Shown here: positions 1 to 31,791 of the stretch, piece by piece
Position numbering within the stretch: the stretch's first letter is position 1
How the letters are laid out: each line of letters opens with the position of its first letter
Origin: a virus
DNA length: 31,791 nucleotides
Virus genome (UHGV): UHGV-1970909
Reading direction: 5' to 3' (one strand)
Translations under genes and position numbers: made by a program
Notes under the pieces: model-generated
Database searches by the model: none
Told to the model about the DNA's origin: nothing
The model's input: only the letters and a program-made list of their open reading frames with translations

Positions 1-1
1 C

Positions 2-55
2 TACCTGCGTGAGCGTACTGGTAAGGCTGCTCGTATCAAAGAGCGTCTTAACTAA
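2..55 (+). CDS. 3' end of a host protein-coding gene (partial; C-terminus ...YLRERTGKAARIKERLN, stop TAA 53-55); identity not recognised
   Basis: Frame-2 open reading frame enters from the window start and ends at TAA 53-55; its last 14 nt are the att core duplicated at the other prophage end; a hairpin terminator follows. Confidence 0.4.
   Translation, partial: YLRERTGKAARIKERLN
42..55. repeat. Left att core copy (AGCGTCTTAACTAA), identical to 31737-31750
   Basis: Exact 14-bp direct repeat (17 bp with one mismatch) at both prophage ends; the left copy forms the last codons and stop of the host ORF. Confidence 0.55.
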
Positions 56-93
56 TACAGCGCTTTCGCAACATCCGAAAGCTTGTAGAAAAC

Positions 94-130
94 AAGGGGT
101 TAGCGTAATGCTAACCCCTTTTCTTATTTT
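94..130 (+). terminator. Rho-independent terminator downstream of the host ORF (phage-supplied)
   Basis: 11-bp perfect stem AAGGGGTTAGC (94-104) / GCTAACCCCTT (110-120), 5-nt loop, followed by TTCTTATTTT. Confidence 0.6.
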
Positions 131-131
131 A

Positions 132-170
132 ATGTCCACGAAATGTCCACGCAGATCGTGGTATGTCCAC
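132..170. promoter_or_regulatory. Integrase arm-type binding site cluster: three direct copies of ATGTCCAC
   Basis: ATGTCCAC at 132-139, 143-150 and 163-170 (plus degenerate TGACCAC at 174-180); the same 8-mer occurs twice at 31623-31641. Its reverse complement GTGGACAT resembles the TGTGGACA arm-site repeat I recall for P2 integrase. Confidence 0.5.
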
Positions 171-185
171 GATTGACCACAGTGA

Positions 186-217
186 ACAGAAAATAAAAAA
201 ACCTGCCGAAGCAGGTT
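186..217 (-). terminator. Rho-independent terminator of ogr
   Basis: Immediately after the ogr stop (218-220) on the minus strand: stem AACCTGC (200-206) / GCAGGTT (211-217) with a 4-nt loop, followed on the minus strand by a U-run (plus-strand A-run 191-199). Confidence 0.6.
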
Positions 218-436
218 TTAAAGCCAGAGTTGATGTTGCTGATATCTGGTGGGGTGGGGCGGTGCCGGTTCAATTTCACCTGGTTTAACGATGAAGCGGG
301 CGAGGGTCTCATGAGTTACAAAAGTGCATCCACAGTTGATGTTTTGGCATTGATGGTAACGTTCTTTTGTTTCAGAGCTTAAGTACCGGCTTGACCGTGC
401 ATGGGCTGCATCCTGACATAACGGACAATGCATCAT
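218..436 (-). CDS. ogr: Ogr-type zinc-finger late-gene transcription activator (72 aa)
   Basis: Translation MMHCPLCQDAAHARSSRY...KERYHQCQNINCGCTF has the C-x2-C...C-x4-C arrangement and strongly resembles the P2 Ogr sequence as I recall it; located at the end of the tail operon as in P2. Confidence 0.92.
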   Translation of the reverse strand: MMHCPLCQDAAHARSSRYLSSETKERYHQCQNINCGCTFVTHETLARFIVKPGEIEPAPPHPTRYQQHQLWL

Positions 437-468
437 AATCTTTCCCCCTCTTTTGCTGACTTGTGGGG

Positions 469-497
469 ATAATAAACCTGCAACTTACATTTGCAAG
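469..497 (-). promoter_or_regulatory. Candidate sigma70 promoter for ogr (-35 TTGCAA, 17-bp spacer, -10 TATTAT on the minus strand)
   Basis: In the D-ogr intergenic region: minus-strand TTGCAA (492-497) and TATTAT (469-474) with a 17-nt spacer, about 30 nt upstream of the ogr ATG, which is preceded by a GAGGGGGAAAG Shine-Dalgarno. Confidence 0.45.
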
Positions 498-513
498 TTA
501 TTGTTTGCTTTTT

Positions 514-1677
514 TTAATCCTCATCTTCTTCATACTCAACATCTGTAATTTTGACTTCCAACTCTAAGCCCGTCGTGAAGCCACTCCCGTTAAGGCTATG
601 CACCACACGGCTGACTATCCATGCTTGCTCGTCTATAACGCGCTTAAAGCCCTTCACCGCAACCGGTGTTTCAGGAAATAAATCAGCGCGGCCAGTGGCG
701 AGCGTAATCGAAAATTCCGCCACCCCTCGCTGTATCCTGTCCCACTTCGCCTGAGCTGCGCGCATGGCCTGCACCTTTGTCGCGTAGATGGTCGTGAGTT
801 CCAGAACATTGTCGGACTCACCGGCCATATACTCACCTTCCCGCGCTTCCTGCTCCTTTTTCTTTTTAGCCTTTGCCGATGTTTTGGCGGCCTTCGGGTG
901 CTGCAACGCACGCAGGTGCTGCTCTTTGGGTTTGCGTTTGAGCTTCACCTTTTGCTTTTGCGGTTTTGGGTCTCTGGTGTGCAGCCATTTAGCCGTGACG
1001 CCGGTGTATGCCTCGCGGTCGGCAATGGAAAACTGATGTCGGTCGCCGTCACCGCGCTCGACCGTCATTTGTGGGACAGGCTTGCCACTGGCCGTCATCG
1101 CGCTACCGGCTTTCAGGAATAACAATTTCCCGGCTTTGACCGAAACCGTTGCCCCGTTACGATCCGCCAGCCGGGACAAAAACGCCGCGTCGGATTCCTG
1201 AGACTGGTCGATATGCGGTACAGCAACAGATTTCAGGGTGTCAGCCACGCTGGCCGTCAGTTTGTTACGCTGCGCGATAGCCTCAACAATCACCCCGAGC
1301 CTGGTGTCGTGCCATGACTGTTCCCGGCGCGAGTTCAGCGTCCCGCGAAAATCCGCGCTGCGTCCCCGAATGGTCAGCCTGTCAGGCGCGCCCCGGTGCT
1401 CGATTTCGTCGACCGTGAAACTCCCTTTGTTTATCAGCGCGGAGCCCTGCCAGCCCAGCCACAGTGTCAGCGACGCCCCGCGCGGTGGTAGCTCAACCAG
1501 CCCGTCAGTATCATCAAGCTCAATATCGAGTTGATCAGCCTCAAATCCGCGATTGTCGGTCATGGTCAGCCCGATAAGCCGGTCGCTGAAATTCTGTGTG
1601 ATATCTGCGCCATTGAGCGTGAGCATAAAGCCAGGGGCGATGCACGCACCGGCCTGAATATTCATTCCCGTTATCAT
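514..1677 (-). CDS. D: Tail protein gpD (late control gene D family), 387 aa
   Basis: Position between U and ogr and length match P2 gpD; 4-nt overlap with the upstream gene; basic lysine-rich linker as in gpD homologues. Confidence 0.9.
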   Translation of the reverse strand: MITGMNIQAGACIAPGFMLTLNGADITQNFSDRLIGLTMTDNRGFEADQLDIELDDTDGLVELPPRGASLTLWLGWQGSALINKGSFTVDEIEHRGAPDRLTIRGRSADFRGTLNSRREQSWHDTRLGVIVEAIAQRNKLTASVADTLKSVAVPHIDQSQESDAAFLSRLADRNGATVSVKAGKLLFLKAGSAMTASGKPVPQMTVERGDGDRHQFSIADREAYTGVTAKWLHTRDPKPQKQKVKLKRKPKEQHLRALQHPKAAKTSAKAKKKKEQEAREGEYMAGESDNVLELTTIYATKVQAMRAAQAKWDRIQRGVAEFSITLATGRADLFPETPVAVKGFKRVIDEQAWIVSRVVHSLNGSGFTTGLELEVKITDVEYEEDED

Positions 1678-2138
1678 CCTGTCAGCCCCCCGAGCCAGTT
1701 ACCGGCAGACGTGACCAGATTATCAGCCTGCGTTTTCAGGTCACCGTAGATAGCCGCGAGCGAATCATCCACCCGCTTAAGCGACAGGCTAAACTCGATT
1801 TTTTTAGCCGCGCCGTCGCTGAATAACTCGGTGTGGATGTGAGTCACTTTATCGATAACATACATCCCGTGGATCATGCCGGTTCCGTCAATCAGCGGCC
1901 ATGCGCGCCCCTCGTCGGCCATCAGTTCGATGGCCGTCAGTGACAGACGCCCGCCGGTGATTTCAGGGTAAAGCGTGCCCGACAGGGTGCGCGAGGTTTC
2001 CCCCTCCCCGAGATACTGATAAGCCGGTGGTTTTCCGATACGGTCATTTGACACCCAGCGGTAGTCCTTAGAATACTGCATTGACTGATGCGGCAGGGTG
2101 CGCCGTTCAAACACAAAAAATCCCAGCACCATAAGCAT
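1674..2138 (-). CDS. U: Tail protein gpU, 154 aa
   Basis: Synteny (T-U-D) and size as P2 gpU; translationally coupled to D (ATGA overlap). Confidence 0.88.
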   Translation of the reverse strand: MLMVLGFFVFERRTLPHQSMQYSKDYRWVSNDRIGKPPAYQYLGEGETSRTLSGTLYPEITGGRLSLTAIELMADEGRAWPLIDGTGMIHGMYVIDKVTHIHTELFSDGAAKKIEFSLSLKRVDDSLAAIYGDLKTQADNLVTSAGNWLGGLTG

Positions 2139-2151
2139 TTTTATCCCTCCC

Positions 2152-4593
2152 TCAGTCGAGTCTCATACTGGATCGCTGGCGCGCACGTTTCTCGCGGTCA
2201 AGTTTGTCAACGGCGTCACGGAGCTGGCGGTCAAGATCACTGCCCGGCGCGACCCCACCCTGCAGATTGATGTTGTATTCGCTTTTGCTCTGGTCGATAT
2301 AAGACCGGCCTGCGGGTGCTGTAACCAGCTGATACGCCTGATAGCCGCCATAGCCTGCGGTCGCAGGGATATACCCGCCATTCGTGGACGCCTTATCCGC
2401 TTTCGCGGCCGTCTGGTCGAGGTCGCTGGATTCTTTTTTGATAATGCCGAGTTTTTCCAGCAGCCAGCCGACCTTGCCGCTCAGGCTGTTAAACATATTG
2501 AGCGGCAGCATCAGCGCATCAGCCAGCGCCTGACCAAAAGTAACGCCGACATTTTTGCAACTGTTGAGCGTGTCCTGCGTGGCTTTCACCGGCGCAAGCA
2601 GGTCTTTAAACCACTGGCAGACGACACCCAGCTTTTCAGCGATGGCGTCAAACACCGGCGCGAGCGGAGTAAACATGTCCCCCACCGGTGCAAAGGCGGC
2701 TTTCAGTCCCTCCACCACGCCTGAGAAGAATGCACCGAGCGGCTTCCAGTATTTACGGATCAGCAACGCACCGGCCACGACTGCACCGGCTACCGCCAGC
2801 ACCGGCAGGCTGATTGCGCCAATGGCCGTGACAATCGCGCCGCCGACCGTACTGAAAACCACACCGAGTACGCCAGCCGCCGCAATGATGGCATTAATCC
2901 CCATCACCACCGGCCATGCGACAAGGCCAATCCCGCCCATCACACCGATCAGCGCCAGCGCACCCCCGACCACCACGCCGAGAGTGGTCGCCAGCCCCTG
3001 ATTTTTCTGGATCCAGCCGTCGAGCCTGAGCACATATTGCGTGGCTGTCTGCGTCAGCTTACGCAGGGAGCCCTCCTGCTGATCAAACAGGTCAGTCCCG
3101 ACCGCCTCATAGGCTGACTGAAACTCTTTAAAGTCGCCGCCGAGGTTATCCTGCATCACCTTAACCAGTTCCTCAGTCTTACCGTCCGAGGCTTTAAACG
3201 CGGCGGTGAGCTGGTCGAGCTTGCCGCTTGATGCGGCGGCCATCAGAACGGCGGCCGCCGAGCTGGCTTCTTCACCGAAAATGGTTTTCATGTATTCGGC
3301 TTTCTGACCCGTTCCGAGATTGTTTTTCTCAAAACTGCGCTGCATTTCCTTCAGGATGGAAAATATCGGGCGCGTGTTGCCTTTGCTGTCGCTCGTTTTA
3401 ATGCCGAGCTCTTTGATGGCGTCATAGGCTTTACCGGTCGGCGCCTGCAGGCGACTCAGAACGGCACGGCTCCCTGTACCCGCCATCGAGCCGGTGATTT
3501 TGGAATCGTGCAGCGCCCCCACCATTGCGGCGGTTTCTTCGATACTCACCCCGGCATTTTTCGCCACCGGCGCGGCATAGGTCAGCGCATCGCTCATCCC
3601 GTCAAAATCAGCGGCGGTTTTGTTCATCGTCATCGAGAGAACATCGCCAATATGCGCGACTTTATCGTTAGAGAGCTGGAACGCGGATTTCATGCCGGTC
3701 AGCAGCGCGGCGTTTTCTTCCATCGTGCGCTTGTTCGACAGTGCCATGTTCAGCGTGACCGGCGTCGCCGCCTGAATGGCCGCCGCATCGCCGCCGCTTT
3801 TGGCAATGATAATCTGCGCACCCGCCGCATCATCGGCAGAGGCAGCGGTATTGTCACCAAGCTGGCGCGCCTGTTTACGCAGCGCCTGCATTTCGGGCGA
3901 CTGTTTGTCGACACCGAGCACGGCCTGCAGCTCAGAGTTTTTCTGTGCAAATTCATAACCCGGCGTCATCAGCTTAACCCCGGCGAGGGTTCCTGTTGTC
4001 GCAATACCGACACTGGCCGCGCCAGCGGCCGCCATGCTACCGGCAAGCGATTTACCGGCCTGATACCGCTCTTTCACCCGGCTTAACTTCGCCTGTTGTG
4101 CGCTGACTTTCGCCAGTGCCTCACGCTGACGATTGAGCTGCGCGGTGGTCTCACTGATGCGCGATTTAAGTCCCCGCTCATCATTTGCCAGATTACGGGT
4201 ATTAATTCCCGCCGCACCGAGCTCGCGTTGCTGGCGTTTAACAGACTCCGTGAGGCTGTTGTATTTCGTCTGCAGCCCTTCGGCGGCACGCTTCGCGGAT
4301 TCAAGAACCTGCGCCTGCGCGCGCGTCGGGCGCTCGGTGTTTTTAAACTGCGTGGCTAGTGCTTCGGCTTCCTGTTTCGCTTTCTCAAGCGAGTGACCGG
4401 TTACGGCAAGCTGTGCGCTGGCTTTGCGGAATCCGTCAATACGGGACGCCTGCGCGTTAAGTTCGCGCAGGCTTTTCTGTGAATTGCGGATATCACCGGA
4501 CAGGGATTTGCTGGCGTTCTGAATCGCTTTAAGCGGGCGGCTCGCCCGGTCGACGGCGTTCAGCAGCACCTCGATTCTGACGTTATTGCTCAT
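2152..4593 (-). CDS. T: Tail tape-measure protein gpT, 813 aa
   Basis: Long Ala/Gln-rich coiled-coil N-terminus, glycine-rich hydrophobic central segment, position downstream of E/E'. Confidence 0.92.
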   Translation of the reverse strand: MSNNVRIEVLLNAVDRASRPLKAIQNASKSLSGDIRNSQKSLRELNAQASRIDGFRKASAQLAVTGHSLEKAKQEAEALATQFKNTERPTRAQAQVLESAKRAAEGLQTKYNSLTESVKRQQRELGAAGINTRNLANDERGLKSRISETTAQLNRQREALAKVSAQQAKLSRVKERYQAGKSLAGSMAAAGAASVGIATTGTLAGVKLMTPGYEFAQKNSELQAVLGVDKQSPEMQALRKQARQLGDNTAASADDAAGAQIIIAKSGGDAAAIQAATPVTLNMALSNKRTMEENAALLTGMKSAFQLSNDKVAHIGDVLSMTMNKTAADFDGMSDALTYAAPVAKNAGVSIEETAAMVGALHDSKITGSMAGTGSRAVLSRLQAPTGKAYDAIKELGIKTSDSKGNTRPIFSILKEMQRSFEKNNLGTGQKAEYMKTIFGEEASSAAAVLMAAASSGKLDQLTAAFKASDGKTEELVKVMQDNLGGDFKEFQSAYEAVGTDLFDQQEGSLRKLTQTATQYVLRLDGWIQKNQGLATTLGVVVGGALALIGVMGGIGLVAWPVVMGINAIIAAAGVLGVVFSTVGGAIVTAIGAISLPVLAVAGAVVAGALLIRKYWKPLGAFFSGVVEGLKAAFAPVGDMFTPLAPVFDAIAEKLGVVCQWFKDLLAPVKATQDTLNSCKNVGVTFGQALADALMLPLNMFNSLSGKVGWLLEKLGIIKKESSDLDQTAAKADKASTNGGYIPATAGYGGYQAYQLVTAPAGRSYIDQSKSEYNINLQGGVAPGSDLDRQLRDAVDKLDREKRARQRSSMRLD

Positions 4594-5052
4594 GATGGCT
4601 TCCGCTTCGTTGCAGCGCCTTATCGCGCCATGTCAGGAGCTCGGTCACGCTCAGGGAATTCAGCTCTGATGGCGGCCAGTGGAAGATCACCGCGATATCC
4701 GCCATCAGGTCATCGACCGACAGTTTTTCCGGGAAGGTCAGCGACCCGAAGCCGGTGACAAAAAACCAACCACCTTACCAGCCAGCGAAATCAGGTCTGA
4801 CGCATCCAGACGCGCGAGTTCGTGCTCGGTCAGTGCCGGATATGTCATACGCGGCAGCACCTTAATCAGCGCATCAACGTCGGAATTTGCCAGCGAGGCC
4901 AGCGACACCCCGCGCAGGGTTCCCGCATTCGGTTTGGTTAGCGTGACCTGCTCAATTTTCTGCTCACCGCGCATCAGCGGGGTGTCAAAAATAACGACAT
5001 TCGGATTGACGTTTTCAGTGTCAGCAACAGCAGTTTCATTGATATTTTTCAT
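4583..5052 (-). CDS. E+E': Frameshift fusion product gpE+E' (about 156 aa), made by -1 slippage at 4759-4765
   Basis: Hand translation of the -1 frame after the slippery site gives about 59 further codons without a stop, ending at TAA 4583-4585 and overlapping the T start, as in the conserved P2 E/E' arrangement. Confidence 0.6.
4738..5052 (-). CDS. E: Tail assembly chaperone gpE (zero-frame product)
   Basis: 104-aa ORF between FII and T; its 3' end contains the slippery heptamer T_TTT_TTG. Confidence 0.85.
   Translation of the reverse strand: MKNINETAVADTENVNPNVVIFDTPLMRGEQKIEQVTLTKPNAGTLRGVSLASLANSDVDALIKVLPRMTYPALTEHELARLDASDLISLAGKVVGFLSPASGR
4759..4765 (-). promoter_or_regulatory. Programmed -1 ribosomal frameshift slippery site T_TTT_TTG (E to E')
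   Basis: Minus-strand TTTTTTG in the correct phase (GGT TTT TTG in the E frame), 6 codons before the E stop; the -1 frame stays open to a TAA at 4583-4585. Confidence 0.65.
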
Positions 5053-5106
5053 GCGAATTTCTCATCAGGGTAAGTGACCGGCCAGCCCCGCTGACCGGTT
5101 GAGGGA

Positions 5107-5625
5107 TTACAGGCCAATTGCCTTGCGGTGCTCTGCCATACGGTCGACACCATCGACTTTCAGCACCATGTTGATCACGTCAATTTCAATGACTTCTTTG
5201 CCGTCGATCGTGAGCTGGTAATAGGCGCACTCGGTCGCCATTTTGGTCGTGCCGCTTTCGCCCTGCTTGTTCTCACCGCCGTCGTATTCTTTATGACGGC
5301 CACGCATCACCACTTCGACGGCAGAAATCGCGCCGGTGTCGTCACGCTGATAAGAGCCGGTAAAACGCAGCGGCACGCTGTCAGCACCCGGCGAGGCGTA
5401 CTGCGCCCACAATTCAATGTCAGGCAGACCGCCGAGCGTCCACTCAAGCGACAGCGCATCGTCATCGAGGCCGAGGTCAACCGACACCGCCCCCGGCATT
5501 CCGCCGCCGCGATATTTCTCCAGCTTGCGGGTCAGTTTTGGCAGGGTGACGGATTCAACAACGCCCATATAGCTCAGGCCATCGTTGAACATATTCAGGT
5601 ATTTCAGTTTGCGGGGTAACGCCAT
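5107..5625 (-). CDS. FII: Tail tube protein gpFII, 172 aa
   Basis: Synteny directly downstream of the sheath gene; size matches P2 FII. Confidence 0.92.
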   Translation of the reverse strand: MALPRKLKYLNMFNDGLSYMGVVESVTLPKLTRKLEKYRGGGMPGAVSVDLGLDDDALSLEWTLGGLPDIELWAQYASPGADSVPLRFTGSYQRDDTGAISAVEVVMRGRHKEYDGGENKQGESGTTKMATECAYYQLTIDGKEVIEIDVINMVLKVDGVDRMAEHRKAIGL

Positions 5626-5637
5626 GCTCAGAGCTCC

Positions 5638-6831
5638 TTAGCTGTTGACCGAATCCGACAGGTTCGCCAGATAGGTATCGGTGATGCGCTGGCGCAGGGT
5701 CAGGTTTTCCAGCGGCGGGACGGGGGTGTAGTCGTAATCGATATACAGTTTCCCCACTTTCAGGGTCGCGGTGTCGTTCGACTCCGGGTCGTACCAGCAC
5801 AAGCCGTCAACGATATAACCACTGGTTTTCAGCTCGCGGAATTTGGCATTGATACCGGAAACGATGTCACGAATGAGGGTCGGGGTAATGGGTTTATCCA
5901 TCGCCCACGCGTGCGCCTCCGCCATCGTGTCGGCCAGCACCTGCGCGGTGCGGGTGTAGTTCTCAAACAGAAAAAGCGGATCATCCGAGCAGGTACGGTT
6001 TCCCCAGAATTTGAAACCATCATTGCGGATAAGCGTGGTGACACCGGCCTGATTCAGCAGGTTGGCGTCGGTCGCCGGTTCCTGCAAATCCCACGACACC
6101 GAGGCGCTGACGCCGGTCACACCGTTAACACCGACGTTTGACAGGGTTTTATGCCAGCCGACCGTCTGGTCGATTTTGGCACGCAGGCCGAGTGCGCGCG
6201 CCGTCGCCCAGGCTGTTGCTGTCGCGTTCGCCGTGGTGTCCCATGCCAGAAAATCAGGGAAGATGACCATCAGCTCGCGCTGGCTGAAATTCTCGCGGTA
6301 GTTGATGGCATCGGAAATGGTTTTACAGCCCCACGCGCTGATATAGCCAAAGGCGCGCAGGCTCTGACAGGTGGACGCGAGCGCGGTCGCCACTTCCTGC
6401 GAATCCAGCCCCGGCACGCCGAGAATCCGTGGCTTAACGCCGGTGACGGTTTTCGCCGTCAGCAGGGCTTTCAGCCCGGTATATTTGCCGTTTTCGTCGG
6501 TGGTGCCGATGATATTGGAAATGGTTTGTTTGTGCGCCGCCTCGGGGTTCTCCGGGTCTTCAATACCTTCGGCCACACGCACGGCCACGATGACCGGCTT
6601 GCACTGGTCAGCGATAGCCTGCAGGGACGTCGACAGCGTGCCCTGTTTACCGGCTTTACCGATAGCGCTCTGCACGTTCGTAATGAGCACCGGCTCATTG
6701 AGGGGAAATGTTTTTTCGTCAGCATCGCTGGCCGTACAGACCATGCCGATGATGGCCGTTGAAACGGTGGAAATGGTGCGGACGCCATCGTTAATCTCGA
6801 TGACCTGCACGCCGTGATGATAGTCACTCAT
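5638..6831 (-). CDS. FI: Contractile tail sheath protein gpFI, 397 aa
   Basis: Start placed at MSDYHHGVQVIEIN (residue 67 of the six-frame ORF), which resembles the P2 FI N-terminus as I recall it; the upstream 66 codons of the ORF are a spurious 5' extension. Confidence 0.92.
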   Translation of the reverse strand: MSDYHHGVQVIEINDGVRTISTVSTAIIGMVCTASDADEKTFPLNEPVLITNVQSAIGKAGKQGTLSTSLQAIADQCKPVIVAVRVAEGIEDPENPEAAHKQTISNIIGTTDENGKYTGLKALLTAKTVTGVKPRILGVPGLDSQEVATALASTCQSLRAFGYISAWGCKTISDAINYRENFSQRELMVIFPDFLAWDTTANATATAWATARALGLRAKIDQTVGWHKTLSNVGVNGVTGVSASVSWDLQEPATDANLLNQAGVTTLIRNDGFKFWGNRTCSDDPLFLFENYTRTAQVLADTMAEAHAWAMDKPITPTLIRDIVSGINAKFRELKTSGYIVDGLCWYDPESNDTATLKVGKLYIDYDYTPVPPLENLTLRQRITDTYLANLSDSVNS

Positions 6832-7057
6832 CCGTTTAACTCCGTGGTTAAGGGGTGAGTGATATTTTCTGTTGTGTGGCAGGTGCGGGCTATTTGTCAG
6901 GGTTGGATAAGGTCTGACACAACAGCGGTGAATATTCGGGCTGTCACGATATTTGTCAGTTAATTTGGGTAATTTTATGTAATCATATGTTGTGAAAGCG
7001 CATCGGGATGATGCAAAAACATAATGCAATACAGATGATTACTGTTCAGGGCTGGTC

Positions 7058-7642
7058 ATGTTTAAGTACGTTTTAGCACTAAATTTTATTTTTTTTGGCA
7101 ATACACACAACCTGATGAATTACTGGAAAGCGGAGGTTATCAGAAGAGAGAAATTTTCACTGCACCGTCTTTTAAGAGAGAAAAAACACCGGGGCAGAAA
7201 TTTTATTTTTTGGTGGCGCCTGGCAAATGAAATGTATTTGAATGGTGGGAAAATACACAAAAAAGCAGCAAAGCAAATCAATGCTCACCTGATGGAAAAA
7301 TTTGGCTGCGAAATATCACTTGGTGCAAATATTGGCAAAGGAATAAAAATTCCACATCATCATGGAATTGTCATTCATCATTTGGTAGACATAGGTGAAA
7401 ACTTAGTCATACGCCAAAACACAACAATCGGTCAAAAAGACAGCGATGGTAAATCCTTCAAATTGCACATTGGGGATAATGTTGATATTGGTGCAAACAC
7501 ATGTATTGTTGGCCTGAATCATACAATTGGAAATAATGTGAAAATTGGAGCGATGTCATTCGTTAACTGTGACATCCCGGATGATTGTACGCTTGTTACG
7601 ACTAAAACGACCCGATTCATTAGCCATAACAACATATCATAA
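7058..7642 (+). CDS. Cargo gene: left-handed beta-helix (hexapeptide-repeat) acetyl/acyltransferase, CysE/WcaB-like, 194 aa
   Basis: Translation contains tandem hexapeptide repeats (IGANIGKGIKIP..., IGENLVIRQNTTIGQKD, IGDNVDIGANTCIVGLNHTIGNNVKIGAMSFV); AT-rich; opposite strand to flanking tail genes; sits at the P2 Z/fun position between G and FI. Exact start uncertain. Confidence 0.7.
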   Translation: MFKYVLALNFIFFGNTHNLMNYWKAEVIRREKFSLHRLLREKKHRGRNFIFWWRLANEMYLNGGKIHKKAAKQINAHLMEKFGCEISLGANIGKGIKIPHHHGIVIHHLVDIGENLVIRQNTTIGQKDSDGKSFKLHIGDNVDIGANTCIVGLNHTIGNNVKIGAMSFVNCDIPDDCTLVTTKTTRFISHNNIS

Positions 7643-7652
7643 CGTTGGTGTC

Positions 7653-7688
7653 ATAAAGGGTAGCCTAATTATTATGACTACCCTTTAT
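7653..7688. terminator. Bidirectional hairpin terminator between the convergent acetyltransferase and G genes
   Basis: 11-bp perfect stem ATAAAGGGTAG (7653-7663) / CTACCCTTTAT (7678-7688), lying between the stop codons at 7640-7642 (+) and 7696-7698 (-). Confidence 0.55.
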
Positions 7689-7695
7689 GCGAGTG

Positions 7696-8271
7696 TTAAA
7701 TTTTATCCGGCCAGATAATGTCTGGTGCCTCGTCAGGAACAACCCGGTTTAGTAGTACCCTGTATTGTTTCCATGCCTTTAATTGCGAGATTTCACTCTC
7801 TGTTGCCATGTCAAAATCGACAGCGTCCTGTAAAGTCGCAATATTCTCGTTTGCATTTTTTAAAAGTGTATTTTTTAAATTCTTCGCATCCTCAATCTGT
7901 GCATTTTGCTTTGCAACCGCATCATCAACCCATACTTTACCATTCCATTTTTGCCACTGATTTTCAGGTGCAGCGGTTGTCGTCCCTGCCGGATATTTAC
8001 CCGGTTCGGTTATCTCCACCTGGTGACCTGTTTCAGTGTCATAGACAACCTCACCCCGATGGTCTTCAGTGGTATTCCAGCGCCCGTTTTCAGTGTCGTA
8101 AACGGGAATACATCCCGCGCTGGTTTCTGGCGGTTTTTCACTGGTACAACAGGCAGGAAGTCCGGTAAATGGTGGGATCAGTGCGTCACCTTTTTCAATA
8201 AATTCACAGGTATCTGCGCGATAGTTATAAACGGTAATTGTCCGGCTTTTCCCGGTCATTTTGAAAGTCAT
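7696..8271 (-). CDS. G: Tail fibre assembly chaperone gpG, 191 aa
   Basis: Immediately downstream of and 1-nt overlapping the tail fibre gene H; size and position as P2 G. Confidence 0.85.
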   Translation of the reverse strand: MTFKMTGKSRTITVYNYRADTCEFIEKGDALIPPFTGLPACCTSEKPPETSAGCIPVYDTENGRWNTTEDHRGEVVYDTETGHQVEITEPGKYPAGTTTAAPENQWQKWNGKVWVDDAVAKQNAQIEDAKNLKNTLLKNANENIATLQDAVDFDMATESEISQLKAWKQYRVLLNRVVPDEAPDIIWPDKI

Positions 8272-9965
8272 CAGGCAAGCCTCACGATATAGTTGAATGC
8301 GATGTTTTTGACGGTGTTTTCAGCGTTACCGGCTGCATTAACAGTGATGTTATGTCCGTGAGCCCCTATTGCCACAGTATGACTGTGTGCACCAATACCG
8401 ACATTATGGTTGTGGGCTCCGATGGCTACGGTATGGGCGTGAGCTCCGGCAGAACCTGTTGCCGTGGACGTATATTGAGTTGCCAGGCGTCCGGATGTTA
8501 GCGGCACTTTTCCGCCCTGGTTAGCACCATCTGACGTGGGTATCGGATGCGTGTGCGCCCCTGTGTTATTGGTGGTTTTCGTCCCGTAATCAAAGGTCGT
8601 GGTGGTTTTCGTTCCGTGGTCAAAAGCACTGGTGGTTTTCGTCCCTAAATCGGTGCTCGATGCGCTGGCACCGTGGGCGTGCGATTTAATCCCATCCTGC
8701 TCCTGAGACAAAATTGCGCGCCCACTTGCGGGTTTACCTTTGATTGTCCAGCCCCGCATATCAGGAATAACTCCCGACGGATACACCACAGCAAGCAGCG
8801 GATACGCGGCTTTATCAAAAGTTTGTCCCTGCATGACGGCATAGCCAGCGGGAACACTGTCAGACGGCCACGCAACGGGAGCGCCTACCGGAAAAACATC
8901 ATCAGGCGTCCACGGTGTCCATGCGCCTGTTGAATACTGGCTGCGCGAGTAGCTCCGGGAGCTGTTATAAACCCGGTATACCTGAGTCACTCCGGCATTT
9001 TTATAAATGACCAGCGTCCCGGCGTTATTTTCAGGGTAATGTCTGGCGGCTGAGGTATTGGCGTTCGCTGGCTGAAAGTAAATACCCGGCGTTTTAAGGG
9101 TGTCTAAATCCTCCGTTACCAGCCCAATAGCCTGACCGTCGAAAATATCCTTCGAGGTGACACTGGTGTCAGCATTCAGGGAATGTCCGTTAATTTTACG
9201 CGTGGAGGGAACGCGGCCATTAGCATTATCATTCGCCACTTTGACCGCTTTCGGTGTCGCAGCAAGCACCTCAGACACGCTGTCGGTGGCGCTACTGAGC
9301 TGGACAATCCCCTTCTGTGCCGTGGTCGCGTCCTGAGCCGTATATTTACCTTTCGCAAGGTCATACGCCACCTTGACCGCTTTCGGCGTTGCGGCGAGCG
9401 CCTCAGACGTGCTGTCGGTCGCACTGCTTAACTGCGTGAACCCTTTTTCTTTCAGCGTGGCGTCAGGATGGCGACGGGACTGCTCATGCTCTGCGAGTTT
9501 ATCGTCGACATAATCCTGCGTCGCCATCACCAGTGTCGTATCGATGGACAGCTCGACGGTGTCGATATCGCTCACCATGATCACCATGCGCAGCGTCTGT
9601 GCGCGGCCTGACCCTTCCGCCAGTTCGGGCTTATAACTTTCGGCCATATTGCCGACCGCAATCAGCGTGCCGGTGTCATCGTAAAGCCCCATTTCACGCA
9701 GCCAGAAACCGCCGGTCTCCGGGGGGATCACCAGCTCCGCCACGACATAATTTTTATGTTTTTTGTCCAGGCTGATTTTGTTCAGCGCATGGCGCCAGAC
9801 CTCATTGACGAGTTTTGTCTGACTGGCGTCTGGTTCGGGCAGCTTACCGCCACCGTCCCCGACGGCCATCACCGCAAAATTGACTTTTTTCCCGTTCGGG
9901 AGCGTCGCCGCCGCCAGTTTTTCCGCACCGGCTCGGGTGATAACGGTTTTATATTTCACTGTCAT
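8271..9965 (-). CDS. H: Tail fibre protein gpH, 564 aa, with internal repeats and a His-rich C-terminal tip
   Basis: N-terminus [40 protein letters not shown] is typical of P2-family H; duplicated [22 protein letters not shown] segment; C-terminal HGTKTT and GAHxH repeats. Confidence 0.9.
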
Positions 9966-9976
9966 TGTGTTCTCAC

Positions 9977-10507
9977 TTATCCGGGGTAAACCGTGATGAT
10001 GTCGCCGTCGTAGGTCAGGGCTCCGGTGAAGAGATAACCCGGGATGTCCTGAATAATATTCAGGCCGATAAGATGGCGACTGGCTGGCTTTGCATCGGCA
10101 ATAAGCCTTTCCATTTCGTAATACATTTCCTCGGTGATGCCGGTCTTCAGCACGCCGATATCAAGGCGAAACGTGCCCGGCGGGTCGTTCGTCTCCCACC
10201 ACTCCGTCACGTTAATCAGATACCCGAGCGGCTCGACCACACGACGCACCGCGCCTATCGTCCCTTTATGCGCATGGATAAACCACGCGCTGCGGATAAC
10301 CTCGCGTTTGGTTTCTTCCGGCCAGCTCTCATCCCAGCGATCAACCGAAAACGCCCAGGCCAGCCACGGCAGCAGATTTGCGGGGCAGTTGTCAGGGTTC
10401 CAGAGGTGACGCAGCGGGACAGGGGTATTTTCGATATCCGCGCAGGCGCGCGCCGCCGCCACCTCAAGCGGCGACGAGCCCACCGGCAGCAAACGGTTAT
10501 CACTCAT
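9977..10507 (-). CDS. I: Baseplate protein gpI, 176 aa
   Basis: Synteny J-I-H and size as P2 gpI. Confidence 0.88.
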
Positions 10508-11408
10508 CGTTGCCCCCGATATTTACGCTGTACGCAGTGCAATATGACGCCTGCGTCTCATTGAGTACGATGTCAGCGACCGGCGCGACAAGTTCGACAC
10601 GCTGCACGCCCTCGACGTGAAGCGCGGCATAGATGGCAGACTTGCGGATGTCACGCCCGAGCCGGTGCTGCGCGCTGATATAGGTCTGCAGCTTCGCTTT
10701 TGCCGCACTGAGCACCGGCTCGCTTTCGGGGCCGGGATAAAGATAAAGCGCGGCATCGATGGTGTAGTCGACAATGACCGCCGACTGCACGGTCACGCGG
10801 TCAGCAACCGGCCTCACATCCTCATCGTTCAGCGCATTACGCACCACGGCGAGCAGCTCCCCGGATGCCGCGCCGTTATTCTCCCGGGACAGTACCGACA
10901 CGGTCACGCAGGCAGGTTCCGGGCTGATAACAGAAATATCGGCGACCCGCCCGTCAGCGCTGCGGCCATGAAACTGATACGCACCGGTCGACCCGGCCAC
11001 GCTCATTCCTTCAAAGGCCTGTTGAATACGCAGACGGTAATCGGTGTCCGACTCCATCACAGCAGGTGTCGGCGGCAGCGTGGTTTCATCAGCAGGCGTA
11101 ATAACGAGACGTTCAACGTTGTAATTTGCGCCGATATTGTCGAGGTCGTTTGCGGCAGCACAGGCCAGCATCACCGCCCGTGCCGACTCATTCACCCGCT
11201 GACGCCAGATAACCTCCCGATACGCATTTTCCTGCAGCAGCTTAACAATCGGCTCAGATTCAAGCGTCAGCGTGCGCGCGACCGCGTCCTGTTGCTCTTC
11301 GGGATACAGCGAGACAAGCGTCGCTTTTCGCTCTGTCAGGATGGTTTCATAATCCAGCTCTTCCACAACATCAGGTGCGGCGAGCTGGCTCAGGTCAACA
11401 ATAGCCAT
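10500..11408 (-). CDS. J: Baseplate wedge protein gpJ, 302 aa
   Basis: Synteny W-J-I and size as P2 gpJ. Confidence 0.92.
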   Translation of the reverse strand: MAIVDLSQLAAPDVVEELDYETILTERKATLVSLYPEEQQDAVARTLTLESEPIVKLLQENAYREVIWRQRVNESARAVMLACAAANDLDNIGANYNVERLVITPADETTLPPTPAVMESDTDYRLRIQQAFEGMSVAGSTGAYQFHGRSADGRVADISVISPEPACVTVSVLSRENNGAASGELLAVVRNALNDEDVRPVADRVTVQSAVIVDYTIDAALYLYPGPESEPVLSAAKAKLQTYISAQHRLGRDIRKSAIYAALHVEGVQRVELVAPVADIVLNETQASYCTAYSVNIGGNDE

Positions 11409-11413
11409 AACGT

Positions 11414-11764
11414 TTAACTCAGTGGAAGGGTGATAGAAAAAGGCTGGCCTGATGCCGAACGCGTGCCGGTCATATCGACGTACATCGCGCCGTCATCCTC
11501 TCCGCGTTCAAAGGTGATGGTCGACAAACTGACGCGCGGTTCCCACTTCTGGATCGCGGAGTAGCACGCGGCCATAATCTGCAGACGCAGCGCCGGGGTC
11601 TGCGGCTGGTCAATCAGTGCAGACAACAGCGAGCCATATTCGCGGCGCATGACCCGCGATCCCACCGGCGTGACCAGAATGTCGCGCACGCTTTGCCTGA
11701 TGTGCTCAACCTCAGAAATACTGAGGCCGGTCTGGCTGTTCATTCCCAGATAACGCACCGTCAT
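11414..11764 (-). CDS. W: Baseplate protein gpW, 116 aa
   Basis: Synteny V-W-J and size as P2 gpW. Confidence 0.9.
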   Translation of the reverse strand: MTVRYLGMNSQTGLSISEVEHIRQSVRDILVTPVGSRVMRREYGSLLSALIDQPQTPALRLQIMAACYSAIQKWEPRVSLSTITFERGEDDGAMYVDMTGTRSASGQPFSITLPLS

Positions 11765-12402
11765 TTGACCCCCTTCGTCCAGTTTCCGCCTGGCTCCACG
11801 CCACCATGATCGTGGTCATCGACCTGCACGCCATTTGAGGTAAATTTCCCGCCGGTGTGCTCGATGTTCCCCGACATCGTCCCGCCTTTTTTCACTTCGA
11901 GCGTGCCGGTTGTCAGCTTGTTGGTACACACCACCTCGGGTGTATCGAGGGTGATGCGGGTGGATGCCTTAACCAGTACCAGCGGCACGGTGGCAGTAAT
12001 GGACTCTGATGCAATGACGTCGGCAGTTTTAATACCGGACACGGTGAGCGCCCCGTTTTCGGGTTCGTACTCAATAACCGCCCCGTCAGGAAACGAGACA
12101 TGCAGGGCATCGGGTGAGGCAGACGGCGCGGGATGGTCATCAGAGAAAATACCAGGCAGCACAAAGGCAGTGTCGAGTTCGCCCCCAATGGCAAGAATGA
12201 GCACCTGCTCGCCAACGGAAGGAGCCCACCACACCCGTGAGCGACCGGCGCGACAGGTCAGCCAGTTAAGCCACGTGGTTTGCATCCCTCCGGTCTGCAC
12301 ACGACAAAGCCCCTCAACGGGTTCAACGTCTGTCACAACGCCGGTGCGGATAAGGTTGCGGATCGCACGAGCGATTTCCTGCAGAGAAGTTAAATTGTTC
12401 AT
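11761..12402 (-). CDS. V: Baseplate spike/hub protein gpV, 213 aa
   Basis: Start placed at MNNLTSLQEIARAI (residue 35 of the six-frame ORF), giving a P2-V-sized product; ATGA overlap with W. Confidence 0.88.
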   Translation of the reverse strand: MNNLTSLQEIARAIRNLIRTGVVTDVEPVEGLCRVQTGGMQTTWLNWLTCRAGRSRVWWAPSVGEQVLILAIGGELDTAFVLPGIFSDDHPAPSASPDALHVSFPDGAVIEYEPENGALTVSGIKTADVIASESITATVPLVLVKASTRITLDTPEVVCTNKLTTGTLEVKKGGTMSGNIEHTGGKFTSNGVQVDDHDHGGVEPGGNWTKGVK

Positions 12403-12789
12403 GGGGAAAGGATGCCGCCGGGGAGGGGCAGCAGCAATCGAGCGGGGTTTTATGAGGGATGAAACAACAAACGGCAACTCAGACTTGTCATTACAGACCA
12501 ACACCTCCTTTGAGGGGCTGATTGAAACCTAGTCGAACATCCAGCGTTGTTCCTTAGCTGCGTGACAATGTTTTTGAACACAGTATTGGCCAAAGCTGAG
12601 CCGAAATTGGCATCCTACGAAAAATTCGATTTCTCTAGCCAGTAGTTCGATTTTAGATTTTGTATTACCTTACTCAATGAGTTTTTGGTCAGATTTTTAA
12701 CACACTCAACGCCAAAAGCGGGCGCTCACGTAAACATATCCATTTTTGCTTGAGACATATTTACTATTACAGTGAGCAGTTTATCTGTT

Positions 12790-12820
12790 TTCCAAAAGAG
12801 GCAGAGGTATATTTCTGCCT
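12790..12820 (-). terminator. Candidate terminator of the AT-rich membrane-protein cargo gene
   Basis: Hairpin AGGCAG (12799-12804) / CTGCCT (12815-12820) with a 10-nt loop, 14 nt past the stop, followed on the minus strand by CTCTTTTGG. Confidence 0.35.
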
Positions 12821-12833
12821 AGCGCATGTTGCC

Positions 12834-13820
12834 TTATGGATTTGACTTACCTGAAGTCTCTTTTTTTATTTCAAATTTCCCACCCTTGAACATGATATTC
12901 GAATCTTTGATTCCATACAAAAGCATTTCATAAGGATGGTTAATTTTTTGTTCTTTTGTAGCGATACTGGAATTCATCAATTGCAACAAAGCCACATGAT
13001 GTTCACTCGCCCCTAACTCTACCATTTTGGTAGCCATGTTGCTTATCTGTTCTCGTTTTAAAAAATCTTCCCGGAGAGAAAGTAACGTTAAACTTCGTGC
13101 GTTACAAAACTTTATCATGTAAACAACAAACGCACCTAACCCAATATAGGAAAACGATAATGCTAAATAAATAGACGGTGTGGTTATTATGTTTTGCCCA
13201 AATATAAGAAAACCCAGCAGGCCAAAAAAATAAAAAACATTCACCAAAATAAACATGTTACTCATCAGAGCCTTTGTACTTCGAGTTGCATCATATTCTT
13301 TCTCCAGATGCTCCAAAAATGATGATATTTTTATTAAATTTAACTTTTCAATTGTTTCCTTCTCTAAAATCTTGAATTGCTCACTCTCTCTAATTAATTT
13401 TTTGGTAGTGTCCTCCACTGTATCATGCAATGATTCAGTGATCGCCTCTTCAATTTTATTTTCAGAAAACACGCTTGTTAAAGCGTAATTGGCTAATTCC
13501 TTTTGTCTTTTCTCGATTAAACTTTCGACATTTTCTCTGTACGCATCAAAATATTTTTGACCACTCTCGTTTAGCAATATTTTACGAATATGAAATTTTA
13601 TTTTCTCATCTGCCATTGGTTGGCTTTCAGTGTTACCATTCTTCTTTGTGTTATTATCTTTAGTTTCCGCATTATACCTGTCCTTGCCTGAATCAAGTAA
13701 GTTCCGTGAAATGAATTTCACCACAGGACCACGCAGAATAGCTATAGCTATTGCCATTGCAAGAATGAATGGTGAAGCATCAATAAATGATCGCGCAAAT
13801 ACGAAAGAGATTTCACTCAT
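12834..13820 (-). CDS. Cargo gene: predicted integral membrane protein with coiled-coil region (about 329 aa), function unknown
   Basis: AT-rich ORF in the gap between V and S (P2 orf30 position). Hydrophobic helices at FILAMAIAIAIL and FILVNVFYFFGLLGFLIFG...IYLALSFSYIGLGAFVVYMI, with a long charged K/E-rich middle. Start chosen at MSEISF (ATG with GGGAA 6 nt upstream); the six-frame ORF begins at an upstream TTG. Confidence 0.7.
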   Translation of the reverse strand: MSEISFVFARSFIDASPFILAMAIAIAILRGPVVKFISRNLLDSGKDRYNAETKDNNTKKNGNTESQPMADEKIKFHIRKILLNESGQKYFDAYRENVESLIEKRQKELANYALTSVFSENKIEEAITESLHDTVEDTTKKLIRESEQFKILEKETIEKLNLIKISSFLEHLEKEYDATRSTKALMSNMFILVNVFYFFGLLGFLIFGQNIITTPSIYLALSFSYIGLGAFVVYMIKFCNARSLTLLSLREDFLKREQISNMATKMVELGASEHHVALLQLMNSSIATKEQKINHPYEMLLYGIKDSNIMFKGGKFEIKKETSGKSNP

Positions 13821-14133
13821 AAACATTTCCCTATCTAAAATCAAAGAGTTTACTTTTACCCATATTTTCTACTGACTGAACCAGTTTGACAAGAGAGATA
13901 AGCATCTTTAATATCGATTTTGCCCATTAGGCATGAAAATAAAAAATACCACATGAAATCAATATCATACAATGACCACGCGTTGACCTCATCCATAACC
14001 AATAAATTATCTGATCATGAAATTCTTGATATGCATTGCAGAATTCGATTTCCACCATTTCGCTTTTAGATGTTCATCAAATATCAACACCCCACTATCA
14101 GTAGTTGACAGATCAACTCGTAGCTAATTCAAA

Positions 14134-14574
14134 TCAGATGAGTAAAAAAAGATCCTCAATTAATTGTATATCGTTCCTGCTAAATCCGAGTAACTGGCGT
14201 TCTGGATATTGCACGTCCTGAGCATGAGGGTTTGGCCGGTCTTTGAGTCCGAACTGATGAATCTGCGCGATGCGTTGCACCTTGCCAGTGAATTCCACCA
14301 CGGCAGTATCATTGCGGCCACTGGCTTTCATGTAGCGACTGGTTCGCAACTTCTGAAACATCGCCCGTTTAATGCGTCCTTTTTTTGCCCTCAGCGGCTG
14401 GCGTTTTCGTGCCTGATACGGCGTGCCATCAGGTGCTTTTTGCTGTTTGATTCGTTGCTGTTGCGATCTGCGCAGTTCCTTCGCAATCTCAGCGGCCAGC
14501 TTGCGCCGACCCACCGGTGATATTGCCGCAATCAGTCCCGCAAGTTTGTCATCAAAAGGTTTAAATTCATTCAT
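14134..14574 (-). CDS. S: Tail completion / virion morphogenesis protein gpS, 146 aa
   Basis: Synteny R-S-(cargo)-V and size as P2 gpS; overlaps R by 8 nt. Confidence 0.82.
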   Translation of the reverse strand: MNEFKPFDDKLAGLIAAISPVGRRKLAAEIAKELRRSQQQRIKQQKAPDGTPYQARKRQPLRAKKGRIKRAMFQKLRTSRYMKASGRNDTAVVEFTGKVQRIAQIHQFGLKDRPNPHAQDVQYPERQLLGFSRNDIQLIEDLFLLI

Positions 14575-15034
14575 CCCATTTGCTCACCAGTTCGCCATTG
14601 ATATACAGCTCAGTCGGTCGCGTCACCGGCTCGGGTAATGGTGGCTCAGGTGCATAGCTGACATGCAGCGCCCCGTTTTCATCCCTGACGAGGGTGCGCT
14701 CGGTAAGCTGCAGGCTGATACTGATATCAACATTATCCCCGTCATTTAAATCCATCTGGAATCGATAACCCTTTTTGCGCCCCTCATCCAGCGTGCAGAT
14801 GTCCGGCTGGTTCTCACGCAGCCACGCGGCTACCGGCACGAAAATCAGGTCAGGGTCGCCGACAAAATCGCAGACAATCACATTCAGGGTGTAATTCTTT
14901 TCATGAGACAGCGAGGCCGCAAGACGCGCATCGATATTCCCCTCATCGGCAAAGATACGCATCATTTCGGGATTGTTTTTTAACTGCGGTACAGCGTCAG
15001 TAAGCGCCTGGCGCAGGCTTTTCATTTTCTGCAT
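14567..15034 (-). CDS. R: Tail completion protein gpR, 155 aa
   Basis: Synteny directly downstream of the lysis cassette; same length as P2 gpR. Confidence 0.85.
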   Translation of the reverse strand: MQKMKSLRQALTDAVPQLKNNPEMMRIFADEGNIDARLAASLSHEKNYTLNVIVCDFVGDPDLIFVPVAAWLRENQPDICTLDEGRKKGYRFQMDLNDGDNVDISISLQLTERTLVRDENGALHVSYAPEPPLPEPVTRPTELYINGELVSKWDE

Positions 15035-15287
15035 CGATTTTATCCTGACAGTCTTTGATGGTTTCGACCTTTATCGCGCAGGCGGTGAGCGCGTGCTCAA
15101 GCCTGCGAATATCGGCACTCAGGTCGCCGTTAGTTGTGGGCTCGCTTCCCGGCATCGGGCAGAGGCTCACCTTCTGGCAGGCGTTGTAAACAATGACCGG
15201 CGGAGGCGCAGCCGGTGCGGGTGTGCAACCGGCGCACAGCATCAGGCAAGTCAGCGCTATACCAGCGGCGCAAATCCTCGTTTTCAT
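14997..15287 (-). CDS. lysC: Rz1-like outer-membrane lipoprotein spanin (LysC-like), embedded/overlapping
   Basis: Signal peptide plus lipobox (LMLCAGC) followed by a Pro-rich segment; starts inside lysB in another frame and runs into R, the P2 lysB/lysC arrangement. Confidence 0.5.
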   Translation of the reverse strand: MKTRICAAGIALTCLMLCAGCTPAPAAPPPVIVYNACQKVSLCPMPGSEPTTNGDLSADIRRLEHALTACAIKVETIKDCQDKIDAENEKPAPGAY

Positions 15288-15555
15288 TCAGCAGCCTCGT
15301 TATGGTTTGTTCACGTCTTACCGCCAGCTCTCCGGCGGCGTTCAGCTCGTCGCTGAGCCTGACCTGCGCGGCTTCATTCGTCCTGGCGATGCGCTGCGAT
15401 ACGGCAAACTGATTTTTCAGCATACCAATCGTCGTCTTTTGCTCATTGGCGACCCGGTTCGCCTTTTCAAAGGAGCGGGATAAATTCGCGTTATCGTGGC
15501 GCAGCCACAGCACCACGGCGAGCAGCCCGGCCAGCAGAATAATCAGCACTTTCAT
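15130..15555 (-). CDS. lysB: Rz-like inner-membrane spanin (LysB-like), 141 aa
   Basis: Start at MKVLIILLAGLLAVVLW (N-terminal TM anchor) followed by a coiled-coil region; ATGA overlap with the endolysin stop. Confidence 0.75.
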   Translation of the reverse strand: MKVLIILLAGLLAVVLWLRHDNANLSRSFEKANRVANEQKTTIGMLKNQFAVSQRIARTNEAAQVRLSDELNAAGELAVRREQTITRLLNENEDLRRWYSADLPDAVRRLHTRTGCASAGHCLQRLPEGEPLPDAGKRAHN

Positions 15556-16061
15556 TGCATCCCCTTCACGCAGTAAGCCCACTCCCGATCGCGTCGGTTT
15601 TCCAGCCCCCGGTTTCGGACACCATTCACGTACACCCAGCGGGTGAGCTGGTCGCACGCCTGCCACCACTGATGACGCTTTATATACGAGACCAGCGTCG
15701 AACGGCAGGCAGCGCCCGTTCCCACGTTAAAGGCAAAACTGACCAGCGTGTCATAGACGCGCGGTGGCATATCCACCGGCACACAGACCGCGAGCCGTTG
15801 CTCAGTGTTGAGTACATCCGCAACGAGGTTTTCCGCCGCACGCTGCTCGGTGATATCCCCTTTAGGGACGACACCGGCAGTGTGGCCAATGCCCGACGTC
15901 CACACGCCCGCGCTGCACTGGTAAGGCGTCAGGCGACATCCTTCAAGGTCAGCAATCAGCGCCAGCCCCTCGGGCGAGGTGTTAAGCAGACGAAAGTCAG
16001 GCACCAGTGCCGCCAGCGCCAGCACGGCGGCCACACTGCAGCGTTTAATGATTGAGCTCAC
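15552..16061 (-). CDS. K: Endolysin, lysozyme-like, probably signal-anchor-release (SAR) type, 169 aa
   Basis: N-terminal weakly hydrophobic stretch CSVAAVLALAALVP, then an E...C...T arrangement (ADLEGCRLTPYQCSAGVWT) resembling SAR endolysins of the T4-lysozyme fold; position between holin and spanins. Confidence 0.82.
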   Translation of the reverse strand: MSSIIKRCSVAAVLALAALVPDFRLLNTSPEGLALIADLEGCRLTPYQCSAGVWTSGIGHTAGVVPKGDITEQRAAENLVADVLNTEQRLAVCVPVDMPPRVYDTLVSFAFNVGTGAACRSTLVSYIKRHQWWQACDQLTRWVYVNGVRNRGLENRRDREWAYCVKGMQ

Positions 16062-16266
16062 GTATCGCCCCCTTATCGAGTCCGAGCGATTTCAGATAGC
16101 GAAAGGTTTTGCGCTTAAACCAGTAGTTCGTCAGCGCGGTAAAAATGGCGCAGGCACTACCCACATACAACGCCAGCTTTTCGGGCGACATCGCCCCGAA
16201 ATAGGCCAGTCCCACGGCCAGCCAGTAAGCGATAAAGGTCGTGATTTTTTCCACACTCAGTCCCAT
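16045..16266 (-). CDS. Y: Holin (two-TM, pinholin-like), 73 aa
   Basis: Two hydrophobic helices (ITTFIAYWLAVGLAYFGAM; LALYVGSACAIFTALTNYW) and a basic C-terminus; immediately upstream of the endolysin. Confidence 0.6.
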   Translation of the reverse strand: MGLSVEKITTFIAYWLAVGLAYFGAMSPEKLALYVGSACAIFTALTNYWFKRKTFRYLKSLGLDKGAIRELNH

Positions 16267-16460
16267 AGATTCACCGTTTCGGTTTTCGGAGCGCTGTCGG
16301 TTTCGGGCAGGTCAATAGCCGTGCCGTGCGGCACAATAACGCCCAGCTCTGCCAGCCCCGGATTCGCCTGCAGCACCGTTTCAACGACGCCCTCAGTGCG
16401 CCCGTAATACCGGGCGCAAATCACATCAAGGGTGTCACCCTGCATCGCATAAACCTTCAT
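16257..16460 (-). CDS. X: Tail protein gpX, 67 aa
   Basis: Start at MKVYAMQGDTLD gives 67 aa, the P2 gpX length; 1-nt overlap with the L stop. Confidence 0.8.
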   Translation of the reverse strand: MKVYAMQGDTLDVICARYYGRTEGVVETVLQANPGLAELGVIVPHGTAIDLPETDSAPKTETVNLWD

Positions 16461-16966
16461 CAGATTTGGCCGACAATACAGCGCGGCTTGTCCTGAATAC
16501 GCGCCACCGACCAGCGCATATCCCGCCACAGTTCATCGATAACCGCCTCGGCGCTTTCCGCCTTGCGGTCACCTTTCGCCGTCGCATCGATGCCGCGATA
16601 GCGTTCAAACAGGGTGGCACTGGTCATGGCGCAAACGGCGCGGAAATAGTGGAAACAGCGCACGCTTTCACCGTCGATATCATCGGCAGGCACATCCGCC
16701 AGCGTCTGATGACCTGCAGCCATCTGGTCAGCCCGCCACAGGGCAAGCTCCGCATTGGTTTCGGCCATACCGGCTTTAATCGCATCATTCAGGCGCAGCG
16801 GGGAAACGGTCTGCTCCAGACGCATCAACTCACGCACGCGCTTCGGATCAACATCAGGAAAAAAGAAGGTGTTTTTAATTACCGGCTCGCTCACGCCCGG
16901 TGGCGGTATCACCACGCCCGGCACGTCCTGCGGCTCTTTTTTTGGCTCAATAATCACTGTCGTCAT
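16460..16966 (-). CDS. L: Head completion/stabilisation protein gpL, 168 aa
   Basis: Synteny M-L-X and size as P2 gpL. Confidence 0.9.
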   Translation of the reverse strand: MTTVIIEPKKEPQDVPGVVIPPPGVSEPVIKNTFFFPDVDPKRVRELMRLEQTVSPLRLNDAIKAGMAETNAELALWRADQMAAGHQTLADVPADDIDGESVRCFHYFRAVCAMTSATLFERYRGIDATAKGDRKAESAEAVIDELWRDMRWSVARIQDKPRCIVGQI

Positions 16967-17065
16967 GACAACCTCGGGTAATGGGTGGGCGGTGGACGCC
17001 GGTCGCAGTCAGGGCAATCAATACCCGCATTGACCGGCGTGCCGCCCGGCTCGGGGAGCGCTCGG

Positions 17066-17821
17066 TTAACCTGCGGCTTTTGCCGCTTTCGGGGGACGCC
17101 CGCGCCGTGCCGCCGGTTTAGCGACAGGTTTGCGCGTGCGCGGTTTATTCTGTTTTGGTGCGGGTTCTGGTTTGGGTTTCAGCGCGCGTTCAAGCTGCTC
17201 AATATCCTTTTTCACACCGATAGCCCGCTCTAACTGGATCGCACGCTGCAGGTGCGCCAGCGCGTCAGTCAGGTTGCCAGCATCACGCAGCACGTAGCCG
17301 GTGATTTTGTGCAGCTTCGCACGCACGATATCGGGCATGTCTGCGCGTTCGGTCAGAGTGATGGTGTCGAGCAGGAGCGACAGCCCGACAGGCTGTTTTG
17401 CATCAAGCAGGCGCTGTGCTGACAGTGCGACCTCTTCGGCCAGTAAATACGGCGTTGTGCGGCGGTGGCCGCCGGTCGGCATGGTCAGGCCATACGTCAT
17501 CGCGTAACGGGCGATCTCCAGCGCACCGGCGATATCATCAGCATCAAGACGCCAGAGCATGACGGTCATGACAATGTCATCCTGCGCCCCTTTGCCGGAG
17601 CTGAGAACACCACCCACCCACGGCAGATAAAACGGCAACAGCTCGCGCTTTTTGTCTGCCTTGCGCTCGTTGGAGCGGATTTGTTTTAACGTGCGACAGT
17701 CTGCGGCCAGCTTGACGAGCATCTGCTCATAGGCAGTTGCATTACGCAGCGGAGCAGCAGCCCGCCGCGCAGTTTCAGAGGCCGAGACCCGCATCATGTG
17801 ACGCGCTGCGGGACTCGTCAT
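17066..17821 (-). CDS. M: Terminase small (endonuclease) subunit gpM, 251 aa
   Basis: Synteny N-M-L; basic C-terminal tail; size as P2 gpM. Confidence 0.9.
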   Translation of the reverse strand: MTSPAARHMMRVSASETARRAAAPLRNATAYEQMLVKLAADCRTLKQIRSNERKADKKRELLPFYLPWVGGVLSSGKGAQDDIVMTVMLWRLDADDIAGALEIARYAMTYGLTMPTGGHRRTTPYLLAEEVALSAQRLLDAKQPVGLSLLLDTITLTERADMPDIVRAKLHKITGYVLRDAGNLTDALAHLQRAIQLERAIGVKKDIEQLERALKPKPEPAPKQNKPRTRKPVAKPAARRGRPPKAAKAAG

Positions 17822-17824
17822 GGC

Positions 17825-18892
17825 TTATTCCCCGCTTTCCGGTGCGGCAGGTGCGGTGAAGTCACCAAGGTTGATGTTTTCAATCAGGCAACCGGCTGCG
17901 TAAGCCTCGATCACATAGTCAATATTCATTGACTCGTAGTTTTCGATACGGTCTTTTTTCGGCTCTTCAATGATGGCGCGGCGGTGCGCATCATCCATGA
18001 AGTAAATCGACAGGTTATCAAGACGCGTCACCATCAGGGCATTCGCCGGGAAGTACGGCACGCGCACGGCAGGCAGGTTGCCGATCCGCTTCTGGCTGAT
18101 GATGATGTCAGCGGCCAGCGTTTCGCTGTTTTCCTGCGCCTTGTTGACCAGCGGGAAATATTTATCCGCCATAAGCTTACGGCCTGTGATAACGACGAGC
18201 TCCGGGTCATCCTGATAAATCTCATCAATCAGGTTGGTGGTCGCATCCATGACCAGCGCATCGAGGTTTTCATAGTCACCGTTTTTCCCCACGCGGATCA
18301 CATCGGAAATAACCTTGCCGTCTTCGTCGGTGATTTTTGACATCACGCGCGCTGCAGCTTCATTGCGGTACTTTTGCAGCCAGCCCACCGCGACATCCTG
18401 CAGCAGCGGGTTCTGCTTACGGTTGGAGGTCGCCGCACGGGTAATACCGTTGAAACCGGCCATGATGAAATCGAGCGACTGGCGCTTGATAATTGCGTCA
18501 CGGATACGGGTCTGAAAGTCCTGGAATCGCGCCCACAGGTCGAGCTGTTTGTAACGAATATGGAAATCGAAGTTGATTTGCGCGCATTCGTATTTGTTGG
18601 ATTCGAGCGCGGTAAAATCAGCGGTCTTACGCTCATCATCAGCGGCGGTATCGGTGGTGCTCGCAATCGTACCGTTAACACCCACCCCGACTTTTTCGCC
18701 TTTCAGCTCGTCGACCGGCACGATATTCACTTTGGTCAGAAACGCGGATGACGCCTGCAGGGTGGTCATCAGGGTTTGCGTCACCGACGGCTCGACGGTG
18801 AATTTCTTTGCCACATCGTCGGTGTCGACGCCGTTCAGCTCCGCCACGCGGGACAGGTAAGCATTAAATTTAAAGCGGGTATCTTTACGCAT
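17825..18892 (-). CDS. N: Major capsid protein gpN, 355 aa
   Basis: Start at MRKDTRFKFNAYLSRVAELNG, which resembles the P2 gpN N-terminus as I recall it. Confidence 0.92.
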   Translation of the reverse strand: MRKDTRFKFNAYLSRVAELNGVDTDDVAKKFTVEPSVTQTLMTTLQASSAFLTKVNIVPVDELKGEKVGVGVNGTIASTTDTAADDERKTADFTALESNKYECAQINFDFHIRYKQLDLWARFQDFQTRIRDAIIKRQSLDFIMAGFNGITRAATSNRKQNPLLQDVAVGWLQKYRNEAAARVMSKITDEDGKVISDVIRVGKNGDYENLDALVMDATTNLIDEIYQDDPELVVITGRKLMADKYFPLVNKAQENSETLAADIIISQKRIGNLPAVRVPYFPANALMVTRLDNLSIYFMDDAHRRAIIEEPKKDRIENYESMNIDYVIEAYAAGCLIENINLGDFTAPAAPESGE

Positions 18893-18952
18893 TGTTATTC
18901 CTGTTTCTCTAAAAAGGGGCATCAGGCCGGGTGACGCGCACCCGGCGGGTTA

Positions 18953-19807
18953 TCAGCAGTTGGTCAGCAGCTCGTCGCCCGTTCCGCCTTTCGACTTCTC
19001 GCGGCGCGGCTGGCGATGGCTTTCGGTGTTATCGAGGGAGTTTTTCAGGGCGTTAAACGCCTGCGAGCTTTGCGTGGTCTGACTGGTCACGTCCTGCTTT
19101 AGCTGGGCAAAGGCGGTTTCCAGTTCAGTGACGCGCGTTTCGGTGGCGGTCAGGTTGGTTTGCACCTGCTCAGAGACGGCTGTCACCGCTTCATGCACAT
19201 CAGCAAGGCGCGCATCGTCACTGACCTGTTTGCGGCTGAAAATCGATTTAACCTTGTCGGTCAGGCTGTTGAGCATGGTGTCGGGGACGTCTTCAAATTC
19301 CAGCTCAGCAAGGGAAGCCACCGAGAAGAGATCGCCTGGCTGGTCTTTTTTACCGGCGAGCGGGTTCTGACTGGCGCGGCTGCAGAATTCCAGGTATTCC
19401 GTGCCGAGGCTTGCCGGGTCATCAGTGACGGCGAGGCCAATCAGATAGCATTTGCCGCTGTTGGAAAAATTCGGGCGAATTTCCATCGAGGTGTAAACCT
19501 TCTGACCGGCGCGCACCATGCTGACCAGCTCATCAAGCGGGGCAATTCTGGCAAACAGCGCCTTTTTACCGTTCAGCGCAGAGTCATCGCTGATGACTTC
19601 GGCTTTGACTTCCGTCACGTCGCCATAACGCTTAAACGGACTGTCAGGCCAGAGGCTTTTGATGTGTTCGAGGTTAATGCGGCAACCGTAGACACGCGGG
19701 TCGAAGGAATCCGCCATTTCCTGAATGTCATCACCGCTGATGACACGGCCATCGCAGGTGTCACCCTCGACGCCGATGCGAAACCATTTAGAAACTTTCT
19801 TTGCCAT
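18953..19807 (-). CDS. O: Capsid scaffolding protein gpO, 284 aa
   Basis: Same length as P2 gpO; first gene of the O-N-M-L operon, divergent from P. Confidence 0.92.
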   Translation of the reverse strand: MAKKVSKWFRIGVEGDTCDGRVISGDDIQEMADSFDPRVYGCRINLEHIKSLWPDSPFKRYGDVTEVKAEVISDDSALNGKKALFARIAPLDELVSMVRAGQKVYTSMEIRPNFSNSGKCYLIGLAVTDDPASLGTEYLEFCSRASQNPLAGKKDQPGDLFSVASLAELEFEDVPDTMLNSLTDKVKSIFSRKQVSDDARLADVHEAVTAVSEQVQTNLTATETRVTELETAFAQLKQDVTSQTTQSSQAFNALKNSLDNTESHRQPRREKSKGGTGDELLTNC

Positions 19808-19973
19808 TGTTCAGGTGTCCTGATGTTGGGTTTTCGGTTCGGGGGTAGTTTCCCGACTCCGCCCCACATCAGCCACCGCTTGCGGAAGTGCAACCCCTGA
19901 CACAACAGGGGGTTAGCGATAATACCCGGCTATTTCCTTAGCCTTGCCCCGTATTCACCAGTACGAGGCAACC
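19808..19973. promoter_or_regulatory. Divergent late promoter region (O operon leftward, P-Q rightward) with candidate activator dyad
   Basis: 166-bp intergenic region between divergent O and P; contains the 12-mer CTGACACAACAG (19897-19908) within an imperfect dyad AACCCCTG...CAGGGGGTT; the identical 12-mer lies upstream of FI. Confidence 0.5.
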
Positions 19974-21743
19974 ATGACCATTTCGACTGACCTCTCCCTT
20001 TTGCATGACCCTAGACGACAGGCGCGTCTGTTGTTCTGGCAGGGATTTTCCGTACCACAAATCGCCGACACGCTGCAGGTTAAGCGCCCGACCGTGCAGA
20101 GCTGGAAACAGCGCGACGGGTGGGAGGAAACCGCGCCACTTAACCGCGTGGAAACGACGCTCGAGGCGCGCCTGATTCAGCTTTATGCAAAGCCTGACCT
20201 GACGCCGCATGACTTCAAGGTCGCTGATTTTCTGTCACGCCAGATGGAGCGATTCGCACGCATCAACCGCTACGGTCAGACCGGAAACGAGGTGGATTTA
20301 AACCCCAATATTGCCAGCCGTAACAAGGGCGATCGCCGTAAGCCAAAACGTAATTTTTTCAGCGATGAGGCCATCGAAAAGCTGGAGGAGATTTTCTTCG
20401 ATCAGTCTTTTGAGTATCAGCTCAACTGGCACAAGGCCGGTATCGCGCACCGCATTCGCCACATCCTCAAATCACGCCAGATTGGCGCGACGTTCTACTT
20501 TGCCCGTGAGTCATTGCTGCGCGCCCTCAAAACCGGGCAAAACCAGATATTCTTATCGGCCAGTAAGACGCAGGCTTACGTGTTCCGAAAATACATCATC
20601 GCCTTTGCGCGCATGGTTGACGTCGACCTGTCAGGCGACCCGATTGTCATCGGCAATAACGGCGCAGAGCTGATTTTCCTCGGGACAAACTCAAACACCG
20701 CGCAGAGCCACAACGGCGACCTGTACGTCGATGAAATCTTCTGGATCCCCAACTTTCAGAGGCTGCGCAAAGTCGCCTCGGGGATGGCGTCACAGTCCCA
20801 CCTGCGCACCACCTACTTTTCAACCCCTTCGACGCTGGCGCACGGCGCGTATCCGTTCTGGTCAGGTGAGCTGTTTAACCGGGGACGCAGCAGCGCGAGT
20901 GAGCGCGTCGACATCGACATCAGTCACAAGGCGCTCGCCGGTGGCGTGCTGTGCGATGACGGCCAGTGGCGGCAGATTGTCACCATCGAGGACGCCCTCG
21001 CCGGGGGATGCACCCTGTTTAATCTGGATCAACTGAAACAGGAAAACAGCGCCGACGATTTCCGCAACCTCTTCATGTGCGAGTTTGTCGACGACAAGGC
21101 GTCGGTATTCCCGTTCGAGGAGCTGCAGCGCTGCATGGTCGATGCGATGGAAGAATGGGAAGACTTTGCGCCGTTCTCTGACCGTCCGTTTAACTGGCGC
21201 CCGGTCTGGATTGGCTATGACCCGTCGCACACCGGCGACAGTGCAGGCTGTGCGGTACTGGCTCCGCCGCTGGTTGCCGGTGGCAAGTTCCGCATCCTTG
21301 AGCGTCACCAGTGGAAAGGGATGGATTTTGCAACGCAGGCCGAGGCTATCCGCGAGCTGACAGAGAAATATTGCGTCGAGTATATCGGCATCGATGCAAC
21401 CGGCATCGGCCAGGGGGTGTACCAGCTCGTGCGCTCCTTCTTTCCGGCAGCCCGCGCCATTCACTACACGCCTGAAATGAAAACCGCAATGGTGCTGAAA
21501 GCGAAAGACACCATCCGTCGCGGATGCCTGGAATATGACGCCGGTGCAACCGACATCACACAGTCGTTTATGGCTATTCGTAAAACCATGACCAGCAGCG
21601 GGCGTAGCGCCACCTATGAAGCCAGCCGCAGTGAGGAAGCCAGCCACGCGGATATCGCATGGGCGACCATGCACGCCCTGTTAAACGAGCCGCTTTCCGC
21701 CGGTAGCGGGATGCAATCAACCTCAATTCTGGATATTAACTAA
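19974..21743 (+). CDS. P: Terminase large (ATPase) subunit gpP, 589 aa
   Basis: Start at the second Met (MTISTDLSLL) gives the P2 gpP length; divergent from O as in P2. Confidence 0.93.
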   Translation: MTISTDLSLLHDPRRQARLLFWQGFSVPQIADTLQVKRPTVQSWKQRDGWEETAPLNRVETTLEARLIQLYAKPDLTPHDFKVADFLSRQMERFARINRYGQTGNEVDLNPNIASRNKGDRRKPKRNFFSDEAIEKLEEIFFDQSFEYQLNWHKAGIAHRIRHILKSRQIGATFYFARESLLRALKTGQNQIFLSASKTQAYVFRKYIIAFARMVDVDLSGDPIVIGNNGAELIFLGTNSNTAQSHNGDLYVDEIFWIPNFQRLRKVASGMASQSHLRTTYFSTPSTLAHGAYPFWSGELFNRGRSSASERVDIDISHKALAGGVLCDDGQWRQIVTIEDALAGGCTLFNLDQLKQENSADDFRNLFMCEFVDDKASVFPFEELQRCMVDAMEEWEDFAPFSDRPFNWRPVWIGYDPSHTGDSAGCAVLAPPLVAGGKFRILERHQWKGMDFATQAEAIRELTEKYCVEYIGIDATGIGQGVYQLVRSFFPAARAIHYTPEMKTAMVLKAKDTIRRGCLEYDAGATDITQSFMAIRKTMTSSGRSATYEASRSEEASHADIAWATMHALLNEPLSAGSGMQSTSILDIN

Positions 21744-21744
21744 G

Positions 21745-22761
21745 ATGAAAAAACACCAAAAGAAAACCGCCAACATGACCGCCAGCGCACCGCAAAAAAT
21801 GGAGGCGTTCACCTTTGGTGAGCCTTCCCCCGTTCTGGATCGCCGCGACATCCTCGACTATGTCGAGTGCATCAATAACGGGAAATGGTACGAGCCGCCG
21901 GTCAACTTCTCGGGGCTGGCAAAAAGCCTGCGCGCCGCCGTCCATCACAGTTCCCCGATTTACGTGAAACGTAACATTCTGGCGAGCACCTACATTCCGC
22001 ACCCGTTGCTGTCACGTCAGGATTTCAGCCGCCTTGTGCTTGATTATCTGGTGTTTGCCAACGGCTATCTTGAAAAGCGCATGAGCGTCACCGGCCAGCT
22101 ATTAAAACTGGAAACCTCCCCGGCCAAATACACGCGGCGCGGTGTCGAGGATGGTGTTTACTGGTATGTATCGAGCTACACCCACCCGCACCCGTTCGCC
22201 CCCGGTTCGGTGTGTCATCTGCTTGAGCCCGATATCAATCAGGAGCTATACGGAATGCCGGAATACCTGAGCGCACTCAATTCAGCCTGGCTGAATGAAT
22301 CCGCCACCCTGTTTCGTCGCAAGTATTACCAGAACGGAGCACACGCGGGGTACATCATGTACGTCACCGACGCTGCGCAAAGCAGCACCGACGTTGAATC
22401 GCTCCGCAACGCGATGCGTGACTCGAAAGGGCTGGGGAATTTTAAGAACCTGTTTTTCTATGCGCCCAACGGGAAACCGGACGGGATCAAGATTGTGCCG
22501 TTGAGTGAAGTCGCCACGAAAGATGATTTTTTCAATATCAAAAAGGTGAGCGCCGCCGACCTGCTCGATGCGCACCGCGTGCCATTTCAGCTGATGGGCG
22601 GCAAGCCTGAAAACATCGGCTCAATGGGGGATGTCGAGAAGGTGGCGCGGGTGTTTGTGCGTAACGAACTGACACCGCTGCAAGAGCGTTTCAAAGAGAT
22701 TAACGACTGGCTGGGAATGGAGGTGATCCGCTTTAAAGATTACAGCCTCGAATCAGAATAA
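21745..22761 (+). CDS. Q: Portal (capsid vertex) protein gpQ, 338 aa
   Basis: Directly follows P and ends about 170 bp before cos, as in P2. Confidence 0.93.
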   Translation: MKKHQKKTANMTASAPQKMEAFTFGEPSPVLDRRDILDYVECINNGKWYEPPVNFSGLAKSLRAAVHHSSPIYVKRNILASTYIPHPLLSRQDFSRLVLDYLVFANGYLEKRMSVTGQLLKLETSPAKYTRRGVEDGVYWYVSSYTHPHPFAPGSVCHLLEPDINQELYGMPEYLSALNSAWLNESATLFRRKYYQNGAHAGYIMYVTDAAQSSTDVESLRNAMRDSKGLGNFKNLFFYAPNGKPDGIKIVPLSEVATKDDFFNIKKVSAADLLDAHRVPFQLMGGKPENIGSMGDVEKVARVFVRNELTPLQERFKEINDWLGMEVIRFKDYSLESE

Positions 22762-22774
22762 CCCCCTCAAAATG

Positions 22775-22795
22775 CCGCCTCCGGGCGGTATTATC
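22775..22795 (+). terminator. Candidate weak terminator after Q
   Basis: Short GC hairpin CCGCC-TCCG-GGCGG (22775-22788) followed by TATTATC, 14 nt after the Q stop. Confidence 0.3.
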
Positions 22796-22927
22796 ACTGA
22801 GCGCCTCAGACGCACCACACACCACCTAACCACCCGGCAGGCATCAGCCCGACCCGTAAAGCGACAGCGCCACCACGACGCGCTCAGGTGCGTAAAAATA
22901 AATGCTGTCACCACGTCTGGCGCGCAG

Positions 22928-22946
22928 TGCTATCCCCGCCTCGCCT
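22928..22946 (-). other. cos: cos site (19-nt cohesive-end sequence, minus strand GGCGAGGCGGGGATAGCAC)
   Basis: One mismatch from the P2 cohesive end as I recall it (GGCGAGGCGGGGAAAGCAC); located just beyond Q as in P2/186. Confidence 0.7.
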
Positions 22947-23194
22947 GCGCGCTTGATGGGGCGGTTTTAATGCAGATGCCAGCTTCGATTTTTCCTTGTC
23001 AATATTGACTTGAGTTACCGAGAATTTAGTCTGAAAAAAATGCAAATTAATGCAACAGAATGCCTTGTTTTCGCAGAAAGCTATCTGAACTCAAAATGGT
23101 ATTTACAACCCCCTTGTATTGATTATCATTATGAAAATGCACGTTTTACTAATCTATCACAAAAAACTCATGCATCAGTTTTGAAGGAGTTAGC

Positions 23195-24460
23195 ATGAAT
23201 ATAATGAAATGTTTTGAATGCGAAACCTGTGGTACACACATTGATTGTAGAATAGGACTTTCAAATCGAGATGTGCAGCCTTTTCAGTTTGCTTGTCCTG
23301 AATGTGAAGAAAAAATTACTTTTAATATTTTGGGTGAAGACTTCAACCTAGAAGGGGCCATTGATCTTGTTGATTTTGAGGCACCATTTACGGGGGGTAA
23401 TCATTTCATAGATTTACACTTGGATTTTCCCGCCTCATTTGAAAAATATGAAATGGGATTTACTCCATTCATGCGAGCTGCTCAGGAAATCGGTCATGAG
23501 AACTATCAGCATCTTAATGAGAGACTGAATGCTCTTAACTACTTATACCCTAAAAAGAGAGAGTTAAGACGCTTAATAACTCAGTATAAACGAGGCGAAG
23601 TAAATACATTTCGAAAAACCTGCAATAAGCTTCTTGGTATACAATTAAAATCTAATAAGAAACAAGATATATTAGCCGCTTTGTATACAGCAACATCCAT
23701 AATGTCTTCACCTTTTACCATACATCAACATAATGAAGAAATAAGCACTAAAATGCCTGATTTATTACGTTCGCTTGATTACACTCACAAAATAAAAACA
23801 AGGGCGTTTTTTGAACAGTTAATTAAAACTGGTTTCTTACGAAATGTACACCATGAATGCCTATCCTTGTACCCAAAAATCGTAGAATTAGACCTACCAT
23901 TAAGGCCAGCCCTTTATTTTGACTACAAGCAATTAAATGAAGGGGATAAAATTTCAGGGCGGGTTTCAACTGCTGACTTTGATAGTTGCAGTAATTTATA
24001 TAAGGATCTATCTGAAGTCTTTTCGCGATTATTAACATTAGTTGCGGGGCTTAATAATCTGCTAAAACGTGGAGATTATGATCTGTTTGATGATTCAGTT
24101 CGTTTAAATAAAAAACAAGAATTAATTAAAGAACTTGCATCTTTAAATAATTTTACCAATATGGATTTAGGTAAAAAAATAGAGTGTATTGATGATTCAT
24201 TTTATTACATCGACAAGAGTGCAATTAATCACAAGTTACGAAATGCAATTGCCCATTATAAATATGAGTACGAAGAATCTACACAAATGATTTTCTATTA
24301 CCCAAATAGAGAAGGAATGAGCAGAGAGAACATGTATGAAATTTCATTTCTTGAATTTCTTAGATATTCTTTGATGCTTTTTCGTGAGGTTCATTCATTG
24401 AATCACATTGTTAAATCATTGTTTTTTTACACTGTGCTTGTTTTAAAGAAGGACATTTAA
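23195..24460 (+). CDS. Cargo gene: N-terminal zinc-ribbon + C-terminal HEPN-like (R-x4-H) domain protein, 421 aa; candidate abortive-infection RNase
   Basis: AT-rich ORF with a strong AAGGAG Shine-Dalgarno; N-terminus CFECETCGTH...ACPECEEK (C-x2-C...C-x2-C); C-terminal motif HKLRNAIAHYKYEY (R349-N-x3-H354, nt 24239-24256); sits between cos and A, where P2 carries tin/old. Confidence 0.75.
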   Translation: MNIMKCFECETCGTHIDCRIGLSNRDVQPFQFACPECEEKITFNILGEDFNLEGAIDLVDFEAPFTGGNHFIDLHLDFPASFEKYEMGFTPFMRAAQEIGHENYQHLNERLNALNYLYPKKRELRRLITQYKRGEVNTFRKTCNKLLGIQLKSNKKQDILAALYTATSIMSSPFTIHQHNEEISTKMPDLLRSLDYTHKIKTRAFFEQLIKTGFLRNVHHECLSLYPKIVELDLPLRPALYFDYKQLNEGDKISGRVSTADFDSCSNLYKDLSEVFSRLLTLVAGLNNLLKRGDYDLFDDSVRLNKKQELIKELASLNNFTNMDLGKKIECIDDSFYYIDKSAINHKLRNAIAHYKYEYEESTQMIFYYPNREGMSRENMYEISFLEFLRYSLMLFREVHSLNHIVKSLFFYTVLVLKKDI

Positions 24461-24471
24461 AGCTAAAGGTA

Positions 24472-24509
24472 AGCTATGTAAATTACGTTTTTAATTACAT
24501 AGCTTTTAT
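24472..24509 (+). terminator. Rho-independent terminator of the HEPN cargo gene
   Basis: About 12-bp stem AGCTATGTAA(A)TT (24472-24484) / AATTACATAGCT (24493-24504) with loop ACGTTTTT, followed by TTTTATCTG; 12 nt after the stop. Confidence 0.6.
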
Positions 24510-24568
24510 CTGTTAATAATCTTTACGAATTTCTCAGATATTTGTTTAAGATCTTATATTATCATAAC

Positions 24569-24751
24569 CTACTCAGTCTTATAAAAAATATCATCTTCGG
24601 TTTCATTATTTTCGCTGTTTGCTAGATCAGCAATGAGAGTGAGCGCAAGCTTTAAATCTGCAGGCTTGCAGTTTGCAATCAGAGATACCTCGGCAATGAA
24701 TTGCACACAAGCCCACTTTTGCTGCGTTCGGCTGAAATGTTCCCCAACCAT
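24569..24751 (-). CDS. Small SOS-regulated ORF (60 aa, acidic C-terminus); candidate Tum-like antirepressor
   Basis: ATG preceded by GGGAGAG; a strong LexA box and a TTGCCA -35 lie directly upstream; position (far end from the immunity region, near cos) matches the 186 tum arrangement, but the protein is shorter than 186 Tum (146 aa). Confidence 0.55.
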   Translation of the reverse strand: MVGEHFSRTQQKWACVQFIAEVSLIANCKPADLKLALTLIADLANSENNETEDDIFYKTE

Positions 24752-24771
24752 GAAATCTCTCCCAATATTTT

Positions 24772-24791
24772 GACTGTATATTTATACAGTA
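24772..24791. promoter_or_regulatory. LexA (SOS) box GACTGTATATTTATACAGTA overlapping the -10 region of the small-ORF promoter
   Basis: CTGT-N8(AT-rich)-ACAG palindrome closely matching the consensus TACTGTATATATATACAGTA; minus strand shows TTGCCA -35 about 17 nt upstream of a TATAAA/TAAATA -10 inside the box. Confidence 0.7.
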
Positions 24792-24865
24792 TCACGTATT
24801 GGCAATTGATGGGAAGAGAAAAAGTGGATCACGTAGGTGTTGTATGTGCATGATATGGATGCGAA

Positions 24866-27088
24866 TTAGTCACCTATTAGCTTTGATGTTTCTGCCAATG
24901 CTGCAACACGATTGAGGATTTCCCTGGCCTTAGCCTGGCGTGATGGTGAGGTGGAAAATATCTCCCCTTTAGATGTTCCCTTGAGCCATTTTCCATCGAA
25001 ACAGCTTTTACCACCGGCCATAAGATGCAGGGCTTCACCCCGGCTGATGTTGATGCCGGTTGTCAGATGGATCTCGTCGATAGTCTTCTCTATCGCGGCG
25101 TTTTGCTCATCCGTGCCGTGGATAAATTTCTCCCTTTTTGGTGGCTTTGGCTTCTTGAGTCGGTTCGTCAGCTCTCGCCTTTCACGTCTACTCAGAGGTT
25201 TTGATAAATCGAGTTCCGGCGGATCACTTTCGCTTCCCGTACAGTTATTGACAGAACTCCAAGGGACGGCGAAGCCGTCCTTAACGTCAACGGCCAAATC
25301 AACGGCACGCTTCGGTACAATTTTCCATTGCGTGAGCCGGGTTAAAATCGGGGTGCCAGCTCCGACAGCAGAATCGTATACACCACGAATGCAGACAGTT
25401 TCCTCACCATACTGGTTAATTTCGGTACGCGGTTCATAAAGCGTGCGCACCTGCAAATCATCGCGACGGACAAACGGACCGCCCTGCGCATTAACATAGC
25501 CAGCCCAATCACCGGCGTCGGCGGCATCATGGACAGCCGCAAACTCAACACTCAGACCGTGTGCGGTCTCGGTATCTGCAAGGCGACGCAATTCACGATA
25601 GACAGTAACCGGCGCACCGCCAATAAACTGAAACTGGCGTATATGCCAGCGAGCAGCCCATGCTGAAACAGCGGGAGCTGACTCTTTTAGCAGTTCGCCG
25701 CTTTCATCATCGGTTTCACCATCAAGAGCATAACCATCGATATTTTTCGAGATGTATTTCGCGACGTAGCCGGTTGCGCTGCCTTTCTCCGGATCAATGG
25801 CTTCTGCGTGGAAACGTGCTTTTTTGGCTTTATCGCTTTTGAGTTCGTGAAAATCTTCCTGCCATGCGTAGTCCCGAATAATGCCACGAACGGTATCGAC
25901 GTCCTCCGGGAGCATAAACATCAGCATATGCCAGTGAGGGCAACCGTCATGGTGAGGCTCTGCAACGCGGATCCCGAAAATACGAATGTCTTCACGGTGG
26001 AGTTTTGCGCGAATGCGTGCCCACAGGCCAGTGAGATAACATTGCGTATCGGATGGATTGGATCCACTCCATTTGGTGTTACGGTAGCCTGCCTTTGTCG
26101 TGGCGTGATATTTAGACGGTGCGGTCAGGGTGTAAAACTCACCAACATAACCGAGCTCATTGCAGATATTTTCAAACCCACGAATGCGGGTCATAAGCTC
26201 ACAGCGTCGAATCGCAGGGTTAGCGACTGAGCCATCGTATTTTTCAATCAGGCTGATACGGTTGCCGTCTTCGTCTTCAAGCTCCAGACCTTTGAGAAAT
26301 TCGCGCGTCCGGCGCTTCTGTTCACGCCAGTCTGTCACGCAGTGTTTACTCGCGTAGACATGTTTTTTCTTACTGACATTTCCGATTGCGATTTGCAGGT
26401 GTTCGCGCCACGCAGCCGCAACGCGACGCAGACGTCCACGCCACCATTTTTCCGAAAACATACGGGCAATTGCTGGAGCGACTTTATCCTGATCCCAATA
26501 TTTATCCCGCGACCGTTCCCACTCTGGTGGCATTATCCTGAATTGCTGAGTGATGAAACCAGCATGCATATACCAGGCATTTAATGTCTCCAGTTCACAC
26601 ATGTCAGAATCGTCAATGTTGACTAACTCTGCACGGATAAAATCGGCGATATCAGCAGCCAGCAGGTCGATGTCGGCGCGTGCCATATCCGGGAGTCGGT
26701 TGTATCTGGCGACTATGTTGACCATGCGAGACGCCAGATATTGCATAAGCTGGGTATCGAAATGACAACCGAAAACAGCGGCTGATACGTTGCTGTTAAT
26801 ACCGGTGCACTCGTATTTTTTTGCGACCAGTTCAAGACGCGGCAATGCCTTTTTGCAAAAGCTGATTAAAAAGGCATTGGCTCGTTGACTGCCCTGATTT
26901 TGCTCCAGCACAGCAGCGGTGCGATAAACATCAAAACGCACACATTCAGGCTGGAGAGAAAGCACCTTTCTCGCATGCAGCAAAGCCGCGAACATACGGT
27001 CACGGCGATACTGTTGGTCGTAGGTAAGATATGGACTGGTTATTGCCGACCGTGGAGCATTCCACGGAAAAGCGAATTGAACAGCCAA
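24866..27088 (-). CDS. A: Rolling-circle replication initiation protein gpA (HUH endonuclease), 740 aa
   Basis: Contains EPHHDGCPHWHMLMF (HUH-type motif) and GYVAKYISKNIDGYALDG (active-site tyrosine region) as in P2 A; six-frame start is TTG overlapping the upstream stop, so the true start is uncertain (first in-frame ATG is at residue 32). Confidence 0.9.
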   Translation of the reverse strand: MAVQFAFPWNAPRSAITSPYLTYDQQYRRDRMFAALLHARKVLSLQPECVRFDVYRTAAVLEQNQGSQRANAFLISFCKKALPRLELVAKKYECTGINSNVSAAVFGCHFDTQLMQYLASRMVNIVARYNRLPDMARADIDLLAADIADFIRAELVNIDDSDMCELETLNAWYMHAGFITQQFRIMPPEWERSRDKYWDQDKVAPAIARMFSEKWWRGRLRRVAAAWREHLQIAIGNVSKKKHVYASKHCVTDWREQKRRTREFLKGLELEDEDGNRISLIEKYDGSVANPAIRRCELMTRIRGFENICNELGYVGEFYTLTAPSKYHATTKAGYRNTKWSGSNPSDTQCYLTGLWARIRAKLHREDIRIFGIRVAEPHHDGCPHWHMLMFMLPEDVDTVRGIIRDYAWQEDFHELKSDKAKKARFHAEAIDPEKGSATGYVAKYISKNIDGYALDGETDDESGELLKESAPAVSAWAARWHIRQFQFIGGAPVTVYRELRRLADTETAHGLSVEFAAVHDAADAGDWAGYVNAQGGPFVRRDDLQVRTLYEPRTEINQYGEETVCIRGVYDSAVGAGTPILTRLTQWKIVPKRAVDLAVDVKDGFAVPWSSVNNCTGSESDPPELDLSKPLSRRERRELTNRLKKPKPPKREKFIHGTDEQNAAIEKTIDEIHLTTGINISRGEALHLMAGGKSCFDGKWLKGTSKGEIFSTSPSRQAKAREILNRVAALAETSKLIGD

Positions 27089-27089
27089 T

Positions 27090-27311
27090 TCATACGCCCC
27101 GATAATGCTTTGATTTAAGCTCGGCGATTTGCTGACAGGTCACGCAAAAAGCCACGCCCGGAATCGCAATGCGGCGGGCTTCTGGGATTGGTGCGTTGCA
27201 TTCTTCGCAGAAAAAACGAGAAGGCACAGCGATACGGCTGCGCACGTTGTTGATATGGCGCTCGCGCTCGGCTTGTTCGCGCTCCTGTACTCCATCCATA
27301 ACGTCGGCCAT
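27090..27311 (-). CDS. DksA/TraR-family C4 zinc-finger protein, 73 aa
   Basis: CEECNAPIPEARR...CVTCQ four-cysteine motif; directly upstream of A as a small ORF of this kind is in P2. Confidence 0.8.
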   Translation of the reverse strand: MADVMDGVQEREQAERERHINNVRSRIAVPSRFFCEECNAPIPEARRIAIPGVAFCVTCQQIAELKSKHYRGV

Positions 27312-27538
27312 TAGTGCAACTCCTGAGATTCATTTTCAAAGCGGGTGGCTTCACGGCGCAGCAATTCAGCGGCCTCTTTGCCGTTCATACCTTCATTGGT
27401 TATATGGATAGCCAGCGCCTCAAGACGGATTGAAACGGCGAGTGCGCGGTCTTTGCGCTCTTCTTTTTTGGCATCTGTCAGCAGCACGGCCAGCGCGTCA
27501 CTATCAGTATTAAAACTATGGGGTTCGGTATTGCGCAT
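27311..27538 (-). CDS. Hypothetical early-region protein, 75 aa
   Basis: ATG-initiated ORF in the same orientation as the early operon; 1-nt overlap with the downstream gene. Confidence 0.55.
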   Translation of the reverse strand: MRNTEPHSFNTDSDALAVLLTDAKKEERKDRALAVSIRLEALAIHITNEGMNGKEAAELLRREATRFENESQELH

Positions 27539-27607
27539 AACTAACTCTCCTGATTTCGGGCAATAAAATGCCCGGCGGGTTTACGCCAGAAAATTAATTG
27601 TGATTAA

Positions 27608-27808
27608 TTAGCTATAGCCAAATACAACGGCAGGTTTACTTTTTAACTGGCTGATAATTTCAGCTTTCAGGCCATCCTTAAACTCTTTGCAGCACTCCCA
27701 CTCAGGGTCAACCCGAAGTATTGCACCGTCGCGAGTTTTAATTTCAAAACCGTCTTCCATATTCGGAATCATGGCTCCTAAAACAATTCTTAATTCATCG
27801 CGTGACAT
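27608..27808 (-). CDS. Hypothetical early-region protein, about 66 aa (start at MSRDEL)
   Basis: ORF with internal ATG preceded by AAAGG; sits where 186 carries small host-interaction genes (fil/dhr), but no similarity to them is claimed. Confidence 0.45.
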   Translation of the reverse strand: MSRDELRIVLGAMIPNMEDGFEIKTRDGAILRVDPEWECCKEFKDGLKAEIISQLKSKPAVVFGYS

Positions 27809-27968
27809 GTTTAATACCTTTAATAATAAAGTGGACAATACGAACAATTAAAAAGCCTGACGACTTCGGCGGCTTTGTTTCCAGCCCTTTTAATAATTCG
27901 GACTGTGAGCAGCACGGATGCCAGCGCTTGCCATCTTTCCCCGCAATCCAACCGTGGCCGTAATGCAT
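27795..27968 (-). CDS. Possible small early ORF, about 57 aa (uncertain)
   Basis: Fills the gap between cII and the next gene; no convincing Shine-Dalgarno; overlaps neighbours. Confidence 0.25.
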   Translation of the reverse strand: MHYGHGWIAGKDGKRWHPCCSQSELLKGLETKPPKSSGFLIVRIVHFIIKGIKHVTR

Positions 27969-28029
27969 GCCGGGACTTTGCTTAACGAGCAGAGAAGCGA
28001 ATGAAGGTTCATTTTTCAGCACAGGTACC

Positions 28030-28539
28030 TCATACCAAACCGAATGTTGCGCCAATGCCGGTCATGGTGTCGACGACACTCGACATTGCCGGGTTAGCCT
28101 GGAGGCGAGCCTGTAACGCCAGCGCCGACAATGACAGCATGCGAATACCGGCGTTAACGCTTTCAACCATGTTGTGTTTACGAGCAGAGGACAGGCGTTC
28201 ATCAGATGCAGCACCGTTCGCCAGTTCGCCGAGTTCGCTCATTGCGCGCATGACATAGGACTGCAATTTATCTTTAGCCAACTCATTAACCGGCACACAA
28301 GGTAGACAATGGATCTGCGCCAGAAAGCCATCAACGAGGGTTGAGTCTTCGGTCAGATCAGTCAGCAGCCATAACTCAGGCGGTGTGAACTGGTGAGGCT
28401 GTTCCGGGTTAAGTTTGTTACGTAACGTCTGAACATTCATACCCGCACGCTCGGCCAGCTTCGCCATGTTGTGACGCTGCGCGAAAGCCCGGCACGCTTC
28501 GTCATAGTGGGGATGTTTGGAAATTTGAAAATCAAACAT
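28030..28539 (-). CDS. cII: CII-like transcriptional regulator (186 CII family), 169 aa
   Basis: Same length as 186 CII as I recall it; helix-turn-helix segment MAKLAERAGMNVQTLRNKL; position downstream of apl. Confidence 0.78.
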   Translation of the reverse strand: MFDFQISKHPHYDEACRAFAQRHNMAKLAERAGMNVQTLRNKLNPEQPHQFTPPELWLLTDLTEDSTLVDGFLAQIHCLPCVPVNELAKDKLQSYVMRAMSELGELANGAASDERLSSARKHNMVESVNAGIRMLSLSALALQARLQANPAMSSVVDTMTGIGATFGLV

Positions 28540-28574
28540 GTATTTTTCCTCGCTATCTTAAATAATCGAGTTGC

Positions 28575-28799
28575 TCAGGCTGCCACATAGCGGCAATTGA
28601 GACCCTGAGCCAAGAGTCGAGCACGGAAGGCAACCATATTGATACGCGCTGCACCACCGTCTTTTTTACGAGGCATCAGGAGGAGGTCTCCATCAGCAAC
28701 CATCTGTTTTACAGTACGAATGCAGTAGCCGTAGCATTCGGCAAATTCGTCATAAGTCATGAGATCAGCGCCGGGCGGGATTGCAATTTGTGGAGTCAT
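28575..28799 (-). CDS. apl: Apl/Cox-like excisionase and switch repressor, 74 aa
   Basis: Small HTH protein (MTYDEFAECYGYCIRTVKQMV) as first gene of the lytic operon, divergent from cI, as in 186 (Apl) and P2 (Cox). Confidence 0.72.
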   Translation of the reverse strand: MTPQIAIPPGADLMTYDEFAECYGYCIRTVKQMVADGDLLLMPRKKDGGAARINMVAFRARLLAQGLNCRYVAA

Positions 28800-28864
28800 A
28801 AGTAATCATCTCCGGTTATTAGTTGGTTTGGTGCATTGGCGTGCATTTTTAAATTCAAGTGAGA

Positions 28865-28892
28865 ATCTTATCTCGAAAATGCGAGATGTCAA
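28865..28892 (-). promoter_or_regulatory. Candidate lytic promoter pR (minus-strand -35 TTGACA, 16-bp spacer, -10 TAAGAT) with palindromic operator in the spacer
   Basis: Minus strand TTGACA (28887-28892) and TAAGAT (28865-28870); perfect inverted repeat ATCTCG-N6-CGAGAT (28870-28887) lies between them; about 60 bp upstream of apl. Confidence 0.5.
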
Positions 28893-28924
28893 TTTGGATT
28901 TTCGCGATAACTCGGATTTTTAAG

Positions 28925-29503
28925 ATGAAATTGGATGAGTTAGAGGGTGGAAAAGCAGTGCTGCAGCGCATCCTTGATGCGTATGGCTTCACCATGCAAA
29001 AACAACTCGGTGACCTGCATGAGCTGTCATCGGGAACAATTAGCACGTGGGTTAGGCGTAATTTTTTCCCCGGGGATGTTGTTGTTGCATGCGCTTTGGA
29101 TACTGGGGTGTCTTTACGTTGGTTGGCAACAGGGAAGGGGAACAAGTTTGATGCTGACCATACTAATGGCGAAATGAAAACATTAGACCGATTGGATATT
29201 GTTGCAGGTAAGCTGCAGGAAAACGGTCATTGGATTGTTGATGCTAATCTTTTTTCTACTGACGCGACGCACCCTAATTACATAGTAAAAGGCCAGCAGT
29301 CCTGGATAGTTGACTTCGATATGACTGATATAGCAAATGGCCGATGGATGCTCAGTATCGACGGGGATCATGATGTCTATGACGTTGCAAGGATCCCGGG
29401 GAACAGAATAAAAGTCAGCAACGCTGATGCCGATTTTCAATGCTCAGTTTCTGAGGTTAAGTGTATTGGCATGGTGCTGGTAAGCCTGACGAAATCTAGC
29501 TAA
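28925..29503 (+). CDS. cI: CI immunity repressor (186-CI-like), 192 aa
   Basis: Start at MKLDELEGGKAVLQRILDAYGF gives 192 aa, the 186 CI length as I recall it; N-terminal HTH; immediately upstream of int on the same strand. Confidence 0.85.
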   Translation: MKLDELEGGKAVLQRILDAYGFTMQKQLGDLHELSSGTISTWVRRNFFPGDVVVACALDTGVSLRWLATGKGNKFDADHTNGEMKTLDRLDIVAGKLQENGHWIVDANLFSTDATHPNYIVKGQQSWIVDFDMTDIANGRWMLSIDGDHDVYDVARIPGNRIKVSNADADFQCSVSEVKCIGMVLVSLTKSS

Positions 29504-29507
29504 TGAT

Positions 29508-30536
29508 ATGAGTGTTAAAAAACTGACATCGGGTGAATGGCTTTGTGATTTCCGCGTCGACGGGGCTGAAAGTCGCCGCGTGCGTAAGAAGTTTTCAACC
29601 AAAGGTGAAGCCCTTGCCTTCGAGCAGTATTACCGAGAAGAGGCACAAAATAAGCCGTGGATGGGTGAGAAGGAAGACCGTCGACGTTTGAGTGAACTGA
29701 TTGAGCTTTGGCATAACCTCCATGGTCAGTCGCTCGCTGCCAGCAAATCACGATTGGCCAAACTGCACATTGTTTGCCGAGGTCTTGGTGATCCGATAGC
29801 AACCCAGCTTACCGCTAAAGATTTTGCCCATTATCGTGATAAGCGCCTCAAGGGTGAAATCGACAATGGCTATCACGCGAATCCTGAAAAGTGGATTGCG
29901 AAACCCGTCACTGTGAACCGGGAGCAGCAGTACCTTGAGGCCGTTTTCAATGAGCTGAAACGCTTGGGGGAGTGGAGTTTGCCAAATCCTCTCGAAGGTG
30001 TGCGAGTTTTCAAAGAAGCCGAAAAAGAAATGTCCTGGCTTACCCAGCCTCAAATTCGCGAAGTGCTCAACGCGTGTGAATGCTACGGAAAAATTTACTT
30101 AACTCGCATCGTCAAAGTATGCCTTGCGACCGGTGCTCGATGGAGCGAGGCCGAACGCCTTACTCGTTCACAGCTTTCGCCCCATAAGTTGACTTTCACG
30201 AAAACGAAGGGAAAGAAGAATCGTACAGTACCGATCCCTCGCTGGCTGTATGACGAGTTGGCTCCTTTGCAGGGAAAAATGTTCCACCCCTGTTATCAGG
30301 AGTTCAAGAAAATGCTCGCACTGACCGATATTGTGTTGGCTGAAGGGCAGAAGACCCACGTGTTACGCCATACGTTTGCAAGCCATTTTATGATGAATGG
30401 GGGTAACATCTTGGTACTCCAACGGATTCTTGGTCACGCGAACATACGGGAGACGATGCGTTATGCTCACTTTGCACCGGATCATTTAGAGGAAGCTGCT
30501 CAATTGAATCCAATTGCAAAACTTATTACTCATTGA
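29508..30536 (+). CDS. int: Tyrosine integrase, 342 aa
   Basis: C-terminal catalytic signature ...THVLRHTFASHFMMNGGNILVLQRILGHANIRETMRYAHF (H-x-x-R ... Y); downstream of cI. Confidence 0.93.
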   Translation: MSVKKLTSGEWLCDFRVDGAESRRVRKKFSTKGEALAFEQYYREEAQNKPWMGEKEDRRRLSELIELWHNLHGQSLAASKSRLAKLHIVCRGLGDPIATQLTAKDFAHYRDKRLKGEIDNGYHANPEKWIAKPVTVNREQQYLEAVFNELKRLGEWSLPNPLEGVRVFKEAEKEMSWLTQPQIREVLNACECYGKIYLTRIVKVCLATGARWSEAERLTRSQLSPHKLTFTKTKGKKNRTVPIPRWLYDELAPLQGKMFHPCYQEFKKMLALTDIVLAEGQKTHVLRHTFASHFMMNGGNILVLQRILGHANIRETMRYAHFAPDHLEEAAQLNPIAKLITH

Positions 30537-30595
30537 TTTTTTTTCTATGAATGTTTTGCGTGAAGATTCTTGTCCATTATTATTAAGGAGTTTGA

Positions 30596-31600
30596 ATGCC
30601 TACCAATCGTACTAGATACTCATTTTTAAGCCCAATGAGTATCAGTGATAGCGTCAGTGTTTTTTTTGCAGCCCTTGATTTTTTTTCAATCCCTGGACAG
30701 GACAAGGTTAGGAAAACTATAGCTATACCTCAAACCAATAATGGTATTCATCCTCTTCCTGCTGGTTCTTTCATGGATTATATTAAGGCGTTAAATATTT
30801 TGGCTGAGCCTGATCGCCACATGCAAAATATACGAAAGCTACTTAACAAAATGGAAGGTGTAGGTTTGTTAGTACCTATGGGGAACTCTGGGAGTGTATT
30901 TTTCCCAACCAATTATTACTTCTTGAAAGAATTAACTGAGAGAGAAAAGAAAGGTCGATTCTGGTTGTCTGAATGCTTGGGGCCTGAGTATGTGTACAAG
31001 TTTTTTGGTAATTTAATCATACATATCGTAGGCATGACATCAGATGGAGATGAACATGGAGGCACTGGAGTTATTATTAATGATAAACTGGTTTTGACAT
31101 GCAAGCATGTAATCGATGAAATGGTTATCAATGATACTCAATTTATTAATGGTAGTCAGATCAAAGTAGTCAACACGCATACACATAATGAAATTGATGT
31201 TGGAATTATTGAGTTCGAACCAAATAGCTTTATTGTAAATGGGAATGTGTGTTTTGATTCTCCGCACTTAAATGATGATATATATGTTTTAGGCTATCCA
31301 CCAATTCCATATTCAAAAGAAGTTGCGCCAATAATGCAGAAAGGTGAGATTACTAACCCTGAAATTACTACATTGGATAATCATACGGTTTTTCTTTTCT
31401 CTGCTATAGCTAGACCTGGTAATAGTGGAGGTCCAATTATTGCTAGGAATGGCAGGATCCTTGGGATAGTCACGAAAGAGCTATCACTTCAAGAAAGCAA
31501 TAACTTCCCGTTCTTTGCGGGGATTCCAACAAATGAAATAGTAACAGCCCTCTCTGATATGGGGTTTGGAGGGATACTTCCTGTCGAAAATTATCAGTAG
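30596..31600 (+). CDS. Cargo gene: two-domain protein with C-terminal trypsin/chymotrypsin-like serine protease (H171, D201, S277 in GNSGGP) and an unrecognised N-terminal domain, 334 aa
   Basis: AT-rich ORF with a perfect AAGGAG Shine-Dalgarno; motifs TCKHVI, EIDVGIIEF and ARPGNSGGPII in H-D-S order; no signal peptide evident; sits between int and the right integrase arm repeats. Confidence 0.75.
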   Translation: MPTNRTRYSFLSPMSISDSVSVFFAALDFFSIPGQDKVRKTIAIPQTNNGIHPLPAGSFMDYIKALNILAEPDRHMQNIRKLLNKMEGVGLLVPMGNSGSVFFPTNYYFLKELTEREKKGRFWLSECLGPEYVYKFFGNLIIHIVGMTSDGDEHGGTGVIINDKLVLTCKHVIDEMVINDTQFINGSQIKVVNTHTHNEIDVGIIEFEPNSFIVNGNVCFDSPHLNDDIYVLGYPPIPYSKEVAPIMQKGEITNPEITTLDNHTVFLFSAIARPGNSGGPIIARNGRILGIVTKELSLQESNNFPFFAGIPTNEIVTALSDMGFGGILPVENYQ

Positions 31601-31622
31601 TGCTGGAAAACTGTACCATTCG

Positions 31623-31645
31623 ATGTCCACATTATGTCCACGCAG
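31623..31645. promoter_or_regulatory. Integrase arm-type binding sites (two direct copies of ATGTCCAC) at the right end
   Basis: ATGTCCAC at 31623-31630 and 31634-31641, same 8-mer and orientation as at 132-170; about 95 bp from the right att core. Confidence 0.5.
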
Positions 31646-31736
31646 CATGTTTTTGGTTGCACTTGATTGCACTGGAGATACATATAACTAACTGTTTGTA
31701 ATGAAAAATATATGTTTATCAATGGTGTTGGGTAAA

Positions 31737-31750
31737 AGCGTCTTAACTAA
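31737..31750. repeat. Right att core copy (AGCGTCTTAACTAA)
   Basis: Identical to 42-55; an in-frame TAA immediately upstream shows this copy is not preceded by the host ORF, consistent with phage-derived DNA to its left and host DNA to its right. Confidence 0.55.
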
Positions 31751-31791
31751 GATTTCGCTTAAGCGACATCCTGTTAAGAAGGGCTGGCCAA

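What the first reader, a model, noticed from the sequence alone, without database searches (positions are those of the whole stretch)
24569..24791. Consensus LexA box driving a 60-aa ORF at the cos-proximal end: putative SOS induction module (Tum-like)
The palindrome CTGT-ATATTTAT-ACAG overlaps the -10 of a minus-strand promoter (TTGCCA -35) ahead of a well-initiated 60-aa ORF. In 186, prophage induction by DNA damage is mediated by a LexA-controlled antirepressor (Tum) located at the far end from cI near cos, and this prophage has a 186-like CI/Apl/CII region. The product is much shorter than 186 Tum, so it may be a minimal or different antirepressor, or a DinI-like SOS modulator. It is also convergent with the HEPN gene, separated only by a hairpin.
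Basis: partly seen in the sequence, partly recalled or inferred. Interest (0 to 1): 0.6.

Follow-up and report, generated by a model that had tools for sequence, protein, structure and literature searches.

The report
LexA-controlled TumA prophage antirepressor gene
This is an ordinary, already named part of P2/186-like prophages: a 60-residue antirepressor gene (tumA) behind a LexA-repressed promoter, which lets DNA damage switch the prophage into lytic growth.

Summary
A near-consensus LexA box sits 22 nt upstream of a well-initiated 60-aa ORF (24569..24751, minus strand). The box core is 24774..24789 and it matches the 20-mer consensus at 18 of 20 positions. The module lies between replication gene A and cos.

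The ORF is 95% identical to TumA of Salmonella phage PSP3, annotated as "similar to 5' end 186 tum; UV induction of prophage". A family profile aligns it to residues 10-58 of 186 Tum. Promoter and box align base for base with the 186 p95 promoter.

A LexA box lies 35-41 nt upstream of tumA in 29 of 30 loci across many enterobacterial genera. The thirtieth locus has a 5'-truncated match. The prophage carries a 186-type CI, the expected target.

Two corrections apply:
- The protein is the antirepressor half of Tum, not DinI-like. The DinI-like half (tumB) is absent here and in 20 of 28 related loci.

The module is already known, so interest is low.

One modest lead came up. TumA co-occurs with a CI subfamily whose HTH domain is conserved (65-86% identity) while the C-terminal domain diverges (34-46%). 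This hints that the HTH domain is TumA's target.

The parts
24569..24751 (-). tumA: 60-aa antirepressor ORF, predicted helical hairpin with an acidic C-terminal tail
   Evidence: ORF list. 57 of 60 residues identical to PSP3 TumA. phrog_1993, E = 4e-31. Profile match to 186 Tum residues 10-58. AlphaFold2 model with helices 2-25 and 30-50, pLDDT 80. Synonymous codon changes outnumber nonsynonymous ones in all 15 comparisons.
24772..24791 (.). LexA (SOS) box: 20-mer TACTGTATAAATATACAGTC on the minus strand, core CTGT-N8-ACAG at 24774..24789
   Evidence: Aligns to the annotated LexA site of 186 p95. A box is found 35-41 nt upstream of the tumA ATG in 29 of 30 loci; L032 reads 70 nt because its match starts at residue 11. 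TACTGT...ACAGT is invariant in 21 aligned promoters.
24786..24791 (-). Probable -10 hexamer TACTGT, which is the left arm of the LexA box
   Evidence: Equivalent to the annotated 186 p95 -10. Invariant in alignment A5. Inferred, not mapped.
24810..24815 (-). Probable -35 hexamer TTCCCA, 18 nt upstream of TACTGT
   Evidence: Equivalent to the annotated 186 p95 -35, TTCACA. CTTC(A/C)CA is nearly invariant across genera.
24800..24805 (-).
   Evidence: Varies among relatives (TTATCA, TTGCTA, TTACCA, TTCTCA and others). The hexamers 16-18 nt downstream match TATAAT at only 2-3 of 6 positions (read).
24757..24763 (-). Shine-Dalgarno GGGAGAG
   Evidence: Sequence. GGGAG(G/A)G is conserved in alignment A5.
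24471..24505 (.). AT-rich hairpin between the convergent tumA and 421-aa genes; likely terminator, with a T-run only on the + strand side
   Evidence: Arm positions. The fold of the spacer gives z = -2.6. Not flagged by the terminator scan.
28925..29503 (+). cI: 186-type immunity repressor (192 aa), the presumed target of TumA
   Evidence: 28% identity to 186 CI, E = 3e-29. PF07022 and PF16452 on the identical gene in public contigs. HTH domain 82-85% identical to the CIs of TumA-carrying phages (83-86% on local alignment).
24866..27088 (-). Replication gene A, immediately upstream of the tumA promoter
   Evidence: PF05840, E = 2e-129.
22927..22945 (-). cos-like cohesive-end sequence GGCGAGGCGGGGATAGCAC

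Best explanation
The ORF is tumA, the stand-alone antirepressor half of the phage 186 Tum protein, expressed from a p95-type promoter whose -10 lies inside a strong LexA operator.

In a lysogen, host LexA sits on the box and keeps tumA silent. DNA damage activates RecA and LexA cleaves itself. TumA, a small helical-hairpin protein, is then made and binds the prophage's 186-type CI repressor. CI stops binding DNA, the early lytic promoter is derepressed and the prophage is induced.

Shown here:
- the identity of the gene;
- the box and its conservation;
- homology of the promoter to 186 p95;
- the presence of the matching CI type;
- purifying selection on the reading frame.

Inferred from 186 and PSP3:
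- LexA binding;
- SOS-dependent transcription;
- binding of TumA to CI.

Further inference from co-conservation: the contact is probably with CI's helix-turn-helix N-terminal domain. The DinI-like partner gene tumB found in PSP3 is absent, so the operon here is tumA alone and ends at a hairpin.
For: - 95% identity to PSP3 TumA, annotated 'similar to 5' end 186 tum; UV induction of prophage'.
- Lemire et al. [quoted passage not shown]
- Profile-to-sequence alignment to 186 Tum residues 10-58: probability 86.6%, E = 4.5e-6.
- The promoter and LexA box align with the annotated 186 p95 promoter and LexA site.
- 186 p95-tum is an SOS-derepressed anti-CI module (PMC7708051).
- In another P2-like prophage, deleting tum or making lexA non-cleavable abolishes mitomycin C induction (PMC12055606).
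- A LexA box lies at a fixed distance in 29 of 30 loci from more than 15 genera; the thirtieth has a truncated match.
- Synonymous changes exceed nonsynonymous ones in every comparison, for example 13 against 2.
- CI is 186-type.
- In the phage collection, the 10 records that encode TumA are exactly the 10 best CI matches. The other 141 CI relatives, all at 35% identity or less, have no TumA hit.
- The CI HTH domain is 65-86% identical among TumA carriers, against 34-46% for the C-terminal domain.
Against: - There is no direct experiment on this sequence.
- The only functional statement for a split TumA is a personal communication quoted in papers.
- BLASTP against 186 Tum finds nothing, and the profile match is moderate.
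- The promoter hexamers are weak: 4 of 6 and 3 of 6 matches to consensus. The consensus scan missed them.
- The CI here has one HTH domain and a divergent C-terminal domain compared with PSP3's two-HTH CI, so the PSP3 result may not transfer fully.
- Co-conservation of TumA and the CI N-terminal domain could reflect shared ancestry rather than contact.
Confidence: 0.87

Rival explanations
1. The small protein is SOS-induced but does not act on CI. It acts on a host target such as RecA, LexA or cell division, in the way DinI-like modulators do.
For: The C-terminal half of 186 Tum is DinI-like and is annotated as modulating SOS induction. No binding data exist for this protein. It has no Pfam or NCBIfam family.
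Against: There is no DinI signal: Pfam gives nothing at E up to 1, and the TumB/DinI HMM and tblastn find nothing in the window. The ORF aligns to the non-DinI N-terminal part of Tum. Published text assigns the antirepressor activity to the upstream PSP3 gene. TumA occurs only with one CI subfamily.
Confidence: 0.06
2. The module is a decayed remnant. A deletion that brought in the 421-aa cargo gene removed tumB and left a non-functional or insufficient half, so the prophage is poorly SOS-inducible or not inducible.
For: Homology to PSP3-type phages stops about 11 nt after the tumA stop. tumB is missing. All 10 sequenced phage isolates with TumA also carry the DinI-like gene.
Against: The ORF, Shine-Dalgarno, box and promoter are intact. 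20 of 28 evaluable species-representative loci also lack tumB. The exact protein, with the same gene order at all seven places shown, is listed in 319 index blocks of public assemblies. The reading frame is under purifying selection. PSP3's antirepressor activity is assigned to tumA alone.
Confidence: 0.05
3. The LexA-controlled promoter mainly makes an RNA that runs antisense into the convergent 421-aa gene, and the ORF is incidental.
For: The genes are convergent and separated by 108 nt. The hairpin lacks a clear T-run on the minus strand.
Against: The protein sequence is conserved with excess synonymous change. The same tumA is followed by unrelated cargo, or by same-strand genes, in other loci. 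No RNA family matches.
Confidence: 0.02

Closest known systems
TumA of Salmonella phage PSP3 (AAN08399.1), with equivalents in SEN1, SW9, SI22, Midge, RCIP0057 and vB_EcoM-613R3
   Same: 60 aa and 93-95% identical. Same position after gene A, same LexA box and promoter, and same PHROG.
   Different: In all those phages tumB (DinI-like) starts 3 nt after tumA; here it is absent and a convergent 421-aa gene follows. Their CI is about 280 aa with two HTH domains. Here CI is 192 aa with one HTH domain and a C-terminal domain only 33-36% identical.
Tum of coliphage 186 (NP_052290.1), expressed from the LexA-repressed p95 promoter
   Same: Same genomic slot (gene A, then p95/LexA box, then tum, then cos). 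The promoter DNA is homologous. The N-terminal about 58 residues align to the TumA profile. The repressor is CI-type.
   Different: 186 Tum is a 146-aa fusion with a DinI-like C-terminal half and is followed by orf97. Pairwise protein similarity to the ORF is undetectable by BLASTP, and CI is only 28% identical.
LexA-controlled antirepressors of Gifsy/Fels-1 prophages (GfoA, GftA) and AntC of N15
   Same: These are also small SOS-induced proteins that bind a non-cleavable repressor and can act in trans. In Gifsy they share an operon with a dinI homologue (PMC3121763).
   Different: They belong to lambdoid or N15-type phages with unrelated repressors. In Gifsy the gene order is reversed, with dinI first. 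Sequence relatedness to TumA was not tested here.
DinI (PF06183)
   Same: It is SOS-regulated and is the usual downstream neighbour (TumB) of tumA in many relatives.
   Different: The ORF has no DinI similarity, and no DinI-like gene is present in this window.

Membership tests
TumA / 186 Tum-type LexA-controlled antirepressor | Sequence homology to PSP3 TumA | tested here: met
   57 of 60 residues identical, E = 4e-44. phrog_1993, E = 4e-31.
TumA / 186 Tum-type LexA-controlled antirepressor | Homology to the N-terminal (non-DinI) half of 186 Tum | tested here: met
   hhalign of a 30-sequence family profile against 186 Tum gives probability 86.6% and E = 4.5e-6, aligning TumA 12-60 with Tum 10-58. 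The narrower profile gave 56% and E = 1e-4. BLASTP alone was negative. The match is moderate, and it is supported by colinear promoter homology.
TumA / 186 Tum-type LexA-controlled antirepressor | LexA operator overlapping the core promoter just upstream of the gene | tested here: met
   18 of 20 matches to the consensus. Aligned to the annotated 186 LexA site and -10. Found at 35-41 nt in 29 of 30 loci; the thirtieth has a truncated match.
TumA / 186 Tum-type LexA-controlled antirepressor | Location between replication gene A and cos, far from cI | tested here: met
   gpA ends at 24866. The cos-like site is at 22927..22945, the portal gene at 21745..22761 and cI at 28925..29503.
TumA / 186 Tum-type LexA-controlled antirepressor | A cognate 186-type CI repressor (PF07022 + PF16452, not RecA-cleavable) in the same prophage | tested here: met
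   Non-cleavability was not tested.
TumA / 186 Tum-type LexA-controlled antirepressor | SOS-dependent transcription that is repressed by LexA | not testable with these tools
   Needs a LexA gel-shift assay and RT-qPCR after mitomycin C.
TumA / 186 Tum-type LexA-controlled antirepressor | The protein binds CI and prevents operator binding; deletion abolishes induction | not testable with these tools
   Only indirect support: TumA co-occurs with one CI subfamily.
DinI family (PF06183) | Match to the DinI profile | tested here: not met
   No Pfam hit at E up to 1. An HMM built from TumB/DinI-like sequences finds nothing in the window. tblastn with PSP3 TumB gives a best E of 0.23 elsewhere in the window.
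HEPN (claimed for the neighbouring 421-aa gene) | HEPN domain with an Rx4-6H motif | tested here: inconclusive
   An RNAIAH motif lies at residues 349-354, but there is no Pfam, PADLOC or NCBIfam hit. No structure was predicted.

The most novel reading that the evidence does not exclude
TumA is a portable, self-sufficient antirepressor that recognises the conserved helix-turn-helix N-terminal domain shared by otherwise mosaic CI repressors, both the single-HTH and double-HTH forms. One SOS-induced TumA could then trans-induce every co-resident prophage of this CI subfamily. The DinI-like half of 186 Tum would be optional cargo, since most lineages lack it.
Probability: 0.35. Interest if true: 0.35.

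Novelty: already known. Interest (0 to 1): 0.15.

Why it matters
It predicts that this prophage is induced by DNA damage through an antirepressor rather than by repressor cleavage. It also locates the switch precisely.

The practical value is in annotation. TumA has no Pfam or NCBIfam model. Its PHROG is labelled 'unknown function', and RefSeq calls it 'hypothetical protein'. As a result, SOS-inducibility of many enterobacterial P2/186-like prophages goes unannotated.

Two further observations are small but testable additions to a known mechanism. tumA without tumB is the commoner arrangement. TumA also tracks the CI HTH domain.

Tried and rejected
- **Pfam, NCBIfam and PADLOC on the ORF:** no hits.
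- **BLASTP against 186 Tum:** no alignment. A profile was needed.
- **First LexA pattern:** it was mistyped with 10 Ns after CTGT and gave irrelevant matches. Corrected.
- **Sigma-70 and terminator consensus scan:** flagged neither the promoter nor the hairpin.
- **PDB searches:** the sequence search returned only spurious S100 and designed-protein hits. Foldseek on the AlphaFold2 model returned only generic helical hairpins at E of 2 or more, which is uninformative.
- **Rfam on 22700..25000:** nothing credible.
- **Literature search for 'TumA':** it mostly returns the unrelated TumE-TumA toxin-antitoxin system, a name clash. TumA together with PSP3 gave no paper. Bunny 2002 and Lamont 1989 are not held.
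- **Type of tum in the E. coli HS prophage DuoHS:** I tried to find out whether the tum deleted there is the split type. That strain was not among the hits for either the split or the fused tum, so the genetic evidence cannot be assigned to the TumA type.
- **Heterology index or weight-matrix score for LexA:** not computed, because I had no verified site table.
- **Rejected readings:** DinI-like modulator, decayed remnant and antisense-only promoter (see the rival explanations).

Full report
**What is in the sequence**

The window is most of a P2/186-like prophage. On the minus strand, replication gene A (24866..27088; PF05840, E = 2e-129) ends at a TAA. About 50 nt further on comes a promoter region, then a 60-aa ORF at 24569..24751.

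CTGTATATTTATACAG lies at 24774..24789 and is the only CTGT-N8-ACAG in the window. That count alone is not striking, since 0.31 are expected by chance. The 20-mer at 24772..24791, however, matches the LexA consensus TACTGT(AT)4ACAGTA at 18 of 20 positions, and none of 100 shuffles did so.

The ORF has a GGGAGAG Shine-Dalgarno, with 7 nt between GGAG and the ATG. It is convergent with a 421-aa gene (23195..24460). The 108-nt spacer holds one AT-rich hairpin with arms at 24471..24481 and 24495..24505. A cos-like sequence lies at 22927..22945, next to the portal gene (21745..22761; PF04860 on the identical gene in public contigs). The description 'cos-proximal' is therefore right.

**What the ORF is**

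It has no Pfam, NCBIfam or PADLOC match, but it hits phrog_1993 ('unknown function') at E = 4e-31.

A DNA search of sequenced phages finds the promoter and ORF at 87-88% identity in PSP3, SEN1, SW9, SI22, Midge, RCIP0057 and vB_EcoM-613R3. In PSP3 the gene is annotated tumA, 'similar to 5' end 186 tum; UV induction of prophage'. It is followed 3 nt later by tumB, 'similar to dinI and 3' end of 186 tum'. The window protein is 57 of 60 residues identical to PSP3 TumA.

Lemire et al. [quoted passage not shown] This is a personal communication from G.E. Christie, cited through Bunny et al. 2002 (PMC3121763).

**Link to 186 Tum**

BLASTP between the ORF and 186 Tum (146 aa) finds nothing. I therefore collected the family:
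- The large protein collection holds 188 clusters at 90% identity, almost all 59-63 aa and from Enterobacteriaceae.
- A profile search of 1.8 billion representatives added more distant members of about 60 aa, giving 37 hits in all.

A 30-sequence profile aligns TumA 12-60 with Tum 10-58 at 86.6% probability and E = 4.5e-6. A narrower profile had given 56%.

Independently, the promoter DNA aligns base for base with the annotated 186 p95 promoter and LexA site. For 186, p95-tum is established as the SOS-derepressed anti-CI module (PMC7708051).

**Conservation of the control region**

A scan of one genome per species returned 29 loci, from Enterobacter, Citrobacter, Escherichia, Yokenella, Kluyvera, Pluralibacter, Atlantibacter, Kosakonia, Buttiauxella, Phytobacter, Dryocola, Winslowiella, Pantoea and Franconibacter.

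In 28 of these 29 loci, and in the window, a CTG-N10-CAG box lies 35-41 nt upstream of the tumA ATG. The remaining locus, L032, reads 70 nt because its match starts at residue 11.

In an alignment of 21 of these promoters with those of 186 and PSP3:
- TACTGT...ACAGT is invariant.
- CTTC(A/C)CA, 18 nt upstream of it, is nearly invariant.

The conserved pair TTCCCA (24810..24815) and TACTGT (24786..24791) corresponds to the -35 and -10 annotated for 186 p95. The LexA box therefore contains the -10, and LexA binding would occlude the promoter. No start site was mapped here.

**Is the ORF translated?**

Codon comparisons with 15 relatives show more synonymous than nonsynonymous codon changes in every case. 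Examples are 13 against 2, 20 against 8 and 29 against 18.

The AlphaFold2 model is a helical hairpin with helices 2-25 and 30-50. Mean pLDDT is 80 and exceeds 90 over residues 11-40. The tail is poorly ordered and acidic, with 6 Asp/Glu in the last 16 residues. Fold and sequence searches of the PDB gave nothing specific.

**The target**

The prophage has the 186-type switch. CI lies at 28925..29503 (192 aa from the internal ATG) and aligns to 186 CI at 28% identity, E = 3e-29. PF07022 and PF16452 are recorded for the identical gene in public contigs. The neighbours are the divergent apl and cII (PF06892), fil, dhr, a DUF2732 gene and a traR-like gene.

In the phage collection, 151 records hold a CI relative. 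The ten best (47-50% identity) are exactly the ten records that encode TumA (93-95% identity). The rest, at 35% identity or less, have no TumA hit.

Split by domain, the window CI is 82-85% identical to those CIs over the HTH domain (residues 8-73) but only 33-36% identical over the C-terminal domain. Five further TumA-carrying contigs show the same pattern on local alignment, where the range over all TumA carriers is 65-86% for the HTH domain against 34-46% for the C-terminal domain. 186 itself, with its very divergent Tum, has 41% and 25%.

The PSP3-type CIs are about 280 aa with two tandem HTH domains. The window CI has only the one next to the C-terminal domain.

This supports, but does not prove, the idea that TumA contacts the HTH domain. 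Shared descent is the alternative explanation.

**What is different here**

There is no tumB. tblastn with PSP3 TumB and an HMM built from TumB sequences both find nothing in the window.

This is not unusual. Only 8 of 28 evaluable species-representative loci have a DinI-like gene after tumA. In contrast, all ten phage isolates and the E. coli prophages have one.

Downstream of tumA the content is highly variable. It includes methyltransferases, a GmrSD-like gene, a 918-aa HD-CE protein and large unknown ORFs. In Kosakonia and Pluralibacter lineages a gpX/holin/lysozyme block follows instead.

This fits the known defence hotspot between gpA and gpQ of P2-like phages (PMC9122126). tumA sits at the gpA edge of that hotspot, and the 421-aa gene occupies the cargo slot.

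The exact 60-aa protein, with the same gene order at all seven places shown, is listed in 319 index blocks of public assemblies. The E. coli complete genomes hold tumA only at about 87% DNA identity and have no match to the 421-aa cargo gene.

**Mechanism and confidence**

The most likely mechanism is the 186/PSP3 one:
1. LexA represses the tumA promoter.
2. DNA damage removes LexA.
3. TumA is made and inactivates CI.
4. The lytic promoter fires.

I put this at about 0.87.

The rivals are a host-directed SOS modulator, a decayed remnant and an antisense-only promoter. Each is contradicted by several results, and together they get about 0.13.

Genetic evidence that tum and cleavable LexA are required for mitomycin C induction exists for another P2-like prophage, DuoHS (PMC12055606). 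I could not establish whether its tum is the split type.

**Verdict**

The module is already known and named, though poorly propagated in annotation. Interest is low.

The only mildly new points are that tumA alone is the commoner arrangement and that TumA tracks the CI HTH domain across mosaic repressors.

Noticed in passing
window 23195..24460 (+): A 421-aa gene sits in the gpA-gpQ cos-proximal defence hotspot. Its only family hit is phrog_13366 (unknown function, E = 5e-165), with no Pfam, PADLOC or NCBIfam hit. It has CxxC pairs at residues 6 and 34 and an RNAIAH (Rx4H, HEPN-like) motif at residues 349-354 (nt 24239..24256). It is a candidate uncharacterised defence gene.
   Followed up: partly
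window 28925..29503 (+); L041, L042, L043: The CI repressor is mosaic. Its single HTH domain is 82-85% identical to the second HTH domain of the about 280-aa, double-HTH CIs of PSP3, SW9 and Midge. Its C-terminal domain is only 33-36% identical to theirs.
   Followed up: partly
window 30596..31600 (+): A 334-aa ORF lies just beyond the integrase gene. It has a trypsin-like serine protease domain and PADLOC hits to RT-Protease_XI, LmuA and HamA models (E from 8e-16 to 2.5e-8). It may be a defence gene at the prophage edge.
   Followed up: no
window 24841..24860 (-): The block ATCCATATCATGCACATACA lies between the gene A stop codon and the tumA -35. It is partly conserved across genera, with several nearly invariant positions in alignment A5. 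Its role is unknown.
   Followed up: no
L010, L015-L017, L019-L021, L023 (downstream of tumA): In the Yokenella, Pluralibacter and Kosakonia lineages (and two loci labelled Enterobacter and Enterobacteriaceae), tumA is followed on the same strand by a LysM tail protein (gpX-like), a holin-like gene and a lysozyme-like gene, not by cos and the portal gene. This is a different genome order for the same LexA-tumA module.
   Followed up: no
L046 6960..9716; L047 6957..8735; L011 and L024 downstream of tumA: Identical or near-identical tumA genes are followed by different cargo: a 918-aa HD-CE protein, a GmrSD-like protein, or DNA methyltransferase-like ORFs. This shows rapid turnover of the hotspot right after the tumA stop codon.
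   Followed up: partly
window 24569..24751 (annotation): There is an annotation gap and a name clash. TumA has no Pfam or NCBIfam model, and RefSeq labels it 'hypothetical protein'. The name TumA is also used for the unrelated antitoxin of the TumE-TumA system (PMC10584680).
   Followed up: yes
window 22927..22945 (-): The cos-like cohesive-end sequence GGCGAGGCGGGGATAGCAC lies between the portal gene and the 421-aa gene.
   Followed up: partly

What the first reader, a model, noticed from the sequence alone, without database searches (positions are those of the whole stretch)
28781..28892. 186-style face-to-face lysis/lysogeny switch with palindromic operator
Between divergent apl (minus) and cI (plus) there is a strong minus-strand promoter (TTGACA-N16-TAAGAT) whose spacer is a perfect inverted repeat ATCTCG-N6-CGAGAT. 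A weaker plus-strand promoter candidate (TTGCAA at 28781-28786 with a poor -10 near 28803-28809) sits about 80 bp away inside the 5' end of apl, pointing toward cI. Convergent pR/pL with a CI length of 192 aa matches phage 186 rather than P2. A direct repeat GTGCATT x2 (about 28831-28846) could be a further site.
Basis: partly seen in the sequence, partly recalled or inferred. Interest (0 to 1): 0.45.

Follow-up and report, generated by a model that had tools for sequence, protein, structure and literature searches.

The report
Phage 186-type lysis–lysogeny switch, new immunity
This is the on/off control region of a complete 186-like prophage, with two facing promoters, a repressor-binding palindrome inside the lytic promoter and excisionase repeats between them; it is an ordinary example of a well-studied switch, but with a repressor/operator specificity found in no sequenced phage.

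Summary
The window holds a complete 186-family (Eganvirus-like) prophage inserted at the 3' end of rplS.

- **Homology break.** DNA homology to phage 186 stops exactly at the cII start. The apl–cI–int module is a different immunity cassette: CI is 28% identical to 186 CI but has the same two Pfam domains and the same length.
- **pR** (TTGACA-16-TAAGAT, minus strand) carries the dyad ATCTCG-N6-CGAGAT in its spacer. This is where 186 carries its central CI operator, ATCTC-N8-GAGAT.
- **pL** (TTGCAA-17-AATCAT, plus strand) sits at the same offset from the apl start codon as 186 pL.
- **Comparative support.** Among 22 distinct relatives that share the promoter and Apl scaffold, 20 have a dyad abutting the -35. 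Its sequence changes with the CI type, with compensatory changes on both arms.
- **GTGCATT x2** is invariant across these heteroimmune relatives. The tandem recurs once more in the window, beside the Int arm sites near att, so it is best read as Apl (Cox-like excisionase/repressor) operators rather than a CI site.
- **Not established.** The distal 186 features (FL, FR, CI control of pB) could not be shown.

Verdict: a new member of a known kind, of low to moderate interest.

The parts
28781..28786 (+). pL -35 hexamer TTGCAA, inside apl codons 5-6 (the QIAIP motif)
   Evidence: Lies 13-18 nt inside apl, the same offset as 186 pL -35 TTGCGA. Invariant in all 14 aligned relatives and in 28 unique switch regions. 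Coding constraint may add to this conservation.
28804..28809 (+). pL -10 hexamer AATCAT, 17-nt spacer
   Evidence: Same register as 186 pL -10 CATGAT. Relatives have GATCAT, GAACAT, GATTAT, GAATAT or GAGTAT, so positions A2, A5 and T6 are always kept.
28831..28847 (+). Two GTGCATT direct repeats 10 bp apart: candidate Apl (Cox-like RDF/repressor) operators in the stretch where pR and pL transcripts overlap
   Evidence: GTGCATTGGCGTGCATTTTT is invariant in 14 relatives whose CI is 59-99% identical but whose Apl is 85-97% identical. The tandem occurs only twice in the window. PSP3 has GTGCAGTGGTGTGCAT at the same place.
28865..28870 (-). pR -10 hexamer TAAGAT
   Evidence: Promoter scan. Relatives keep a TAnnnT-type hexamer in this register.
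28870..28887 (.). O1: immunity-specific CI operator, dyad ATCTCG-N6-CGAGAT filling the pR spacer
   Evidence: Same position and same ATCTC-N8-GAGAT arms as the central dyad of the annotated 186 CI site at pR. Arm positions 2, 5 and 6 change on both sides in relatives. 20 of 22 distinct relatives have a dyad with at least 5 of 6 arm matches here, against 27 of 242 control positions.
28887..28892 (-). pR -35 hexamer TTGACA
   Evidence: Promoter scan. TGTCAA or TGTAAA is conserved in relatives.
28891..28908 (.). Candidate O2: imperfect inverted copy of O1 (minus strand ATCGCGAAAATCCAAATT), centre 21 bp from the O1 centre
   Evidence: 13-nt inverted repeat with 1 mismatch, 28868-28880 / 28898-28910, the longest in the region (I1). 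Relative L035 has a clear second operator copy 22 bp from the first. The sequence does not change with CI type, so the assignment is weak.
28925..29503 (+). cI, 192 aa, 186-type two-domain repressor
   Evidence: Pfam Phage_CI_repr 3e-24 and Phage_CI_C 5e-25. PDB 2FJR (186 CI) 3e-23. 28% identity to 186 CI over 174 aa. A 1-nt indel upstream of this ATG in L029 and L030 argues against the 205-aa PGAP start at 28886.
28575..28799 (-). apl-like gene, 74 aa, first gene of the lytic operon
   Evidence: PHROG 575 'Cox-like excisionase and repressor', 4e-20. Weak similarity to 186 Apl, E = 1e-4. 36% identity to PSP3 gp30.
28030..28539 (-). cII, 169 aa
   Evidence: About 89% nucleotide identity to 186 cII, with homology ending at the cII start. 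Pfam Phage_CP76 2e-47.
28513..28572 (+). pE region: CII half-sites ATGTTTG (28513-28519) and CAAACAT (28533-28539), candidate -10 TATCTT (28554-28559), FR-like 18-mer ATCTTAAATAATCGAGTT (28555-28572)
   Evidence: The half-sites are identical to the annotated 186 CII site (I4, 6, 8). The FR-like site sits where 186 FR sits, but it is not palindromic here and does not follow CI type.
31656..31672 (-). Second tandem GTGCAAT-N3-GTGCAAC, between the Int arm-type repeats (31623-31645) and the att core (31737-31750): candidate Apl sites for excision
   Evidence: The E. coli relative has GTGTA-N5-GTGCA at the same place. PSP3 attP has three TGCA repeats in 10-bp phase. 186 Apl likewise binds both between pR and pL and at attP (PMC7498355).
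24569..24789 (-). LexA box CTGTATATTTATACAG (24774-24789) over a promoter for a 60-aa tumA-like ORF (24569-24751): probable SOS-induced antirepressor acting on CI
   Evidence: Only LexA-box match in the window. The ORF is 95% identical to PSP3 TumA. It occupies the same position downstream of gene A as 186 p95/tum but has no similarity to 186 Tum.

Best explanation
This is the lysis-lysogeny switch of an intact 186-family prophage with its own immunity specificity.

Shown by sequence and comparison:
- A near-consensus lytic promoter pR on the minus strand drives apl-cII-fil and the downstream early genes.
- A weak lysogenic promoter pL on the plus strand, partly inside the 5' end of apl, drives cI-int.
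- The two promoters face each other, with predicted start sites about 42 bp apart.
- The 18-bp dyad ATCTCG-N6-CGAGAT fills the pR spacer and touches both hexamers.
- Two 10-bp-phased GTGCATT repeats lie in the stretch transcribed from both promoters.

Inferred by analogy with 186:
- A CI dimer, probably as part of a higher oligomer, binds the dyad and occludes pR.
- Silencing the strong pR relieves transcriptional interference on pL, so CI indirectly sustains its own synthesis.
- Apl, the first product of pR, binds the GTGCATT array cooperatively and damps both promoters. It also binds the similar array next to att to direct excision.
- CII activates pE at the conserved ATGTTTG/CAAACAT half-sites to establish lysogeny.
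- SOS induction works through a LexA-controlled TumA-type antirepressor, not through CI cleavage.
For: - Gene order and homology. B, D ... A, cII, apl (minus), cI, int (plus), att. CI has both 186 CI domains and its best PDB hit is 186 CI. cII is 89% identical to 186 at the DNA level. The Apl-like protein falls in the Cox-like excisionase/repressor PHROG.
- Positional equivalence with the annotated 186 switch. The pL -35 lies 13-18 nt inside apl with a 17-nt spacer. The dyad lies in the pR spacer with the same ATCTC-N8-GAGAT arms.
- The dyad is the most symmetric 18-nt window of the aligned non-coding region: 90% Watson-Crick over 10 distinct sequences, with three arm positions changed on both sides.
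- 20 of 22 distinct relatives have a dyad with at least 5 of 6 arm matches abutting the -35, and 7 are perfect. At control offsets, 27 of 242 reach 5 and none reaches 6.
- The dyad type follows the CI type, not the Apl type. Apl is 85-97% identical and the GTGCATT repeats are invariant, while CI is 59-99% identical.
- The GTGCA-N5-GTGCA tandem occurs only at the switch and beside att. The same two-place arrangement is seen in PSP3.
- A LexA box precedes a TumA homologue.
- CI lacks an S24 peptidase domain.
Against: - There is no experimental data. No start sites or binding have been measured for this phage.
- pL matches only 8 of 12 consensus positions, and its -35 lies in conserved coding sequence, so its conservation is not independent evidence.
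- Only two strong Apl-type repeats are present. 186 Apl needs at least three adjacent sites in vitro (PMC7498355).
- Compensatory arm changes would equally preserve an RNA hairpin in the pL/pE transcript, predicted at -6 to -8 kcal/mol.
- The 186 hallmarks of three pR operators, FL/FR distal sites and pB operators could not be shown. Candidate O2, O3, FR-like and pB sites do not change with CI type, and no FL was found.
Confidence: 0.85

Rival explanations
1. The palindrome acts mainly as an RNA hairpin in the leader of the cI mRNA (pL and pE transcripts read through it), affecting stability or translation rather than serving as a protein operator.
For: The plus-strand RNA folds into the 6-7 bp hairpin at -7.4 kcal/mol, and relatives fold at -6.9 and -8.0 kcal/mol with z-scores of -2.2 and -2.8. 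Double-sided arm changes preserve a stem as well as a dyad. Three of the five single-sided variants would be G-U pairs on the plus strand.
Against: The element sits exactly between the -35 and -10 of pR in all relatives. The equivalent 186 dyad lies within the annotated CI binding region and locus of vir mutations. The stems are short and often AT-rich, with no U-tract. For the window the z-score is only -1.35. The sequence type follows the CI helix-turn-helix type, which an RNA stem would not require.
Confidence: 0.06
2. The dyad is bound by a protein other than CI, such as the Apl-like HTH protein or a host factor, and CI acts elsewhere.
For: No binding data exist. Apl/Cox proteins in P2-like phages do repress the early promoters (PMC7498355).
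Against: Apl is nearly constant (85-97%) among relatives in which the dyad takes at least three different sequences. CI differs among those relatives, including V43I and N46D in the helix that aligns with the 186 recognition helix. RDFs of this class bind direct repeats, not dyads (PMC7498355).
Confidence: 0.03
3. The region is a decayed remnant: the motifs are inherited, but the prophage switch no longer works.
For: In one E. coli relative the replication gene A is annotated as a pseudogene with an internal stop.
Against: In the window all switch genes and gene A (740 aa) are intact ORFs. Both att cores and the Int arm repeats are present. The promoter hexamers, the dyad and the repeats carry no substitutions relative to the 97%-identical E. 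coli copies; the three intergenic differences fall outside them.
Confidence: 0.05

Closest known systems
Coliphage 186 pR-pL switch (CI / Apl / CII; Eganvirus ev186)
   Same: - Gene order int-cI / apl-cII-fil.
- CI of 192 aa with the same two domains.
- Face-to-face pR and pL, with the pL -35 inside apl at the same offset.
- A dyad with ATCTC-N8-GAGAT arms in the pR spacer.
- CII half-sites and pE.
- 10-bp-phased direct repeats both between the promoters and at att.
- A LexA-controlled gene downstream of A.
   Different: - CI is only 28% identical and Apl about 30% (74 aa against 87 aa). DNA homology stops at the cII start.
- Predicted start sites are about 42 bp apart, not 62 bp.
- Two strong RDF repeats per site, against seven at the switch and five at att in 186.
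- No demonstrable FL, FR or pB operators of a distinct A type.
- The antirepressor is TumA-type and unrelated in sequence to 186 Tum.
- Integration is at rplS, not at an Ile tRNA gene.
Salmonella phage PSP3 (Eganvirus PsP3) immunity region
   Same: - Same att core (AGCGTCTTAACTAA, 3' end of rplS).
- TumA 95% identical.
- GTGCA tandem repeats at the switch and phased TGCA repeats at attP.
- The second HTH region of its CI is about 75% identical at the DNA level to the window's CI N-terminal domain.
- cII-like gene adjacent.
   Different: - PSP3 CI is 286 aa with two tandem HTH domains, and about 47% identical over the shared part.
- Its Apl analogue gp30 is 117 aa and 36% identical.
- Its pR spacer sequence is different.
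- It keeps a perfect AACTTG-N6-CAAGTT palindrome between gp30 and cII, which is degenerate in the window.
Phage P2 Pe-Pc switch (C / Cox)
   Same: Convergent early and lysogenic promoters 40-60 bp apart. A Cox-like HTH protein encoded first in the lytic operon that doubles as excisionase.
   Different: P2 C is about half the size, cannot be aligned with CI and binds direct repeats. P2 has no cII or pE and no SOS antirepressor. The window has none of the P2-specific features.

Membership tests
186-type (CI/Apl/CII) switch of P2-like phages | Immunity repressor of the 186 CI type: N-terminal HTH domain plus C-terminal oligomerisation domain, about 190 aa | tested here: met
   Pfam PF07022 3e-24 and PF16452 5e-25. 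PDB 2FJR 3e-23 and 2FKD 2e-7. 192 aa.
186-type (CI/Apl/CII) switch of P2-like phages | Cox/Apl-like HTH protein as first gene of the lytic operon, opposite in orientation to cI | tested here: met
   ORF 28575-28799 (-). PHROG 575 4e-20. BLASTP to 186 Apl E = 1e-4.
186-type (CI/Apl/CII) switch of P2-like phages | cII gene after apl, with a CII-dependent pE carrying inverted ATGTTTG half-sites two turns apart | tested here: met
   cII is 89% identical to 186 at the DNA level. Half-sites at 28513-28519 and 28533-28539 are identical to those of 186. Activity was not tested.
186-type (CI/Apl/CII) switch of P2-like phages | Face-to-face pR (strong) and pL (weak) with overlapping transcripts | tested here: met
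   Met at the sequence level only. pR matches 10 of 12. pL is in the same register as 186 pL. Both are conserved in relatives. Start sites cannot be tested with these tools.
186-type (CI/Apl/CII) switch of P2-like phages | Dyad-symmetric CI operator overlapping pR | tested here: met
   Dyad at 28870-28887. Compensatory changes on both arms and family-wide positional enrichment. Binding itself was not tested.
186-type (CI/Apl/CII) switch of P2-like phages | Three CI operators at pR spaced two helical turns apart | tested here: inconclusive
   One imperfect copy lies 21 bp away (28891-28908, I1), and a further weak match at 28909-28926. Neither changes with CI type. L035 shows a clear pair 22 bp apart.
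186-type (CI/Apl/CII) switch of P2-like phages | Distal CI sites FL and FR about 300 bp either side, allowing looping on a CI wheel | tested here: inconclusive
   The FR-position 18-mer 28555-28572 matches only a degenerate pattern that was derived after the fact. No conserved dyad was found at the FL position.
186-type (CI/Apl/CII) switch of P2-like phages | CI operators at the late-activator promoter pB | tested here: inconclusive
   AACTT-N8-AAGTT at 482-499 overlaps the pB -35. Its right arm is not conserved in relatives or in PSP3, and it does not follow CI type.
186-type (CI/Apl/CII) switch of P2-like phages | Apl operators as 10-11 bp phased direct repeats both between pR and pL and at att | tested here: met
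   Exact GTGCA-N5-GTGCA at 28831-28845 and 31658-31672 only. Only two strong copies per place, against 7 and 5 in 186.
186-type (CI/Apl/CII) switch of P2-like phages | SOS induction through a LexA-repressed antirepressor rather than CI self-cleavage | tested here: met
   Met at the sequence level. LexA box at 24774-24789 upstream of an ORF 95% identical to PSP3 TumA. The ORF is not homologous to 186 Tum.
186-type (CI/Apl/CII) switch of P2-like phages | CI assembles into a 14-mer wheel that wraps DNA | not testable with these tools
   The only evidence is that the C-terminal domain is homologous to the 2FKD 14-mer domain, E = 2e-7.
P2-type (C/Cox) switch | Small (about 99 aa) C repressor binding direct repeats; no cII | tested here: not met
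   The repressor is a 192-aa CI-type protein, a cII gene is present, and the operator is a dyad.

The most novel reading that the evidence does not exclude
This clade of 186/PSP3-like prophages keeps a fixed scaffold: pL, the Apl repeats and the pR hexamers. New immunities arise by exchanging only the 18-bp dyad in the pR spacer together with a few residues of the CI recognition helix. Between the window type (ATCTCG arms) and the 77% type (ACCTTA arms), the N-terminal domains differ at six positions. Two of these, V43I and N46D, align with helix 3 of 186 CI. These few substitutions may therefore be enough to retarget the repressor. In the same reading, the window's switch may work with one strong operator and no FL/FR looping, making it a minimal version of the 186 design.
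Probability: 0.3. Interest if true: 0.4.

Novelty: new member of a known kind. Interest (0 to 1): 0.22.

Why it matters
The value is mostly for annotation and comparison.

- It fixes the regulatory map of a prophage type present in at least 13 complete E. coli genomes. There the Apl-like gene is labelled hypothetical, MerR family or QIAIP family, and CI is called 13 codons too long.
- It adds an immunity specificity that no deposited phage carries. The closest phage CI is about 50% identical.
- It provides a natural series of matched operator and repressor variants on a constant promoter scaffold. These could be used to read out the recognition code of 186-type CI, or to build orthogonal repressor/promoter pairs.
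- It does not change how this class of switch is understood.

Tried and rejected
1. **Degenerate operator pattern.** AWCTY-N8-RAGWT, derived from four look-alike sites, hits only pB (482-499), the FR position (28555-28572), O1 and 28909-28926, against 0.4 expected. The pattern was built from those same sites, so the test is circular. In relatives the three extra sites do not change with the CI type. I therefore do not claim them as operators.

2. **O1-like matches.** Matches with up to 3 mismatches are at chance level across the window, 13 against 12 expected.

3. **FL.** The dyad TGCAG-N5-CTGCA at 29203-29217 inside cI lies at about the right distance but is not conserved in any relative.

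4. **A site near the window's end.** 31752-31769 (ATTTCGCTTAAGCGACAT, 2 mismatches to O1) lies outside the prophage, beyond the att core, in host sequence that is also present in E. coli.

5. **Plus-strand promoter-like site.** 28708-28737 inside apl matches 9 of 12 and is at the chance level for the region.

6. **Homology of the 60-aa LexA-controlled ORF to 186 Tum.** None was found.

7. **NCBIfam.** No model reached its curated cut-off for CI, Apl or the tumA-like ORF.

8. **GTGCATT as a single word.** It is not enriched in the window; only the phased tandem is.

Full report
**Observation**

- On the minus strand, TTGACA (28892-28887), 16 nt and TAAGAT (28870-28865). This is the only strong promoter-like hit in 28400-29100, matching 10 of 12 positions.
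- The perfect inverted repeat ATCTCG (28870-28875) / CGAGAT (28882-28887) (I19).
- TTGCAA at 28781-28786 on the plus strand.
- GTGCATT at 28831-28837 and 28841-28847 (D4).
- An ORF from ATG 28925 to 29503 that gives 192 aa.

None of these is improbable alone. The scan found 2 promoter-like sites against 1.0 expected. The window has 19 perfect 6-N6-6 dyads. GTGCATT as a word is not enriched. The case rests on position and comparison.

**Context**

The window is a complete 186-family prophage in reverse orientation. The genes are:
- B/ogr-like, 218-436 (-)
- D, 514-1677 (-)
- replication gene A, 24866-27088 (-)
- cII, 28030-28539 (-)
- a 74-aa apl-like gene, 28575-28799 (-)
- cI, 28925-29503 (+)
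- int, 29508-30536 (+)
- a trypsin-like cargo ORF, 30596-31600 (+)

A 14-nt att core, AGCGTCTTAACTAA, is repeated at 42-55 and 31737-31750. Int arm-type repeats (ATGTCCAC) lie inside both ends. Window 1-57 encodes the C-terminus of ribosomal protein L19, so the insertion is at the 3' end of rplS.

Megablast to phages shows about 89% identity to 186 and its relatives across cII. That identity stops 2 nt beyond the cII start codon. The apl-cI part has no close DNA match in any deposited phage. The closest phage CI is about 50% identical. Thirteen complete E. coli genomes carry the same switch at 97% identity.

**The proteins are of the 186 type**

- CI matches both Pfam domains of 186 CI. Its best solved relative is 186 CI (2FJR, 3e-23). 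It aligns with 186 CI end to end at 28% identity.
- The apl-like protein belongs to the PHROG of Cox-like excisionase/repressors. It is weakly similar to 186 Apl.
- Int is 53% identical to 186 Int.

The literature distinguishes two switch types in P2-like phages, C/Cox and CI/Apl/CII, and both have converging promoters (PMC3448106; PMC7498355). The convergence itself therefore does not point to 186. The CI type and the presence of cII do.

**Promoters compared with the annotated 186 switch**

- In 186, the pL -35 (TTGCGA) lies 13-18 nt inside apl, followed by a 17-nt spacer and CATGAT. In the window, TTGCAA lies 13-18 nt inside apl, followed by a 17-nt spacer and AATCAT (28804-28809). Both match 8 of 12 consensus positions, as expected for a weak promoter.
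- In 186, pR is TTTACT-17-TATATT and its spacer is filled by ATCTCTCAATTGGGAGAT. This dyad lies within the annotated CI-binding region and locus of vir mutations. In the window, the pR spacer is filled by ATCTCGAAAATGCGAGAT, which has the same ATCTC-N8-GAGAT arms.
- Using the 186 offsets, the predicted start sites are about 28856-28859 for pR and 28815-28817 for pL. They are about 42 bp apart, against 62 bp in 186.

**Comparative test of the dyad**

Loci encoding CI relatives were fetched from genome and viral contigs.

An alignment of 14 switch regions whose CI is 59-99% identical (A1) shows three things.
- The pL -35 is invariant.
- The pL -10 is always nAnnAT.
- The pR -35 is TGTCAA in 13 of 14.

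The dyad occurs in three forms: ATCTCG...CGAGAT, ACCTTA...TAAGGT and ACCTCA...TGAGGT. Arm positions 2, 5 and 6 have changed on both sides. This 18-column window is the most symmetric of the whole non-coding alignment, at 90% Watson-Crick over 10 distinct sequences.

The comparison was then widened to 22 distinct pR cores that share the same Apl family.
- 20 have a dyad with at least 5 of 6 arm matches abutting the -35, and 7 are perfect.
- These fall into at least eight sequence types, for example ATTGC-N8-GCAAT, ATCCCGC-N5-GCGGGAT and ATGCCGC-N5-GCGGCAT.
- At control offsets, 27 of 242 reach 5 and none reaches 6.

The dyad type follows the CI type.
- The window group differs from the ACCTYA groups at six N-terminal residues. 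Two of them, V43I and N46D, align with helix 3 of 186 CI; this placement is an inference from the alignment.
- L008 and L013 have near-identical recognition helices and near-identical dyads.

This is the pattern expected of an immunity-specific operator.

**The GTGCATT repeats**

GTGCATTGGCGTGCATTTTT is invariant in all 14 aligned relatives. It is nearly invariant in 28 unique switch regions, even though their CI operators differ. Apl in these loci is 85-97% identical.

The exact tandem GTGCA-N5-GTGCA occurs only twice in the window.
- At the switch, 28831-28845 (+).
- At 31658-31672 (-), between the Int arm repeats and the att core.

The expected number is 0.06, and 5 of 2000 shuffles reach 2.

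The E. coli relative has GTGTA-N5-GTGCA at the same att position. PSP3 has GTGCAGTGGTGTGCAT at its switch and three TGCA repeats in 10-bp phase in attP. 186 Apl binds 10-11 bp phased direct repeats both between pR and pL and at attP (PMC7498355).

The repeats are therefore best read as Apl operators, not CI sites. One caveat is that only two strong copies are present, whereas 186 Apl needs three adjacent sites in vitro. The 77% relatives have a third, weaker copy, GTGTTAT, 10 bp upstream.

**Other 186 features**

- The CII half-sites ATGTTTG and CAAACAT (28513-28519, 28533-28539) are identical to those of 186.
- A perfect LexA box (24774-24789) overlaps a promoter for a 60-aa ORF that is 95% identical to PSP3 TumA. 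It occupies the position that p95/tum occupies in 186, but is unrelated in sequence to 186 Tum.
- CI has no S24 peptidase domain, which fits induction by an antirepressor.

**What could not be shown**

186 has three pR operators two turns apart, distal FL and FR sites, and two operators at pB (PMC3675496).

- **O2.** The window has an imperfect inverted copy of the operator 21 bp away (28891-28908, I1). One relative, L035, shows an unmistakable operator pair 22 bp apart. However, the window's copy is conserved regardless of CI type.
- **Other look-alike sites.** These lie at the FR position (28555-28572), over the cI start (28909-28926) and at pB (482-499). They fit a degenerate pattern, but that pattern was built from those same sites. 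None of them follows the CI type.
- **FL.** No FL-like dyad is conserved.

These features remain open.

**Rivals**

- An RNA hairpin in the cI leader would also preserve the arm pairing. The predicted stems are -6 to -8 kcal/mol. Against this stand the fixed position between the promoter hexamers, the 186 precedent and the link to CI type.
- Binding by Apl is unlikely. Apl is nearly constant while the dyad varies, and proteins of this class bind direct repeats.
- A decayed remnant is unlikely. All genes and sites are intact, and the three intergenic differences from the E. coli copies avoid every element.

**Verdict**

The region is a 186-type switch with a distinct immunity specificity, so it is a new member of a known kind. 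Interest is low to moderate. The most useful by-product is the natural series of operator and repressor variants on a constant scaffold.

Noticed in passing
L007 2477-3331; also L006, L008, L013 and others; PSP3 cI (L182 1419-2279): Many relatives of this CI, including phage PSP3, are 270-295 aa and carry two tandem N-terminal HTH (CI_repr-like) domains ahead of the C-terminal domain. The window's CI has one. In these phages the first HTH varies with the pR dyad type.
   Followed up: partly
window 24569-24789: A perfect LexA box, CTGTATATTTATACAG, overlaps the -10 of a promoter for a 60-aa ORF that is 95% identical to PSP3 TumA. The ORF has no similarity to 186 Tum. It is probably an SOS-induced antirepressor of a family different from 186 Tum.
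   Followed up: partly
window 23195-24460 (+): A 421-aa ORF of unknown function (phrog_13366; no Pfam or NCBIfam name) sits between the portal gene and the tumA-like gene. P2-like phages often carry accessory or defence cargo at this position.
   Followed up: no
window 30596-31600 (+): A trypsin-like serine peptidase ORF (Pfam Trypsin_2, 5e-16) lies between int and att. The 97%-identical E. coli prophages carry a different ORF in this slot.
   Followed up: no
window 42-55 and 31737-31750; 132-154 and 31623-31645: These are the prophage boundaries. The att core AGCGTCTTAACTAA lies at the 3' end of rplS, and Int arm-type repeats ATGTCCAC lie inside both ends. PSP3 attP has the same core.
   Followed up: yes
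L030 about 371 nt upstream of cI; L182 (PSP3) 2778-2795; window 28555-28572: A perfect palindrome AACTTG-N6-CAAGTT lies between apl and cII, over the pE -10/+1 region, in several relatives and in PSP3 despite their different CI types. In the window it has degenerated to ATCTTA-N6-CGAGTT. The protein that binds it is unknown. It occupies the position of 186 FR.
   Followed up: partly
window 28891-28902 and 28909-28920: A direct repeat, AATTTGGATTTT / AACTCGGATTTT, lies 18 bp apart just upstream of the pR -35 and before the cI start. The first copy is conserved in all 14 close relatives. It could be an UP element, a cI translation signal or weak CI sites.
   Followed up: no
window 28886 vs 28925: RefSeq/PGAP annotates the E. 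coli orthologue of cI from the ATG that corresponds to window position 28886, giving 205 aa. In the window that ATG is formed by the last two bases of the operator's right arm (CGAGAT) and the first G of GTCAA in the pR -35. It is absent in relatives, and it is out of frame in L029 and L030. The 192-aa start at 28925 is more likely.
   Followed up: yes
window 8570-8659 and 9217-9464: There are three tandem 30-nt repeats and a 116-nt direct repeat (72% identity) in the structural gene region.
   Followed up: no

What the first reader, a model, noticed from the sequence alone, without database searches (positions are those of the whole stretch)
30596..31600. Two-domain trypsin-like serine protease carried between int and the att site
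P2 has no gene between int and attP as I recall; here an AT-rich 334-aa ORF is inserted there. The C-terminal half has an H171-D201-S277 (GNSGGP) triad in chymotrypsin-fold order, and the roughly 150-residue N-terminal region is not recognisable to me. A cytoplasmic protease fused to an unknown domain on a prophage edge is the architecture expected of a sensor-effector defence or exclusion protein, though virulence or another host-directed role is equally possible.
Basis: partly seen in the sequence, partly recalled or inferred. Interest (0 to 1): 0.7.

Follow-up and report, generated by a model that had tools for sequence, protein, structure and literature searches.

The report
Prophage-borne winged-helix serine protease, candidate defence
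A 186/P2-type prophage carries, in the normally empty gap between its integrase gene and its attachment site, an intact cytoplasmic serine protease fused to a family-specific winged-helix domain; it belongs to an uncharacterised, widely scattered, stand-alone protein family whose context points to anti-phage defence, though no phenotype has been tested.

The parts
30596..31600 (+). Complete gene for the 334-aa winged-helix plus S1 serine protease (stop codon included)
   Evidence: ORF list. Full-length homologues down to E=1e-45. AF2 model with pLDDT 92.7 and pTM 0.90. dN/dS 0.12 against the 90% allele.
30585..30590 (+). Shine-Dalgarno sequence AAGGAG, 5 nt upstream of the ATG
   Evidence: Read directly from the sequence.
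30596..30931 (+). N-terminal family-specific domain (residues 1-112) containing a winged-helix core (H56-66, H72-88, strands 92-97 and 105-109)
30932..31015 (+). Linker of three short helices (residues 113-140) containing invariant L128 and G129
   Evidence: AF2 helices 115-119, 122-128 and 130-138. Invariant columns in the alignment.
31016..31597 (+). Chymotrypsin-fold (S1, HtrA/MarP-like) protease domain, residues 141-334. Catalytic H171 (31106-31108), D201 (31196-31198), S277 (31424-31426). Conserved C-terminal tail LPVENYQ.
29508..30536 (+). Tyrosine integrase, same strand, immediately upstream. It is the likely co-transcription partner in the intact prophage.
   Evidence: Pfam Int_N and Phage_integrase on the identical gene in L002. 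No terminator-like site between int and the protease. In allele L017 the int stop and the protease start overlap as ATGA.
31601..31736 (+). Phage att arm between the protease stop and the att core, with two ATGTCCAC repeats (31623-31630 and 31634-31641) that are probable Int arm-type sites
   Evidence: All 5 ATGTCCAC copies in the window lie at the two prophage ends, against 0.82 expected by chance. The arm is conserved downstream of all three protease alleles.
31737..31750 (+). att core (AGCGTCTTAACTAA), which duplicates the 3' end of host rplS at 42-55. Host DNA follows.
   Evidence: Longest direct repeat between the two window ends. The host flank matches the E. coli yfiB-rplS intergenic region.
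42..55 (+). Left copy of the att core at the end of rplS (the other prophage boundary)
   Evidence: Three ATGTCCAC repeats at 132-170 lie just inside this boundary.

Best explanation
The gene is accessory cargo of a 186-like (Eganvirus-type) prophage, inserted in the int-att slot. It encodes a self-contained cytoplasmic sensor-protease that most likely protects the lysogen against other phages or mobile elements. Proposed mechanism (inferred): the protein is made in the lysogen, co-transcribed with cI-int in the intact prophage. It rests as a compact, inactive two-domain unit. The fast-evolving, family-specific winged-helix domain binds an infection-derived trigger, either a phage protein or a nucleic acid. 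This frees the HtrA/MarP-like catalytic domain (H171-D201-S277) to cleave essential host or phage proteins and stop the infection. That is the logic of Lit, or of fused sensor-toxins such as CapRel. Shown here: the gene, fold, triad, location, stand-alone nature, distribution, selection and retention. Inferred: the defence role, the trigger, the autoinhibition and the substrates.
For: (1) Position. The gene lies inside the prophage between int and the att arm. This slot is empty in PSP3, Midge and RCIP0057. A different unknown gene fills it in E. coli E2348/69. PMC13586616 reports the slot as a minor defence hotspot of P2-like prophages holding 3% of systems, and the same paper found that 6 of 8 random unknown P4 hotspot genes protected against phages.
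(2) Three alleles only 43-50% identical to each other occupy the same slot, while the adjacent int is 78-85% identical. All three are about 37% GC. The N-terminal domain diverges faster than the protease: 31-38% against 52-59% identity.
(3) Two independent prophage remnants with different int breakpoints (window-equivalent 30114 and 30210) kept an intact protease after losing about 29 kb of phage. dN/dS is 0.12. So the gene works without the phage and benefits the host.
(4) It is stand-alone. No neighbour family is shared by more than 4 of 80 loci.
(5) The 140 immediate neighbours in 80 genomes include integrases, transposases, RM enzymes, GajB, LmuB, dGTPase, DRT, AbiEi, PD-Lambda-5, ThsB-TIR, SIR2, Schlafen, DUF4238 and DUF3800. 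Other members sit in a Pseudomonas integrative element and on Rhodococcus plasmids.
(6) In PADLOC the protease domain scores best against protease modules of defence proteins: retron type XI RT-protease at 8e-16, LmuA at 3e-12, then HamA1 and Avs1b.
(7) The triad is invariant, the model is compact and high-confidence, and there is no signal peptide.
Against: There is no experimental phenotype. No full-length match exists to any PADLOC defence model. The winged-helix core is roughly neutral in charge (family mean 0.0), so nucleic-acid sensing is not indicated and the trigger is unknown. The N-terminal domain is never seen swapped onto other effectors, unlike many modular immune sensors. Some family members have ordinary housekeeping neighbours. 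The neighbour enrichment is my rough count (about 15-20 of 140) from a truncated family table, not a formal statistic. No promoter was identified for the remnant copies, which lack the cI-int promoter.
Confidence: 0.55

Rival explanations
1. A lysogenic-conversion gene with a host-directed function other than immunity. Examples are a regulatory or quality-control protease that alters host physiology, stress tolerance or virulence by cleaving a host protein, possibly a DNA-associated one reached through the winged helix.
For: Retention and purifying selection in decayed prophages show a host benefit but do not say which benefit. In P. chlororaphis the gene sits at a stable chromosomal locus shared by several strains, next to non-defence genes. 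Several neighbours in other genomes are housekeeping genes. The protease is closest in fold to the HtrA/MarP quality-control proteases.
Against: The distribution is patchy and cross-phylum, on prophages, integrative elements and plasmids. Divergence is fast relative to int. Defence-type neighbours are frequent. The slot is a defence hotspot. The gene is absent from all 5426 complete E. coli genomes even though the host is an Escherichia, which argues against a general physiological role.
Confidence: 0.17
2. An inter-element competition or counter-defence factor that serves the phage. Examples are a protease that degrades proteins of P4-type satellites, competing prophages or host defence proteins.
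For: P2/186-type phages are parasitised by P4-like satellites, and their hotspots carry weapons used in such conflicts (PMC9122126 and PMC13586616). The location and fast evolution would fit equally well.
Against: The gene is kept intact in two independent remnants that no longer contain a functional phage to benefit. Most family members are not in recognisable phages. Anti-satellite action would in practice still be a defence function for the lysogen, so this reading overlaps with the best explanation.
Confidence: 0.12
3. A phage life-cycle regulator: a DNA-bound protease that cleaves the CI repressor, Int or an antirepressor to tune induction or excision. This would be analogous in logic to ImmA/ImmR or to LexA-type self-cleavage.
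For: The gene lies directly downstream of cI-int on the same strand with no terminator-like site. It overlaps the int stop codon in L017. It has a winged-helix fold of the type common in transcription factors. One relative carries an additional N-terminal HTH_3 domain.
Against: The closest sequenced phages complete their life cycle without it. It is retained under purifying selection where cI and a functional int are gone. No repressor or integrase partner is conserved across 80 loci. The winged-helix core is not basic.
Confidence: 0.08
4. A periplasmic or secreted HtrA/DegP-type housekeeping or virulence protease.
For: The sequence and fold are similar to HtrA, Deg and Spl proteases. Some database names read 'S1-C subfamily serine protease' or 'V8-like Glu-specific endopeptidase'.
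Against: There is no signal peptide or TM segment: maximum 19-residue hydropathy is 1.42, in a segment containing D18 and D28 that folds as a helix of the N-terminal domain. There is no PDZ domain. NCBIfam Deg/HtrA scores are 9-30 bits against cut-offs of 408-800. The N-terminal winged helix has no counterpart in HtrA proteins.
Confidence: 0.03

Closest known systems
Lit protease of the E. coli e14 prophage (peptidase U49), an abortive-infection protease that cleaves EF-Tu when T4 capsid protein gp23 appears (as summarised in bioRxiv 10.1101/2024.10.26.620412)
   Same: A single gene carried by a prophage that encodes a cytoplasmic protease with no partner gene. The proposed logic is the same: dormant until a phage trigger appears, then proteolysis of an essential factor.
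   Different: Lit is a zinc metalloprotease, whereas this is a Ser-His-Asp chymotrypsin-fold enzyme. There is no sequence similarity, the N-terminal domain is a winged helix, and no trigger or substrate is known. The resemblance is functional analogy only.
Protease modules of multi-domain or multi-gene defence systems: retron type XI RT-protease, Lamassu LmuA (protease type), Hachiman HamA1 variants and Avs1b
   Same: These are the best PADLOC matches, at E from 8e-16 to 5e-3, and all fall on the Trypsin_2 domain (residues about 145-302). All are cytoplasmic S1 proteases used as immune effectors.
   Different: Only the protease domain aligns. This protein has no RT, no STAND NTPase or TPR, no LmuA C-terminal region and no LmuB/SMC partner in the window. 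The domain order also differs: LmuA has its protease at the N-terminus, while here it is at the C-terminus.
HtrA/DegP/DegS/MarP (S1C and related) proteases
   Different: This protein has no signal peptide or membrane anchor and no PDZ domain, carries an N-terminal winged helix, and scores far below the family cut-offs.
Cargo of the int-att minor defence hotspot of P2-like prophages (PMC13586616), and the classic P2 hotspots (PMC9122126)
   Same: The genomic position is the same and so is the behaviour: the slot is variable, AT-rich, and either holds different genes or is empty in related phages.
   Different: The paper counts known systems in that slot. This family is not detected by PADLOC, and the paper's text does not mention proteases or trypsin.
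phrog_18002 (PHROGs v4, unknown function, profile length 330)
   Same: It matches residues 83-294 to profile positions 55-278 at E=1e-9. The match spans the wing, the linker and most of the protease, and the profile is similar in length to this family. It is probably a distant phage-borne branch of the same architecture.
   Different: It has no annotated function, the match is weak, and I did not examine it further.

Membership tests
S1 (chymotrypsin-fold) serine peptidases / Pfam Trypsin_2 (PF13365) | The Pfam model score exceeds the gathering threshold | tested here: met
   60.2 bits against a cut-off of 27.6, E=5e-16, residues 156-291 covering the whole model 1-144.
S1 (chymotrypsin-fold) serine peptidases / Pfam Trypsin_2 (PF13365) | A catalytic triad in the order His-Asp-Ser, with a G-x-S-G-G motif around the nucleophile | tested here: met
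   H171, D201 and S277 (GNSGGP) are invariant in 60 sequences.
S1 (chymotrypsin-fold) serine peptidases / Pfam Trypsin_2 (PF13365) | A double beta-barrel fold | tested here: met
HtrA/DegP/DegQ/DegS housekeeping proteases (S1C) | An N-terminal signal peptide or membrane anchor (periplasmic location) | tested here: not met
   Maximum 19-residue Kyte-Doolittle hydropathy is 1.42, at residues 14-32, which contain D18 and D28 and fold as helix 16-30. No dedicated signal-peptide predictor was available.
HtrA/DegP/DegQ/DegS housekeeping proteases (S1C) | One or two C-terminal PDZ domains | tested here: not met
   There is no PDZ hit in Pfam, and the protein ends 14 residues after the last helix (312-321) that follows the protease barrels.
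HtrA/DegP/DegQ/DegS housekeeping proteases (S1C) | An NCBIfam equivalog or subfamily score above the cut-off | tested here: not met
   degP_htrA_DO scores 30.1 against 416.2, DegS 17.1 against 423, DegQ 15.9 against 756 and DegP 8.8 against 720.
Lamassu (protease-type LmuA plus LmuB) | A full-length LmuA architecture and an adjacent LmuB SMC-like ATPase | tested here: not met
   Only LmuA profile positions 16-177 of 425 align. The window has int upstream and the att site downstream. An LmuB-like neighbour was seen in only 1 of the 140 neighbours sampled.
Retron type XI (RT fused to a trypsin-like protease; PMC7736814) | A reverse transcriptase domain fused N-terminally to the protease | tested here: not met
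   Only profile positions 344-493 of 510 align. The N-terminus is a winged helix, not an RT.
Avs1 (AVAST type 1) | A STAND NTPase and a sensor repeat domain following the protease | tested here: not met
   Only positions 15-107 of 1924 align, at E=0.005, and the protein is only 334 aa.
Lit (peptidase U49) | A zinc metalloprotease (HExxH) homologous to e14 Lit | tested here: not met
   No Lit model appears among the PADLOC hits at E<=1. The catalytic type is serine. That Lit is included in PADLOC is from my own knowledge.
Winged-helix fold | A three-helix bundle followed by a beta-hairpin wing, recognised by structure comparison | tested here: met
Cargo of the P2-like int-att defence hotspot (PMC13586616) | Located between the integrase gene and the att site, inside the element | tested here: met
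   int ends at 30536, the gene spans 30596-31600, the arm repeats lie at 31623-31641 and the core at 31737-31750.
Cargo of the P2-like int-att defence hotspot (PMC13586616) | A demonstrated anti-phage phenotype | not testable with these tools
   This requires cloning and phage challenge.

The most novel reading that the evidence does not exclude
This is the founding example of a new, widespread family of single-polypeptide immune proteases found in Proteobacteria, Actinomycetota including Mycobacterium, Cyanobacteria, Acidobacteriota, Chloroflexi, Patescibacteria and others. A private winged-helix domain recognises a phage-derived ligand and releases an HtrA-like protease. The enzyme may be held off by its own strictly conserved C-terminal tail (LP[VI]E-x-[YWF]-[QE]-COOH) sitting in the active site, as in the alphavirus capsid protease (that comparison is from my own knowledge). 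It is valuable enough to its hosts to be kept twice independently after the carrier prophage decayed.
Probability: 0.35. Interest if true: 0.72.

Novelty: new variant of a known kind. Interest (0 to 1): 0.55.

Why it matters
Protease-based single-gene phage defence is known from very few cases. The review read lists only Lit, Borvo (CHAT), Gao_Iet and PD-Lambda-2 as protease-related systems, and none uses a chymotrypsin-fold enzyme as a stand-alone sensor-effector. A validated winged-helix plus S1 family would add a compact 1-kb immune module found in many phyla. It would give an experimental handle on what the little-studied int-att hotspot of P2/186 phages carries. It would also offer a simple system for asking how a cytoplasmic trypsin-like protease is kept silent and then triggered. 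If the gene is not defensive, its independent retention in decayed prophages under purifying selection still marks a host-beneficial prophage gene of unknown role.

Tried and rejected
- **Family searches on the N-terminal domain:** Pfam, NCBIfam, PADLOC and PDB sequence searches found no family. The only hits were insignificant single-member ones to winged-helix families (DEP, H1, PadR, MarR).
- **E2348/69 slot gene as a family member:** rejected, BLASTP E=6. It is different cargo with no annotation.
- **Conserved partner gene:** none found among ORFs within 3 kb in 80 loci.
- **Uzume lead (from memory):** I recalled Uzume as possibly a single-gene protease system. This was wrong; the review read describes it as GIY-YIG.
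- **Literature searches:** no characterised winged-helix plus trypsin-like single-gene defence was found.
- **Promoter and terminator scan:** no consensus promoter on the + strand between int and the gene, and no terminator either. The counts equal the shuffle expectation, so this scan is uninformative.
- **Active-site occlusion:** I wanted to check whether the winged helix or the C-terminal tail blocks the active site, but model coordinates are not exposed to scripts.
- **dN/dS among the 43-50% alleles:** not attempted because synonymous sites are saturated. Only the 90% pair was used.

Full report
**1. The observation**

It runs 30596..31600 on the + strand and encodes 334 aa. AAGGAG lies 5 nt upstream of the ATG. 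The region is AT-rich: 37.3% GC, against 48.9% for the adjacent integrase gene and 51.4% for the window. An ORF of this length is not a chance feature. In 2000 shuffles of 30540-31620 the longest ORF averaged 76 aa and never exceeded 178 aa. Pfam places Trypsin_2 on residues 156-291 (E=5e-16, 60 bits against a cut-off of 27.6). In an alignment of 60 homologues sharing only 29-50% identity with the window protein, H171, D201 and S277 (in ARPGNSGGP) are invariant.

**2. Where the gene sits**

The window is one complete P2/186-like prophage integrated at the 3' end of rplS.
- The last 14 bases of rplS (AGCGTCTTAACTAA, 42-55) recur at 31737-31750.
- All five copies of ATGTCCAC in the window lie just inside the two ends (132-170 and 31623-31641), against 0.82 expected by chance. 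They are probable integrase arm-type sites.
- The immunity region is of the 186 type: CI repressor, CII/CP76, Fil and Dhr (on the 99% identical contig L002).

The order is cI (about 28925-29503) > int (29508-30536) > protease (30596-31600) > att arm > core > host DNA. The host flank, including yfiB, is 95-99% identical to E. coli in most genomes, so the host is an Escherichia.

In the closest sequenced phages (PSP3, Midge, RCIP0057) int is followed by about 240 bp and then ogr and D, with no gene in between. The protease is thus a roughly 1-kb insertion in a slot that is normally empty.

The slot is variable. E. coli E2348/69 carries an unrelated 308-aa hypothetical protein there. [quoted passage not shown]

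**3. What the protein is**

AlphaFold2 with the family alignment gives a confident, compact model (pLDDT 92.7, pTM 0.90).
- **Not a housekeeping HtrA.** There is no PDZ domain. There is no signal or TM segment: maximum 19-residue hydropathy is 1.42, in a stretch that contains two Asp residues and folds as a helix. NCBIfam Deg/HtrA scores are 9-30 bits against cut-offs of 408-800.
- **The N-terminal domain is private to this family.** A profile of it, searched against 1.84 billion representative proteins, finds only 304 proteins. In the 150 listed, nearly all are 330-385 aa or shorter proteins (not checked for truncation), and the five longer or extended ones I scanned all still carry Trypsin_2. 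The domain is private to this protease rather than a swappable module.
- **Conserved C-terminus.** Almost every member ends with LP[VI]E-x-[YWF]-[QE]-COOH.

**4. The family and its contexts**

The word-indexed search found 242 relatives aligning over the full length. The genome scan found 241 loci in species representatives from many phyla: Gamma-, Beta- and Alphaproteobacteria, Cyanobacteria, Acidobacteriota, Actinomycetota including Mycobacterium, Nocardia and Rhodococcus, Chloroflexi, Verrucomicrobiota, Spirochaetia and Patescibacteria. None is closer than 42% to the window protein. Full-length members also occur on Rhodococcus plasmids.

None of the 5426 complete E. coli genomes has the window allele, and no record among 50,697 phage genomes has a close relative.

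There is no conserved partner. After clustering all ORFs within 3 kb in 80 loci, no neighbour family occurs in more than 4 loci.

The 140 immediate neighbours include integrases, transposases, type I/II/IIG restriction-modification enzymes, GajB, LmuB, dGTPase, a DRT, AbiEi, PD-Lambda-5_B, PDC-S21, PDC-S46, ThsB-TIR, SIR2, Schlafen, DUF4238 and DUF3800. By my count from the truncated family table, about 15-20 of the 140 are defence-type. One review quotes a background of about 1.5% of bacterial genes (PMC13434031 abstract). This comparison is rough, not a formal test. Housekeeping neighbours also occur.

One Pseudomonas member lies in an integrative element near its integrase. One lies next to RVT_1 and SMC-like PDC-S46 genes. 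One is a stable chromosomal gene in P. chlororaphis.

**5. Evidence from the enterobacterial alleles**

- **Three alleles, one slot.** Three diverged alleles occupy the same int-att slot upstream of a conserved att arm: the window allele (also on L002 and L003), P0006 (43%, L017) and P0005 (50%, L004-L007).
- **Fast divergence.** Between these elements int is 78-85% identical but the protease only 43-50%. The N-terminal domain (31-38%) diverges faster than the protease domain (52-59%). All alleles are about 37% GC.
- **Operon-like arrangement.** In L017 the protease ATG overlaps the int stop codon as ATGA. In the window there is no terminator-like site between the two genes. This fits co-transcription with cI-int in the lysogen. 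The link to the lysogenic promoter rests on general knowledge of P2/186 and is an inference.
- **Independent retention.** P0005 (read on 22 contigs) and P0004 (90% allele) are found in decayed prophages. Only an int 3' fragment (72-74 aa), the intact protease and the att arm remain. The deletion breakpoints differ (window-equivalent 30114 against 30210), so the two decay events were independent.
- **Purifying selection.** Between the window and the P0004 allele, dN/dS is 0.12 (0.16 in the N-terminal domain, 0.10 in the protease).

The gene therefore functions on its own, without the phage, and is maintained by selection in the host.

**6. Best explanation**

A single-protein, cytoplasmic sensor-protease carried as prophage cargo, most likely an anti-phage or anti-MGE defence module. 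It would work like Lit (a prophage-encoded protease triggered by a phage protein) or like fused sensor-toxins such as CapRel (my own knowledge). The private, faster-evolving winged-helix domain recognises a trigger, and the HtrA-like domain then cleaves essential host or phage proteins.

The following are shown here: anatomy, fold, catalytic residues, location, autonomy, distribution, selection and retention. The following are inferred: the defence role, the trigger, the autoinhibition (possibly through the conserved C-terminal tail) and the substrates. Confidence is about 0.55. PMC13586616 gives a useful prior: 6 of 8 randomly chosen unknown genes from P4 hotspots were protective.

**7. Rivals**

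- **A non-immune host-directed conversion function (0.17).** Retention shows a benefit without saying what kind.
- **An inter-element or counter-defence weapon serving the phage (0.12).** This is weakened by retention after the phage was lost.
- **A phage life-cycle regulator that cleaves CI or Int (0.08).** This is weakened because related phages lack the gene, it survives where cI and int are gone, and no repressor partner is conserved.
- **A periplasmic HtrA-type protease (0.03).** This is refuted at the sequence level.

**8. Comparison with known systems**

The protein is a true member of the S1/Trypsin_2 superfamily and has a winged-helix fold. It is not a member of HtrA/Deg, Lamassu LmuA, retron type XI, Avs1 or Lit. 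In each case a defining feature was tested and not met. PADLOC's best hits are the protease modules of those defence proteins, which supports "works like an immune protease effector" but not membership. phrog_18002 (unknown function, profile length 330) may be a distant phage-borne branch. No paper in the searchable library describes this architecture.

**9. Verdict**

This is a real and well-defined feature. I rate it a new variant of a known kind: an uncharacterised candidate single-gene defence family in a recently recognised minor hotspot. Interest is 0.55. A simple cloning and phage-challenge experiment with an S277A control would decide the question.

Noticed in passing
window 23195-24460 (+): A 421-aa ORF in a roughly 30% GC island between portal Q (21745-22761) and replication gene A (24866-27088). 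This is the classic P2 old/tin defence hotspot. It has no Pfam or PADLOC hit and is another candidate unknown defence gene.
   Followed up: partly
window 12834-13844 (-): A 336-aa ORF in a roughly 35% GC island between genes I take to be baseplate V-like (11761-12504) and tail-completion S-like (14134-14574), judging from P2 gene order. It has only a sub-threshold DUF2852 hit and no PADLOC hit. This is an unusual cargo position inside the tail and lysis region.
   Followed up: partly
window 7058-7642 (+): A 194-aa ORF in an AT-rich island at the P2 Z/fun position, between the tail sheath gene and the tail-fibre assembly gene. It has weak sub-threshold hexapeptide-repeat/LbH hits, so it may be an acetyltransferase-type conversion gene.
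   Followed up: partly
L001 2074-3000 (E. coli E2348/69, WP_001294850.1): An unrelated 308-aa hypothetical protein occupies the same int-att slot of a decayed P2-like prophage at the same rplS-yfiB site. It has no Pfam or PADLOC family. This is further unknown cargo of the hotspot.
   Followed up: partly
L005 1-9300: An intact second 186-like prophage lies in tandem next to the older remnant (int fragment plus protease). The site has therefore been reused while the remnant protease was kept.
   Followed up: no
L004 about 7440-7620: The remnant contains a complete attB-like copy (core plus the rplS terminator). About 600 bp of AT-rich DNA follows, encoding a small Cys-rich peptide with a signal-like N-terminus (MKVCFSFLIIVLLSISSSTVSAKNYPCSK...), upstream of the int fragment. 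Its origin is unknown.
   Followed up: no
family-wide; window 31577-31597 (residues 328-334, LPVENYQ): The C-terminal tail LP[VI]E-x-[YWF]-[QE] is strictly conserved and ends the protein in nearly all members. It may be an autoinhibitory or docking element.
   Followed up: partly
L019/L020 6001-7335 (P0054): A 444-aa family member carries an extra N-terminal HTH_3 (XRE-type) domain ahead of the winged helix and the protease, in a region with several transposases.
   Followed up: partly
L008/L021 3997-9005: A 42%-identical homologue lies directly downstream of an RVT_1 reverse transcriptase gene and a 727-aa SMC-like protein that matches PADLOC candidate PDC-S46 at E=7e-259. This looks like a defence island.
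   Followed up: partly
window 132-170 and 31623-31641: All five ATGTCCAC copies in the window cluster at the two prophage ends in the same orientation, against 0.82 expected. They are probable Int arm-type binding sites that define the P and P' arms.
   Followed up: yes
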